Source: Mobula hypostoma
Taxonomy: Eukaryota
DNA length: 64,000 nucleotides
Assembly (NCBI RefSeq): GCF_963921235.1
Contig: NC_086097.1
Coordinates: 65,164,001-65,228,000 of the forward strand
Direction of reading: 5' to 3'
Part shown: in pieces, positions 1 through 64,000 of the stretch
Layout of the letters: each line of letters opens with the position of its first letter
Position numbering within the stretch: the stretch's first letter is position 1
Made by a program: the position numbers and the translations under genes
Notes under the pieces: generated by a model
Database searches by the model: none
What the model saw: the letters and a program-made list of their open reading frames with translations, nothing else
What the model was told of the DNA's origin: nothing

Positions 1-199
1 GAAGGAGCACTGATTGATAAACTGAGGGAGTACAGCCAGTAGTAATTGGGTATCCTTGCTCATGTTTAATCTGATGTCACGAAACTTCACAGTGCCTCAA
101 GTTGATGTTGAGCACTTCCAGGGATACTCCATTTCAAACTGTATACCACTGCACCTCCACTGGGTCATTCCTACTAGCTCGAGAAGTGTATCCAACGAT

Positions 200-460
200 T
201 ATGGTGGAGGAGATATTCTAGCGAGATCAGCCAATGAGGGTGTATGGATAGAATTTAGGAATAAGAAAGGGGGGAGTCGCTTTGATGGGGTTATACTAAC
301 ATCCCAATAGTTAATAGGAATTAGAAGACCAATATGGATGCAGATAGCAGAAAGGTGTAAAATCAATAGGGTTGTAATAGAGAGAGATTTTAACCTTCAC
401 AATATTGACAGATTGTTTTAGTGTACAGTATTTAAGTGAGGAGAATTTGTAAAATTAATT
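200..460 (+). mobile_element. Decayed CR1-clade LINE fragment (APE endonuclease region)
   Basis: Broken frames give VWIEFRNKKG and RVVI..DFNLHNID, typical of the CR1 ORF2 endonuclease. Confidence 0.6.
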
Positions 461-634
461 TAAAAAGGACCTTAGGAGCATTGATATACAAAGGGACAAA
501 AGGGTTCTCAAGTCCATAGCTCTAGACATTCAGATTATCTGGCTGGTAACTTAACCATAGTGCCACTGCTTTATCCTGTTATCCATGACATAGAAGCCTT
601 CTGCCATATGTAGGTATATTGAATATTTAAAAAT

Positions 635-1212
635 TTTATTTAGAGATACAACCCTTCTGGCTCTTCGTGTCATACTGTCCAGCAACCCCTGACTTTTTTT
701 TTAAGGCATTCATTAGTCTTGCAAGACCATGGATCTGTGCCTAGAAAGTCTTCACTCTCCAGGGCGCAGGCCTGGGCAAGGTTGTATGGAAGACCGGCAG
801 TTGCCCATGCTGCAAATCTCCCCTCTCCACGGCACCGATGTTGTTCAAGGGAAGGGCAAGGACCAGTACAGCTTGGCAATAGTGTCGTCGCAGAGCACTG
901 TGTAGTTAAGTGCCTTGCTCAAGGACACAACACGCTGCCTCGGCCGGGGCTCGAACTCACAACCTTCAGGTTGCTAGTCAAATGCCTTAACCACTTGGCC
1001 ACGTGCCCATCCCTGATTTAACCCTAGCCTAATCATGGGACAATTTACAATGAACCTACTAACTAGTATGTCTTTGGACTGTGGAAGAAAACCAGAATAC
1101 CCAGGGAAAACCCACATATTCCATGGGGAGAACATATAGATTCCTTACAGGTGACATCGGAACTGAACTCTGAACTCAAGTGCCTTGAACTGTAATAGTG
1201 TCGCACTAACCC
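635..1212 (-). mobile_element. HE1/V-SINE-like element interrupted by a second SINE
   Basis: V-domain-like text gtctttggactgtggaagaaaaccagaatacccagggaaaacccac; colinear with uninterrupted copies near 15000-15290 and 46283-46572. Confidence 0.65.
693..1008 (-). mobile_element. tRNA-derived CORE-like SINE with A-rich tail
   Basis: Minus strand: A box TGGCCAAGTGG, B box GTTCGAGCC, CORE-like gtgtccttgagcaaggcacttaac, A tail; flanks acccctga (685-692) and atccctga (1009-1016) form a 7/8 TSD. Confidence 0.8.
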
Positions 1213-2229
1213 TATATCCATCTGAGTGCACTACTTTGAGAGCTACTGCATCACGATGATAGTACTAGATAATGCCATCAATTTTGAGAAAATGGGATTA
1301 ATGTTTGTCCAAAAAGGTGGAATCCATATCAGTACAATAGATGCAAAGATTTTATATCATTCCTGTATGCTTCAAAAAGAGATGATGTAATTCAGCTTGG
1401 AGACGAGTCACTAAACGAATTGGCATTGCAGGAGCAGGGCCAAGAGCAGAAAGATAAGCTTTCCTTCAGAATTAACATGCTAGCCCCTGATATCATTGAG
1501 AAGGAGGGCAACTTTAGAGTCTCTCCCTTCTGTTGGCTATGTAATCACCCATCTGGTGAAGTGCAGTCAGATGGACTGACCAGACAAGACAGAACTGCAG
1601 AGCTTCAATGTGATCTTCTGGCTGTGAGCTCTCTCAGCTCTGTCTATTGCACAGTATTTCTGCTGGTTTACATACTTTGTCCTGAATGCGGAATGCAGCA
1701 CAATTGGTTGAATTGCCATGAGCAGAAACAGAATGTATTGTTCAGCACAGGAGGGTAGTAATGGCTGACTGTGCAATCACAGTAACATTAAAGACCATCA
1801 TATTCTTATGAAGCCCAACTTTTCTGATTTCTTCGTAATACATTCTGATTCCTCCTCCATATAAGAGAGGATGAAGTACAAATCAGCTGAATGCTATTGT
1901 AAGCAGAGACATCTTCCCTCAAGTGCTGATGCAGTCAAGCAGCTCCAATATTTCACCCATGCCAAGGAAATCACCCAAGGTATGTGAGCTCCTATTGCTC
2001 ATGCCTGCATGACACTCAATCCAATAACATGGTTCATCACAAAAATATGTTCTCAGTCTGCATTCGATTCCTCAGTAGAGTATCCTGAAATCACTAGTCA
2101 AACTCCTTCAAAATAATTACATCTGTGAGATTCATTTAACATGTGACCCACTGAATTTGAGATTACTGTGCGTTCTTCCTTCATGGGCACTCTCTTACAG
2201 CTGAGGCAATTTGCCTTTACTCCTAACCT

Positions 2230-2870
2230 GGGGGTTCTGAGGTGGACAAATAAGTTAATTTGGAGCTGTAGATTCTGCCACAGTTGGGGTAGATGGTTCT
2301 TGAAGAGATGGATGGGTAAGTGGGTCAGGTAGGAGATAGTGTTTTTCTTCTTTTGTTTATACTGACTTCTTGTGCACACCCAATGTATGGATTTGAAATG
2401 CTCAGTGCCATTCCATATAACCTTTCTTCATTTTGAGCATCGAAAGCCCTGGATTCCTAAGAGTCTGTAAATGAGTTACATTCTATCAGGATGTCTGGTA
2501 GTCTCCTGCCATGACATAGTTCAGAGCAGAGTGCCATTTTCTGACGTGAACAAGGTGACCTGCTCATTGAAGCTGGCTAGTGTGGAATTGGAAGATTTTG
2601 TGAAGACTCTGTTGGCATGTAAAATGATAGTGTTCTGAGATGGCTGCTAGGAAGGAGTCTCTGTCTAAAGTGTGTGCCGAAGAACCGGAGCCATTGCTGA
2701 CAAATAGACAATGAACTTGGTCTTGATCTATAAATATTCTTTTCCCATAAACAGCCGAAGCCGCATGCTCCACCTGTCTTGCTCATCCTTCATGATGCCG
2801 ATATGCAAGGTGGTGATGGGTAGAGTCAGGCATCATCTTTATCATGACATTCCACCCCTCCTCTCACATT
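2230..2870 (-). mobile_element. Decayed RTE (BovB-like) LINE 3' fragment
   Basis: Minus-strand remnants KRIFIDQD, LCSELCHGRRLP and a terminal PNCGRIYSS..LFVHLRT zinc-finger-like motif, as in the RTE C-terminus. Confidence 0.6.
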
Positions 2871-3074
2871 TTACTGTGACTGCCATTGCTCCAAATCCAC
2901 TTCCTCCAAGAACGGCAGTAATTATGCTGGGAGTAAATAATGTTTGTTTCCTCAAACCCAACAAAGACAAAAGTTTAAGAAAAATGTATGAAAAGCTCTA
3001 ACGAAACCAACTTTTATCAGACAGGTTGACAAAAGTGTTTAAATTCAATCAATCACAGTGATGGGTTAATATTT

Positions 3075-3740
3075 GATAAGACCATATGACATAGGAGCAT
3101 AATTAGGCCACTTGGCCCATCGAGTCAGCTCCATCATTCCATCATGGCTGATTAATTATCCCACTCAACCCCATTCTCCTGCATTCTCCTTGTAACCTTA
3201 GATGACCCGACTAAGAACGAACATATTAACCTCCACTTTAAATATGAAGAAATGTAGTCCCCTTTTATTGTCATTTAGGAATGCATGCATTAAGAAATGA
3301 TACATTATACTCAATGATACTCATATACTCAATGACTTGGCCTCCACAGCTGTCTGTGGCAATGAATTCTACAGATTCACCACCCTCTTGCTAAAGAAAT
3401 TCCTCCTCATCTGTGTGCTAAATGGATATTCCTTTATTCTGAGGCTATGCCCTCTGGTCCTGGAATCACCCACTGTGGGAAATATCCTCTCTACATCTAC
3501 CCTATCAAGGCCTTTCAATACTCAATAGGTTTCAATGAGATCCCTCTTCATTCTTCTAAACTCCAGCAAGGACAGTCCCAGAGCCATCAAATGTTCCTCA
3601 TACATTAACCCTTTCATTCCCAGAATAATTCTCGTGAACTTCCTCTTGACCGTTTCCGATGCCAGCAAATCTTTTCTCAGGTAAATGGCCCAAAACTGCT
3701 CATAATACTCCAAATGCTTTATGACCAATGCCTTATGAAA
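3075..3740 (-). mobile_element. CR1 LINE 3' end with a short foreign tail inserted at about 3246-3305
   Basis: ORF remnant HLEYYEQFWAIYLRKD..LGLSLLEFRRMKRDLIETY and a CR1-type 3' UTR; the insert matches the tail at 32175-32230 in reverse orientation. Confidence 0.8.
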
Positions 3741-3864
3741 CACATTATGCACATTACAGCATTTTAGATTTATGGGGTTTATTTATGAGCATATTAGTAT
3801 TTGTGGGGATGAAAGCAGGGCATACATGTTTGTTGGTGTTTATATGCATAAGAAAAAAAGACTC

Positions 3865-4095
3865 TGGTGTGTGTGTGTAATTGCAAGTGAGAGAGCAAAT
3901 ACATGCACATGTGAGTGAAATAGAGGGTGATTACGCATGTGTATGTGTAAGAGTGAGAGGGAGAGAGAGACAGAGCACAATGTGGGTGTACGTATATGAA
4001 TGAAAGAGAGTGAAATGTATGTATATGGAGGCGGCTTGTGTGACAGAAATGCAGATTGTGGAAATGTGTGTGTCAATGAGTGTGAATGTGTGTCA
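3865..4095. repeat. Degenerate (TG)n/(GA)n microsatellite-rich tract
   Basis: Runs of gtgtgtgtgt and gagagagaga with interruptions. Confidence 0.75.
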
Positions 4096-4939
4096 TGGTC
4101 AGCAAAAGTATAAGTGAGTAGTAAATAAGAGTGCTGTAGAACTGTGTGATATGTCTACTGTAATCCTGTTTTTCCTATTTACTATGCACTATGCACTAGG
4201 TGTCACTCTGAGTCAACCACCTTCTGCCCTCCTTGTGAGTATCCTGGCCAAGTATGTATGGATGACATTCCTCCCTTAATACCCACAGGTCTTTCTCAAA
4301 GAACCTCACTTTCCTTTACATCGACTTCATAGCAAACATTCTGTGATTTGCTGCTTTCTGGCTGCAACGAGGAGTTGGACTTTGCTCTGTGATTGGACAG
4401 CAAATTGCCCAAATGCATCCATGGGGACCTGAATTAGCTGCACATAAGGAAACTTGGCATTGAAAACATGATACTCACATGGGGAATTAATATCACAAGC
4501 TTTTCTGATTTGATAATGATATGTTAGTACTCTTTCAGAAAATACTAAAACAACTCAAACTGATAAATTAAGCCTTACGTACACATTGGTCATTATGAAT
4601 TGTAAAGGCATATGCCTCACTAAATTGCTCCAATGGCAGCATTTACAACTGATAGCAGCAATAAAAAATTCCTGTTGGCTGAAACTTTTATTTTGTTATG
4701 ATATATATCTGTAAACACTAAACACCGATCACAGGAACATGTCAGAACAGATATAACACATTTTATGGCAGATGGAACTGAGCAATTGAATCCTGCCACC
4801 GAATTGCTCAGGGCCTTTACATAGATTTATTCCTTTTCTCATGCCTAAGTGCTAACCTCTAACAGATGATTACATAGTGCCTGCCTGAGCATGTCCATTC
4901 TAAACTGGAAATTTAATTTATTAGACTGTTATCATGCTG

Positions 4940-7188
4940 TTGCAAGAAGCATAAGGTTGTTATAATAGGTAACCTTAACTTTCCACATATTTACCTGGGC
5001 CAACCATATTGTAGAAGGACTAAATGGAATAGTGTTTGTCAAATGTGTAGAGGAAAGTTTCCTTAATCAGTATGTAGAAGTCCCAACGAGGGAGTGCATA
5101 ATACTTGATCTATTATTAGGGAACAAGACAAGACAGGTAACAAAAGTTTGTGTAGGGGAACACATTGCATCTTGTGATCACAATGCCATTAGTTTCAAAG
5201 TAAATATGCAAAAACTTAGGCCTGGTCCACGGGTTGAGATTCTAAATTGGAGAAAGGCCAATTTTGATGGTATCAGAAGAGATCTGACAAGTGTGTGGAT
5301 TGGGACAGGCTGTTTTCTGGCAAAAATGTACTTGGTAAGTGGGAGGCCTTCAAAAGTGAAATTTTGAGAGTACAGAGCTTGTGAGCATCTGTCAGAATAA
5401 AAGGTAATGATAACAGGTGTAGGAAACCTTGGTTTTCAAGAGATATTGAGGCCCTGGTTAAGAAAAAAAGGAGGTTCACAGCTGGTATAGGCAGGTAGGA
5501 ATAAATAGGTCGCTTACAGAGTATAAAAAATGCAAGAGAACACTTAAGAAGGAAATCAGGAGGGCTAAAAGAAGGCACAAGGTTGCCCTAGCAGACAAGG
5601 TGAAGGAGAATCCTAAGGGCTTCTGTAGATATATTAAGAGCAAAAGGATAGCAATGGACAGAATTGGTCCTCTGGAAGATCAAAGTAGTAATCTACGCGT
5701 GAAGCTGAAAGAGATGGGGGGAGGTCTTAAATGGATTATTTGCATCTGTATTTACTTGGGAGATGGATGCAATGTCTACAGATATGAGGCAATGCAGCAG
5801 TGAGGTTATGGACCTATACAGATTACAGAGGAAGGGTGCTTGCTGCCTTGAGGCAAACTAAGGTGTTCCCTCGGACCCTGTGGGAGGCTAGTGCAGAAAC
5901 TGCAGGTGCCCTAAAAGCAATATTTAAAAGCAACAAAATGCTGGAGGAACTCAGCAGGACAGGCAGCATCTATGGAAAAAGGTATCGTCAACATTTCGGG
6001 TCAAGACCTTTCATCAGTTCTGGGCAGTGGATTTTGTCTACGTGGACTTCAGTAAAACATTTGACAAGGTCCCACATGGGAGGTTGGCCAAGAAGGTTCA
6101 GTCGCTTGGTATTCAAGATGAGGTAGTAAACTGGATTAGACATTTGCTTTGTGGGCAAGTGGTAGTACATGGTTGCCTCTCTGACTGGAGGCCTGTGATT
6201 AGTGGAGTACCACAGGGATTGGTGCTAGGTCCATTGTTGTTTGTCATCTATATTGTCGATTTGGATGATAATGTGGTTAACTGGATGGATCAGCAAATTT
6301 GTGGATGACACCAAGATTGGGGGTATAGTGGACAATGAGGAAGGCTATCATGCTTGCAGTGGGATCTGGACCAGCTGGAAAAGTGGGCTGAAAAATGGCA
6401 GATGGAATTTAATGCAGACAAGTGTGAGGTGTTGCACTTCTGTAGGACCAACCAGGACAGGTCTTACACAATGAATGGTAGGGTACTGAGGAGTGTGGAA
6501 GAGCAAAGAGATCAGAGAATACAGGTTCAGAATGAATTGAAAGTGGTGTCACAGGTTGATAGGGTTGTAAAGAAAGCCTTTGGCATATTCGCCTTCATAT
6601 ATCAAAATACTGAGTACAAGAGATGGGATGTTTTGTTGAAGTTGTATAGGTATTGGTGAGGCCTAATTTGGAGTACTGTGTGCTGTTTTGGTCAACTACC
6701 TCCAGGGACGATGTAAATAGGTTGAAAGGGTACAGAGAAAATTTACAAGGATGTTGCCTGTTCTGTAGGAGCTGAGATATAAAGAAAGATTGAATAGGTT
6801 AGGACTTAGAGGAGCTTTGATAGAGTTTTGCAAAATTATGAGGGGTATAAATAGGGTAAGTGAAAGTTTTTCACTGAGGTTGTGTGGGACTGCAACTAGA
6901 GGTCATGGGTTAAGGATGGAAGGTGAAAAGTTTAAGGGAACATGAGGGGAAATTTCTTCACTCAGAGGGTCGTGTGAGTGTAGAATGAGCTGCCAACGCA
7001 AGTGGTGCATATGAGCTCAATTTCAACAATTCAGAAGTTTGGATAGGTACATAGATGGTAGGGGCATAGGGGGCTATGGTCCTGGTGCAGGTCAATGGGA
7101 GTCGGCAATTTGAATGGTTTGGCATGGATTAGATGAGCTGAAGGGCCTGTTTCTGTGCTGTACTTTTTAATGTCTCTATGACTCTATA
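4940..7188 (+). mobile_element. CR1 LINE, 5'-truncated ORF2 pseudogene with 3' UTR
   Basis: ILDLLLGN and CDHNAISF (APE end); [33 protein letters not shown] (RT); tail ending tctatgactctata. Confidence 0.9.
5930..6020 (-). mobile_element. Penelope terminal-repeat fragment with degenerate hammerhead motif, inside the CR1
   Basis: Reverse complement reads CTGATGA-aggtcttgaccc-GAAA-tgttgac; resembles the repeat at 38820-38922. Confidence 0.7.
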
Positions 7189-8067
7189 AATCTAGTTCAC
7201 ATAGTAGTTGAAATTTCAATTTACTGATCGCAAAAACATGACTCCCGAGTTCTACAGTTTTCCAATAAAAAACTTTTATAATATATATTTATTTATGAGT
7301 ATAAGTATTTCATAGTTGCAGGACATAGAACATCTTTCAACTATTGCATTTATTTTACTTTCCATGGGCTAGCTATCAGGTGAAATATATTAAGCAATAT
7401 GACCTTTCTGATTAATGATGAGTTTCAAACTGTAGCATACATTGCTCCCCTTCACTTTACAGCAGTGACACACTGATTGAAAAAAACACTGATCCAAAAG
7501 GAATATATCAAGTCAGAAACTGATAAGGCTGACGTTTCTTCAAAGGTAGAGGCAGCTTCCAATATAAACATCACATGCTAACAAATAACCCAATACTTTA
7601 AAACCAGGTACATTTTGGTAAAGTGAATGTTCAACTGGAATTTTTTTGTTAGGGGATACCAGATGTTCTGTCCTTCTAAGGACACCCAGTAATTTGTTTG
7701 GAGAAACATCAATATTTTGAAATTCTGCCTTAATTAATTACAGATGTCTTTCGGATAATCCAGCATTAACTTGAAAGAACATAATTATCCTACAGCACAA
7801 TTGGTTAATCTGGACTCTATGCACTCTGGCCTGTCCTCCAAATTTACAGAATGCATTTAACTTAGAGCAAGTGATCCTCCACATTCAACAAACATTATAT
7901 TGGCATACTGGGTTTAGCGAGGTACAATTTCAACATCTAGCTAATACCAGACTTCTGTGCATGCACATTGCAGTGCAGCAGTACAGAACACACCAGTGCA
8001 TCTGACCACTGCACGGAACAATGGGGAACAGCATAAATATATTGAGCTGAGGCCTTTGGTTTTCCAA

Positions 8068-8168
8068 TGTAGAAACATAGAAAATAGGTGCAGGAGTAGG
8101 CCATTCGGCCCTTTGAGACTGCATCGCCACTCAGTACGATCATGGCTGATTATTCAACTCAGAACCCT
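8068..8168 (-). mobile_element. CR1 3' UTR tail (left part of an element split by the L1)
   Basis: tagaaacatagaaaataggtgcaggagtaggccattcggccc tail; continues at 12119 after the L1. Confidence 0.8.
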
Positions 8169-11100
8169 TTTCTTTCTTTCTTTCTTTTTAAATCTTTTTA
8201 TTGAGTAAGTATACAAAAAAGGTAAGCCATATAAACATTAATACAATGTTAAAGTATAATAAAATTCCAAAAGATAACAATACCAAAAAGAAAATACTAC
8301 AAACAATGTAATTTAAGCATAAGAAACCAAGATAACATAATAGTATACTAGATTTTATATATATCAATGGAAAAAAAGAAAAAAAAACCCCCCCAAAAAA
8401 AACCCACCGTGCAACTAACTAAAAGCAAAGCAAAGCAATGGGCTAACTTGAAACCAAACAGAGTTAAACTTAAAATCACGTCCTCAATCCCGACCTCCAT
8501 TAAAACAGTGAAAAAAAACAAGAAGGGTAAATATTACATTAAATGAAAATATCGAATAAAAGGTCCCCAAATCTGTTCAAATTTAAATGAAGAATCATAA
8601 AGGTTACTTCTAATTTTCTCCAGATTCAAACATAAAATCGTCTGAGAAAACCAAAAAAAGGTAGTTGGAGCATTAAGCTCTTTCCAATGTTGTAAAATAC
8701 ATCTTTTCGCCATTAAAGTAAGAAATGCAATCATTCTACGGGCTGAAGGGGAAAGATTACTAGAAATTTTAGGTAGTCCAAAGATAGCAGTAATAGGGTG
8801 AGGAGAGATATCTATATTTAATACCTTAGAAATAATATTGAAAATATCTCTCCAAAAAGTTTCCAAAGTAGGGCAAGACCAAAACATGTGAGTTAAAGAG
8901 GCTATCTGCCCCGAACATCTATCACAGAAAGGATTAATATGCGAGTAAAAACGCGCTAACTTATCTTTGGACATATGTGCTCTATGCACCACTTTAAATT
9001 GAATTAGGGAATGTTTAGCACAAATAGAGGAAGTATTAACTAATTGTAAAATCTGCCCCCAATCATCCACAGAAATGGTAAGCCCCAATTCCTGTTCCCA
9101 ATCTACCCTAATCTTATCAAATGGAGCTTTCCTGAGTTTCATAATAATATTATAAATCATAGCCGATGCACCTTTCTGACATGGATTAAGGTTAATTATC
9201 GAATCTAAAATATATATAGGAGGAAGCATTGGAAAGGAAGGAAGTATAGTACTTAGAAAATTTCTAACTTGTAAATATCTAAAAAAATGTATTCTTGATA
9301 GGTTATATTTATTAGATAATTGTTCAAAAGACATAAGGGAACCATCTAAAAATAAATCCAAAAACCGTAAAATACCCTTAGTCTTCCAAGTTTGAAAAGC
9401 GCGATCCGTAAAAGAGGGAGGAAAAAATGTTACCTAAAATAGGAATCGCTAACCCGAATTGATTAAGATCAAAAAATTTTCTGAATTGAAACCAAATACG
9501 CAAAGCATATTTAACGATCGGGTTAGAGACCTGCTTAAGGCGTTTCGAATCAAAAGGAAGAGATGAACCTAAAATAGAACCAAGTGTATAACCCTGAACA
9601 GATTGTAATTCCAATGCTACCCATTTAGGAATAGATAGTATATCCCGGTCAAGTAACCAAAATTTCATATGTCGAATATTAATAGCCCAATAATAAAATC
9701 TAAAGTTAGGTAATGCTAAACCTCCATCTCTCTTAGCTTTCTGTAAATGTATTTTACCCAGTCTCGGATTCTTATTCTGCCAAATAAATGAAGAAATTTT
9801 AGAGTCGACTTTATCAAAAAAAGATTTAGGAACGAAAATTGGTAATGCCTGAAACACATATAAAAATTTTGGCAAAAAAAACATCTTAACTGCATTAATA
9901 CGACCAATCAAAGTTAAATATAAAGGAAACCATTTAGATGAAAGTTGAGTAATATGGTCTATTAATGGTAAAAAGTTAGTCTTAAATAAATCTTTATGTT
10001 TACAAGTAATTTTAATCCCAAGATATGAAAGGTAATTATTAATCAATTTAAATGGAAATTTATAATATAAGGGAAGATGTTTATTAATCGGAAAAAGTTC
10101 ACTCTTACTAAGATTTAATTTATAACCTGAGAAAAGACCAAATTGTGCTAATAACTCTAAAACAGCAGGAATAGATCTCTCAGGATTAGAAATATATAAA
10201 AGTAAATCATCAGCATAGAGTGATAATTTATGGGACTTTAATCCCCGAGTTATCCCAGTAATATTTGAAGATTCTCGAATAGCAATTGCAAGAGGTTCTA
10301 ATGCAATATCAAATAATAGGGGACTAAGAGGACAGCCTTGTCGAGTACCACGAAAGAGAGGAAAAAAAGGTGAGTTTAAAGAGTTAGTACGAACCGAGGC
10401 TACAGGGGAGTGATATAACAGTTTAATCCAGGATATAAATTTCAGGCTAAAATTAAACATTTCAAGCACCTTAAATAAATAAGGCCATTCTACTCTATCA
10501 AAAGCTTTCTCGGCATCTAAAGAAATAACACACTCAGGAACATTTTGTGAGGGAGTATAAACGATATTTAACAATGTACGAATATTATAAAAAGAGTAAC
10601 GACCTTTAATAAAACCCGTTTGGTCTTCCGAAATAATAGAAGGAAGTACTTTTTCTAGTCTATTTGCTAATAACTTAGAAAAGACTTTAGAATCAACATT
10701 TAATAAAGATATTGGTCTATAAGATGCACATTGAGCAGGGTCTTTATCCTTCTTTAGTATTAAAGAAATTGATGCTCTATTAAAAGATTCCGGAAGTTTA
10801 CCAAGTTTCAAAGAAGCCTCAAAAACCTTATAGAGCCAGGGAATCAATAAAGAAGCAAAACATTTATAAAATTCAACGGTAAACCCATCAGGGCCAGGAG
10901 CTTTCCCCAGATTCATAGAAAAAATAACATTCTTAATCTCATCCATTGTAATGGAAGTATCTAATAAAGAAGACATATCCTGTGAAATCTGAGGAAAGTC
11001 TAACTTATCTAGAAAATCATTCATATATTTAGAATCTCGAGGAGACTCTGATTGATATAAAGAAGAATAAAAATCACAAAAGGTTTGATTAATCCCCACA

Positions 11101-12118
11101 TGATCCAATATCAATCGATCATTTTGGTTATAAATCTGATTGATTTGAGATTTAACATAATTAGATTTCAATTGATTAGCCAGCAGCTTGCCAATTTTAT
11201 CACTGTGAACATAAAAATCACTTCTTGTTTTCTTTAATTGGTTTACAATCGAGGACGAGAGTAGTAAACTGTGTTCCATTTGAAGTTCAGTTCTTTGTTT
11301 GTATAGCTCCTCAGAAGGAGCCATAACATATTTCTTATCAATTTCTTTAATCTTGTCCACAATTGCCATCTCCTCCTGCTTCTGTTTCTTCCTCAAAGCA
11401 ACGGAATACGAAATAATCTGACCCCGAATATAGGCTTTAAAAGTGTCCCAAAGAGTGTTAACCGAAATATCTTCTGTATGGTTAATTATAAAAAAAGCTC
11501 AATCTGTTCATTCATAAAATTAACAAAGTCCGAGTCCTGAAGCAACAGCGAATTAAAACGCCATTGTCTATTGTTTGGTATATTGGCCATAATTTTAATA
11601 GAAAGCTTAAGTGGAGCATGATCCGAAATGGTTATAGAATCATAATCACATTTAACCACTGAAGGAATGAGACGAGAATCAATAAAAAAATAATCAATTC
11701 TTGAATAGGAATGATGAACATGTGAAAAAAAGGAAAAATCTTTTTCCTGAGGATGCAGAAAACGTCAAATATCCGTCGACCCAGAATCAGAAAGGAAAAA
11801 ATTAATCAAATTTGCAGATTTATTAGGTAAAGTCCGTAAAGGAGCCGAACGGTCCAAAGCTGGAGATAAACAGGTATTAAGATCTCCGCCCCAAATCAAT
11901 GAAAACTCGTTCAAATTCGGAAACTGATCAAACAATGATTTATAAAATTCCGGACAATCCATATTAGGAGCATAAACATTAACCAAAACTACTTTTTTAT
12001 TAAATAGTAAACCACTAACCAATAAAAATCTACCATTCGGATCAGAGATAATATCCTGTTGTATAAAAGTAACTGAGGAATCTATAAAAATAGAGACGCC
12101 TCGAATCTTAGCATTGGA
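8169..12118 (-). mobile_element. Young 5'-truncated L1-clade LINE (APE, RT, CCHC), near-intact ORF2
   Basis: VNVYAPN, GGDLN, SRIDYF, SDHAP (APE); GKAPGPDGF, YRPISLLN, SLDAEKAFD, GTRQGCPLSP, LYADD (RT); CDRC..THMFWSC knuckle; AATAAA plus (AAAG)n tail; perfect 13-bp TSD aactcagaaccct at 8156-8168 and 12119-12131. Confidence 0.95.
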
Positions 12119-12668
12119 AACTCAGAACCCTGTACATGCCTTCTCTCCATACCCCCTGATCCCTTTAGTCACAAGGGCCATATCTAACTCCATCTTAAAT
12201 ATAGCCAATGAACTGGCCTCAACTGTTTCCTGTGGCAGAGAATTCCACAGATTCACCACTCTGTGTGAAGAAGTTTTTCCTCATCTTGGTTCCTAAAAGG
12301 CTTCCCCTTTATCCTCAAACTGTGACTCCTCGTTCTGGACTTCCCCAACATTGGGAACAATCTTCCTGCATCTAGTCTGTCCAATTTCTTTAGAATTTTA
12401 TACATTTCTATCAGATCCCCCCTCAATCTTCTAAATTCCAGAGAGTATAAGCCTAGTTGATCCACTCTTTCATCATATGAAAGTCCTGCCATCCCAGGAA
12501 TCAATCTGGTGAACCTTCTTTGTACTCCCTCTATGGCAAGAATGTCTTTCCTCAGAGTAGGGGACCAAAACTGCACACAATACTCCAGGTGTGGTCTCAC
12601 CAAGGCCTTGTACAACTGCAGCAGTACCTCCATGTTCCTGTACTCGAATCCTCTTGCTATGAATGCTA
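12119..12668 (-). mobile_element. CR1 LINE 3' fragment (right part of the split element)
   Basis: LYKALVRPHLEYCVQFWSP..LEFRRLRGDLIEMYKI. Confidence 0.9.
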
Positions 12669-12804
12669 TTTATGTGGTACTGTATCATTCACTTGATTGG
12701 GTACGCTGACTTGAATGAAAATGCACTGTACAGGTGAAAGCTTTTGTTTTATTTTACATATGAATTAAAAACATTACATTTTCATACTTCCAAATTTCTT
12801 CGTG

Positions 12805-13060
12805 ACATAGTAGGAAACCATTCAACCCAGTGAATCTATGCTACTTTTCAGAGAAATCCTATCAATCCCTTTCTCTCACTTAGTTCCCTGCAATCTGTTA
12901 TCCAGCAACTGCCCAGTAACAAAACCGATTCTCTGACCACCCACTACAAACAGGGACAATTTAGTTGCTGAATCACTCACAACCACCATGTCTTTGTGTC
13001 ATGGGAGGAAACTGGTGCACCTAGGAGAAACCTGCATGATCAAAGGGAGAATATACAGGG
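12805..13060 (-). mobile_element. Degenerate V-SINE-like element
   Basis: atgtctttgtgtcatgggaggaaactggtgcacctaggagaaacctgc V-domain-like text. Confidence 0.5.
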
Positions 13061-13358
13061 TCATATTATCTTCACAGATGCTGCCTGACCTGCGGCACTC
13101 CTCCAGAAATTTGCTTTCTGATCAACATCCTATCAGGTTTGAGATAAGCAACATCTAGCCAAGGACTTTCCCTCTTGACCATACTTCCTTATATGTCAGT
13201 GGATTAAGTGTATTCTCTGCTGAAAAATACTGGCTCACATTGTCTAGGGTGCATTTGATTTGTAACTTTCTACCACGGTTCTTCTGTATTGATGATGGGA
13301 ACTTCAGCCTCACAGTTTCTGGAGCATTACAATTTACTGTCAAATACATTACACTTAC

Positions 13359-13425
13359 CTTCACAGCCCTTTTAGGAGTCTCAACCAGGATGGGAGGCAA
13401 GATTCCTTTGTAAAAGCCAAGAATC
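13359..13425 (-). CDS. slc25a21: slc25a21 internal coding exon (probably equivalent to human exon 4)
   Basis: Minus strand tctatttttaattag|G ATT CTT GGC TTT TAC AAA GGA ... GCT GTG AAG|gtaagt; 67 nt, phase 2-0; reads (G)ILGFYKGILPPILVETPKRAVK versus recalled human GLFGFYKGILPPILAETPKRAVK; splices in frame to the 46751-46834 exon. Confidence 0.95.
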
Positions 13426-14061
13426 CTAATTAAAAATAGAAAAAAGTAACTTACACATTCAAAGCATTATTAAATAATTCAGTGTGAATGCTTGCTAATC
13501 CAAAAGTGTGAAAACAATCTTAGAAACTGTTTTTCCCCCATTGAAAATGGTGATAATTTCCAAAGTTAGCATGATGAAAAACAATTGATATTATAACTTA
13601 CTGAGACAGAAGTGGCTGTTTTCTTTACATCTTATTTGTATTAAATACTCTATTTCTGAGTATTGCCATCAGAAATTTATGAGGAAAGGAAACAATTTCT
13701 TTGTGGATTTTTTTTCTCTGGGTATTAAATACTTCCAGCAAACCAAGATATTGAGAAATTAAGTAGTTATTGGGACAAGATCCGAAAGAGACAATCTGTC
13801 GTAAAAGATGGAAATATCTTTGCTCCCCAAGGTGTTTCAAAATCATGATACAGTTTTCACAAAGTGAGGCCTGTTAAAAATAAAACAAAACTACTGGAAA
13901 TACCAGCAGGTCAGGCAGCAAGTGTGAAAAGAGAGAAACTGTTTATATTTCAGGTTGTGACTTTTCACCAGAACGAGGAAAGGACAGAAGTACTGTAAAA
14001 GATGTTTTAAATTCTGAGAAAAAGGGGGCTGGACAGATTAAAATAAATATTTATGAAAAGG

Positions 14062-14771
14062 GTACTGCACACCAACACCAAAACCTCATCCCAACTGTGA
14101 AGCAAGGTGGAAGGAGCATCATGGTTTGGGGCTCCTTTGCTGCCTCAGGGCCTGGACAGCTTGCAATCGTTGAGGGAACAATGAATTCAAAATTGTATCA
14201 AAACATTTTACAGGAGCAGTCCATCACCTGAACGTTAATAGAAATTGGATAATGTAACAAGACAATGATCCAAAAGAGAAGAGTAAATCAACAACAGAAT
14301 GGTTTAAAAAGAAGAAAATTCATGTTTTGCCGAGTCGAAGTCCTAACCTTAGTCCTATAGGAATGCTGTGGAAGGACCTGAAGCAAGCAGTTCATGCAAG
14401 GAAGCCCACCAAAATCTCAGAGTTAAAACTGTTTTTTTTAAAGGAGCGATGGTCAAAAATCCCTCTAAGTCAAAATGCAGGACTGATCAACAGTTACCGG
14501 AAACGTTTGGTTTAAGTTATTGTTGTACAAGTGGATCACACCAGTTACTGAAAGCAAAGGTTCACATACTTTTTCAAACAAATGCATGTAATATTGGATC
14601 ATTTTTCTCAATAAATAAATGAACAAGTATAATATTTTTGTGTTATTTATTTAATTGGGTTCTCTTTAACTATTATTAGGGCTTATGTGAAGATCTGATC
14701 ACATCTTAGGTCATATTAATGCAGAAAAAAGAAAATTCTTCAGGGTTCACAAACTTACCAGCACTACTGTG
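14062..14771 (+). mobile_element. Tc1-like DNA transposon 3' half (DDE region and right end)
   Basis: PTVKQGGRSIMVWG, QDNDPK and PSRSPNLSPIGMLW motifs of Tc1 transposases. Confidence 0.85.
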
Positions 14772-14999
14772 TTTAATATGGTCAGAAATAATGCTCCTAC
14801 CAATGAAATAGTTCAAATATCAAAGATTAAATAGAGAGAAGAGACTATTTGTTTTATGGATTTTATTAAATAAAATAGAATACTAAGATACTGAGTTGGG
14901 CAGACAATATCTATAAGAAAAGGTTAGGAAGTCATGGATTGTTCTAATGAGGGGAAAGCAAAGTAGAAATTGGATCCGAGGGAAGATACATATTTATTT

Positions 15000-15290
15000 A
15001 TACTGTTTATTTATTTATTTCGAGATTCAGCACGGAGCAGGTCCTTCCAACCCAACAAGCTACACCACCCAGCAACCCATCTATTCGACCCTAGCCTAAT
15101 CACAGGACATTTTACAATGACCAATCAACCTATAAACTGGGAAGAAACCACAGCATCCAGGGCAAACCCACATGGTCATGGGAGAGAAGCACAAACATCT
15201 TACAGAGGATGCTGGAACTGAACTCCGAAATCCGATACCCTGAGATGTAATAGCGCCACACTAACTGCCACACTTCCGTGGCAGCTCAAT
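15000..15290 (-). mobile_element. HE1/V-SINE-like element
   Basis: (ttta)n tail, ccctagcctaatcacaggaca segment, V-domain-like core; colinear with 46283-46572. Confidence 0.65.
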
Positions 15291-16054
15291 TTTCAAGGTC
15301 ACGTTAAGAACAGAAAGCAGTAACAATATAATCATCAGTCTTCCAGAAAATGAGTTTAGAGATAGCTCCTTAGGAGGACAGAGAGAGAAAATGTTCCATT
15401 TTACCCAAAAGGACAAAGTTCCCATTGCAAAACCTTTTACTCAGTGGATATGTGTGGAGGCAATGAATAAGTTGGAGACATGTGAAGATGAACGGTGTTA
15501 AAATTCACCTGAATTCTAGAAATGAGATGATTTATAAACTCTTCTGGTTGGCAGATATAAAAGGGGAAAATGAGTTGGCTGAAACTGGGATACCAGTAAT
15601 AGTTTAAAATGGCAGAGGTTGTAAATGTCTTGCAGATGTAGATGAGAAGAAACTGGAAAATGAATGCAAATGTTGGAAGAAATGAGTTCCATGGGACAAA
15701 GATAAGCTAAAATGTTGGGTCTACAAGGGCAAACCTACTTGTGGATCTCAAGGGGATTGTACAATTGGACTACATATGGCTGAGAGACTGAGAGATACTG
15801 AAGCTGCTAAGAGATTTTGAGAAGAAATGAAGCCTGTGATACCTTGTAAAGGTAGTGGGGTATCAGAAGAATCTGAGGTTTCAGAAGGTTCTGTTTCAGC
15901 TTCTTCGAAGCAGAGATGCACCAAACAATAACTCCTGCCTTATCTCTAGGTTTACAAGTAATTTCAGGATTTACAGACAATGAATATTGTAAGTTCAGAG
16001 AAATTCATCCTCATTCAGTCCTTTCCACCTGCACCACCATTCAATTAATCTATA

Positions 16055-16246
16055 GATGAACTGTTCCTGCAGTCTCATGGTCCCAGAAAACATACTGCAC
16101 AATCAAGAAAGCACAACAATGCCTCTACTTTCTGAGAAGGCTGAAGAGAGCTGGACTATGCATATCTATACTCATGACCTTCTACAGATGCGCAGTAGAG
16201 AACATCCTAGCATGCTGCATCACTGCATGGTATGGAAACTGCACCT
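16055..16246 (+). mobile_element. Rex1/Babar LINE fragment
   Basis: KKAQQCLYFLRRLKRAGL..TFYRCAVENILACCITAWYGNC. Confidence 0.75.
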
Positions 16247-18035
16247 CAATTAAAGCCTTAATGCCAATAAGGCTTCTAAATGTGCTAGTAAATGTTATAG
16301 GTAATGTATATATGTCCCACACTGCAAAGACGGAAAATTTGGTTTGTGCTTATATTTGATAAAAGAAAAAAATCACCTGCAGGATTGAGTTTCTGTCTGT
16401 TACAATTAATTTTACTGGAGCATTAGTAAAACTAAAGTTATTTTAGTTGACTTTTTAATCAGTTTGTTCTTAACCAATAGATTGATACTCTTAAAAAAAA
16501 GACAAACCCAAATCAATTATATTAGTAAAGCAAAGTCAGCTATCTTAAATAACAAGAATAATTATTTTAAAAATAAGTAAATAAAAGTGCTGCTAAATTT
16601 TGCTAGTTCATGGATAATTTAATGTCTGCAATCATATGAATAAATCTGAGTAAAAGCATGAAGTATAATCCAATTTGTGCAATTTTAATTATACTTCAAA
16701 TACATTTCCCAACTTTTACTGAAGGTGAAAATTCGACCCCATGAAATCTAAAATGCAAGGCAAAATGGTTTTGCTCATATAGGAATTATTGTAAATTAAA
16801 ACATCAAGTATCCAATATATTTTCAAATTAAGTATGAGACCAGATGTTTCGTTAAGTTATTCATTCTTTGGCACACTTAAGGTAGGTGAAGTCAATGAAG
16901 GAAAAAGTGCATTGGATGCTGTTTTACTTTTCCAACAACAAGCCTGAAGCATTACCTCTCCTCCAAAGAACTGATGAGGATTAATAAATAAACAGTTTAT
17001 GACATTGACTTGAACGGTGCCATTTCAACATTGAAATGTGCACTTTCCACTTGTAGCTAAGAGGTTCGCAGTATCAACAACTTCTTGTTAGATTCAAGTT
17101 CAGAGGACAAATTGTCAATATTAATCGAAAGTAGCAAAAATTGTCAAAATTTAGGATAGGTGGAAAACAAATTGTATCCCATTTCACTGGAATTGCCTTC
17201 ATTTATTTAACATGCAAGATCTTTTGCTCTAAGTGCAATCATCTTAACATATCATCCTGGATCAGTGCGAACTGCCTAAACGCCTGCATGCATGTTTAAT
17301 CAGCTTGAAGCATTGCCAGCAAACAACAAAACCCGAAGCAGAAAACCTGTTAAAATAGCAAGAAAAAGAACTTAATTAACAGAAAAAGAGTGACAGGTAT
17401 GAGAGCAAAACAAAGCCAGACAAAAATAAGAACAAAAAAACTAATGGGCAAAATCTCTGCTTATAACTGCAAGTAATTCCATTTGGGAAGTCCAAGCAAG
17501 CAAGTACAATTTGTCAATCTTTTCACAGCAGCATTTCAACATCAGACTATTCTTGCAATCCAGCAGCAACTTGCAAAACAGTGTCAAATCCCTAGCATTT
17601 ATTCTAAATCCCACAGTATTTGTGACAGCTTAGATTTGGCACAGCAACAGCGCGTTCATTTCATTTGATAAAAATGAGTATTACCTTCCCTTGGTAAAGC
17701 TTCGGTAATTTCATTGAATAGTTTAGTTAACTGTTCAGTTTAACCACTTTTCCATGCTCTTAAATATTTTGATTTTTTAATCTTCTTATTAATCTTATGA
17801 TCAATTGTTTTAACAATTATATTCTTAATAGTTTTTCGGTGTTTCTGAGTAACTGAAACAGTCAGATGCATTTCAATGTTTTAAAAGTGTAAAACCCAGG
17901 TAATACAGGAGGGATAGGAGGAAGGAGATACAGAAGTCTGAAGGCACACACTCAGCGATTCAGGAACAGCTTCTCCCGCTCTGCCATCCAATTCCTAAAT
18001 GGACTTTGAAGCTTTGGACACTACCTGTACAGTAT

Positions 18036-18250
18036 AACAACAGGAATTCTGCAGATGCTGGAAATTCAAGTAACATACATCAAAGTTGCTGGTGAACGCA
18101 GCAGGCCAAGCAGCATCTATAGGAAGAGGCGCAGTCGACGTTTCAGGCCGAGACCCTTCGTCAGGACAGTCCTGAAAAACGTCGACTGCGCCTCTTCCTA
18201 TAGATGCTGCTTGGCCTGCTGCGTTCACCAGCAACTTTGATGTATGTTAC
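18036..18250. mobile_element. Palindromic mini-element made of two inverted Penelope terminal repeats
   Basis: Perfect 74-bp inverted repeat 18070-18143 / 18177-18250; flanking duplication tacctgtacagtat at 18022-18035 and 18248-18261. Confidence 0.85.
18132..18169 (-). ncRNA. Minimal type I hammerhead ribozyme motif (Penelope-associated)
   Basis: Minus strand ctGTC-CTGACGA-agggtctcggcct-GAA-ACGT-C^GACtg: conserved core, palindromic ACGT stem III, GUC cleavage triplet; stem I shortened. Confidence 0.65.
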
Positions 18251-18425
18251 CTGTACAGTATTTCTGTTTTTGCACATTTTTTAATAATCTATTCAATATA
18301 CGTAATTGGTTTACTTGCTTATTTATTATGTTTTATTTTATATGTTTTTTTTCTCTCTGCTAGATTATGTATTGTATTGGACTGCTGCTGCTAAGTTAAC
18401 AAATTTCACATCACATGCTGGTGAT

Positions 18426-19194
18426 GGCGTGAGCAGAATTATCTGCAGCTTAATGTGAAAAAGACGAAGGAGCTGGTGGTAGACCTGAGGAAAGCTAAGG
18501 TACCAGTGACCCCTGTTTCCATCTGGGGGTCAGTGTGGACATGGCAGAGGATTACAAATACCTGGGGATACGAATTGACAATAAACTGGACTGGTCAAAG
18601 AACACTGAGGCTATCTACAAGAAGGGTCAGAGCCGTCTCTATTTCCTGAAGAGACTGAGGTCCTTTAACATCTGCCGGACGATGCTGAGGATGTTCTACG
18701 AGTCCGTGGTGGCCAGTGCGATCATGTTTGCCGTTGTGTGCTGGGGCAGCAGGCTGAGGGTGGCAGACACCAACAGAATCAACAAACTCATTCGTAAGGC
18801 CAGTGATGTTGTGGGGATGGAACTGGACGCTCCGACAGTGGTGTCTGAAAAGAAGATGCTGTCCAAGGTGCATGCCATCGTGGACAATGTATCCCATCCA
18901 CTACATAATGTACTGGTTGGGCACAGGAGTACATTCAGCCAGAGACTCATTCCACCGAGATGCAACACAGAGCGTCATAGGAAGTCATTCCTGCCTGTAG
19001 CCATCAAACTTTACAACTCCTCCCCTGGAGGGTCAGACACCCTGAGCCAAAAGGCTGGTCCTGGACTTATTTCCTGGCATAATTTACATATTACTATTTA
19101 ACTATTTATGGTTTTATTACTATTTAATTATTTATGGTGCAACTGTAATGAAAGCTAATTTCCCCTGGGATCGATAAAGTATGACTATGACTAT
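18426..19194 (+). mobile_element. Young Rex1-family LINE, 5'-truncated
   Basis: LNVKKTKELVVD..YKYLGIRIDNKLDWSKNT..SRLYFLKRLRSFN; (atgact)n tail; candidate 5-bp TSD gtgat at 18421-18425 and 19195-19199. Confidence 0.9.
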
Positions 19195-19655
19195 GTGATA
19201 ATAAACCTGATTCTGAATTTCATCCTGATTAGGGTAATCTGATGCTTCTTGGAAGTTGTATACAATAAATGGTAAAGCATTAAGGAATGTTGGTGAACAG
19301 CGATAGCAGTAGTCCAAGTCCACAGTTCTCTGAAAGTGGCAAAACAGGTCAATAGGCTGGAGAATAAAGTAAATAGCATGTTTCTCTTCATTGGTTGGGC
19401 ATAGAATAAATAGTTGGGATGTTACGTTGCAACTTTAAAAAACACTAGTTAAGCCATGCTTTGAAAATTGTTCACAGTTCTTATTGGTGCACTATATGTG
19501 ATTATGTTGAAAAAAGTGGAGAAGTGATTCAACAGGATCGTTCCTGGATTGATGGGCTTTAGTTATTGATGGCCATTGCATTGGCTGAGCTTTTCTCTTC
19601 ATCGGAGTGTGAAAGGTGACCTGACAAAAGTACATAAAATTTGAAGAGGCATATA

Positions 19656-20636
19656 TACTCAGTGGCCACTCTATTAGATACAGCAGTAGAACCCAGTGTG
19701 GGCTTCTACTGCTGTAGCGCATCCACTTCAAGGTTTGATATGTTGTGCGTTCAGAGATGTTCTTCGGCACACCACTGTTGTAACGAATGGTTATTTGACT
19801 TCTGTCGCCTTCTTCTCAGCTTGATCAAGTCTGGCCATTATCCTCTGACCCCTCTCATTTACAAGGTGTTTTCACCCACAGAGCTGTCGCTCACTGAATA
19901 TTTTTTATTTTTTGCATCATTCTCTGTAAACTCTGGAGACTGTTATGAGTGAAAATAGAAATCTACAGCACGTTACAGGCCCTTCAGACCGCAATGTTGT
20001 CCAGACCATGTAACCTACTCTAGAAAATACCTAGAATTACCCTATCGCATAGCCCTCTATTTTTCTAAGCTCCATGTACCCTTTTAAGAGTCTCTTAAAA
20101 AACCCTACTGTATCCACCTCTACCACCTTCGCTGGTAGTGCATTCCACGCACTCACCATTCTGTGTATGGAAAAACTTACCCCTGTATCTGCTTCCAAAC
20201 ATCTTAAACCCCCCTCGTGTTAGCCATTTCAGCCCGGGAAAAAGCTTCTGGCTATCCTCATGATCAATGCCTCTCATCATCTTATACACCTCTATCAGGT
20301 CACCTCTCATCCTCCGTAGACCCAAGGAGAAAAGACCAAGTTCTCTCAACCTATTCTCATAAGGCATGGGCTCCAATCCAGGCAACATCCCTTTAAATCT
20401 CCTCTGCACTCTTTCTATAGTATCTACAGATTCTGAGATACTCAAACCATTCCATTTGGCACCAACAATCATTCCACAGTAAAAATCATTTAGAATGCAT
20501 TTCTTCCCCACTCCAATGTTAGGGCTAAACAAAAACTGAACTTCTTGACCATGGCTGCTGCCACATGATTAGCTGATTAGATATTTGCATTAACAAGAAG
20601 GTGTACAGATGTGCCTAATAAAGTGGCCACTGAGTG
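19656..20636. mobile_element. Non-autonomous Tc1/mariner-derived element with a nested CR1
   Basis: About 27-bp TIRs tactcagtggccactctattagataca / tgtgcctaataaagtggccactgagtg; TA on the left flank; transposase N-terminal remnant GMIVGAKWNGLSISE on the minus strand. Confidence 0.8.
19955..20422 (-). mobile_element. CR1 LINE 3' end nested in the Tc1-derived element
   Basis: ERVQRRFKGMLPGL..RRMRGDLIEVYKMMRG; same subfamily as 24205-24705. Confidence 0.85.
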
Positions 20637-22003
20637 GAGATAGGGCAGATAGTCAAAATCTTTTCCCCCTATTTGGGGTATTAAAACATGAGTTTAAGAT
20701 AACAGGAAGAAGTTTTGAAGGGGATCTGAGAAGTTTTGCTTTCCACACAGGGTGATTGATATCTGGAAGGTGCTACCACAGGAGGTAATGCAATCAGATA
20801 CAATTACTATAGTGAGACAAGCTCTTAAATAGGCAATGCATGGAACAATACAGTCAAGATTGAGGCAAATGGGATTAATGTACAGAGGGTGTCATGGATA
20901 TGGTGGTTTGTAGGGCCAATTTCCATGCTCTCCCACTCTGTTGGGATTGATTATGCTGACTGTCAAAGTTTTTATCAGCTTTCACGGGTGAGATTTTTCT
21001 TGCCCTCTAAGTTTCATTTACACATGCAAGGTATGCAGTTGTTCAGGGACCTGGCAATAAGGATTGGTCTTGCACTTTGCAAAGTCAGTCCTGGGGAACC
21101 TGCTTGTAACAATTCCCTGCTGGCAGGAATTTCTGGGTCATTATTTATGATTTTTTTAAAGCTTTCAACAATAATTGTAATCTCAGTGACTGACAGGTTG
21201 TTTAGCAGTAATTAAGACAAAGTGCACTATTGAAAATGGGATGACGTCTGAAATGGATGAGCCTTATTTTTCTGTTTTGACTTTATCCACTTCCTAAAAT
21301 GCTATTGTGTACATTGGATGGTGAGCCAGAGAGGATGATACTTTTTCCCAGCTCTGAGAGGAGTGTTTATTTCATACCTCAGCTTGCACACTTTAATGTT
21401 AACTGTGCCTCTGTGCTTGACTTAAGTTGCTGTCTGATTTGTGGCTGATTAACTATGAGTGTTGTTAGCCACAATGTTATTTTTATAGTAAACTTTGGCC
21501 CCATGTCTCACCAATGTGGTATAAAGGCTGCTTTTGAGCTTGGATAAAGCATGTGTGTCAGGAAATGCTGAAAAGCCTCATAGGTCTGTGGGTGAAAGGT
21601 GGCATAATTGTATGCACATCTGAATACAAGAATTATTTGCATCTGGAAAAACAGTGAATCTATTTTATTTTCAGGTCTCTTTCAAATGTTATGGGCCACC
21701 TAGAGCAAAGCAAAAACTGCTTGAGTGGTCATTGAGGAGAAAATGTCTGCTGCAACGTCCAGATGCTTGCTCAATGCATAAACACTATTATAACTTACTA
21801 CTTTCAGATTAGTTTCCTTTTGGAGGTTGTTTATTTCTTTGTGGATATTTTAAAGTTGACTTTTACCATACTCCCTTCACCATCTGGCTTTATCACTTTC
21901 AAGTTAGGTAACTAAAGGTTCAATCCCAATGGAAAATTGATAGCTGTTTGGAATTTCTCTGTTTAAAAAAAAACACAGGCTTTAAATTCTACTATGGAGA
22001 CGA

Positions 22004-22207
22004 GGGACTGCAGATGCTAGAACCTGGAGCAAAAAACACACTGTGGGAGGAACTCAGTGGCTCAGGCAGCATCTGTGGAGGAAAATTGACATCAACATTT
22101 CAGGACCAGATGAAGGGTCTCCACCTGAAATGTCAACTGTCCATTTTCCTCCACAGATGCTGTCTGATTTACTAAGTTCCTCCAGCGGTTTGTTTTTTTT
22201 GGCTCCA
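22004..22207. mobile_element. Older palindromic Penelope terminal-repeat element with a decayed hammerhead motif
   Basis: Imperfect inverted arms tggagcaaaaaac..gcatctgtggaggaaaat / attttcctccacagatgc..ttttttggctcca; centre cagatgaagggtctccacctgaaatgtc. Confidence 0.75.
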
Positions 22208-22324
22208 TAAATTCTACTATGCAGTGCAATGTTATAGCACATCACACAACTGAATTTTACACTAATTGTGTGCACTGAATGAATTGGAGGTTATGCTTTA
22301 GTAACATGGGGCATTGGTGACTCC

Positions 22325-22800
22325 ACATCTGGAGTTATATGTACAATCATGAAGGAAGGATGTTCATGAACAGGAAGCCAATAAAGAGAAACATATTAGT
22401 TTAATAACCACCATGGGAAGGTTATGAGGAAAAAATGGACAGGCTTGGCTTGTGTCCACTGGAATTATGAAAAGTGAGAGGGAACTTAAAATTGAGAAGA
22501 TCCTAAAGGATGAGGAGGATGTGGAAAGGACTTTTCCTCTTACAGGATAATTAAGTATAAGGGCTCAATATTTAAAGATAAGAGATCTCCCACTTAAGGC
22601 AGAGATCTTTTTTCCCTCTAAGTCACAACTGTATTCGTCAAGGAGTATAGAAGTAAAGTTTTTGAATGTTTTAAATCAGAGCTAGATAGACATTTGATAA
22701 GCAAGGGAACTGAACATTATCGTGAATAGATGGAATGCAGAGCTGATCAATTGAATGGTGGAACGGCTTGAGGGGACAAAAGGTCTTCTCCTACTTTATC
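22325..22800 (+). mobile_element. Highly decayed CR1 3' fragment
   Basis: ccacatctggagttatatgtacaat and a CR1-type 3' UTR end aatggtggaacggcttgaggggacaaaaggtcttctcct. Confidence 0.5.
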
Positions 22801-22802
22801 TA

Positions 22803-24182
22803 CAGTGCCTATAAAAAGTATTCACCCCCTTGGATGTTTTTATGTTTTATTGTTTTACAACATTGAATCACAGTAAAAAAACGTGACTTTTTTTTACTCC
22901 GATCAACAGAAAAACTCCATGTCAAAGTGAAAACAAAGTGTTCTAAATTAATTACAAATATAAAACAACTGATTGCGTAAGTATTCATCCCCTTTAAAAC
23001 AAAATACCAAAATCATCACTGGTGCAGCCAATTGGTTTTAGAAGTCACGTAATTAGTTTAATGGAAATATCTAGAAATGGAAAGAATAAGGCACAGCTAT
23101 AAATCTGCCAAGAGCTGGTCGTCATCAAAAACTGACTGTGCAAGAAGGGGATTAGTTAGGGAGGCCACCAAAAGACCTATGACAAGTCTGGAACAGTTAC
23201 AAGGTTCAGTGGCTGAGATGGGAAAGACTGCACATACAACAACTGTTGTCTGGGTGCTTCACTAGTCGCAGCTTTATGGGAGTGTGGCAAAAACAAAGCC
23301 ACTGTTGAAAAAGAACTCTCGTGAAATCTCAGATAGAGTTTGCCAGAAGGCAGTGGGAAACTCTGAAGTCAGCTGGAAGAAGGTTCTGTGGTCTGATTAA
23401 TCTAAAATTGAGCTTTTTTGGCCATCAGACTAAACTCTATGTTTGGCATAAGCTAAGCACCATACATCAAAAACACACCATTCCTACCGTGAAGCATGGT
23501 GGTGGCTGCATCATGCTGTGGGGATGCATCCTTTATTGCAGCAGGCCTTGGAAGTCTTGTGAAGGCAGAGTGTAAAATAAATGCAGCAAAATACAGAGAA
23601 ATCCTGGAGGCAAATCTGATGCAGTCTGCAAGAGAATTGTAACTTGGGAGAAGATTTGTTTTCCAGCAAGACAATGACCCCAAGCATAAAACCAAAGCTA
23701 CACAGGAAGGGCTTAAGAACAACAAAGTTAATGTCATGGAGTGGCCAAATTAAGAGTCCAGACCTCAAACCAGTTGAGATTTTGTGCCTGGACTTGAAAA
23801 GGGCTGTTCACTCGTAATCCCCAAGCAATCTGACAGAGCTTAAACAGTCTTATAAAGAAGAATGGGTAAAAAATAGCAGTGTCCAGATGTGCAAAGCTGA
23901 TAGAGACCTATCCACACAGACTCAAGGCTGTAATTGCTGCCATAGGCGCATCTACTAAATATTGACTTAAAGGGGGTGAGTACTTAAGGAATCAATTATT
24001 TTGTGTTTTATATTTATATTTACATTACTTTGTAGAGATCTGTTTTCACTTTGACACAAAGGAGTCTTTCTCTGTTGATTAGTGTCAAAAAAGACAAAGT
24101 AAATCCACTGTGATTCAATGTAGTAAAACAAAAAACATGTAAACTTCCAAGCGGGGGTGCTGAATACTTTTTATAGGCACTG
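22803..24182 (+). mobile_element. Tc1-family transposon with both ends, long IR/DR-type TIRs and a decayed transposase
   Basis: TA|cagtgcctataaaaagtattca ... tgaatactttttataggcactg|TA; TIRs of roughly 200 bp with internal repeats; [22 protein letters not shown] and SPDL motifs. Confidence 0.93.
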
Positions 24183-24204
24183 TACTTGCAGAATGAAAAA
24201 ATAC

Positions 24205-24705
24205 TCAATACAGGAAGGACGTGGATGCTGCAGAGAGAGTGTAGAGGAGATTTACAAGGATGTTGCCTGGATTGGAGAGCATGTCTATGAGAACAGGTTG
24301 AGTGGACTCGGCCTTTTCTCCTTGGAACGACAGAGGATGAGAGGTGGCCTGATAGAGGTGTATAAGATGATGAGAGAAATTGACTGTGTGGATAGCCAGA
24401 GGCTTTTTCCCAGGGCTGAAATGGCTAACACAAGGGGACATAGTTTTAAGGTGCTTGGAAGTAGGTACGGGGGGGGGATGTCAGAGGTAAGTTTTTCCAC
24501 ACAGAGAGTGGTGGGTGCGTGGAATACACTGCCAGCAAAGGTGGTGGAGTCTTTTAAGAGACTCTTAGATAGGCACATGGAGCTTAGAGGAATAGAGGGC
24601 TATGCAATAGGGAAATTCTAGGCAGCTTCTAGAGTAGGTTACATGGTTGGCACAACATTGTGAGTCGAAGGGCCTGTAATGTGCTGTAAATATTCTACGT
24701 TTCTT
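24205..24705 (+). mobile_element. CR1 LINE 3' end
   Basis: YENRLSGLGLFSLERQRMRGGLIEVYKMMR..TRGHSFKV; CR1 tail. Confidence 0.88.
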
Positions 24706-25571
24706 AATATTTCCTTGCATGTGACATGTAAGCACACTGAATATATAATTCATGTGCTTAATATCAATCTTTATGCAGAGGTCTTTTTTTCCCATTCTGT
24801 CACATTTGCCTGATTACAAAATAGCATGGGCAATGAACAACCTGTGAAAAACCTAACTCTTACTGCACAACTTTGTCATTTCAAGGGATAATCAACCACT
24901 TCTACATCCTGCACCTGAGCCAGAGGAAGTTACAAGAGTGGAGTTAGAGTTGGAAAAGAAACTTTTGTTTAGCATTCTGAATACTTCCCCAGCATTTAAC
25001 TCATGAAGGTGCCTATTACTTCCCATTTCAGAAAAGAGGTATCTGGTTCTATTGAGAGCCCTGCAAACAAATGGCAAGGAGCTCCTCAATAACCCCTGAC
25101 GTCACTTTCAGCTTTTCTGACAGGCCAGAAAGCATGTAAACTGCACTTTGTATCCACTTCAGATTTTTCAAATCGGAGGGTCTGTTGTTATCTTCTAAGC
25201 AGGACTAGTATATGACTTTGCAGTAAGCGGACACAGCAACTTCCTCAGCCCTTTACCCTGATTGCAATCTACAAAGCCAGATGTTTATTGTATGAAACAA
25301 CCCTCTCCAACTTGTGTACTGTGATAGAGTATGAAGATGTCTGTATCATGTAGCTGAGTTTTCCTTTTCTCTGGAGGATTCATCCTTCAAGGATAGATGC
25401 TGGATGAGTGGGTTTTCTGCACTACTAAACAGCACAGGAGAGGAGATGTTGGTAAATGAAAGTCTGAAGAGACATGCACAGATTCTGAGTATAGTGTAAT
25501 AATGCAGAAAGCATTTGAAAGGGAATGTTAATGAAGGGACAATGAAGTATAAGAGTAAAGTATAAACAGGA

Positions 25572-25700
25572 GAGATTCTGCAGACACTGGAAATCTTGAG
25601 TAACACAAGATGCTGGAGAAACTGCTGAAGAGTTGATGTTTTGGTCCATAAATCTTCATCAGGACTGCCTGAACTGTGAAGTTCCTCCAGCAGTTTGTAA
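25572..25700 (-). mobile_element. Decayed Penelope terminal-repeat remnant
   Basis: Minus strand cagtcCTGATGAagatttatggaccaaaacatcaac (GAAA lost) followed by a short inverted arm. Confidence 0.55.
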
Positions 25701-25719
25701 GAGTAAAGTAAACAGAACA

Positions 25720-26620
25720 AAAGAAAGGAAAGGTCTAACAAGGGCAAACATCAAGGCACAGGAATGAAATTTTATAAAGGAGAATAGGGAAATGGCAAAG
25801 AAATCTAACAAGTATGTTGTGTCAATCTTCACAGAAATCAGAACAAACACTCCCAGAAATACAAGAGAGTAGGAAGTCCATAGTAAATGAGAAAACAAAA
25901 ATAAACAGACACTAGAGAAGATAACAAGCTTTAAAATGGATAAATCCCAACAACCTGATAATCTACTTTTCTACACCTTAGTTATCACCTTCCAAAATTC
26001 AAAAGATACTGGAGCAGTTTCAGTAGGCTGAAAGCCGTTGCAAGGAAATCTGTTTACAAAAGTAAAGATGTCAAGACTATAGAGGCTATTGGTGAAACTA
26101 CACCTAGAATATTATGTACAATTTTGGCCACCTACCCCAAAAAAATATCATAGAAGGAACACTGGACTGATTCTGGGGATGTCAGGTTTGTCATGTGAGA
26201 AATAATTGAGCAGGCTGAGAGGAGACTATATTGAAACATACCCAGTTCTTCAAAGGTTTGCCCATTATTTTGAAATTGTGAGCACAGATCTGTCAGAAAT
26301 GGGGAGAATGATTTCCTTGACTGATGGATCTGTACCCACAGTTTCAAAATAATGGGCAGGCCATTTAGGATTGGAAGGAGGAGAAATTTCTTCCCTTAGA
26401 GATGATGAGCTTTTGGAATCATTTGACCCAGAGGGCTGTGTAGAATCAGCCATTGATTCAATTGAAAAGTGAACAACAGATTTCTCGATTTTAGATGGAA
26501 GAGCGATTATAGAGATTGGGCAGGACAATTATACAGTATTTAAAGTAGAAAATTAGGTGTGATTTTGGTAAAATGCCAAACAGAGTTAAGAGGCTGAATG
26601 GCCTATTCCTGCTTCTATTT
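25720..26620 (+). mobile_element. Very old, internally deleted CR1 remnant
   Basis: Scattered CR1-like text (ggataaatccc, ccacacctagaatattatgtacaattttgg, aggctgaatggcctattcctgctt). Confidence 0.45.
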
Positions 26621-28815
26621 CTTAAGCCTTGTTGGCTATATTTATACTTTATCCACTGTGAGTTACTTTGGATCCTACATGAGTTAATCTTAAGCTTCTG
26701 TAGCCTTGTGAGATGTTGGACTAGGAAGCATCCCCTTCCTGTCCTTGATGATTCATGACCACTTTATCCTGAAAGACAGAGGTGAAAATGTGCACGTGTG
26801 CATGTCTGTGCACATGCACCAGATGAGTGGGAGTACTACTTTTGTCAGACAGCAGATTACAACACCAATCCGGATCAAGTAAATGGAGCATCTTACTGTT
26901 CACTCCCTGGTCTGTAGCAATTTGCTGCTGGTACTGAACCTCGAAATTTCATATCATTTCAGACTGCGTGGTCACCAGGTATCCCATATGTGAAGGACAT
27001 CTTTGCACCTCTCATTTTTTCTGCACAGGAGAAATGTCATCATTATCACCAAATCTGGGGACTGCCTTTCCCGCTCCACATCTATAATGTCAACAAAAAA
27101 CATCACAAAGACCTCTAACAGCAATGTGCTTTAACTGGTAAGTTCTCTTTAAATGGAAGGAGGTACTTTCTGTCCTCTTTCATCAGTTTCTGTTTACAGA
27201 TACTTCTGAAAAATCAGCTGTGATTAATCACCCTTTCTCTGCCAGCAATCACCACCATTCCTGCCATCCATTCTGCATCCCCTAGTCTCCATTCATTCAC
27301 AGGCCTTCCCCTTTGTTTTCCCTGTCTCTCCTCTTCTCTCTGCAACTTAAAACTTATTTGCCAATGCTTCCCCCCAATTCTGACGAAATGTACTCAAACT
27401 GAAGCATGAAATGTGTCTCCATCTCCATAGTTTCTGTCTGAGTTTGTTGCAATAAGTATTTTCTTTAAGAAGATCGATGTTACTTTTTATGGGAATGGCA
27501 AAAAATGTGAAACGTCAACTGTTTTTCAACTTGGAACAGGGCCATGTTCCAGCTTCAGCATATCACTATGAATGTGAGCAAGGAAAGGTCATGAGAGGAA
27601 CATGTGAGTAGACCCCCATGCTTATAAACTACATTAAGAATCAGAAAGTTTCCTATGACCTTCTACTTAATAAAATGAAACTGCGAAGAAAATTGTGAAT
27701 TCCCAATCTACTTTACCAGCAGATCGCTTCTAAACAGAACATAAGGTCATAAAATTCTGCTCTCAAGATTTCACTAAATTTCTGAAATTATTGCATTAAT
27801 TACTTTCTAAGACATTGATGTACAGCTCATAAAATATTTAAGAGTTTATGAACCAAAGCAATATTAAAATTTTTCTTCCAAAATAAACTGGCTTAATAAA
27901 CTGGGGCGGACCATTCTATATTTGTTTATTTGGTGAATGTTCTTGATTCAGGTTTCACCCTTCTGCAGTTATTATGAAGCTAGAATTATTCTTATTACAT
28001 TCTGTACACACTGTTCACACACATAAAAATAAGTCTTGCAACAAAGATGAATGATTCACGACCCAGCCCCAAACGCTTAATGTTCAGACCCAGAATTTGT
28101 TTAATAAAGAAATGGACATTTTCCAAGGGGTATAATATGAAAGGAATGAAGTGCCTAAAATCATTAGTAAAGATTCACACCAACAAGAATATCAAGAACC
28201 ACACATTACAATTCACAAGTTCACATGCAATTTCCTAATGGCAGTTAAAGTTCCATGTGCCAAGTCTTAAGAATGACAATTGCCTTGCTTGTCTGTATTA
28301 TGAAATGACATTCTGCCCAATCCACATGGCACAGAGGCAGAATAGATACATGAGGGTAATACCAAACATCAGTGAAAACATGCCATAATGAGCATTATAG
28401 TCACCACAGCTTCCCTATAGACAGACATGGATTTATTTCCAGTTTTCATGAGCTCAGGGGATACAGCATCCTGACAAGGAAAAATATTGCTGTTTTTTCA
28501 CAGTGCTATGTCTAAACTCCTGAAAGTCAAGTCCTCACTACATTGTGAAACTCCCATTAACAGAAGCACTGCAAATTTCAAAAAAGTGATGCACCACTAA
28601 CTTCAAAGCCAATTAAAGATTTGCTCATAATTCTGCCATCCTGAAAAATGAATTTTAAGAAAGCAATTTACAGGCAATGAAATACTTTTTCAAATTTAGT
28701 CAGAATAAACAAGAGACACAACAAAAGGAACTGTTGATGACTTGGGAATGGTTCACAGGGTCTCAACTCAAAATATGAACAATTATTCCTCCCACCCCTG
28801 CACCCCTGCATTGCT

Positions 28816-29040
28816 GGGCACATGGCCAAGTGGTTAAGGCGTTTGTCTAGTGATCTCAAGGTCGCTGGTTCGAGTCTCAGTTGTGGCAGTGTGTTTGTGT
28901 CCTTGAGCAAGACACTTAATCACACATTGCTCTAGTGTCTGTGCGAGGAGTGGCGTCCCACACAGACTCCCAATCTGCACCTTGTAAGGCATGAAAATGC
29001 CCGACGCAGGCCCCTCATGGTCTGAGTTGACGTTCCCTCC
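28816..29040 (+). mobile_element. tRNA-derived CORE-like SINE
   Basis: A box TGGCCAAGTGG, B box GTTCGAGTC, gtgtccttgagcaagacacttaat; same head as 693-1008. Confidence 0.8.
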
Positions 29041-29287
29041 CTGCATCCCCATCATCTTGCAGAGATGTTGATCGACCTGATGAGTTCCTCCAATAGACTG
29101 TTTGTTGCTAACAAATAAACTATTCAGCATAACAATATCAAGGGTGGATTATATCCTTCCAAATTACATTTTGGCAGACACCAACTTACACTCCTACACA
29201 ATAAACTTACATTCCACCCTGCACCTAACAATAAACAATAATAACAACTGACTATGTACTATATTCTTAAGTGTTGAAGGGCTTACA

Positions 29288-30313
29288 TAGACATCCCACC
29301 CTGCAAAATTCACTTCGGGGAGGTTGCACCCCCCCCCCGCCCCCCCGGGTCAACCTCCAAGGGTGTATGCATACGTATACAGGACATTTGATCATGAAAG
29401 AACACAACAATTTATTTGATCACATATTGAAACTATTTACACACACACACATATATATATTCCTTGTTGAGTATTTTGTTGGCAGTCTCAATGCTAATAG
29501 CTAAATGCTAATGCAAATAGCTTTTCTATTTCTTTTGCAAACTTTCCTAGTACTGTGATGTGGCTTGCTTGGCAGATTTGAGCATTTTGCCCGAAGTCTC
29601 AACCTCATAGCAGTCTGTGTCAATGAATTTGTTAATTTTGCAAGACATCAGATTCACAATTATATTATATTATATTATCATGGAGTTGTTTTTTTTATTC
29701 TATTACAACTTTAAGCAAGTCTACAGGGAGTTTGGCCTCATCACATAGGACATCAATACAGTAGCTCCTTAGCAACTAGCCAGCTAGTTTAAATAACGTT
29801 AGCTATGCTAATGAACGAATGACACCTGTTAAACTCACCTCAACATGTCTTTTACAGTCATTTAACCCACCATGGGCAATAGAAAAGTTACTGTTGCAAA
29901 CAGTGTAGTGAGCAACACTGTCATTACTTTTGACCCCTATTAGGCAGGGGTATACTTTAGGGTAGTCTGGGGTGAAGTACGTTTTATATTTTCTTTTTTT
30001 GGAACACTCTGTCATGGCGCTGCAGGACACTAAACTGAACTGATGGACAATGAAAGAGAGAGAGAGGTCGACTGTAAAGCCCACCCACAGAGAAAACTGA
30101 TAGGTCTACTTAGCACAAAGAGAGATCAATCAGGATGTTCTCTCTGTCACTCTCTCGCTACGTCTCTTTCTCTCTCTCTCTCTCCCCCTCCCTCCCTCCC
30201 GCTCGCTCTCAAAAAACTCGATTTCTGGGATATTGTATATAATTTGTGGGCATCAGGGAGCTGCTATCAATATGCGGGAGACTCCCGGAATTTCCAGGAG
30301 AGGTGGATGTCTG
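29288..30313 (-). mobile_element. Internally deleted hAT-like DNA transposon with transposase remnants
   Basis: TIRs tagacatcccacc / ggtggatgtctg; cttaca duplicated on both flanks; N-terminal zinc-finger-like segment AHYTVCNSNFSIAHGGLNDCKRHVE ending at a gtgagt donor; C-terminal remnant KMLKSAKQATSQY. Confidence 0.75.
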
Positions 30314-30864
30314 CTTACAAAAGGAATGTACATCATTGTGCAAAAATCTGCAGTTATTTGGATTATACAAAGAGAGAGCAAGACTAAATTTTAAATGTCA
30401 AGTTGTGCAGTGCAAATAATGTAAATGCTATAACGAGCTGTCTCATGAGACAACTGAAAAAAAATCTCAAAAACAGTTTTGGAAAGTTATTATTTACTGG
30501 AAGCCACATAGGATTTTAAAAGAATGAAGATGATAATGTTAAATGTCCATCTGTCGAATTACTGGGGGAGAAAAAGCTTGAAGTTCAAAGTTCAAACTCA
30601 ATTTATTATTAAAGTACATATATGTTATTATATGCTACCTGGAGATGGATTTTCTTGCTGCATTTACAGAGAAAAAAGGAAATACGGAAGAAGGAAAAAA
30701 GGAATTTATACAAAACTATACGTAAACAGACAAAGATGGACAAACAGCTAGTGTGCAAACAAAGGTAAACTGCTGTGCAAATAGAAACAATACCAAGAAC
30801 CTGAGTGGTAAGGAGTCTTTGAAAATGAGTCTCAGAATCAGTTCAGAGTAATGGTGAAATTTAA

Positions 30865-31553
30865 AAACTTTAAAATCCTCAGTGTTATCATTTCAGAGGA
30901 TCTGTTCTGGGTCCAGCACATAAATGCCATTAAGAAGAAAACACGACAGCACCTCTATATTTTTTAAAGTTTACAAAGATTCAGCATGTTGTCTAAAACT
31001 TTGCCAAACTTTTATTGATGTGCTTTGGAGAGTATGTCAACTGGTTGCATTACAGTCTGGTATGCCCTTGAACAGAAAAGCCTACAAGAAATTGTGAATA
31101 TGGCCCAGCTCTTCCCATCATTGAGCACATCCACATGGAGTAGTGTCACAGGAAAGCAGCATCCATCATCAAGGACCCCCACCATCCAGGCCATGCTCTC
31201 TTCTCACTGCTGCCATCAGGAAGGTGGTACAGAAACATCAGGCTCTTGAACCAGAGGGGATAACTTCACTCACCCCATCAATGTTACCCCAACCTATGGA
31301 TTCACTTTCAAGGGCTCTTCATCTCATGTTCTCAATGTTTATTTCCTTATTATTACGACTATTTCTTTTTGTATTAGAACAAGTTATTGTTTTTTGCACT
31401 TTGGTTGTCTGTTCATCTTGTTGGGTACAATCTTCCATTGATTCTATTGCATTTCTTTGTACTTACTGTGAAAACACACAAGAAAATCAATGTCAAGGTT
31501 GTATATGCTGACATATATGTACCTTGATAATAAATTAATCAAACTTTGAACTT
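30865..31553 (+). mobile_element. Decayed Rex/Babar LINE 3' fragment
   Basis: FKILSVIISEDLFW..KKTRQHLY..ESMSTGCITVWY..SIIKDPHHPGHALFSLLPSGR; tail tactttgataataaa-like ..actttgaacttt. Confidence 0.75.
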
Positions 31554-31610
31554 TAGGGAATGAAGTTATCAGTGTCAGATTAGAAGCCTGGTAGTTGTTG
31601 GAACAAAAAG

Positions 31611-32243
31611 GAGGGAGGAGAAGATGGTGGCGTGATGAGGCGCGTGGCCGTTCCAAATTGATATCGATATGTTTTAACTAGGGGGCCGTGCACAATCCTG
31701 ATTTGATGGAGACAGCTGTGAGAAGTGCGGAGGAACAGCTGGAGAAACTTCTGAAATGCCTGCTTCGCAGCCGCTGCTACTGTGCAATCGAGAATCTCCG
31801 GAGGGGAAGGCCCCAAATCCTCAGCTTTGCGTATTGCCTGTTGCTGGGGCCGGGGCCGAAGCACTCGGCAGAGATGGTGCTCGGTGCTCGGTGTCGGAGA
31901 GCTGGTCGGAGGCTCGGAGTTTTCGGACGGACTCAGAGTCGGACTGTGGGTCGGATGCTTCCAGGATGCTGCATTGGCAAGTTTGCGGCGCTGGAGGTTC
32001 ACCGTCTGCGTGAGATGAAGGGAATTTCGAGAGACCTTGAGACTTTTACCGTGCCCATGGTCTGTTCTTAGCAAATTACGGTATTGCTTTGCACTGTTGT
32101 AACTATAATTATGTGGTTTTTGTCAATTTTTAAGTCGGCTTGTCATGTGTTTCTGTGATATCATTCTGGAAAAACATTGTATCATTTCTTAATGCATGCA
32201 TTACTAAATGACAATAAAAGAGGACTGTGTGTCCTCATAATCT
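31611..32243 (+). mobile_element. GC-rich non-autonomous retroelement-like insert
   Basis: Starts ggaggagaagatggtggcg, CpG-rich body, ends atgacaataaaagaggactgtgtgtcctcataatcta; interrupts an older minus-strand Rex fragment. Confidence 0.6.
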
Positions 32244-32357
32244 AAAAAAAAACTTCCTGAACTTGCTGCTTTGGGACATGAGGGTTCTGTGCCTCCTGCC
32301 TAATGGCAGTATTGTGAAGAGGGCATGGCATGTATGGTGGAGGTCTTTGACAATAAA

Positions 32358-33291
32358 CACTAGACAACAAAGAATTTACTTCCTAAATAGATTTGAGTGT
32401 ATCTTATGGATTTTAGGCTGCTGATCGTGAAAATCACCATGAAATTTCCCAGTCATGCCTATATTTGTTAATTCAATTAATAATTCAAGTCAATTAAAAT
32501 GTTGCCCACAATGTAAAATGAAAAGTTTTCTATCTATTCCAGGCATGTGTGGGCATGCTTAAGCAGAGCAGATGCTGCATGGCAGGACAGATTTTAGAAA
32601 GGCTATCAATTTCCATGAAGGATTTTGTATTTGAGACAGATGTTTCCTAGAATAACTGATGCTAAAATGAAGGAAGGCATTTTTGTTGGTCCACAAATCA
32701 AACAGGTCATCAATGACAGGCAATTCAAAGAACTTCCAGTGGGACTGGAGAAAATGAGATGGAAGGCATTCAAGCATGTTGTTGAAAATTTTCTTGCCAA
32801 CTATAGAGCACCAAACTATAGTATGTGCAGCTGGTTGATAACATGCTTCAAGCATACAAAACTATGAAGTGCAACATGTTACAAGAGATTCATTTTCTCC
32901 ATTTAGAGTTCTTCCCTGCAAATCTTGGTATTGTCAGTGACAAGTGTGGTGAAAGTTCCACCAGGACATTGCAGTCATGGAGAAATGGAATCAGGGCAAC
33001 TGCAATCCATCAATTCTGGCTGATTGTTATTGGACACTTAAATGAGAAGCCTCAGACACTGAGTACAAATGAAAATCATCAACAAAACATTCTTAGCTTC
33101 ATTGAAATATTGAAAAATATCAGCACCATTATGCAATTAAACACATATTAAAAAAATAATTTCTTGCTTCTCCAAATTCTTACATGATACAAGTAGTCTG
33201 AAATTATATTTGTGTTCAGCTTCGTGGTCTATCATAAACAAAAAAAAAATTCCGAGGAAAAAACACTTTCCGAAAAAGTTGTTCTCCAGTG
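32358..33291 (+). mobile_element. Chapaev3-like (CMC) DNA transposon, internally deleted
   Basis: Ends cactagacaacaa / ttgttctccagtg (CAC..GTG); remnants KMKEGIFVGPQIK, FLANYRAPNY, CNMLQEIHFLH, NLGIVSDKCGE matching the recalled Chapaev3 C-terminal catalytic region. Confidence 0.75.
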
Positions 33292-33765
33292 TAGATGCAG
33301 GTTTCTTGTGGCAGCACTCCAAATAGATGTACTCAGTGGTGGAGAGGGTTTTGCCTGTGATGGATTGAGCTGCATTCACAACTTTCTACAGCTTTTCCCA
33401 TTGCTGGGCCTTGGTGTTTATATACCAGGCCATGATGCAACCAGTTAGGATACTCTCCACTGTGTATAGAAGTCCGTCAGAGATTTTAGTGACACGTCAA
33501 ATCTACATAAAGTTCTAAGAAAGTAGAGGTGCTGTTGAACCTTCTTTGTGCTGTCCCAGAACAGACGGCTAAGCACACAGCCCTGTGGCGCACCTGTGCT
33601 GATGATGAATGTGGAGGAGATGTTGCACCCAATCCAAACAGACTGGGGGTCTGCCAGTGAGGAAATTGAAGATTCAGTTGCACAGGGAAGTACTGAGTCC
33701 CAAGTTTTGAAGCTTATTGTTGAAATTCAAGGGGGATGATAGTGTTGAACATTGAATTGGAAGTC
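33292..33765 (-). mobile_element. Old Rex/Babar LINE fragment (continues from about 30580-30860, 31556-31610 and 32244-32357)
   Basis: Minus-strand NAAQSITGKTLST and IISTGAPQGCVLS motifs. Confidence 0.6.
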
Positions 33766-36317
33766 AATATTATTTATTTACAATAAAAGCCATATTTTTC
33801 CACCTGAAATTAATATTGATCACCTATTTAAACAAAATAGAGATACAAGCTTTGTGGTGGTAAGAAGACAGGCAATTACACCTTATAAATACATAAACTT
33901 GAGTAAGTAAGACAAAAGTAAATTGGAATATACAGTATATATTGCTGAGTATTTGATCAGTTTGCTTGTGTTCAAAATGCCTGCAAACAGCACAATTAAT
34001 TGACTGGATATTCTCAACAGTTCTAAACAGAATCACTGTCTAAGTTACTTCAATACAATTGCATTGTGCTGTAACTTGAGCATCACTGCAAAGGGACGTC
34101 TCCTTTATTGTCATAGAATGGTGTTGAAAAAAACACCAGAGTGCAACTGCAGTCCTGCTCTGTACAGAACTAGCCTATACTCTGCTGAAGAAGACACACA
34201 GCACTTCAGTCCAAAAGTATAGCCAATTTAATTCAAGTCTACTGCAAAATTAGGTTGAGAAAGTGTGCTAATGATCTGCAGAAGGTCCAGGAAGCCTTGT
34301 AATTTTATTTAATTGCAAGTTTGAATGAGAGATCGCTCCTCATTAGGAAAATTCTAATGAGAACTTTGAAGGAGTCACAGTATAAACAATATATTGATTA
34401 ACACCATTAAGGACAAAGTACTCATTTTATCAGTATCCATCTGACTGTAACTATTCAAATAACTATTTTAAGGAACTTCTCCCAGTGAAAGATTACAGCA
34501 AGTGCTACTTGCGTTTTGTTGAACAAGAACCAGCATTCAAAATTACATTTAAATTTTTATTTATTCCAGAACATTAAAAATATTTCATTTTTTATCAGCT
34601 ACATCAAAGAGAAAAAAGAGATTATTTGCAAACTTTTGGCTTTACAGTAATATCTGGAAATCATTCTGATATTAGAAGACAGTAAAGAGTTGTCTAATTA
34701 CATCTAATTAAAATAACTTATTTCTTAGATGAAATAATTCTAGAACATTTTAAAATGGGTTTAAATATTAAAGTCATTCAGCTGAAGCATTTCTACAAAG
34801 TTTTCTAATTATTATTAATAATAGAAACAAATTTCATATTTCATGAACTGTTGTCAACTAGGATTTCCCAAAGAATAGGATATGCACTACTAAAGTTCCA
34901 AGTTATTTTAAATCATGTTAACTTATTCGGACCAAAAGGGGAAACAGCAATTCCAGTTCATACTATCAATGGCATAATTCAACTTTAACAATTATAATAA
35001 ATTTCCTAAGCATAAAATTTTTAATAAGTATTTGCTGCACACCATTCAAGACTTCCTAATTTGATGTATAGGATTTGTAGATTTGCTTCAGTGCATCATC
35101 TTTAATATTTAAAGAGCAGTTTTCCTTAAAATAATTGTTAGCAATTCTCACCAAAACTGGTTTTTCCAGTAATCGGGAGCACAAAGGTTACTTTCCAAAC
35201 ATAGTTTCACCTGGGGATCTCTTTTCAGTGAAAGAATGCGAGCTGTTAAGAAGTGAATAACAGTTGCGAAGAAAATCTGACACAGAATGGCTCTGATCCA
35301 TGAATCCATTAGCTATTTAAACAGGCAGTGTTACTATTATTCAAGAGATTCTTGGAGTACTTAACTTTTTCAAGACCCTTATACAGTACTTCAATATATA
35401 AAACCACCATATTGCCTACCTACAACACAAGTGTAGGAAAAATAAAACAAAATGTGAAATATTACTCTACATCTATTCAAAATATCAAAATGTATGTAGA
35501 AATGTACTGTTTGTAAATGGTATTAAAATACATTTAAACCTGCCCTTAGACTCAGATTAGATAGATTATTTTGGACAGGTAAACTCATAGGATAAAAGTC
35601 TTCCTTTAAGACAAAGGACGACAAAGATGTAAAAGGCTAAGTCAGGTAAATAAATAGGTAAAAGACTATATTGCATTACAAATCTTCCCTGATAAATTGG
35701 TGAAATGTTTATCAGTGGTATGAGTAAGGGGAGATGAAAGGTAAACTGAGCTAGGTGACATTAAAATTGAATTAGACTGATTACAATGTGTAACCCTTTC
35801 AAAACATGAAGAGTTTGCATCTCTCAGTCGCCTTTCACACATATATGGAACATCCAACAAAATACTTTGATGTTTATTGTTGAACAAACAGAAGCTAATT
35901 TGTGAACAGCAAGCTCCTGGAAATAGCAAAGTGATAATGACCAGGAAATCTGTGTTTTAGGAATGTTGATTGAGACACAAATATTGGCCATAATGGGAAA
36001 AATGTCCATCATCTTCATCAAACTCATGATTTTGGGAACCCAACAGAGAAAGTGATTTCTCATTTAAAAAAAAAGATAATTCTGAAAATTCAGCACAGGG
36101 ATGTTGACCTAGGTATCTATGCTGAAAACTCTAGAGCAGGATTTGACTATAACCCTGTCACAAGAGACCTGAATGCCTCCAAACTGATACTGTTGCAACT
36201 ACTGAATGACTGAATGAGATTCAATTGAAAGGAAGTAGCATCCATTGGTAGAAATGTCAGGTTTGACATGAATAACACATTGAACTAATTATTTTGAAAC
36301 ACAGCAATGTGAGTCAA

Positions 36318-36712
36318 GTTCATATTCAATTGTCATTTAACCATACATGAATACTGTGAATACAGCCAAATGAAACAGCATTGCTCTGGGGCTAAGGTGC
36401 AAAACATAGTACCAAAAGTTATTCACAGCACAGGGCACATATAAAATGACAGTAAAATACAGCCACAAACGAAAAGTATAGTTCAAGTCCCTGAGTCCAT
36501 TAACGTTGCAGCAGTCTGCAAACATAATACATCTTGTCTTCTGGTGAGCAAACACTGGAGGGCAGCACTCACACCAACACTCCAGTGGAGCACACCGACT
36601 CCTACGACTTTCTCCTAGGCAGCTGCAAACATGTGACGCCGCGGTTTGAGGCCTAGACCTTGCTACAACCAAGGCCATACAGCTCCCCCACCATTTGCCA
36701 ATTGCCAATTTC
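36318..36712 (-). mobile_element. Truncated non-autonomous retroelement-like repeat
   Basis: Minus strand ctaggcctcaaaccgcggcgtcacatgtttgcagctgcct matches 44119-44158; ends in an aaatgacaattgaa LINE-like tail. Confidence 0.55.
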
Positions 36713-38391
36713 TAAATTGTCCTAAATTTTATAAAATAAGTTCAGATGCAAAAAAATTACTTTTAAAAATATAATTTCCAGCCGCTGATTGGATGGTGAG
36801 ATGTCAATAAATAAAGAAGAAAAACCTTTAAACTATAAGAACTTGGAAAATTTTCCTAGTTAATGTGCCGCTTTATTTGACATCACTGCAGTTTATGCAG
36901 ATGTAATTGCTGTGCATGATTACTTAAAATCAGCGGGAGAACACTGGAGTTACCATAAAAAAGTTGTACAATGAAAAAAAAAGTTTCACAGCAATACTTT
37001 TTAAAAATTAATAAACACTGGTAGTTTCATATGCATGCCAGAGTTAGATTTCAAGTCAGTTTTTCAAATTAGCTTTTCATAATTTGCTATCCCCATTTGT
37101 TAATTAATGTTGCTTCTGGATGATAGTGTGAAACAAGCGACAAAAGATTTGCATTTACATCTTTCCCAATTTTGATTTCTACAGAATTAACCGCAAGTAA
37201 AATCTGGAGCTATGAAAAGCCTTGTCAATTCATTCGATCCATGCAAAATCAGAATTATTCCATACATCGTAAAAGCTATAAAAACTAAATAAAATTAAGT
37301 CAAAATTAAATCTTTCTCCAACATTAAGATGAATTCTAACTGAATATCATGAATTTGTGATCTAAATGAATCATTTTTAAAACTAGTTATCATTTCTAAC
37401 CTGAATTTTTTCTGCATTTCAAATAATTTAATCTTTCATTTTTAGTTATATGAATCTTTTAAATTTATTTCCATACAATATTCCAATTAATAAAATCAAA
37501 TAACTTTAAAAAAGCAAATAATTTCTTCTGTGACAAATGGAATATTTACCTGTTGTCCAAAATGTATCTTCACCATTTTAAAAACTGAAGTTAAAAAATA
37601 AAGTGCACACTAGCATTTGCCATTAATAAGCCAGTAACTTGATACATGACAATTACGACAAACTAAAAGCCTAATGCCTATTATTGATGGAGTTTGCTGG
37701 CTATTGATATGAGACTGTCAATGAATGATTGCTATGCAAACAGAGATGCTGGAAACTTGCACGCAACAATCTGTCACCATGTGTGTGAAAGGAGGCATTA
37801 CCTGAAAAAAACTGTCTGAGCTCCCAAAGCATGCTGCTGTCAGTGCTTTAAATGCACAACAAAAACCTGTTATAGTACCTTGACATGTCATGATAACTCA
37901 ATGGTGGTTCACCCTCCTCGTACCTCATTCTTCTTTACGGATCAGCTGAGACCAAGCAGCATACCTTGCTTTGGAAAGAATGAAGCAGGCTCTTTATAAA
38001 AAGGTTGCAACAACAAAAAGTAAACTGTGGTGTGTTTTGTGTTTTAAAAAAACACCTGAATAACTTTAACCCGAAGGACACAATGAATTTCAACCTGGAA
38101 AGTACTGTAAAGGTGGTGGAGATCTAAACAAATGCTTTCTAGGTTGAAATTTCTAAGCTTTTTCAAAGGCAAACCTTGATATTTTAATTCAATTTCCTAG
38201 ATGTTGATTGTCTTCATTTTTTTAACAGAAGGTGACTAATTAGTTTTTAACTAATCAATCTTAATAAAATATTTATTTAATTACAACAGCAAATATACTT
38301 AGTGCTAAATCAGTATCACAAAAGTATTCAAATGTGTGAGCATGTTTTGTTTGTAATATGCAGCCGCATTGGCTAATCTGGATTTTTCTCA

Positions 38392-38922
38392 TTCTGACAT
38401 GTCTATCCACGGCCTCCTCTACTGTAAAGATGAGGCCACACTCAGGTTGGAGGAACAACACCTTATATTCCGTCTGGGTAGCCTCCAACCTGATGGCATG
38501 AACATTGACTTCTCTAACTTCCGCTAGGCCCCACCTCCCCCTCGTACCCCAGCTGTTACTCATTTTTATGCACACATTCTTTCTCTCACTCTCCTTTTTC
38601 TCCCTCTGTCCCTCTGAATATACCTCTTGCCCATCCTCTGGGTCACCCCCCCCCCGTCTTTCTCCCTAGGCCTCCTGTCCCATGATCCTCTCATATCCCC
38701 TTTTGCCTATCACCTGTCCAGCTCTCGGCTCTATCCCTCCCCCTCCTGTCTTCTCCTATCATTTTGCATCTCCCCCTCCCCCTCCAGCTTTCAAATCCCT
38801 TACTCACTCTTCCTTCAGTTAGTCCTGACGAAGGGTCTCGGCCTGAAACGTCGACTGCGCCTCTTCCTATAGATGCTGCTTGGCCTGCTGCGTTCACCAG
38901 CAACTTTGATGTATGTTGCTTG
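38392..38922 (+). mobile_element. Young Penelope-like element 3' fragment (end of GIY-YIG region plus terminal repeat)
   Basis: HGLLYCKDEATLRLEEQHLIFRLGSLQPDGMNIDFSNFR stop; pyrimidine-rich UTR; 9-bp TSD tttttctca at 38383-38391 and 38923-38931. Confidence 0.92.
38820..38857 (+). ncRNA. Minimal type I hammerhead ribozyme motif, best-preserved copy
   Basis: TAGTC (stem I) CTGACGA (38825-38831) AGGGTCTCGGCCT (stem II) GAA ACGT (palindromic stem III) C^ GACTG (stem I); predicted cut after 38852. Confidence 0.78.
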
Positions 38923-40333
38923 TTTTTCTCAGAACCATTTTGTTTTGCAAGTATTTTGTTTGCATAATAATACTTCATTTAAAAAAAACCTAAGTATATA
39001 TTATTTAATCATCAACTCTGAAAAATCTGTATTAAACAGGAAGCCCTTATGTTTGACTCCTGCATTTTGATGACTTTAAAGGTCTCATTCAAGTCAGTTG
39101 TTGAAGTCCACAGTTGAACCAATATTGACCTAGGGAAAAGGATGGAAAAAAATCAGCCAAGTTATCCAATGTTGATTTTTTACTTACTGTCAAAAGAATT
39201 AGATCAGCTTTAGCTCATTTATCCAGGTTCAACATTTGAGTCCAAGCTTAACAGACTCCCCCTAAAAAGGGACGAACTGTTAGCAGAACCCAAACATTGA
39301 ATTTTCTGAACACCTTTCCTTCTTTGCAGCCCTATTAGTGTAGAAGGTGAGGAAAGAAAGATGTGTGGCCCTTCTCTGACGATGATATAGGGGATGTTGG
39401 TGGTACAGCAGTTGAACTAGCAGACTAGTAACCCAAAGTCTTAGACGAGTTCAAATCCAGCTAGCTGTGTACTTCATTTAATAAAGAAAATTAATGTGGG
39501 CAGTAGTCCAAACCATGAGGTAGTGATAACCATTCAGTTGTAATTTTTATGTCTTGTGCTGTATTTGCCGCTGTGAAACAACAAATTTCACAGCTTATGT
39601 CAGTGATCATAAACCTGACTGTTTTTGAAGCTACTTAAATATTGACAAAATTCATCTGATTTATTGATGACCTAGGAGAAGAAAATTGCTGTGTGGCCAG
39701 CTGCTGACAGCAGACCAAAAGATGCAGGAGCAGAAGCCATTTGCAGCATCAAGTCTGTTCCAACCAACAGACATGTGGTTGATTCTTACCAGTGCTTGGA
39801 AATAGCCCAATAACTCATTAACAAGTATCATAATTAAAGGTTATAGCATCTTTTCGGGGACAAGAGAAAAGCAATGGTCCAAAAGTGACCACAGCCTGGA
39901 AAATTACTAAACAAATATTCTAGACTGAAAGTCAACACATTCAAACAACTGCAGAAGCTGAGAAAACAATGTCTAAAGAATGGTACACAAAATTATTACG
40001 GGGATACGTGCATTCATTATTACAATACTGTTTCCACTAGTATAAGTTAACAAATCTATCTTAACAATAACTACCCACATCATACCAGTTAATAATTTTT
40101 AAACACAATTATAGTTCAATCAGGCATTAATATATAAATACTTAGCTAACAGTGATAAATTCTACAGATCTCCTCAGCCTCTGTAATCTTCATTTTATGC
40201 TCGTTCCAGACATCCTTGATTCCAATGAATTACTGCCTGCTCTCATGACCTGTTTTGGGTTTTGATTGCCTTCTGATCTCTGCCTTGTCCAGCAATGACT
40301 GCTTCTGAGAACCAATCCTGAGACTTGAACTCA

Positions 40334-41312
40334 GGGTATGTCCACACTACGCCAGATAATTTTGAAAACGCCGGTTTCAAGTAAAAACGACAGGCGTTTT
40401 TCAAAATATCTCTGTCCACACTAACATGGATATTTGAGCGAATCTCCTCTACTGGGCATGCGCAGGACACACAGAAAACAAGCGAAGAGGAAACGGTATA
40501 CTTAGTGCGCGTTTGTCCAGTTACAGAGTAGAAAAACTTAAAAGGAATTGCTCTTGGCTCTCGCGCAGGAGGACTTAAAACTAAAACAAAAACAAATACT
40601 GGAGTGTATGGAGGCCTCCGACAGGGAGCTCACGGACAGTATGACCCAGCTGACAATGAACACTGAAAAACTGACCAACTCTGTGGCATTAATAAAGCAC
40701 CTTGTTAAATGTATAAAACATGTCTGCATCAGTGTTATCTTGTATTTCCATACAATGTTACATTAAGCTGTTACACATCTATTGTCAGAGAAGTACTTGC
40801 ATAAATAGGTAAACCACCTTCATACAAGCAAGGACAGAAAACTGGGCAATGTGAGTATACTTATTTATTCAGTGAGCTATGGGTCAAAGTATTTGGTGAG
40901 TACATTTCTAACTCTTCTGGCTTCAGTCTCATTGCTGTCTGTTCTGAAATTGTTAGGTTCTGCGAAGCGCAGAATCAAATATCACTGTGATGATTGTACG
41001 CTCTAGTATCAATTTGGTGACAATAAAGTAGTAACAATAATAATAATAATAAGAAGAAGAAGAAGAAAACAATGAAATGCCGTGCTGCCGCCATCTGTTC
41101 CGGCACATCATGACAGTGGTTTTAAAAAGCTCCAGTCACCCCGTACACTCTGCAACGGATATTAGGCATTTTCAGATTTATTCACTCTGAAGACCGTTTC
41201 TGAAAATCTCCATTTTCAGGGGATGAAAACACCATTTTAGTGTGGACAGAGGGTCAAAACGAAGAGAAAAAGCTTCGTTTTCAAAATTATCCGGCGTAGT
41301 GTGGACGGAGCC
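40334..41312 (+). mobile_element. Non-autonomous PIF/Harbinger element
   Basis: About 37-bp TIRs gggtatgtccacactacgccagataattttgaaaacg / cgttttcaaaattatccggcgtagtgtggacggagcc; 3-bp TSD TCA on both sides; coiled-coil remnant LLALAQEDLKLKQKQILECMEASDREL. Confidence 0.88.
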
Positions 41313-42514
41313 TCAGACTTATCTCATGCCTCATGTGTATTCACCAACTGATAAAGTGCACTCTACAGTTTTGGACTTCCATTTCTTCTCCTTGTGACTC
41401 CATCTCCACAATCCTCCATGCGCTGGTGGTTGGAGCAATCTCACATTTTCTTCAATTGAACCACCTCTTCCAGCTGTGTAAATTGATGTGGATACTTCTT
41501 TTCCTCCAATTATCCTTACGTATTATTTGGCACCAAACTCAGTCAGATCAAGTCATCACATCTTGTCTGGGAAGCATGCCACATTGGGACTTTGGGATGA
41601 TCCCGTACACAATCAGAATGAATATCTGACAATGAAGCATGAATCACCAGAACCCTCATCTAGAAACTGTTGCATCATTATCTCCTGCACAGAGTATTCC
41701 TCCTCTACATACGTCGGGGGGGGGGGGGGACTGAGTGATATGGCATTGAGAAATGTGACAAAATATGCTGCCTTGAACAAGAAGCTTTTGTGGGAAAACA
41801 ATTCTTCCAATCATAAAAGGCTGACAACATACTTTCAGTGGTTCACTTAAAGAGCTACATGATTCAAATGACAATATTTCAAACCAATGAGGGTTGTTCC
41901 CCAGCTAAAAGAAACCATTCCGGCTGAAATAAAAAAAAGGAATCAATGGAGGGGACAACCTAGCCATTTCCACATCTAGACTGCAGCAGAAGTCAACTGC
42001 AGCCTGCTGTCTTGACATGCAAAACAACTTCACCAATATCACGATCAGTCCAAGGGCAAGAGACATACACTCTGGCTGCTGTCTTAAGAATGAAAGTCTC
42101 CTGCCCTTTCAGAACCATTGCTCTATGGTTCACTGTAGCAGCCTTGATACACCTATAACTCACCCAATCCTCTGTTATTTACTCCAATCTTAAATCCACT
42201 CCACCCCAGTGATAAACTCCTATCTGCAAAGGTGTGCTGGCAACTTCATAAGCTCAGATGGGAAAATCATCTCCAACGATCTGTATGTTTCAAAAACAAA
42301 AACTCCCTATTCCACAAAAGCTGTTGAGTCCTCCCAAAGCAGTTATGGCAACTGATCCAGAGTTGCATGCTGCTTGGACATGTATTCAGTGAAATAATAA
42401 AGATATAACAAAATATTGTTTATTGCAATTATTAACCTAACTTTGGTCTAAAGTTCACCACCAGTGATTGGTCATCCATGAGCAGTGTCATTTGCATGCC
42501 ACAACGACTTAGAC

Positions 42515-42905
42515 CACAATATACTGTAGGTGACATAATAAGTTTGCAGATAGTACCAAAACTTTGTGTTGCCGTGGACAGTGAAAACATTTGCCTTAGG
42601 TTACAACAAAGTATTGATCAAAGGAATCGCAGATGGAATTTGACTGAGATAAATGTGAAGTAATGCATTTCAGAACGTTAAACTAGGCCAGAATGTACAC
42701 AGTAAATGGTAGGGCTTGGGGGAGTGTTATTGAACAGACACACCTAGGAGTACAAGAAAGTGGCAACAGGGTGGTGAAGAACAAAGATATATGGCATTCA
42801 TCACCCAAGGCATTAAATACATGTAACAGTTGTATAAAATATTGGTTAGACTGTAAATCAAATACTGTGTGCAGCTCTGGTCATCATAGTATAGAAGGGA
42901 TGTGA
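42515..42905 (+). mobile_element. Decayed CR1 RT fragment
   Basis: ISKFADSTKL..VDSE and YTVNGRAWGSVIEQTHLGVQ. Confidence 0.6.
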
Positions 42906-43374
42906 TTAAGATGATTAATATCAAAGGTAAGTGATCAGGGTCTATCTTGTTAGAGTTAGTCATTGACCTCCAATGTTATTTGCCATTTATTAGCCATGCC
43001 TATTTGTTAAGAATTGACAAATAGAATCAAAGATTCTACAATAATCAGAGAACAGCCTCACTTCTGACATTATGGAGGAAATGACATTTATGAAACAGTG
43101 GAAGAAGTTTGGGCTAAGAATATATCACCCTGAGGAACTCTTTCAGTAAGGTCCTTGGGCTAGGTTGATGCCTTTTGTTCTCAATTTTACTCAGGCACCT
43201 TGATGCTGCCTTAATGTCGGGTACAGTCACTCTCAGCCCTTCTTTGGTGCTTGTCTGGATTTCAGTGATCTGAGCAAAACTCAAACTAGCATGGGACAAT
43301 CTTCCACAGAGTTTTATTGGGATCCTTCTCCATATCTTTCTTAAGACATAGAAGGAGAGGCCATTCCCCATTAA

Positions 43375-43586
43375 TTTTCCTTGTGATTTATTCCTCCCAT
43401 CTTCTTAAAGCTTTTTACAGTGGTAAATTAAGCTATCACCCTTCATGTATTTGAAACTGGGAAGAAACAGGAGCACCTGGATAAAACCCACATAATGACA
43501 GGGAAAATTCTACACATTCAGGAATAAATCGAGATCGCTGGAGCTGTGAGACAGCAGTCCTGCCAGCGGTGCCGCTCTACTGCCTG
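43375..43586 (-). mobile_element. Degenerate V-SINE-like element
   Basis: gggaagaaacaggagcacctggataaaacccac..gctggagctgtgagacagcag. Confidence 0.5.
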
Positions 43587-43749
43587 TAGGAGTGGTATAA
43601 GCATGTGAGGCAATGCACAAATGCACAAACATAGAGTCAATACACAAGGATTGACAATAAAACACATTTCCTTATTTTTAAATTAATCAGTATTAGCTGT
43701 AAAGTTCAATTTATAGCTTGCTCCTCTCCTACCTAATATTATAAGGCTT

Positions 43750-44490
43750 CTGGCAAGATGGCAATGTGACTGGTCATAGTGGCTTCTACGGGTTCAACAA
43801 AAGCTGCTACCGTTGTACTTAAACATAGGTCTAATGATCACAATATCCTGCTATACATTAAGAACTCAAAGTACTGCAGGTCTACACCGTCAGCGAGTTG
43901 CTCGCTGGCGGAGCTAATAAAGGAGCTATGCCACGTGCTGCTGCCTGAGTCAATGGAGGATTACAGTCAAATAGTGAGTGGCTGTCATGGTCACACTTCT
44001 TGTGATCACGGGACTCCTTTGCACATTGTTAATCTGTTATGTCGCAAGTTCAATTCGGTATTTATTGGATGTGAGCAGGAGCAGATGGAGGGGGCCTAGT
44101 CCTCAGTTGTAGTAAGAACTAGGCCTGAAACCATGGCGTCACCTGTTTGCAGATGCCTGGAGTGAGGGGATAAAGCCTTCGCGCTTCACCGGTGGCGGTT
44201 TGATGCAGTAAACAGAATGGAGTCGGAGCTGCCCTCCCAGACAAGCTCTCTAGTGGCCGATTGCAGATTTTTTTTTAGCGGCGCTCAATGGACTCAGGCC
44301 TCAAGCTGTGGGGTGACTTGCTTTTCATCTGCAGGAGGTGAGGTGTTTGATCCATTGCGCTCTAATGGGGGTGGCATAGTGTAGTTGTGGCAAACTGAAG
44401 ATTTAACATGGACTGAGGGATCTGGACTACATACATATATATTTGTCTGGTTGTGTTTTTACTAATATTCTATATGTGATTGTATATACA
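43750..44490 (+). mobile_element. GC-rich non-autonomous retroelement-like repeat
   Basis: Begins ggcaagatggc (YY1-like); shares an internal segment with 36318-36712. Confidence 0.5.
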
Positions 44491-44586
44491 AGGACTGGGT
44501 CTCAAAACCACGGTGTTGCATAGCAGGTGTAGGGACCCAGTCAACAGATGATGTCAGTGGGTTGGGGATTCTGGACAGTATACATA

Positions 44587-45590
44587 CATAGTCATAGTCA
44601 TACTTTATTGATCCCGGGGGAAATTAGCTTTCATTACAGTTGCACCATAAATAATTAAATAGTAATAAAACCATAAGTAGTTAAATAATAATAATATGTA
44701 AATTATGCCAGGAAATAAGTCCAGGACCGGCCTATTGGCTCAGGGTGTCTGACCCTCCAAGGGAGGAGTTGTAAAGTTTGATGGCCACAGGTAGGAATGA
44801 CTTCCTATGACGCTCTGTGTTGCATCTCGGTGGAACGAGTCTCTGGCTGAATGTACTCCTGTGCCCAACCAGTACATTATGTAGTGGATGGGAGACATTG
44901 TCCAAGATGGCATGCAACTTGGACAGCATCCTCTTTTCAGACACCACCGTCAGAGAGTCTAGTTCCATCCCCACAACATCACTGGCCTTATGAATGAGTT
45001 TGTTGATTCTGTTGGTGTCTGCTACCCTCAGCATGCTGTCCCAGCACACAACAGCAAACATGATCGCACTGGCCACCACAGACTCGTAGAACATCCTCAG
45101 CATCGTCAGGCAGATGTTAAAGGACCTCGGTCTCCTCAGGAAATAAAGACGGTTCTGACCCTTCTTGTAGACAGCCTCAGTGTTCTTTGACCAGTCCAGT
45201 TTATTGTCAATTCGTATCCCCAGGTATTTGTAATCCTCCACCATGTCCACACTAACCCCCTGGATGCAAACAGGGGTCACCGGTACCTTAGCTCTCCTCA
45301 GGTCTACCACCAGCTCCTTCGTCTTCTTCACATTAAGCTGCAGATAATTCTGCTCACACCATGTGACAAAGTTTCCTACCGTAGCCCTGTACTCGGCCTC
45401 ATCTCCCTTGCTGATGCATCCAACTACGGCAGAGGCATCCGAAAACTTCTGAAGATGACAAGGCTCTGTGCAATGGTTGAAGTCCGAGGTGTAATTGGTG
45501 AAGAGAAAGGGAGACAAGACAGTCCCCTGTGGAGCCCCAGTGCTGCTGATCACTCTGTCGGACACACAGTGTTGCAAGCACACGTACTGT
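44587..45590 (-). mobile_element. Young Rex1-family LINE, 5'-truncated, open RT frame
   Basis: STGAPQGTVLSPFLF, LQKFSDAS (catalytic DD changed to DA), LNVKKTKELVVD; (atgact)n tail; close copy of 18426-19194. Confidence 0.92.
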
Positions 45591-46282
45591 ATTAAATTTG
45601 AATTGAATTGAGTAATCACTTCACAAAAAAGTATACTGTACTTATAGACATTTACAAGATTTATTCCTTGTTCACTTTATTCCCGTTAATCGTGAAAGCA
45701 GTCTATCTTATTTTCACTTACATGTTTAGAAATGCCAGTGGGATATTTCCTACAGAGTTAATAAAATAACCACGAATCACTTTTATGTTGTCACATGCAA
45801 ATATTCATCTTTACTCTTGCTACGATCAAGTTCAGGCAAGCCATGAGACTGCAAAGCAGCTATGGTATAGTATCACTACTTATCATCTGCAACATATCTA
45901 CTTTATATCACTACCAATTATGAAAACTAAAATGAAGAACATTTTACTGTTAAGAAGGTAACTAAATGCTGCACTCATGCCCCAAAATAAAATATTTTTC
46001 TTTTGCCACGTTTTCTTTGTGAAATTCTGCACCTAGTTATGCACGGACTTATATGACACAAAGTTAATGCATATTTACCCAATTACCTTTCTTTTAATTT
46101 TGACAAGACAAACAGCATGATAAAACATAAAACTGGAAAATTTTCTCAAGTATTTCACTTATCTCACATGTAAACCTTCTTATAAATAGGAAGGAAAGCA
46201 TCAGCTCAACCTTTCACTAATGCAACTTTCAGCTGTATTATTTTACTCTTTTAAAGAGGTACCTCTGATACTTGGATGGCTT

Positions 46283-46572
46283 ATTTTATTATTTTTATTG
46301 AGATACAGTGCAGAATAGGCCCTTCCAGCCCCTTGAGCCACACCACCCAGCAACCTCCAACTTAGCCCTTGCCTAATCACAGGACAATTTATAATGACCA
46401 ATTAACCTACTAACCGGTACATCACTGGTCTGTGGGAGGAAACTGGGGCATGCAGAGAAAACACATGGATTCCACAGGGAGGACATGCAGACTCCTGACA
46501 GATGACAATGGAATGGAACTCCAAACTCCAACACCCCGAGCTGTAATAGACTGCACTAGCCACTATGCTACC
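46283..46572 (-). mobile_element. HE1/V-SINE-like element
   Basis: Uninterrupted copy of the 635-1212 and 15000-15290 family. Confidence 0.68.
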
Positions 46573-46750
46573 TTGCTTTCACTCCAGTTCTCTGTTTTCC
46601 AAGGAGATCAGTAAGGTCAATATGAGATCCACAAACTGTGAAAGATGGCACAAGAAGCTCTTTCCACTATCTTCTCTAGAGTTTCATATGCTCCCAATAT
46701 GAGACTGGATCATATTTTATGCAGTAAATAATTAGAGTCAAAATATGTAC

Positions 46751-46834
46751 CCTTCTTGCTGGAAAATTGTCTTAAAGCAATGGCCAAGGCTCTTGTAACT
46801 GTTGGCATCACCTTTTCCTCGCTGAATCTGGAAC
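46751..46834 (-). CDS. slc25a21: slc25a21 internal coding exon (probably equivalent to human exon 3), mitochondrial 2-oxodicarboxylate carrier
   Basis: Minus strand tttttttgtttcttctag|G TTC CAG ATT CAG ... CAG CAA GAA GG|gtacat; 84 nt, phase 2-2; reads (R)FQIQRGKGDANSYKSLGHCFKTIFQQEG, matching recalled human RFQIQRCATDPNSYKSLVDSFRMIFQMEG. Absent from the ORF track. Confidence 0.93.
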
Positions 46835-47064
46835 CTAGAAGAAACAAAAAAATTCAATAACACCAACAAGAAAAGTTTAAGCTAGGCTTGCATTCATTAT
46901 GATGAAGATAAAATGTACCAATTATGAATACAAAATTGTTTAACTGCAACAAATTGTGTATTCATGTTCAGATTAACAAACAATGACAGAATAAATTAAT
47001 CCTGGAATTGTTGAAAATTCCAATTTTCATGGAAAACAGGATTTTTTTTTTCACAATTGCACAG

Positions 47065-48080
47065 AATTCCCATTATTCATCCAGGCTGGACAAGAAGCTC
47101 AGAGACTTCAGCCTTCACCCTGCCTTGTGTAGCTGGATCCTGGATTTCCTGTCATGTCACCGGCAGGTGGTAAGGGTGGGCTCCCTCACCTCTGCCCCTC
47201 TGATCCTCAACACAGGTGCCTCTCAGGGCTGTGTACTAAGCCCTCTCCTTTACTCTCTGTATACCACCCACAGCTCCAATCTGCTAATTAAAAATTTGCT
47301 GATGATACTACACGGATTGGCCTAATCTCAAATAATAATGAGGTAGTCTACAGAGAAAAGACATCACCCTGACACAGTGGTTTCAAGAAAACAATCTCTT
47401 CCTCAATGTCACAAAAACAAAGGAGCTGATTGTGGGCTATAGGAGGAATGGAGACAGGCTCACCCCTGTTGATATCAATGGATCTGGGTTTGAGAGGTTG
47501 AACAGCTTTAAGTTCCTCGGCATAAACATCACCAGGGATCTTACATGGTCTGTACATACCGGCTGTGTGGTCAAAAAAGCACAACAGCGCCACTCTCACC
47601 TCAGATGGTTGAAGAAGTTTGGTGTGGGCCCCCAAATCCTAAGAACTTTTGACAGGGGCACAATTGATAGGCTGCTTCATGCCTGGTACGGGAAGTGTAC
47701 TTCCCTCAATCACACGACTCTGCAAAGAGTGGTGCGGACAGCCCAACGCATCTGTAGATGCGAACTTCCCACTATTCAGGAAATTTTTCAAAAACAGGTG
47801 TGTAAAAAGGGCCTGAAGGATCATTGGGGACCCGAGTCATCCCAACCACAAATTGTTCCAGCTGCTACCATCTGGGAAACAGTACCCGCAGCATAAAAGC
47901 TAGGACCAACAGGCTCCAGGACAGCTTCTTCCACCAGGCCAACAGACTACTTAACTCATGCTGACACAACTGTATTTCTATGCTATATTGACTATCCTAT
48001 TATAAATTACTATAAATTGCACATTTAGACGGAGATGTAACGTAAAGGTTTTTACTCCTCATGGAATAAAGTCAATTCAA
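47065..48080 (+). mobile_element. Rex/Babar LINE RT and 3' end, decayed
   Basis: LCSWILDFL, NTGASQGCVLSPLLYSLYT, KFADDT, FKFLGINITRDLTW; tail aataaagtcaattcaat. Confidence 0.88.
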
Positions 48081-51000
48081 TAGATGACTCATTGTTGTAA
48101 GTACAAAATGATGTTGTCATGCACAAGGTTGCTGGGATAGAAGTGACCAGGACAAACATCTAGATATTTCAGTCACTCAGGTTGAAGCATTGTGGAAGTA
48201 ACAGTTTAAGGGCTGTAAATGAAGAGACAAGAAGGAGCATGGGTTGGAAACAAAAGTTAAAATTAGTTATATTTTTAAAATTTCCATCAAAAATTAAAAC
48301 TGAGAAAATGATAGTCCAAAGTTGTAAAGTTCATCTAGAGTAGCCAAGGGGTTGAGTGGAAGTAATTAATAATCATCAGGCTCATAAAAGTGCAGTTAGA
48401 CTTCAAATGAATTAACTTTCTATCAACCATGCAACTTCACTTCACTGAATGTTTTTGAAAGGGAAACTGATTAACAACATGCTTGGCTACATCTTACTGT
48501 CTGAAGCCAAGGGTTTTACTAGCACTGCTAACCAGCACAACAACTTTCTACACTCAGACATTCACCATCAACCTATGCAAGGATATTTATGGAGATAATT
48601 TTAAAATTGTTTAGCTATGAATAGACTACAGCTTGAGTATTGTGTACAATCTTGCTGTGAGGAAAAAATAGATAAGCTGGGGTTGTTTCTGTGGAAAAGG
48701 CTGAAGGGTATACAAAATTATTAAGATGGAATAAATATGTCTTTACTGTATTTCTTGTTATCATAATGCAGGAGGCATAGAATTAAAGTAATTGGTAGAA
48801 GGATTAGAGGGGAGATGAGGAAAAGATTTTTTCACCCAGCAGGTTAATGCATCTGGAGCCTTTTAAACAGTACTATCATCTGTACTTGAAGATGTATGAA
48901 TGGAATTTGAAGGCAATATTAGTATGGTTAAATCCTTTTCAGCTGACATGGCATGATGGGCTAATGTCCCCTTTCTGTACCTTAAATTAAAGACATGGTG
49001 TGAAGCCATCAAGATACTGGTCAAAGATATTAAACCATTGATCCAAAAACATGATATTTAATTCTCACTATAACAAATTGGGAATCTAGTTCTATTAAGT
49101 AAATATATTTTGCATTAATGTTCAACCTAATAACAGTAACCATGAAACTACCAGGTTTTACCAGGTAAAAAACCTGGTTGGTTCAGTCATTACCCATTAC
49201 CCAGCCTGGCCAATACATGACTTCTGATCCTACAGCTGTGGAAAAATTCTAAATGAACATTTAATATTGACAGATCCAATGACAGTTAAATGCCATAAAT
49301 GAACACATATTTTAAAAATAATTCTATGACTGCATATTGTGGATGAACAACGTATCATTGACAAAATAAAGGTCACCATTCAAATATCTCTATAGTCAAT
49401 TACAAGACTATCAACTTATAAGAGCCAATAAAAACTCTTCTCCAGAGCTTGACCTACAAAGATACTTTGCTGTTTCAGAACTGCCATGGGTTCTATAGAG
49501 GATTCTGCTCAGCAAAAGACCCTGCAAAAGAAAAGCAACTTGGGATACTACTCGAAGGAGATAACTAACAGAATAATCTGATATTGAGACATCATTGGAT
49601 CAGCTTTTCAAAATGAATTTTTGAAGGAGGATATATGACTAAAGGTAACTTGCATCTTAAGGTAATTTAAATTATAATCTCAAATAGAACTTATTAAATG
49701 TAAATTATATTGTAAAGTGCATTAAGTAGGAATGAGGAAAATAAGATATCAGAATTGTAATCCATGGGTCAAATGAATCACTAACATTTGTCACACCTGA
49801 AATTAATTATTCGTTCTTCTCAAGATGAGAGTAAATTACCCTCTAAGTCTTGAAAAATTTAAGGATTGGTTTTCTAAAAATTATAACATTAATATTTTGG
49901 CCCAGTGTGGAAGCCAGGTGTGAAGGAAAGTATTGAGTGACTTTTCATTCGCCCATTTTCTTTATGGGATTGATCAACTCTAGGAGCAAGTATTTCACTA
50001 CAATTGATAAAGCATCACTAATTATTACCCAAATTTATGTTACAGATTTTTTTGTTAGTAATAGTTATTTTACAAAATTATTCTTCAAATCTTTTCTTTT
50101 CAATCTTAATGGAAAGTGAAGACTGAGATGAAAAAATATTGGACTATTGGTTCTAACACTATGAGTTCCGGGAGTCACAGAATTATACAGCATAAAAACA
50201 AGCCCTTTGACTCAATTCATTCATGCCGACCAAGCCGTCCATATGAGTTATTCCCACTTGTCTGCACATCATGTAAATCATCATCTGGTGCATATCAATG
50301 TAAAACCTTTCCAATTCATATACTTGCCTTAGGCAATACTAAGTAATTTTTAATTCTTTGTAAATATATAAAAATTATTCATGTACAGTACAACTCAATT
50401 GAATGTAATTCAAATATTTCCATGAAAACAATACAGCACCAGTAAAATGGAAACAAATTGTGTTCTTCAGAGCTAAAATCTTAGAAGTAATTCAAGATTC
50501 AAGATTGTTTAATGGCATTTCCAGCACACAAGAGTAAAGGAGTAAATTTTACTCTAGATCTGATGCAGTATTAAAAAACATAAGGTAAAGAACAAAACAA
50601 CAAAAAAGCACAATAAATATAAATATATGAGATAGCTTATATACATAGATCGATAGTATGCACATAAAATGACATTAGATACAGGATTGTTCACTGCCAG
50701 TTTTATACATTAAATCTAACAATGCTGAATATTCAGTACTTTTTGTTTTATTCTTGATTGCCAGCAATTGCACTATTTTACTTTAGCCATTGGATAGCCT
50801 GACAGCTTCGGAAGTATTTTCTTCTCTTATTCAGTTTTGGGACCTTGGCATTGCTAGCATTTATCACCTAATTGTGCTTGTGAAGGTGGTGCTGAATCTC
50901 TTCTTTGAAGAAATGGAGGGAAGGTAACATTGGGAAGGGTATTCCAGTAATGTAATATTTCCAAGTCAGGGTGACGTGGAAGGAAGTCTGCTAGACACTT

Positions 51001-51114
51001 TCTAGTTTTTTCCCTTCACTTTATTGATAGTATGCCCTGCAGCTGGTGGTGCTCGTGAGAATGAATGGTTCAAGTAGAGTGAAAATTAAACAAACTGGAC
51101 TACCTGCAAGTTAA

Positions 51115-51940
51115 CCTTTAAGGTGTTCTACACAAGGACGCCTAAGGTCCTTTCATTCTCAGATTTTTGGATTTTCCCCCTGTATGGAAAATAGTCTACA
51201 CACTTATTTCTTCTACCACAGTGTATTACCATGCATTTTTCAACATTGTATTTCATTTTCCACTTTCTTGTCCATTCTTCTAATCTGTCTAAGTCCTTCT
51301 GCAGCCTACCTGTTTCCTCAACACTACCTGCCCATCAACCAATCTTCATATCATCTGCAAACTTGGCAACAAAGCAATCTACTCCATCATCTAAATCATT
51401 GATATACAGCATAAAAAGAACACCATTAGCAACTGGCAGGCTACAAGAAAAGGATCCTTTTATTCCCACTCAGTGCCTCTACCAATCAGCCAATGCTCTA
51501 ACGATGCCAGTAACTGTCCCATAATACCATGGGCTCTTAACATGGTAAGCAGCCTCATGTGTGGCATCTTGTCGAATGCTTTCTGAAAGTCCAAATATAC
51601 ATCCCCTTTATCTATCCTACTTGTAACCTCCTCAAAGAATTCTAACAGGTTCATCAGACAAGATTTTCCCTGAAGGAAACCATGTTGACTTTTTCCTATC
51701 TTGTCCTGTGTTACCAAGTACTCCAAAACCTCATCCTTAGCAATTGACTCTAATATCTTCCCAACCACTGAGATCAGGCTAACTGGCCTATAGTTCCCTT
51801 TCTGCTGCCTTCCTCCTTTCTTAAAGAGTGGAGTGACATTTACAATCTTCCAATCCTCTGGCACCATGCCAGAGTCCAATGGTTTCTGAAAGATCATTAC
51901 TAATGCCTCCATAATCTCTACCGCTACCTCTTTCATCCTG
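51115..51940 (-). mobile_element. CR1 LINE RT fragment
   Basis: PEDWKIVNVTPLFKKG..NYRPVSLIS..SQHGF..YLDFQKAFDK. Confidence 0.9.
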
Positions 51941-52855
51941 GAGATGGGATGATTGACATATGACCAGCACAACCTACAGCACACATGAGATATCGCTTCA
52001 ACCACTGGAGTAGTTTTATTTTGATTCTATTGACTTTACTTTTACCAGAGATCTTTGCTGCCATATTTAGTCTAATGCTGCCTTGTGTGACTGACAGCAA
52101 TTGGTAAACACACTCCTTGCACACTTGCATTCACTTGCCTTGTCATTCTGCTGTCGTTGTGGTGAGTGTATGTACTTAAATGTCTTCCCGAGTTCAGCAT
52201 ATTCTCAGAGTTGACCCACTGGTTTCCCTCCACATTCAGAGTCAACACCAAAATTTAGTTTAATTTCATTCTTTATTTGTACTAAGTGTAAGTGTTGATC
52301 ATGTTGAGCATTCTGCTGTTTCACACTGTCGTTTCCCGACAGTCACATGATGTCCACTGGGTCCTAAACCAACCTGATGCACTCAAGTTGGCTTTATGTT
52401 GCCTTTCCCACCATACACAGTGGAATATTCCATTTCTTTATTAATGGGGATGTGTATATGTTGATGGTATATTGTACCATATATTGATGTATATTGTACT
52501 GTTTATTTTGCAATATAATTGTAACTACATTGTGGGAGCATCATATTCTAATTCATGGGTAGTCTTAAGTTAACTATGTTGGTAATTAAAGACATTAAGT
52601 TCAGGTGCCTAAAAAAAGCTTTCAGTAAGAGGGAGCGGGAAGGGCTGTCAGGAGTTCTTACTGGACAAGAATAAGTACGGAGTTATTATTGTGCTTTCTT
52701 CTAGGTATCATTTTGTAAATATTGGCATTTTTCTTTTCACTATTTTCAGTAATTTTGGCAAGTTTGATTTTTGATGCACCTAATAAACACCCTTGCTCTA
52801 AAGTGCTAAGTGACTCTATCCATTTTCTTTTTGGTTATAACCCACGATCCCAACA

Positions 52856-53360
52856 GACTCACAGATGAAGTGTTGCCTCATCTAAGGACTGTTTAGGGCC
52901 CTGAACGGTAGTGACGGAGATGGTGTAGGGGCAGATTGCAAGGACTTGTTCCGCTTGCAAGGATAAGTGCCACAAGGGAGATCAATGGGGCGGGACAAAT
53001 AGACAAGGGAGTCATGTTGGGAATGATCCCTGCAGAAAGCAGAAAGTTGGGGGGGAGGGAAAGATGTGCTTGGTGGTGGGATCCCATTAGAGATGGCAGA
53101 AGATTCAGAGAATTATGTGCTTGATGCGAAGGCTGGTGGGGTGCTAGGTGAGGACAAGAAGAACCCTATCCCTGGTAGGGTGGTGGGAGGATGGGGTAAG
53201 AACGGATGTGCATTAAATGAAAGAGATGAAGTTGAGATGCAGTTGGTGGAAGAAGGGAAGCCCCTTTTTTTGAAAAAAGAGGACAGCTCCTTCATTCTAG
53301 AATGATAGGCCTCATACTGAGAGTAGATGTGGCTGAGACAGAGGAATTGAGAGAAGGGGA
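52856..53360 (-). mobile_element. Penelope-like element internal fragment
   Basis: SSFFKKRGFPSST, homologous to 62480-62990. Confidence 0.8.
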
Positions 53361-53577
53361 CATCAGATATCTCAGATCCTCCACAGTGCCAAGAGTCTTA
53401 CCATTAATACCGTATTCTATCTTCAAATTTGACCTACCAAAATGAACCACTTCGCACTTATCTGGGTTGAACTCCACCTGCCATTTTTCAGGCCAATTCT
53501 GCTCCCTATCGATATCCTGCTATAACCTCTGGTAACCCTCCAGACTATGCACAACATCCCCAACCTTTGTGTCATTA
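53361..53577 (-). mobile_element. CR1 RT fragment
   Basis: DTKVG..WQVEFNPDKCEVVHFGRSN. Confidence 0.8.
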
Positions 53578-54534
53578 AATTTGTTTTTATTTGAAAGGCA
53601 CTGACATGCTGTTCTTGCATTACTGATGATGATAGCAACAAGAGGCAAATATCTCTTTAAAAGGTAAACTTGTGGGGAATCATTTGGCTGCTGGATCATT
53701 TGAAATGCTCGAGATTGCTATTCTAGAAATATACATGATACTGCAAGCATTGTGCTCTGTCCAGAACTGTCCAGCCAAAGAATATCCCCAGGGTAATGTA
53801 AAGGAAAAATACAATAGAAATCAAAAATATAATAGAAAAAGCTGACCTCTGCAGGTCAGACTACACTGTGGAATAAGAAAAAGAGTCAATAATACTTCCT
53901 GCTAATGATCCAACATCAGAGCTGGAAAAAAATTAAAGATGGCCTTACATTTATAGGGTATTTATTTTAACGTCCTACAGGTAATTTTGTTTCAATTTAT
54001 GGGAAGCAAGAGTACTTTTGTGATCCATAAAATAATGTAGATATCAACAGCTGGGTTTTCTTGCATGATCTTGCCTATTTTCCATTCTCCCTAATAGCTC
54101 ACCTTTAATTTTTATGTCACCCATTTCTGAGAGTTTCATTCGATTTCTGAAGCTCACTGATTAGATTCAGTGTCATTGAAACAGCTTGCTAGCGTGATCT
54201 CTATGTCATTGTATAAAAATCAAATCTAGCCCAAGGCTTCTAAGAAATACCACATGCAACATTTCTGTTATCTGTTAAACTAATATAACTTCCATAGGGA
54301 GAACCATAGATTGTAGTGTTGGGTCAAGCTATGTAATTTGAAGTCACCAATTGCAAAGTAAGGCAAAGCCCTGCCTCTTTGTAAAACCAGAAGGGATTGT
54401 AATCATTGCACCACTTAAAACCAGGATTTGACATGTCTCACCAGAATTAGGAATGTGCCTAGATTACTCCATCTACTAAGCAATAAAAGGGAAAAAGTGC
54501 CTCAAGGTTAGAGTATTTTGAATATTTTCAGTTT

Positions 54535-54905
54535 CCTGAAAGTCGCAGCTGAAGAGATTCTGGAGACGTTGTGGTGATCTTTCAAGAATCACTAGATCAC
54601 AAGAGTGGGGGAGATTCAAAGAAGAGGACATGAGTTGAGAGTTAAAGGGCAAAAGTTTTGTGGTAACATGAGGGGGGACTTCTTTACTCAGAGAGTGGTG
54701 GCTGTGTGGAACAAGCTTCCAGCAGAAGTGGTTGAGGCAGGTTCGATGTTGTCATTTAAAGCTCAATTGGCTAGCTATATGGACAGGAAAGGAATGGAGG
54801 GTTATGGGCTGAGTGCAGGTCGGTGGGACTAGGTGAGAGTAGGAGTTCGGCATGGACTAGAAGGGCCGAGATGGTCTGTTTCTGTGCTGTAATTGTTATA
54901 TGGTT
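54535..54905 (+). mobile_element. CR1 3' end
   Basis: RGHELRVKG..FFTQRVVAVWNKLP; CR1 tail. Confidence 0.8.
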
Positions 54906-54908
54906 GTT

Positions 54909-54909
54909 T

Positions 54910-54941
<32 letters not shown>

Positions 54942-54952
54942 TATATATATAT
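54909..54952. repeat. (TA)n microsatellite
   Basis: tatatatatatatatatatatataaataaatatatatatat at the junction of two retroelements. Confidence 0.9.
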
Positions 54953-54954
54953 GG

Positions 54955-56765
54955 ATAGTGTTTTTACAAGTAACAGGGTGGGAAGAGGTATAGTCCAGGT
55001 CGCTGTGAGAATCCATGGGTTTATAATAAACATCAGTGGATAAGCTGTCTCTTGAGATAGAGACAGTGAGACTGAGGTGTTGGAAATGGACCAGGTAAAT
55101 TTGAGGGCAGGGTGGAAGATGGAGGCAAAGTAGATGAAGTTGACAAGTTTAGCATGGGTGCAGGAAGCAGCACTGATGCAGTCATCGATGTAGCACAGGA
55201 AAAGTGCGATGGTCACCAATGTAGGCTTGAAATACAGACTGCTCCACATAGCCGGCAAACAGTCAGGCATAGCTAGAACCCATGCGAGTACCCATGGGTA
55301 CACCTTTTGTTTGAGGGAAGTGGGAGGAGCCAAAGGAGAAATTATTTATAGTGAGGTCAAGTTCTGCTAGGTGGAGGCGAGTGGAGGTGGAAGGGAACCG
55401 GTTAGGTCTGGTGTCCAAAAACAAATGGAGAGCTTTGAAGTGGAGGATGGAGGTGTATAGGGACCGAACATCTATAGTAAAAATAAGATGATGGGACCAG
55501 GGAACCTGAAATCATTGAAAAGATTCAGAGCACGTGAAGTGTCATGGATGTAGGTAGGAAGGGACTGAACTAGGGGGGATAAAGCAGAGTCGAGGTATGC
55601 AGATATGAGTTCAGTGGGGCAGGAACAAGCTGAAACATGGGTCTACCTGGACAAGAGGGTTTGTGGATCAGGGGTAGGAGGTAGAAATGTGAGGTGCGGG
55701 GATGCGTGAACTATGAGGTTGGTGGTGGTGGATGGGACTTCCCCAGAGTCAATAAGGTTGGTGATGGTGTGGGAGACAATGGACTGGTGTTCCTTAGTGG
55801 GGTCTTGTTTGAGGGGTAAGCAAGAGGAGGTATCTGAGAGTTGGCGCTGAGCTTCAGCAAAATTCAGGTCATTACACAAGACTACTATAGCACCCCCTTT
55901 ATCTGCAGGTTTGATCGTGAGGTTAGGAGGGAGCGGAAAACTGTGTGTTTGGAAGGAGTGAGGTTGGAATAGGAGAGTGTGTTAAAGTCTAGCCGGTTAA
56001 TGTGCCGTTGGTAGTTGGCAATGAAAATGTCCAGAGCAGGCAGAAGACCAGGGCGGGGTGTCCAGGAAGAAGACGAGTGTTGAAGATGAGAGAAGTGGTC
56101 ATCTGTGCGAGGTGGACAGTCCTTGCTACAGAGACAGGCTTGGAGATGGAGCAGCAGAAGAAGAGCTCAGCATCGTGACAGGCACGGAACTCACTGAAGT
56201 GTGGGCACAGGGGTACAAAGATGAGGCCCTTACTGAGGTCAGAACATTCTGCCTCAGACAGGGAAAGGTCAGAGAGGATGGTGAGAACCCGGGATTGATG
56301 AGAGCTGGGATCGGAGGGGGGAAGAGGTTGGTGTCTCCGAAGAAATGGGAGATTTGGGATGTTCAGAGATGGTGGGGTGAGAGGAAGGTGGAGTCTCCAA
56401 GGACCCCAGAGCTGGTGGTGGGACCTGAGAGAGACGGGACTGTGGAGTGGTGGTGGAGGAAGGGCAGATGGGGATTCCAGTGGCAGCATGTGAAGATCTG
56501 TCCTGGAGGTCAAGGCTGGAGTCAAAAATGGAGGTTATACAATCAGCACTTTGGAGGTGTCCAAGATTGTTGGAGCCTGCATTGATGGCGGTAGAGTCTG
56601 GGTTTTGAGTCTGTTCTGGATTGTTAGAGCCGTCGAGATCAGCAGCAGCGATCGTGGTCTGGAGGCATCCAGGCCTGCCGACAATGGACTCAGCAGGTTC
56701 TGTGGTCTGTAGACGGGCGATCTTCTGATCCTTCCAAAAAGTCTAAGAACCAGTGACTGGAAGCG
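54955..56765 (-). mobile_element. Penelope-like element, N-terminal and RT region, decayed
   Basis: LSEAECSDLSKGLIFVP, IKPADKGGAIV, QTKGVPMGTRMG and CYIDDCI motifs. Confidence 0.85.
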
Positions 56766-57975
56766 TGAACTGTTGTCAAAAAACAGTAGCCTGGCAAAAG
56801 TATTAACATCGTCCAAGTGATCCAAGGCCATGTGAAGAGGCAATGAGATTGTATCCGTTGTTGACCCAATATGGCAATAGGCAAATTGCAGTAGGTCCAG
56901 GTCCAAGCTGTATCAGTGAGAGATTGAAAATGTCTTTGAACACATCCGCCAGCTGGTTGACACAGGTTTTAAGAGCCCTACCAGGTACACCAGCGGGACC
57001 TGTCGCCTTGCGAGGGTTCACCCTCTTGAAAGACAGTCTGACATTGACCTCCAAGACAGAGATCACAGGGCCACCAGGTGCTGCAGGGATCTTCATAGCT
57101 GTGGTTTTACAAAGAGTGCATAGAAGGTAATGAGCTCACCTGAGAATAAAGTGTCACTGCTTTTCATGATGTTAGGTTTTGCTGTGTCGGAAGTAATGTC
57201 CCTAAAACCCTGCCAGTGTTGATATGCATCTGATATTGTCTCTAACCTTGACTGGAATTTTCTTTTGCTCTTGAGATAGCCCCCTGTAAGTCGTACTGTA
57301 TCTAGCTTTCTTATATAGTCCTGGATCACCAGACTTGAATGCCCTCAGCAGACCTCAAATCTCCTGTTTCATCCATGGCTTTTGATTCGGGTATATACAG
57401 TATGTTTTCATTGGTACACACTCATCCACGATGAAGTCATTGTCAACTGTAATGTATTCATTCAGACTCGAAGATGAATCCCTGAATACAGTCCGGTCCA
57501 CCGACTCAAAGCAGTCCTGTAAGTACTCCTTGTGCCTTCCTTGAAAATACCTTCTTGACCCTCTCTACTGCTGCTGTGGTCTTCAGTCTCTGCCTGTACT
57601 CAGGGAGTAGAAACACAGCCAGATTATCAGACTTTCCAAAGTATGGGTGTGGGATGGCATGGTAAGCACTCTTGATGCTGGTACAACATAGGTCCAGTGT
57701 ATTGGCTCCTCTGATTCCACAAGTGTTCTGTTGGTAATAATTATTCAGAGATTTTTTCAAGCTGGCCTGGTTATAATCCCCCAAAATGACAGGGAAGGGA
57801 TTAGGGTGTGCTGTTTCATGCCTGTTGATTACATAGCTCAGTTCATCTAGAACCTGGTTGGCACAGGTCTGAAGTGGGATGTACACCACTACCAAGATGA
57901 TTGCTAAAAACTCCTGCGACAGATAAATGGACGACTCTTGATTAGGAGATGTTCCAGGTCTGGTGAGCAGGCCAA
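56766..57975 (-). mobile_element. Rex/Babar LINE endonuclease and RT N-terminal fragment
   Basis: [53 protein letters not shown]. Confidence 0.85.
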
Positions 57976-58019
57976 CCCAACCTGTGAAGCTGTAAGGGGA
58001 AGAGCCTGAGAAATCACAG

Positions 58020-58260
58020 ACATGAATCTGTGGAATTCTCTGCCCAATGAAGCAGGAGAGGCTACCTCAGTGAATATATTTAAGACAGGGTTAGATAGAT
58101 TTTTGCACAGTATGGGAATTAAGGGTTATGGGGAAAAGGCAGGTGGGTGGAGATGAGTCCATAGTCAGATCAGCCATAATCTTATTGAATGGCAGAGCAG
58201 GCTCGACGGGGCAGAAGACCCAATCCTGCTCCTATTTCTTATGGCCTTATGCTCTTATGA
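58020..58260 (+). mobile_element. CR1 3' UTR fragment
   Basis: gaatctgtggaattctctgccc..tcagccataatcttattgaatggcagagcaggctcgacgggg; tail ttatggccttatgctcttatg. Confidence 0.8.
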
Positions 58261-60224
58261 ATGTAGACATCATTATGAATGAAGTTGAACATATGAACTG
58301 TACAGTGCTTTTGTCAAAAATCCACAATCACTTCACCCATATCTGGTGAAAGAAGGATATTAAATCCAGTTGTTTGCACGAGTTTCCTTCTTAATGACGC
58401 CCTGGAAGCCCGCCAAATAGCCTGCAACTTCATCTTTAATAATGGACTCCAACATCTTCCCAAGAAGTCAGGCTAATTGGTTTATAATTTCCTGTCTTTT
58501 GCCTTTCTCTGATTAAAGTTTTGTAAAGAACCAAACACCCCATTCATTAATATCCCTTTGCTTAGCATCAATACATGCCTCACTAATCATCCCTTGTGAA
58601 AAGCCTACTTGCCAAAAAAGGACAATTAAGAACATGGTGGAACTTAGAAACAAAATCTACGTATTGCACGTTCATACACAAGATACTTAAGTATTTGCTT
58701 TATCTTTACTCATCCTATTCCAAAAACTTTGGTATAGTGCAATCCACTTGGCTTTCACAGAAGCAAAGACAAGTGTTCAGATGCCTGAAACAACTGCTGA
58801 GATTCTCTTTGCTGAAAATTTGCATTTTGATGCTGATGAGAATTATGGAAATATTGTGTATCTGTCAGTAGCATTTCAACTTGATTGCTATATTGCTGTA
58901 ATCAATGACATCAGGGACATGACAACAATCTGCATAAATTAATTTTAATTTCAACATTTAAAGGGTCCACATGAACTTGCAAGTTGAACTGGTAATGAGG
59001 GTTGGAATTTCAGGTTAATGGAGTTGGGATGTGAAATGGCATTGATCCTTTTAGAGATGCTTTCCTGGATATGTTGCTCAGAACTATGAATGCACATATC
59101 TGTTAGTGTAACCATGATGATGTGAATGTACATTACTAACACTGTTTTCAATTCTGGCTCAACATGTTAGAAAAGATGCTGAGACCCTAGAGATTTACTA
59201 GAATGGTACCAGGAATGGGGCTCTTCAATTATGGGGAGAGATTGAAGAGGCTTGTGCCTTCTTTTTACCTTCAAGCAGAGAGGTTTAAAAGAATATTTAA
59301 TACAGATGCTCAAAATCATGAGTATTTTAAATAAATAGGAATCAATTGTTTCCATCAACAGAAGCATTGGAGACCAGAGCAGAAATGGCACATGATTTGC
59401 AAAAGAACCTGAGGCAGCAAGAAAAAGGCCTTTTTCTCCCCCACAGTGACCTGAAATATAAACACATTGACTAAAAGGGGAGTGAAAGGAGATTCTAAAC
59501 CAAAAGGAAATAAAATAAATGCTTAAAATGGGGGGGGGGGGTGGTAAACAAATCACACAGCCATAGAGAAAAAAAATAAATAACAGAATAGCAAAATACC
59601 CTCCTAGTATGCCCCAGTTCAATGATTTGAAGTGAGGAATGAGTAAAATGTCTGAGTGGAACAGATTGGGATGGAGATGAGATAAGGGCTAAGCAGCCAA
59701 GTCATTTCCAAGTTACAGTCAGGAACTTTAAATAAGTTGGAGAGGTTGGCAGCTTTTGATTTCCTATGTTTGGATTGTATACAATTGAAGTACCATTTCC
59801 CCAGGCTCTGGCAGAGTGAGGACAGATTTGGGAAGCAGCCAATTACCTTCACAGGCTAGGCTGCAACCAAGAGCAGCCAGAATATCTTGATGGCTTGGAT
59901 ATATGCAAATGACCTAGCTAATGCCATCAAGGCAAGTCTACATAAAAGCCTCTCCCAAAAACAATACTATTTATGATACAAAAATTGTGATTGTTGTGTC
60001 TGTGCAACTACATATCAAAAGCATGCATGTGGGAGACGACCTTAACTGGTGTATTCACTTTCCAGTGGGGGAGAGAGCAAGAGAGAGCGAGAGAGAGAAG
60101 ATCAATGTTGCGCAGGTAAATTATCAGTTCGTCAGTAGTGCTAAGGAGAGTCATTGCTGTAACAGAAATAGATTTGTAGATTACACTTCCTTCCCCTTTA
60201 GATTAATGCAACATAAAACTGTAC

Positions 60225-60780
60225 ATGTCAACAGTTCTGGGCCCCTCATCTCAGAAAGGATGCATTGTCATTGGAGAGAGTCCAGAGGAGGTTCATGAGG
60301 ATGATTCTGGGAATGAAGAGGTTAAGATATGAGGAATGTTTGGCAGCTTTGGGCCTGTTCTCAGTGGAATTTTGCAGAATGCATGGGAATCTCCTTGAAA
60401 CCTACCGAATTGTTGAAAAGACCAGATAAGGTGGATGTAGAGAGGATATTCTCTCTGGTGGGGGTATATAGAACTAGAGGGCACAGTCTCAAAACTGAAG
60501 GTCGACTTTTTAGAACAGAAGTAAGGAGAAATTTTTTTAGCTAAAGAGTGGTGAATCAGTGGAAAGCTCTGCCACAGACTGCAGTGGAGGCCAAGTCGGT
60601 GGGTATATTTAAAGCAGAAGTTGATAGATTCCTGATTGGGTCGGGGCACTAAAAGGATATGGTGAGAGAGCAGATGTATGAGGTTGAGTGGGATTGGGGA
60701 TCAGCCATGATGAAATGACAGAGCTACTCGATGGGCTGAATGGCCTAATTCTGCTCCCATGTCTTATCGTTTTATGATCT
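60225..60780 (+). mobile_element. CR1 3' end
   Basis: ERVQRRFMRMILG; RTRGHSLKTEGRLFRTEVRRNFFS; CR1 tail. Confidence 0.85.
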
Positions 60781-60899
60781 TGAAACATTCAGTTTCCCTT
60801 TCACGAACTATATGCAAATAAACATGCTTTCACATTAGCAGTCCATAACTAACTTCACTATACTAAAGATTCAGTCTTTTGGGTAGCACCCTGTTTCTT

Positions 60900-61925
60900 T
60901 CAGGATAGTGCCTCTGGATGTGGAGTGACATCAGATTTGGCAAGTGTCTAGTCAAAGAGAATGTTCTCAGTTGCCAGTGTCATGTTGCTGTCAGTGACAT
61001 GATCATCACTGAGAGATAAGTCCAGTGGCTGTAATGTGTCCATCTTGTTGTGCAGTCAACTCAAGTGTGTTCTTTGGTTCAGCATCCAGTATTTAGTCCA
61101 CATGATGTCTCCATGTATGATCTCCTATATCCCCTGTGTAGGTCAGTGGTCCAGTTCTTGTAGCTATCCTATCAGGTGTCCACTTGTCTTCTCAGTAATC
61201 ACATGCTAGGACATCCTGTCCAACCTCGAAGCTCCTCACTGCTTCGCTTGGCAACTGGTTGAACTGTTTATTCTGCACTTCCCTCCATAGGTCTGGTTTC
61301 AGGTTTCAGGAGCTCTATGTGTGATCTCAGATTCCTTCTCACGAACAGCATTGTAGGTGTTTGATTTGCCATCACAGAACAGAGTTCCAATACACAAAAA
61401 GGAAGTTGTCTACCTTGTGCTGTAGAGAAATACCCTCCTTGTCCTTAGCTTTAGTGGATTTCTTGAATGCTGAAACCTTTCAGTTAACGCATTCATTGGC
61501 GTGTGGTGACGAGCTGACTTGAAATGCTTGATGCCATTTTCCTTCATGAATAGCCTGAACTCCTCTGACATGTACTGTGATCCATTCTCATTCACAATTT
61601 GTTCAGGTAATCCATTTCTGTCGAAGATAGTCCTCAGAATGGGAACAGTCTTTTCTGAGGTGGTTGACTTCAGTGGTCTGACTCTGGCCATTTTGAATGA
61701 GCATCCACAGCAATGAGAAACATGGAGTCTATGAATGGCACAACAAAGTCAATAGGTACTCTTTGGCATGATGAAATGGGGTGCATTTGAAGTTTTTGGC
61801 ATCCCGAACAGCTTTTGATCAAGTCTTCAATCTGACTATCTATTCTCGGCCACCACACATACCTCTGGGGGAGACTCTTCATCTTGACTGTAAGCAGGTG
61901 TCCTTCAGGCAGATTCTGTAACACC
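60900..61925 (-). mobile_element. Gypsy/Ty3 LTR retrotransposon integrase fragment
   Basis: KMKSLPQRYVWWPRIDSQIE..CSGCQ (zinc finger), LIAVDAHSKWPE, GLPEQIVNENGSQYMSEEF (rve core, mutated). Confidence 0.85.
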
Positions 61926-62084
61926 TTCTTATTAGCATTAAGCAGTTGTGACAGTCACTAGTTAGTGCTACCATTTGGACTGCAGTTGCCTGTTGATAGC
62001 AGATCGAGAGCTTTGATTGTGTGCCAGTCTACTTGGAATTTTCTCAACCATTCACGTCCAACACATAAAGCTCCCATAAGGATC

Positions 62085-63649
62085 CTCCCACTTCCTCCAA
62101 ACTAAAGGTGTAGCTATGGGTACCGTATGGGTCAAAGCTATGCCTGCCTTTTTGTTGGCTTGTGGAACAATCCATGTTCCAGACCTCTGCTGGTATCTGT
62201 CCCCCACTTTTCTTTTCCTTCACTACATTGACGACTGCATTGACGCTGCTTCCTGCACGCATGCTGAGCTCGTTGACTTCAGTAACCTTGCCTCCAACTT
62301 TCACCCTGCCCTCAAGTTTACCTGGTCCATTTCTGACACCTCCCTCCCCTTTCTAGATCTTTCAGTCTCTATCTCTAGAGACAGCTTATCTACTGATGTC
62401 TACTATAAGCCTACGGACTCTCACAGCTATCTGGACTATTCCTCTTCTCACCCTGTCTCTTGCAAAAATGCCATCACCTTCTCGCAATTCCTCCATCTCC
62501 ACCACATCTGCTCTCAGGATGAGGCTTTTCATTCCAGGACGAAGGAGATGTCCTCCTTTTTTTTTAAAGAAAGGGGCTTCCCTTCCTCCACCATCAACTC
62601 TGCTCTCAAACGCATCTCTCCCATTTCACGCACATCTGCTCTCACCTCATCCTCCTGCAACCCCACTAGGAATAGGGCTCCCCTTGTCCTCACCTACCAC
62701 CCCACCAGCCTCCAAGGTCCAACATATAATTCTCCATAACTTCTGTGACCTCCAACGGGATCCCACCACTAAGCATATCTTCCTCTTCCCCACCTCTGCT
62801 TTCCGCAGGGATCACTCCCTACACAACTCCCTTGTCCATTCGTCCCTCCCATCCGTCCCCACCGATCTCCCTCCCGGCACTTATCCTTGTAAGCTGAACA
62901 AGTGCTACACATGCCCTTACACTTCCTCCCTCACTACCACTCAGGGCCCCAGATAGTCCTTCTAGGTGAGGCAACACTTCACCTGTGAGTTGGCTAGGGT
63001 GATATACTGCGTCTGGTGCTCCCGATGCGGCCTTCTATATATTGACAAGACCAGACGCAGACTGGGAGACCATTTCGCTGAACACCTACGCTCTGTCTGC
63101 CAGAGAAAGCAGGATCTCCCAGTGGCCACACATTTTAATTCCACATCCCATTCCCATTCTGATATGTCTGTCCACAGCCTCCTCTACTGTAAAGATGAAG
63201 CCACACTCAGGTTGGAGGAACAACACCTTATATTCCGTCTGGGTAGCCTCCAACCTGATGGCATGAACACTGACTTCTCTAACTTCCGTTAATGCCCCAC
63301 CTCCCCCTCATACCCCATCCGTTATTGCCCATCCTCTGGGCTTCCCCCCTCCCTCTTTCTTTCTCCTAGGCCTCCCGTCCCATGATCCTCTCATATCCCT
63401 TTTGCCGATCACCTGTCCAGCTCTTGGCTTCATCCCTCCCCGCACCCCCCCGTCTTCTCCTATCATTTTGGATCTCCCCCTCCCCCTTTCAAATCTCTTA
63501 CTAGCTCTTCTTTCAGTTAGTCCTGACGAAGGGTCTCGGCCCGAAAGGTCGACTGTATCTCTTCCTAGAGATGCTGCCTGGCCTGCTGCATTCACCAGCA
63601 ACTTTTATGTGTGTTGCTTGAAATTCCAGCATCTGCAGATTTCCTCGTG
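62085..63649 (+). mobile_element. Penelope-like retroelement 3' part: RT C-terminus, GIY-YIG endonuclease, terminal repeat
   Basis: QTKGVAMG, YIDDCI, LPFLDLSV, YYKPTDSHSYL; VIYCVWCSRCGLLYIDKTRRRLGDHFAEH (GIY-YIG); frameshifts and stops present. Confidence 0.93.
63518..63555 (+). ncRNA. Hammerhead ribozyme motif with altered stem III
   Basis: TAGTC-CTGACGA-AGGGTCTCGGCCC-GAA-AGGT-C-GACTG; ACGT is changed to AGGT at 63547. Confidence 0.6.
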
Positions 63650-64000
63650 AAAAGCTCTAACTGCTGTGTTTGGCCTCGATATGTCACATTTATCTTCAGT
63701 TTGCCTTAGGGAGACACTTTGTCACCTGTGTAGGTCTTTAGCATCACTGAAGTCTTCTCTAATGATAGCTGAGAAAACAGTTCGTTTTCGTTAGCCTCTG
63801 AAATTATAGGCAAAGCTGACCCTGTATCCAGCTCCATTTTCAGTTTTGCACCAGACACATCTATTGTGATCCATATGACTTTGTGATCTACTTCAGCAAT
63901 ACTATACAGTTCTAGGCATGACAGCTCGCCTTTGTCTTATTCTGTTTCACATTCGGTCAGTTCATGCATTTATTTAATTTGTGTTTGATACTTTACTCTC

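Follow-up and report, generated by a model that had tools for sequence, protein, structure and literature searches.

The window, that is, the whole stretch of 64,000 nucleotides analysed here, contains at about 18 kb an insertion of approximately 215 bp, which lies within an intron of an slc25a21-like gene of the ray Mobula hypostoma. This intron is 33 kb long, and the element is flanked by two AG/GT-bounded exons of the mitochondrial carrier type, both on the minus strand (46751-46834 and 13359-13425). Their matches to the Pfam family Mito_carr are weak and fall below the cut-off (E values of 0.073 and 0.025); the gene is presumably slc25a21, a name based on sequence motifs. The hammerhead core of the insertion and both bracketing exons are on the same strand, which bears out the initial annotation in placing the motif in the sense of the host pre-mRNA. 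The features of the locus are the following.

46751-46834, minus strand: upstream host exon, mitochondrial carrier type; AG/GT bounds, weak Mito_carr match
13359-13425, minus strand: downstream host exon of 67 nt, 4.6 kb from the element; AG/GT bounds, weak Mito_carr match
17912-18420, plus strand: host repeat carrying the insertion; high-copy flanks, other copies continuing across the site
18022-18035, no strand: left copy of the target-site duplication; 14-nt exact direct repeat, 11-14 bp
18036-18069, minus strand: tail of a Penelope-like element (PLE), 34 nt, on one arm only; alignment to the 3' end of a copy at 63.5 kb
18070-18167, minus strand: tail-bearing arm, an end repeat in host-gene sense; starts with GTC, three bases before the core
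18137-18164, minus strand: minimal type-I hammerhead core lacking helix III; motif class as in PMC4209133
18161-18175, no strand: junction palindrome of 15 bp; parental bases throughout
18168-18250, plus strand: tail-less arm with helix II lost; starts with AGTC, four bases before the core
18248-18261, no strand: right copy of the target-site duplication; its first 3 bases overlap the arm

Other repeats are also present in the window. A well-preserved LINE in host-gene sense (8534-11498, minus strand) has two long frames with a reverse transcriptase domain (RT; PF00078, E value of 8e-39) and a zf-RVT domain, and DNA-transposon- or MITE-like pairs of terminal inverted repeats are found at 22786-24199, 30600-31536, 40330-41316, 19657-20635 and 26247-26370. 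Furthermore, two old PLE-end fragments (13050-13120 and 13877-13977), which are inverted with respect to each other and 73% complementary over 44 nt, frame the exon at 13359-13425. This inverted pair could loop the exon out and favour its skipping or the formation of circles.

The two arms of the insertion (18070-18143 and 18177-18250) are exact reverse complements of each other (74 of 74 positions), as had been claimed, and in a repeat search their pairing stretches to 77 nt at 99%. An exact 14-nt direct repeat, TACCTGTACAGTAT, occurs at 18022-18035 and 18248-18261 and confirms the insertion of about 215 bp with its flanking duplication; the length of the latter is given as 11-14 bp because the first three bases of the right copy double as the end of the right arm. 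The insert is devoid of any ORF, each arm is only about 100 bp long and the whole forms a single hairpin. At one end only, on the left arm, it carries an extension of 34 nt (18036-18069), which is equally absent from a related copy at 38.8 kb and aligns with the 3' end of the 63.5 kb copy. Loose contig ends before 18036 were found in 228 contigs of run X1.

The initial annotation had placed an inner hairpin at the symmetry centre. The hairpin, TCAGGAC-A-GTCCTGA, does exist at 18161-18175, but its centre is 18168, while the outer arms are centred at 18160 because the right arm is, on alignment, a net 16 nt shorter. This loss is equivalent to an 18-nt deletion between two CCTGA repeats combined with two extra A residues. 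Helix II falls inside the segment missing from the right (plus-strand) arm, at 18175/18176, and the view that the right copy lost this helix roughly between the two repeats is thereby upheld. Each base of the junction palindrome can be traced to the parent sequence of either arm, with no foreign bases. One position is peculiar: the base found in the two arms at 18071 and 18249 is missing from about 94% of the mapped depth and from the 38.8 kb copy, and it coincides with the TAC of the target. Either this variant was present in the source and aided priming, or one arm has since been corrected from the other.

No contig in the mapped reads of the public runs bridges the 18 kb locus, and the palindrome is known from the assembly alone. 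In combination with the complete identity of the arms and with the disturbance of assemblies that PLE inverted structures are known to cause (PMC8557442), this raises the question whether the second arm or the central deletion could be an artefact of reading through a hairpin. We consider this most improbable. An exact 14-nt duplication and a one-sided tail are unlike the product of a read error, and two older, diverged palindromes of like design, with arms about 84% complementary, are present in the same window.

The surroundings of the insertion also behave as expected for a mobile element. Its flanks belong to a high-copy repeat, other copies of which run across the site uninterrupted, as an insertion predicts; it is these copies elsewhere, not an empty allele at 18 kb itself, that show the unoccupied site. 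The joint of 18026 to 18254 was found in 23 contigs of run X1, 12 of X5, 4 of X9 and 18 of X10. Elsewhere, the host repeat contains 10-16 extra bases at the position corresponding to 18026-18027. Since both copies of the duplication are without them, their loss predates the insertion. In organisms B and C, the flank contigs end at 17948 and 17944, respectively, at the host repeat and short of the element. The summed contig depth over the element, drawn from contigs of four public runs, amounts to 5.5-8.0 million as compared to 15.3 for the single-copy flank (range 8-17); this is not a copy number, yet a depth in the millions marks a high-copy family. End-repeat pattern scans gave no matches in viral contigs, metagenome contigs and prokaryote genomes.

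Two longer copies in the window help to define the parent of the insertion.

38392-38922, plus strand: longer copy from the same subfamily, truncated at its 5' end; endonuclease end and end repeat, tail-less, 9-bp duplication
62080-63650, plus strand: broken 1.6 kb copy of the parent type; RT end, GIY-YIG endonuclease, end repeat and tail

Counted from the core start onward, the tail-bearing arm shows no differences from the 38.8 kb copy over 93 positions and 10 differences from the 63.5 kb copy over the same length. Identity with a dispersed copy argues for a recent insertion, as judged from sequence comparison. These sister copies bear out the PLE origin that had been assigned to both inverted terminal repeats. 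A direct Pfam scan of the ORF pieces of the 62-63.6 kb copy assigned no family. One of these pieces has 119 related proteins among 578 candidates, many of them with RT (PF00078) and some with GIY-YIG (PF01541), and its best named relatives are from rays, with 73-88% identity. The next ORF piece resembles GIY-YIG clusters (score of 0.95, with the family on 41-51% of the members). Because the ORF pieces at 62.1-63.65 kb match RT and GIY-YIG proteins, the parent is an endonuclease-bearing PLE of a ray. In the end repeat of this copy (63267-63650), a frame of 127 codons is open through hammerhead and tail, and directly before helix I there is a pyrimidine tract with two AG dinucleotides, resembling a splice acceptor.

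Taken together, the insertion is in all probability a recent, stump-sized product of an endonuclease-bearing ray PLE, in which two copies of the end repeat were laid down head to head in one integration. As such, it is an unremarkable outcome of the way these elements integrate. The layout itself is of a described type, a head-to-head PLE insertion with inverted end repeats (PMC3846280 and PMC8557442). According to PMC8557442, an adjacent inverted, 5'-truncated copy and a tail of 30-40 bp at one end are standard in PLE insertions, and head-to-head inverted repeats in rotifers show a junction palindrome and duplications of 8-10 bp (PMC3846280). The origin of this layout is called still undefined in PMC8557442.

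Presumably, the protein of the element cuts each strand of the target once, the two nicks being 11-14 bases from each other. One of them would prime reverse transcription from an outer start site, tail included, while the other would prime from an inner start site and thus give rise to the tail-less arm; to judge by the sequence, the target end may pair with the RNA at the inner site over 6 bases, including one wobble. Both cDNAs would stop at a shared point immediately 5' of the hammerhead core before being joined end to end, and a later deletion between the two CCTGA repeats would have made the centre asymmetric. This two-nick model is carried over by analogy from another PLE, that of the anole, the protein of which introduces nicks in both strands, extends them and uses two start sites on the RNA, one at either end of the tail (PMC11167929).

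The second arm could also have arisen by self-priming, the cDNA or an antisense template folding back near the core and being copied on itself. Self-priming on an antisense template is the explanation favoured for junction palindromes in PLEs in PMC3846280, and a 4-bp fold-back of the parent (TCAG/CTGA) is possible around the junction. Such a fold-back would, however, leave a 6-nt loop of parental sequence, in contrast to the observed centre of 1 nt, and self-priming alone gives no reason for the second arm to stop at the inner boundary of the tail, with a possible 6-bp match to the target end. We therefore regard it as unlikely; in any case, it differs from the two-nick model in mechanism only, the class of the insertion being the same. 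Another reading, in which the junction derives from a splice acceptor, can point to the pyrimidine tract and AG just upstream in the parent and to the Drosophila virilis element, an intron end of which maps to helix I (PMC4209133). It is not preferred, as the short copies have no common upstream exon.

The place where both arms begin deserves attention. The arms start at GTC and AGTC before the core, so that their ends agree to within one base, and the junction is free of inserted bases. Of the ten short arms in the window, seven have their start 0-4 bases ahead of the core, with the boundaries of old copies set by eye; the remaining three start downstream of the cut site, and no arm starts at the site itself. 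At the arm start the parent reads TTAGTCC, an initiator-like sequence that fits the initiator consensus, although with about 12 initiator motifs per kb of strand in the window such a match is only suggestive. An initiator is part of the internal promoter of the D. virilis Penelope element (PMC2377424). It is a tentative possibility, somewhat less likely than not, that the centre of the palindrome shows where the PLE template RNA begins and preserves a trace of priming on the two target strands. The PLE transcript would start at the A of AGTC and, still uncut, would serve as template on each target strand, with both internal start sites in use; the two cDNAs would then jump onto each other's ends. 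If this is true, ray genomes would constitute a very large natural data set for the undefined inverted-repeat step of PLEs. The combination of a zero-insert junction with two different 3' ends leads to a testable prediction on template start and two-strand priming. The single locus matters little, being one of very many PLE stumps, but it is a clean and young head-to-head example.

Similar structures occur elsewhere in the window. A census of arms (11 matches by profile search and 1 by blastn) yielded 12 arms at nine PLE-end loci in 64 kb. Three of the nine are head-to-head palindromes, and every one of these three has a duplication of its own and a tail on one side. Besides the element at 18 kb, these are the following.

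21983-22221, no strand: second, older palindrome; 14-bp duplication, one-sided tail, loss of helix II in the arm with the tail (host sense)
25550-25710, no strand: third, older palindrome; 13-bp duplication, one-sided tail, tail-less arm without core

The second belongs to an older subfamily and its arms are 84% complementary. In the third, the arms meet at a short match that lies farther down the tail-less arm, and the other arm has an internal deletion. The antisense core was lost at 18 kb and 25.6 kb and the host-sense core at 22 kb; a host-sense core is thus kept in two of the three palindromes and an antisense core in one, with no direction favoured. The same helix II segment is gone at 18 kb, from the tail-less arm, and at 22 kb, from the tail-bearing arm. 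Since opposite arms are affected, these two losses are separate events.

The initial annotation had suggested that such palindromes could form a separate non-autonomous family. A master locus would then produce a hairpin RNA that the PLE protein copies as a unit, always with the same centre. Non-autonomous PLE derivatives do exist in algae, and in rotifers the end repeats alone can mobilise other DNA (PMC8557442 and PMC3846280); moreover, the elements at 18 and 22 kb are alike in length and lack the same segment. Nevertheless, the three palindromes in the window have three different centres and come from three different subfamilies, neither of the other two sharing the 18 kb centre, and the deleted arm is tail-less in one case and tail-bearing in the other. 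In addition, the arms at 18 kb are identical to each other as well as to a long copy that is not palindromic, as would be expected if one parent RNA was copied at insertion. Within the window, the claim thus finds no support, and the comparison of centres and subfamilies points to fresh formation at each insertion.

Contigs from elsewhere in the genome bear on the same question. Among the best 15 of 333 joints in runs X1 and X5, at least five connect antisense to sense (18089/18212, 18105/18209, 18115/18191, 18156/18215 and 18166/18207), one of which (18115/18191) is, among the joints listed, present in two species. Their sides are 20-29 letters long with unknown letters between, mapped at 90% likeness, which makes them weak evidence either way. 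These joints suggest varied junctions elsewhere in the genome. Their depth is 5-15 times the single-copy level (227 versus 15 for 18105/18209), a multi-copy depth that speaks for the family in the case of a few joined forms and that could mean that some palindromic forms are copied as units. On balance, a fold-back family with the palindrome as its unit seems quite improbable, and formation anew at each integration is retained.

The hammerhead motif can be described as follows. On the minus strand, the core extends from C3 at 18164 to C17 at 18137, which places the predicted cut between 18137 and 18136, as it had been placed before. The conserved core positions C3-A9, G12-A14, A15.1-U16.1 and H17 are matched exactly over 18164-18137. 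There is an extra base between positions 9 and 10.1, a palindromic 15.2-16.2 and no helix III. Helix I, shortened by the junction, consists of 3 bp, a U.U and 1 bp, whereas both parent-type copies have 5 bp; the pair 10.1-11.1 is G.U here and at 38.8 kb, compared with G-C at 63.5 kb. The left copy had been described as retaining a full core: this holds for the conserved letters, which are complete, but not for the shortened helix I and the G.U pair. Similarly, the statement that it is the only intact core in the host sense is partly correct. Among the five host-sense cores in the window, it alone combines the complete set of conserved letters with a part of helix I, and is so the best preserved; however, a second minus-strand copy, at about 6.0 kb, likewise has every letter of the core, lacks helix I and persists without a capping arm. 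In the other four host-sense arms of the window, helix I, A6, G12 or helix II is missing, and none of them offers an intact same-strand partner for cleavage as a dimer. Rfam gave no hammerhead family match for the element; its two hits to mir-3926 (44.7 bits versus a gathering score of 82) were rejected, reflecting the long hairpin only.

In PMC4209133, single minimal PLE hammerheads did not cleave and their dimers cleaved at a low level; in PMC11167929, the anole PLE ribozyme depended on the protein of the element. By these precedents, the motif at 18 kb would be a partnerless ribozyme of the dimer type, predicted to be nearly inactive anyway.

The RNA of the minus strand folds into one hairpin of -172.9 kcal/mol (z of -22), with none of 200 shuffles as stable, and so forms the long double-stranded stem that had been foreseen. 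The complementary arm, which is made first, does pair over the core in folds of the nascent RNA, as was also foreseen: in stepwise folds, the core is paired already as it emerges. We estimated, from secondary structure and for monomers, the share of molecules in which helices I and II are formed and the core is free. This share of active pre-fold is predicted to be about 1e-19 for the full element, 4e-6 without the outer arm and 2e-4 when cut at 18172, and about 5e-6 and 2e-7 in the unpaired parent-type copies at 38.8 and 63.5 kb, respectively. Co-folded, two 38-nt cores are more stable as a dimer (-27.5) than as separate monomers (2 x -9.6), but the dimer is not a clean double hammerhead.

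According to the initial annotation, the element cages its own ribozyme. Sense-strand intronic hammerheads would be harmful, and the copy at 18 kb would have survived since its second arm blocks cleavage. In accordance with this, the outer arm lowers the estimated pre-fold from about 4e-6 to 1e-19, the best-preserved host-sense core of the window is the capped one, and both long parent-type copies are antisense to the gene, although two copies cannot show selection. No cage seems to be needed, however, because the parent copies without a second arm are also predicted to misfold. The monomers of this minimal class did not cleave (PMC4209133), and at 18 kb an intact partner is absent, helix I is shortened and the G10.1-C11.1 pair is lost. 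Even introns cut by hammerheads were still spliced efficiently, with only a faster ribozyme blocking splicing (PMC2995048, citing two others). Finally, the host-sense core at 6.0 kb persists uncapped and with its conserved letters complete, and the three palindromes show no bias in direction. A purposeful cage is therefore unsupported and, in our opinion, very improbable. If it were true, selection would have favoured a retroelement structure that keeps its own ribozyme silent within transcripts of the host, a reading that the evidence does not favour. There is no sign that restraint of the ribozyme motif is the purpose of the hairpin; on the basis of the folding models, burial of the core by the arm in the host pre-mRNA is probably a side effect.

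Long perfect intronic hairpins are likely substrates of A-to-I editing. In run X9, which is only guessed to be RNA and pools all copies, A>G and T>C changes were counted 3 times each, the same as in a DNA run.

How does the element compare with known systems? Among the papers that the literature search covered, no description of such palindromes in sharks or rays was found. With the minimal PLE hammerheads (Cervera and de la Pena 2014, PMC4209133), the 18 kb core has in common the type I fold without helix III, the palindromic 15.2-16.2 and the extra base between 9 and 10.1. Scattered single motifs and close opposite-strand pairs, which occur in PLE-rich genomes, are likewise found here. In contrast, helix II measures 4 bp instead of 7-8 bp, helix I is of 3 bp instead of 4-5 bp, and the pair 10.1-11.1 is G.U instead of G-C. 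The motif thus appears to resemble a decayed minimal hammerhead, two of six features being shared and three not, with self-cleavage as the remaining one.

Retrozymes (PMC6155905) are likewise non-coding, bear hammerheads and are mobilised in trans. They have a hammerhead in each terminal repeat and form circles by double cleavage, whereas at 18 kb the two motifs are in opposite orientation and one is broken; a retrozyme was therefore rejected. The domesticated intronic hammerheads of amniotes, such as that of RECK (PMC6155905), are intronic and in gene sense, as is the 18 kb motif, but they are conserved across species, whereas the ray element belongs to a high-copy repeat, inserted very recently and has a weakened fold. 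The Poseidon element PAc of the green anole (Frangieh et al. 2024, PMC11167929) has two 3' ends about 30-35 nt apart that bound a tail, as here, and apparently uses both target strands, as proposed for the 18 kb element; it differs in that no start codon is found in helix II of the ray element. The closest likeness is to the EN+ PLE insertions with inverted pseudo-LTRs (Arkhipova et al. 2013, PMC3846280; Craig et al. 2021, PMC8557442), with which inverted end repeats, a junction palindrome, a duplication and strong 5' truncation are shared. Their tail of 30-40 bp at one end corresponds to the 34 nt at one end only, their duplications in rotifers are of 8-10 bp compared to 11-14 bp here, and the 18 kb element differs by the absence of any ORF. 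With four of five features found, and clade apart, the 18 kb element belongs to the PLE insertions with an inverted end repeat.
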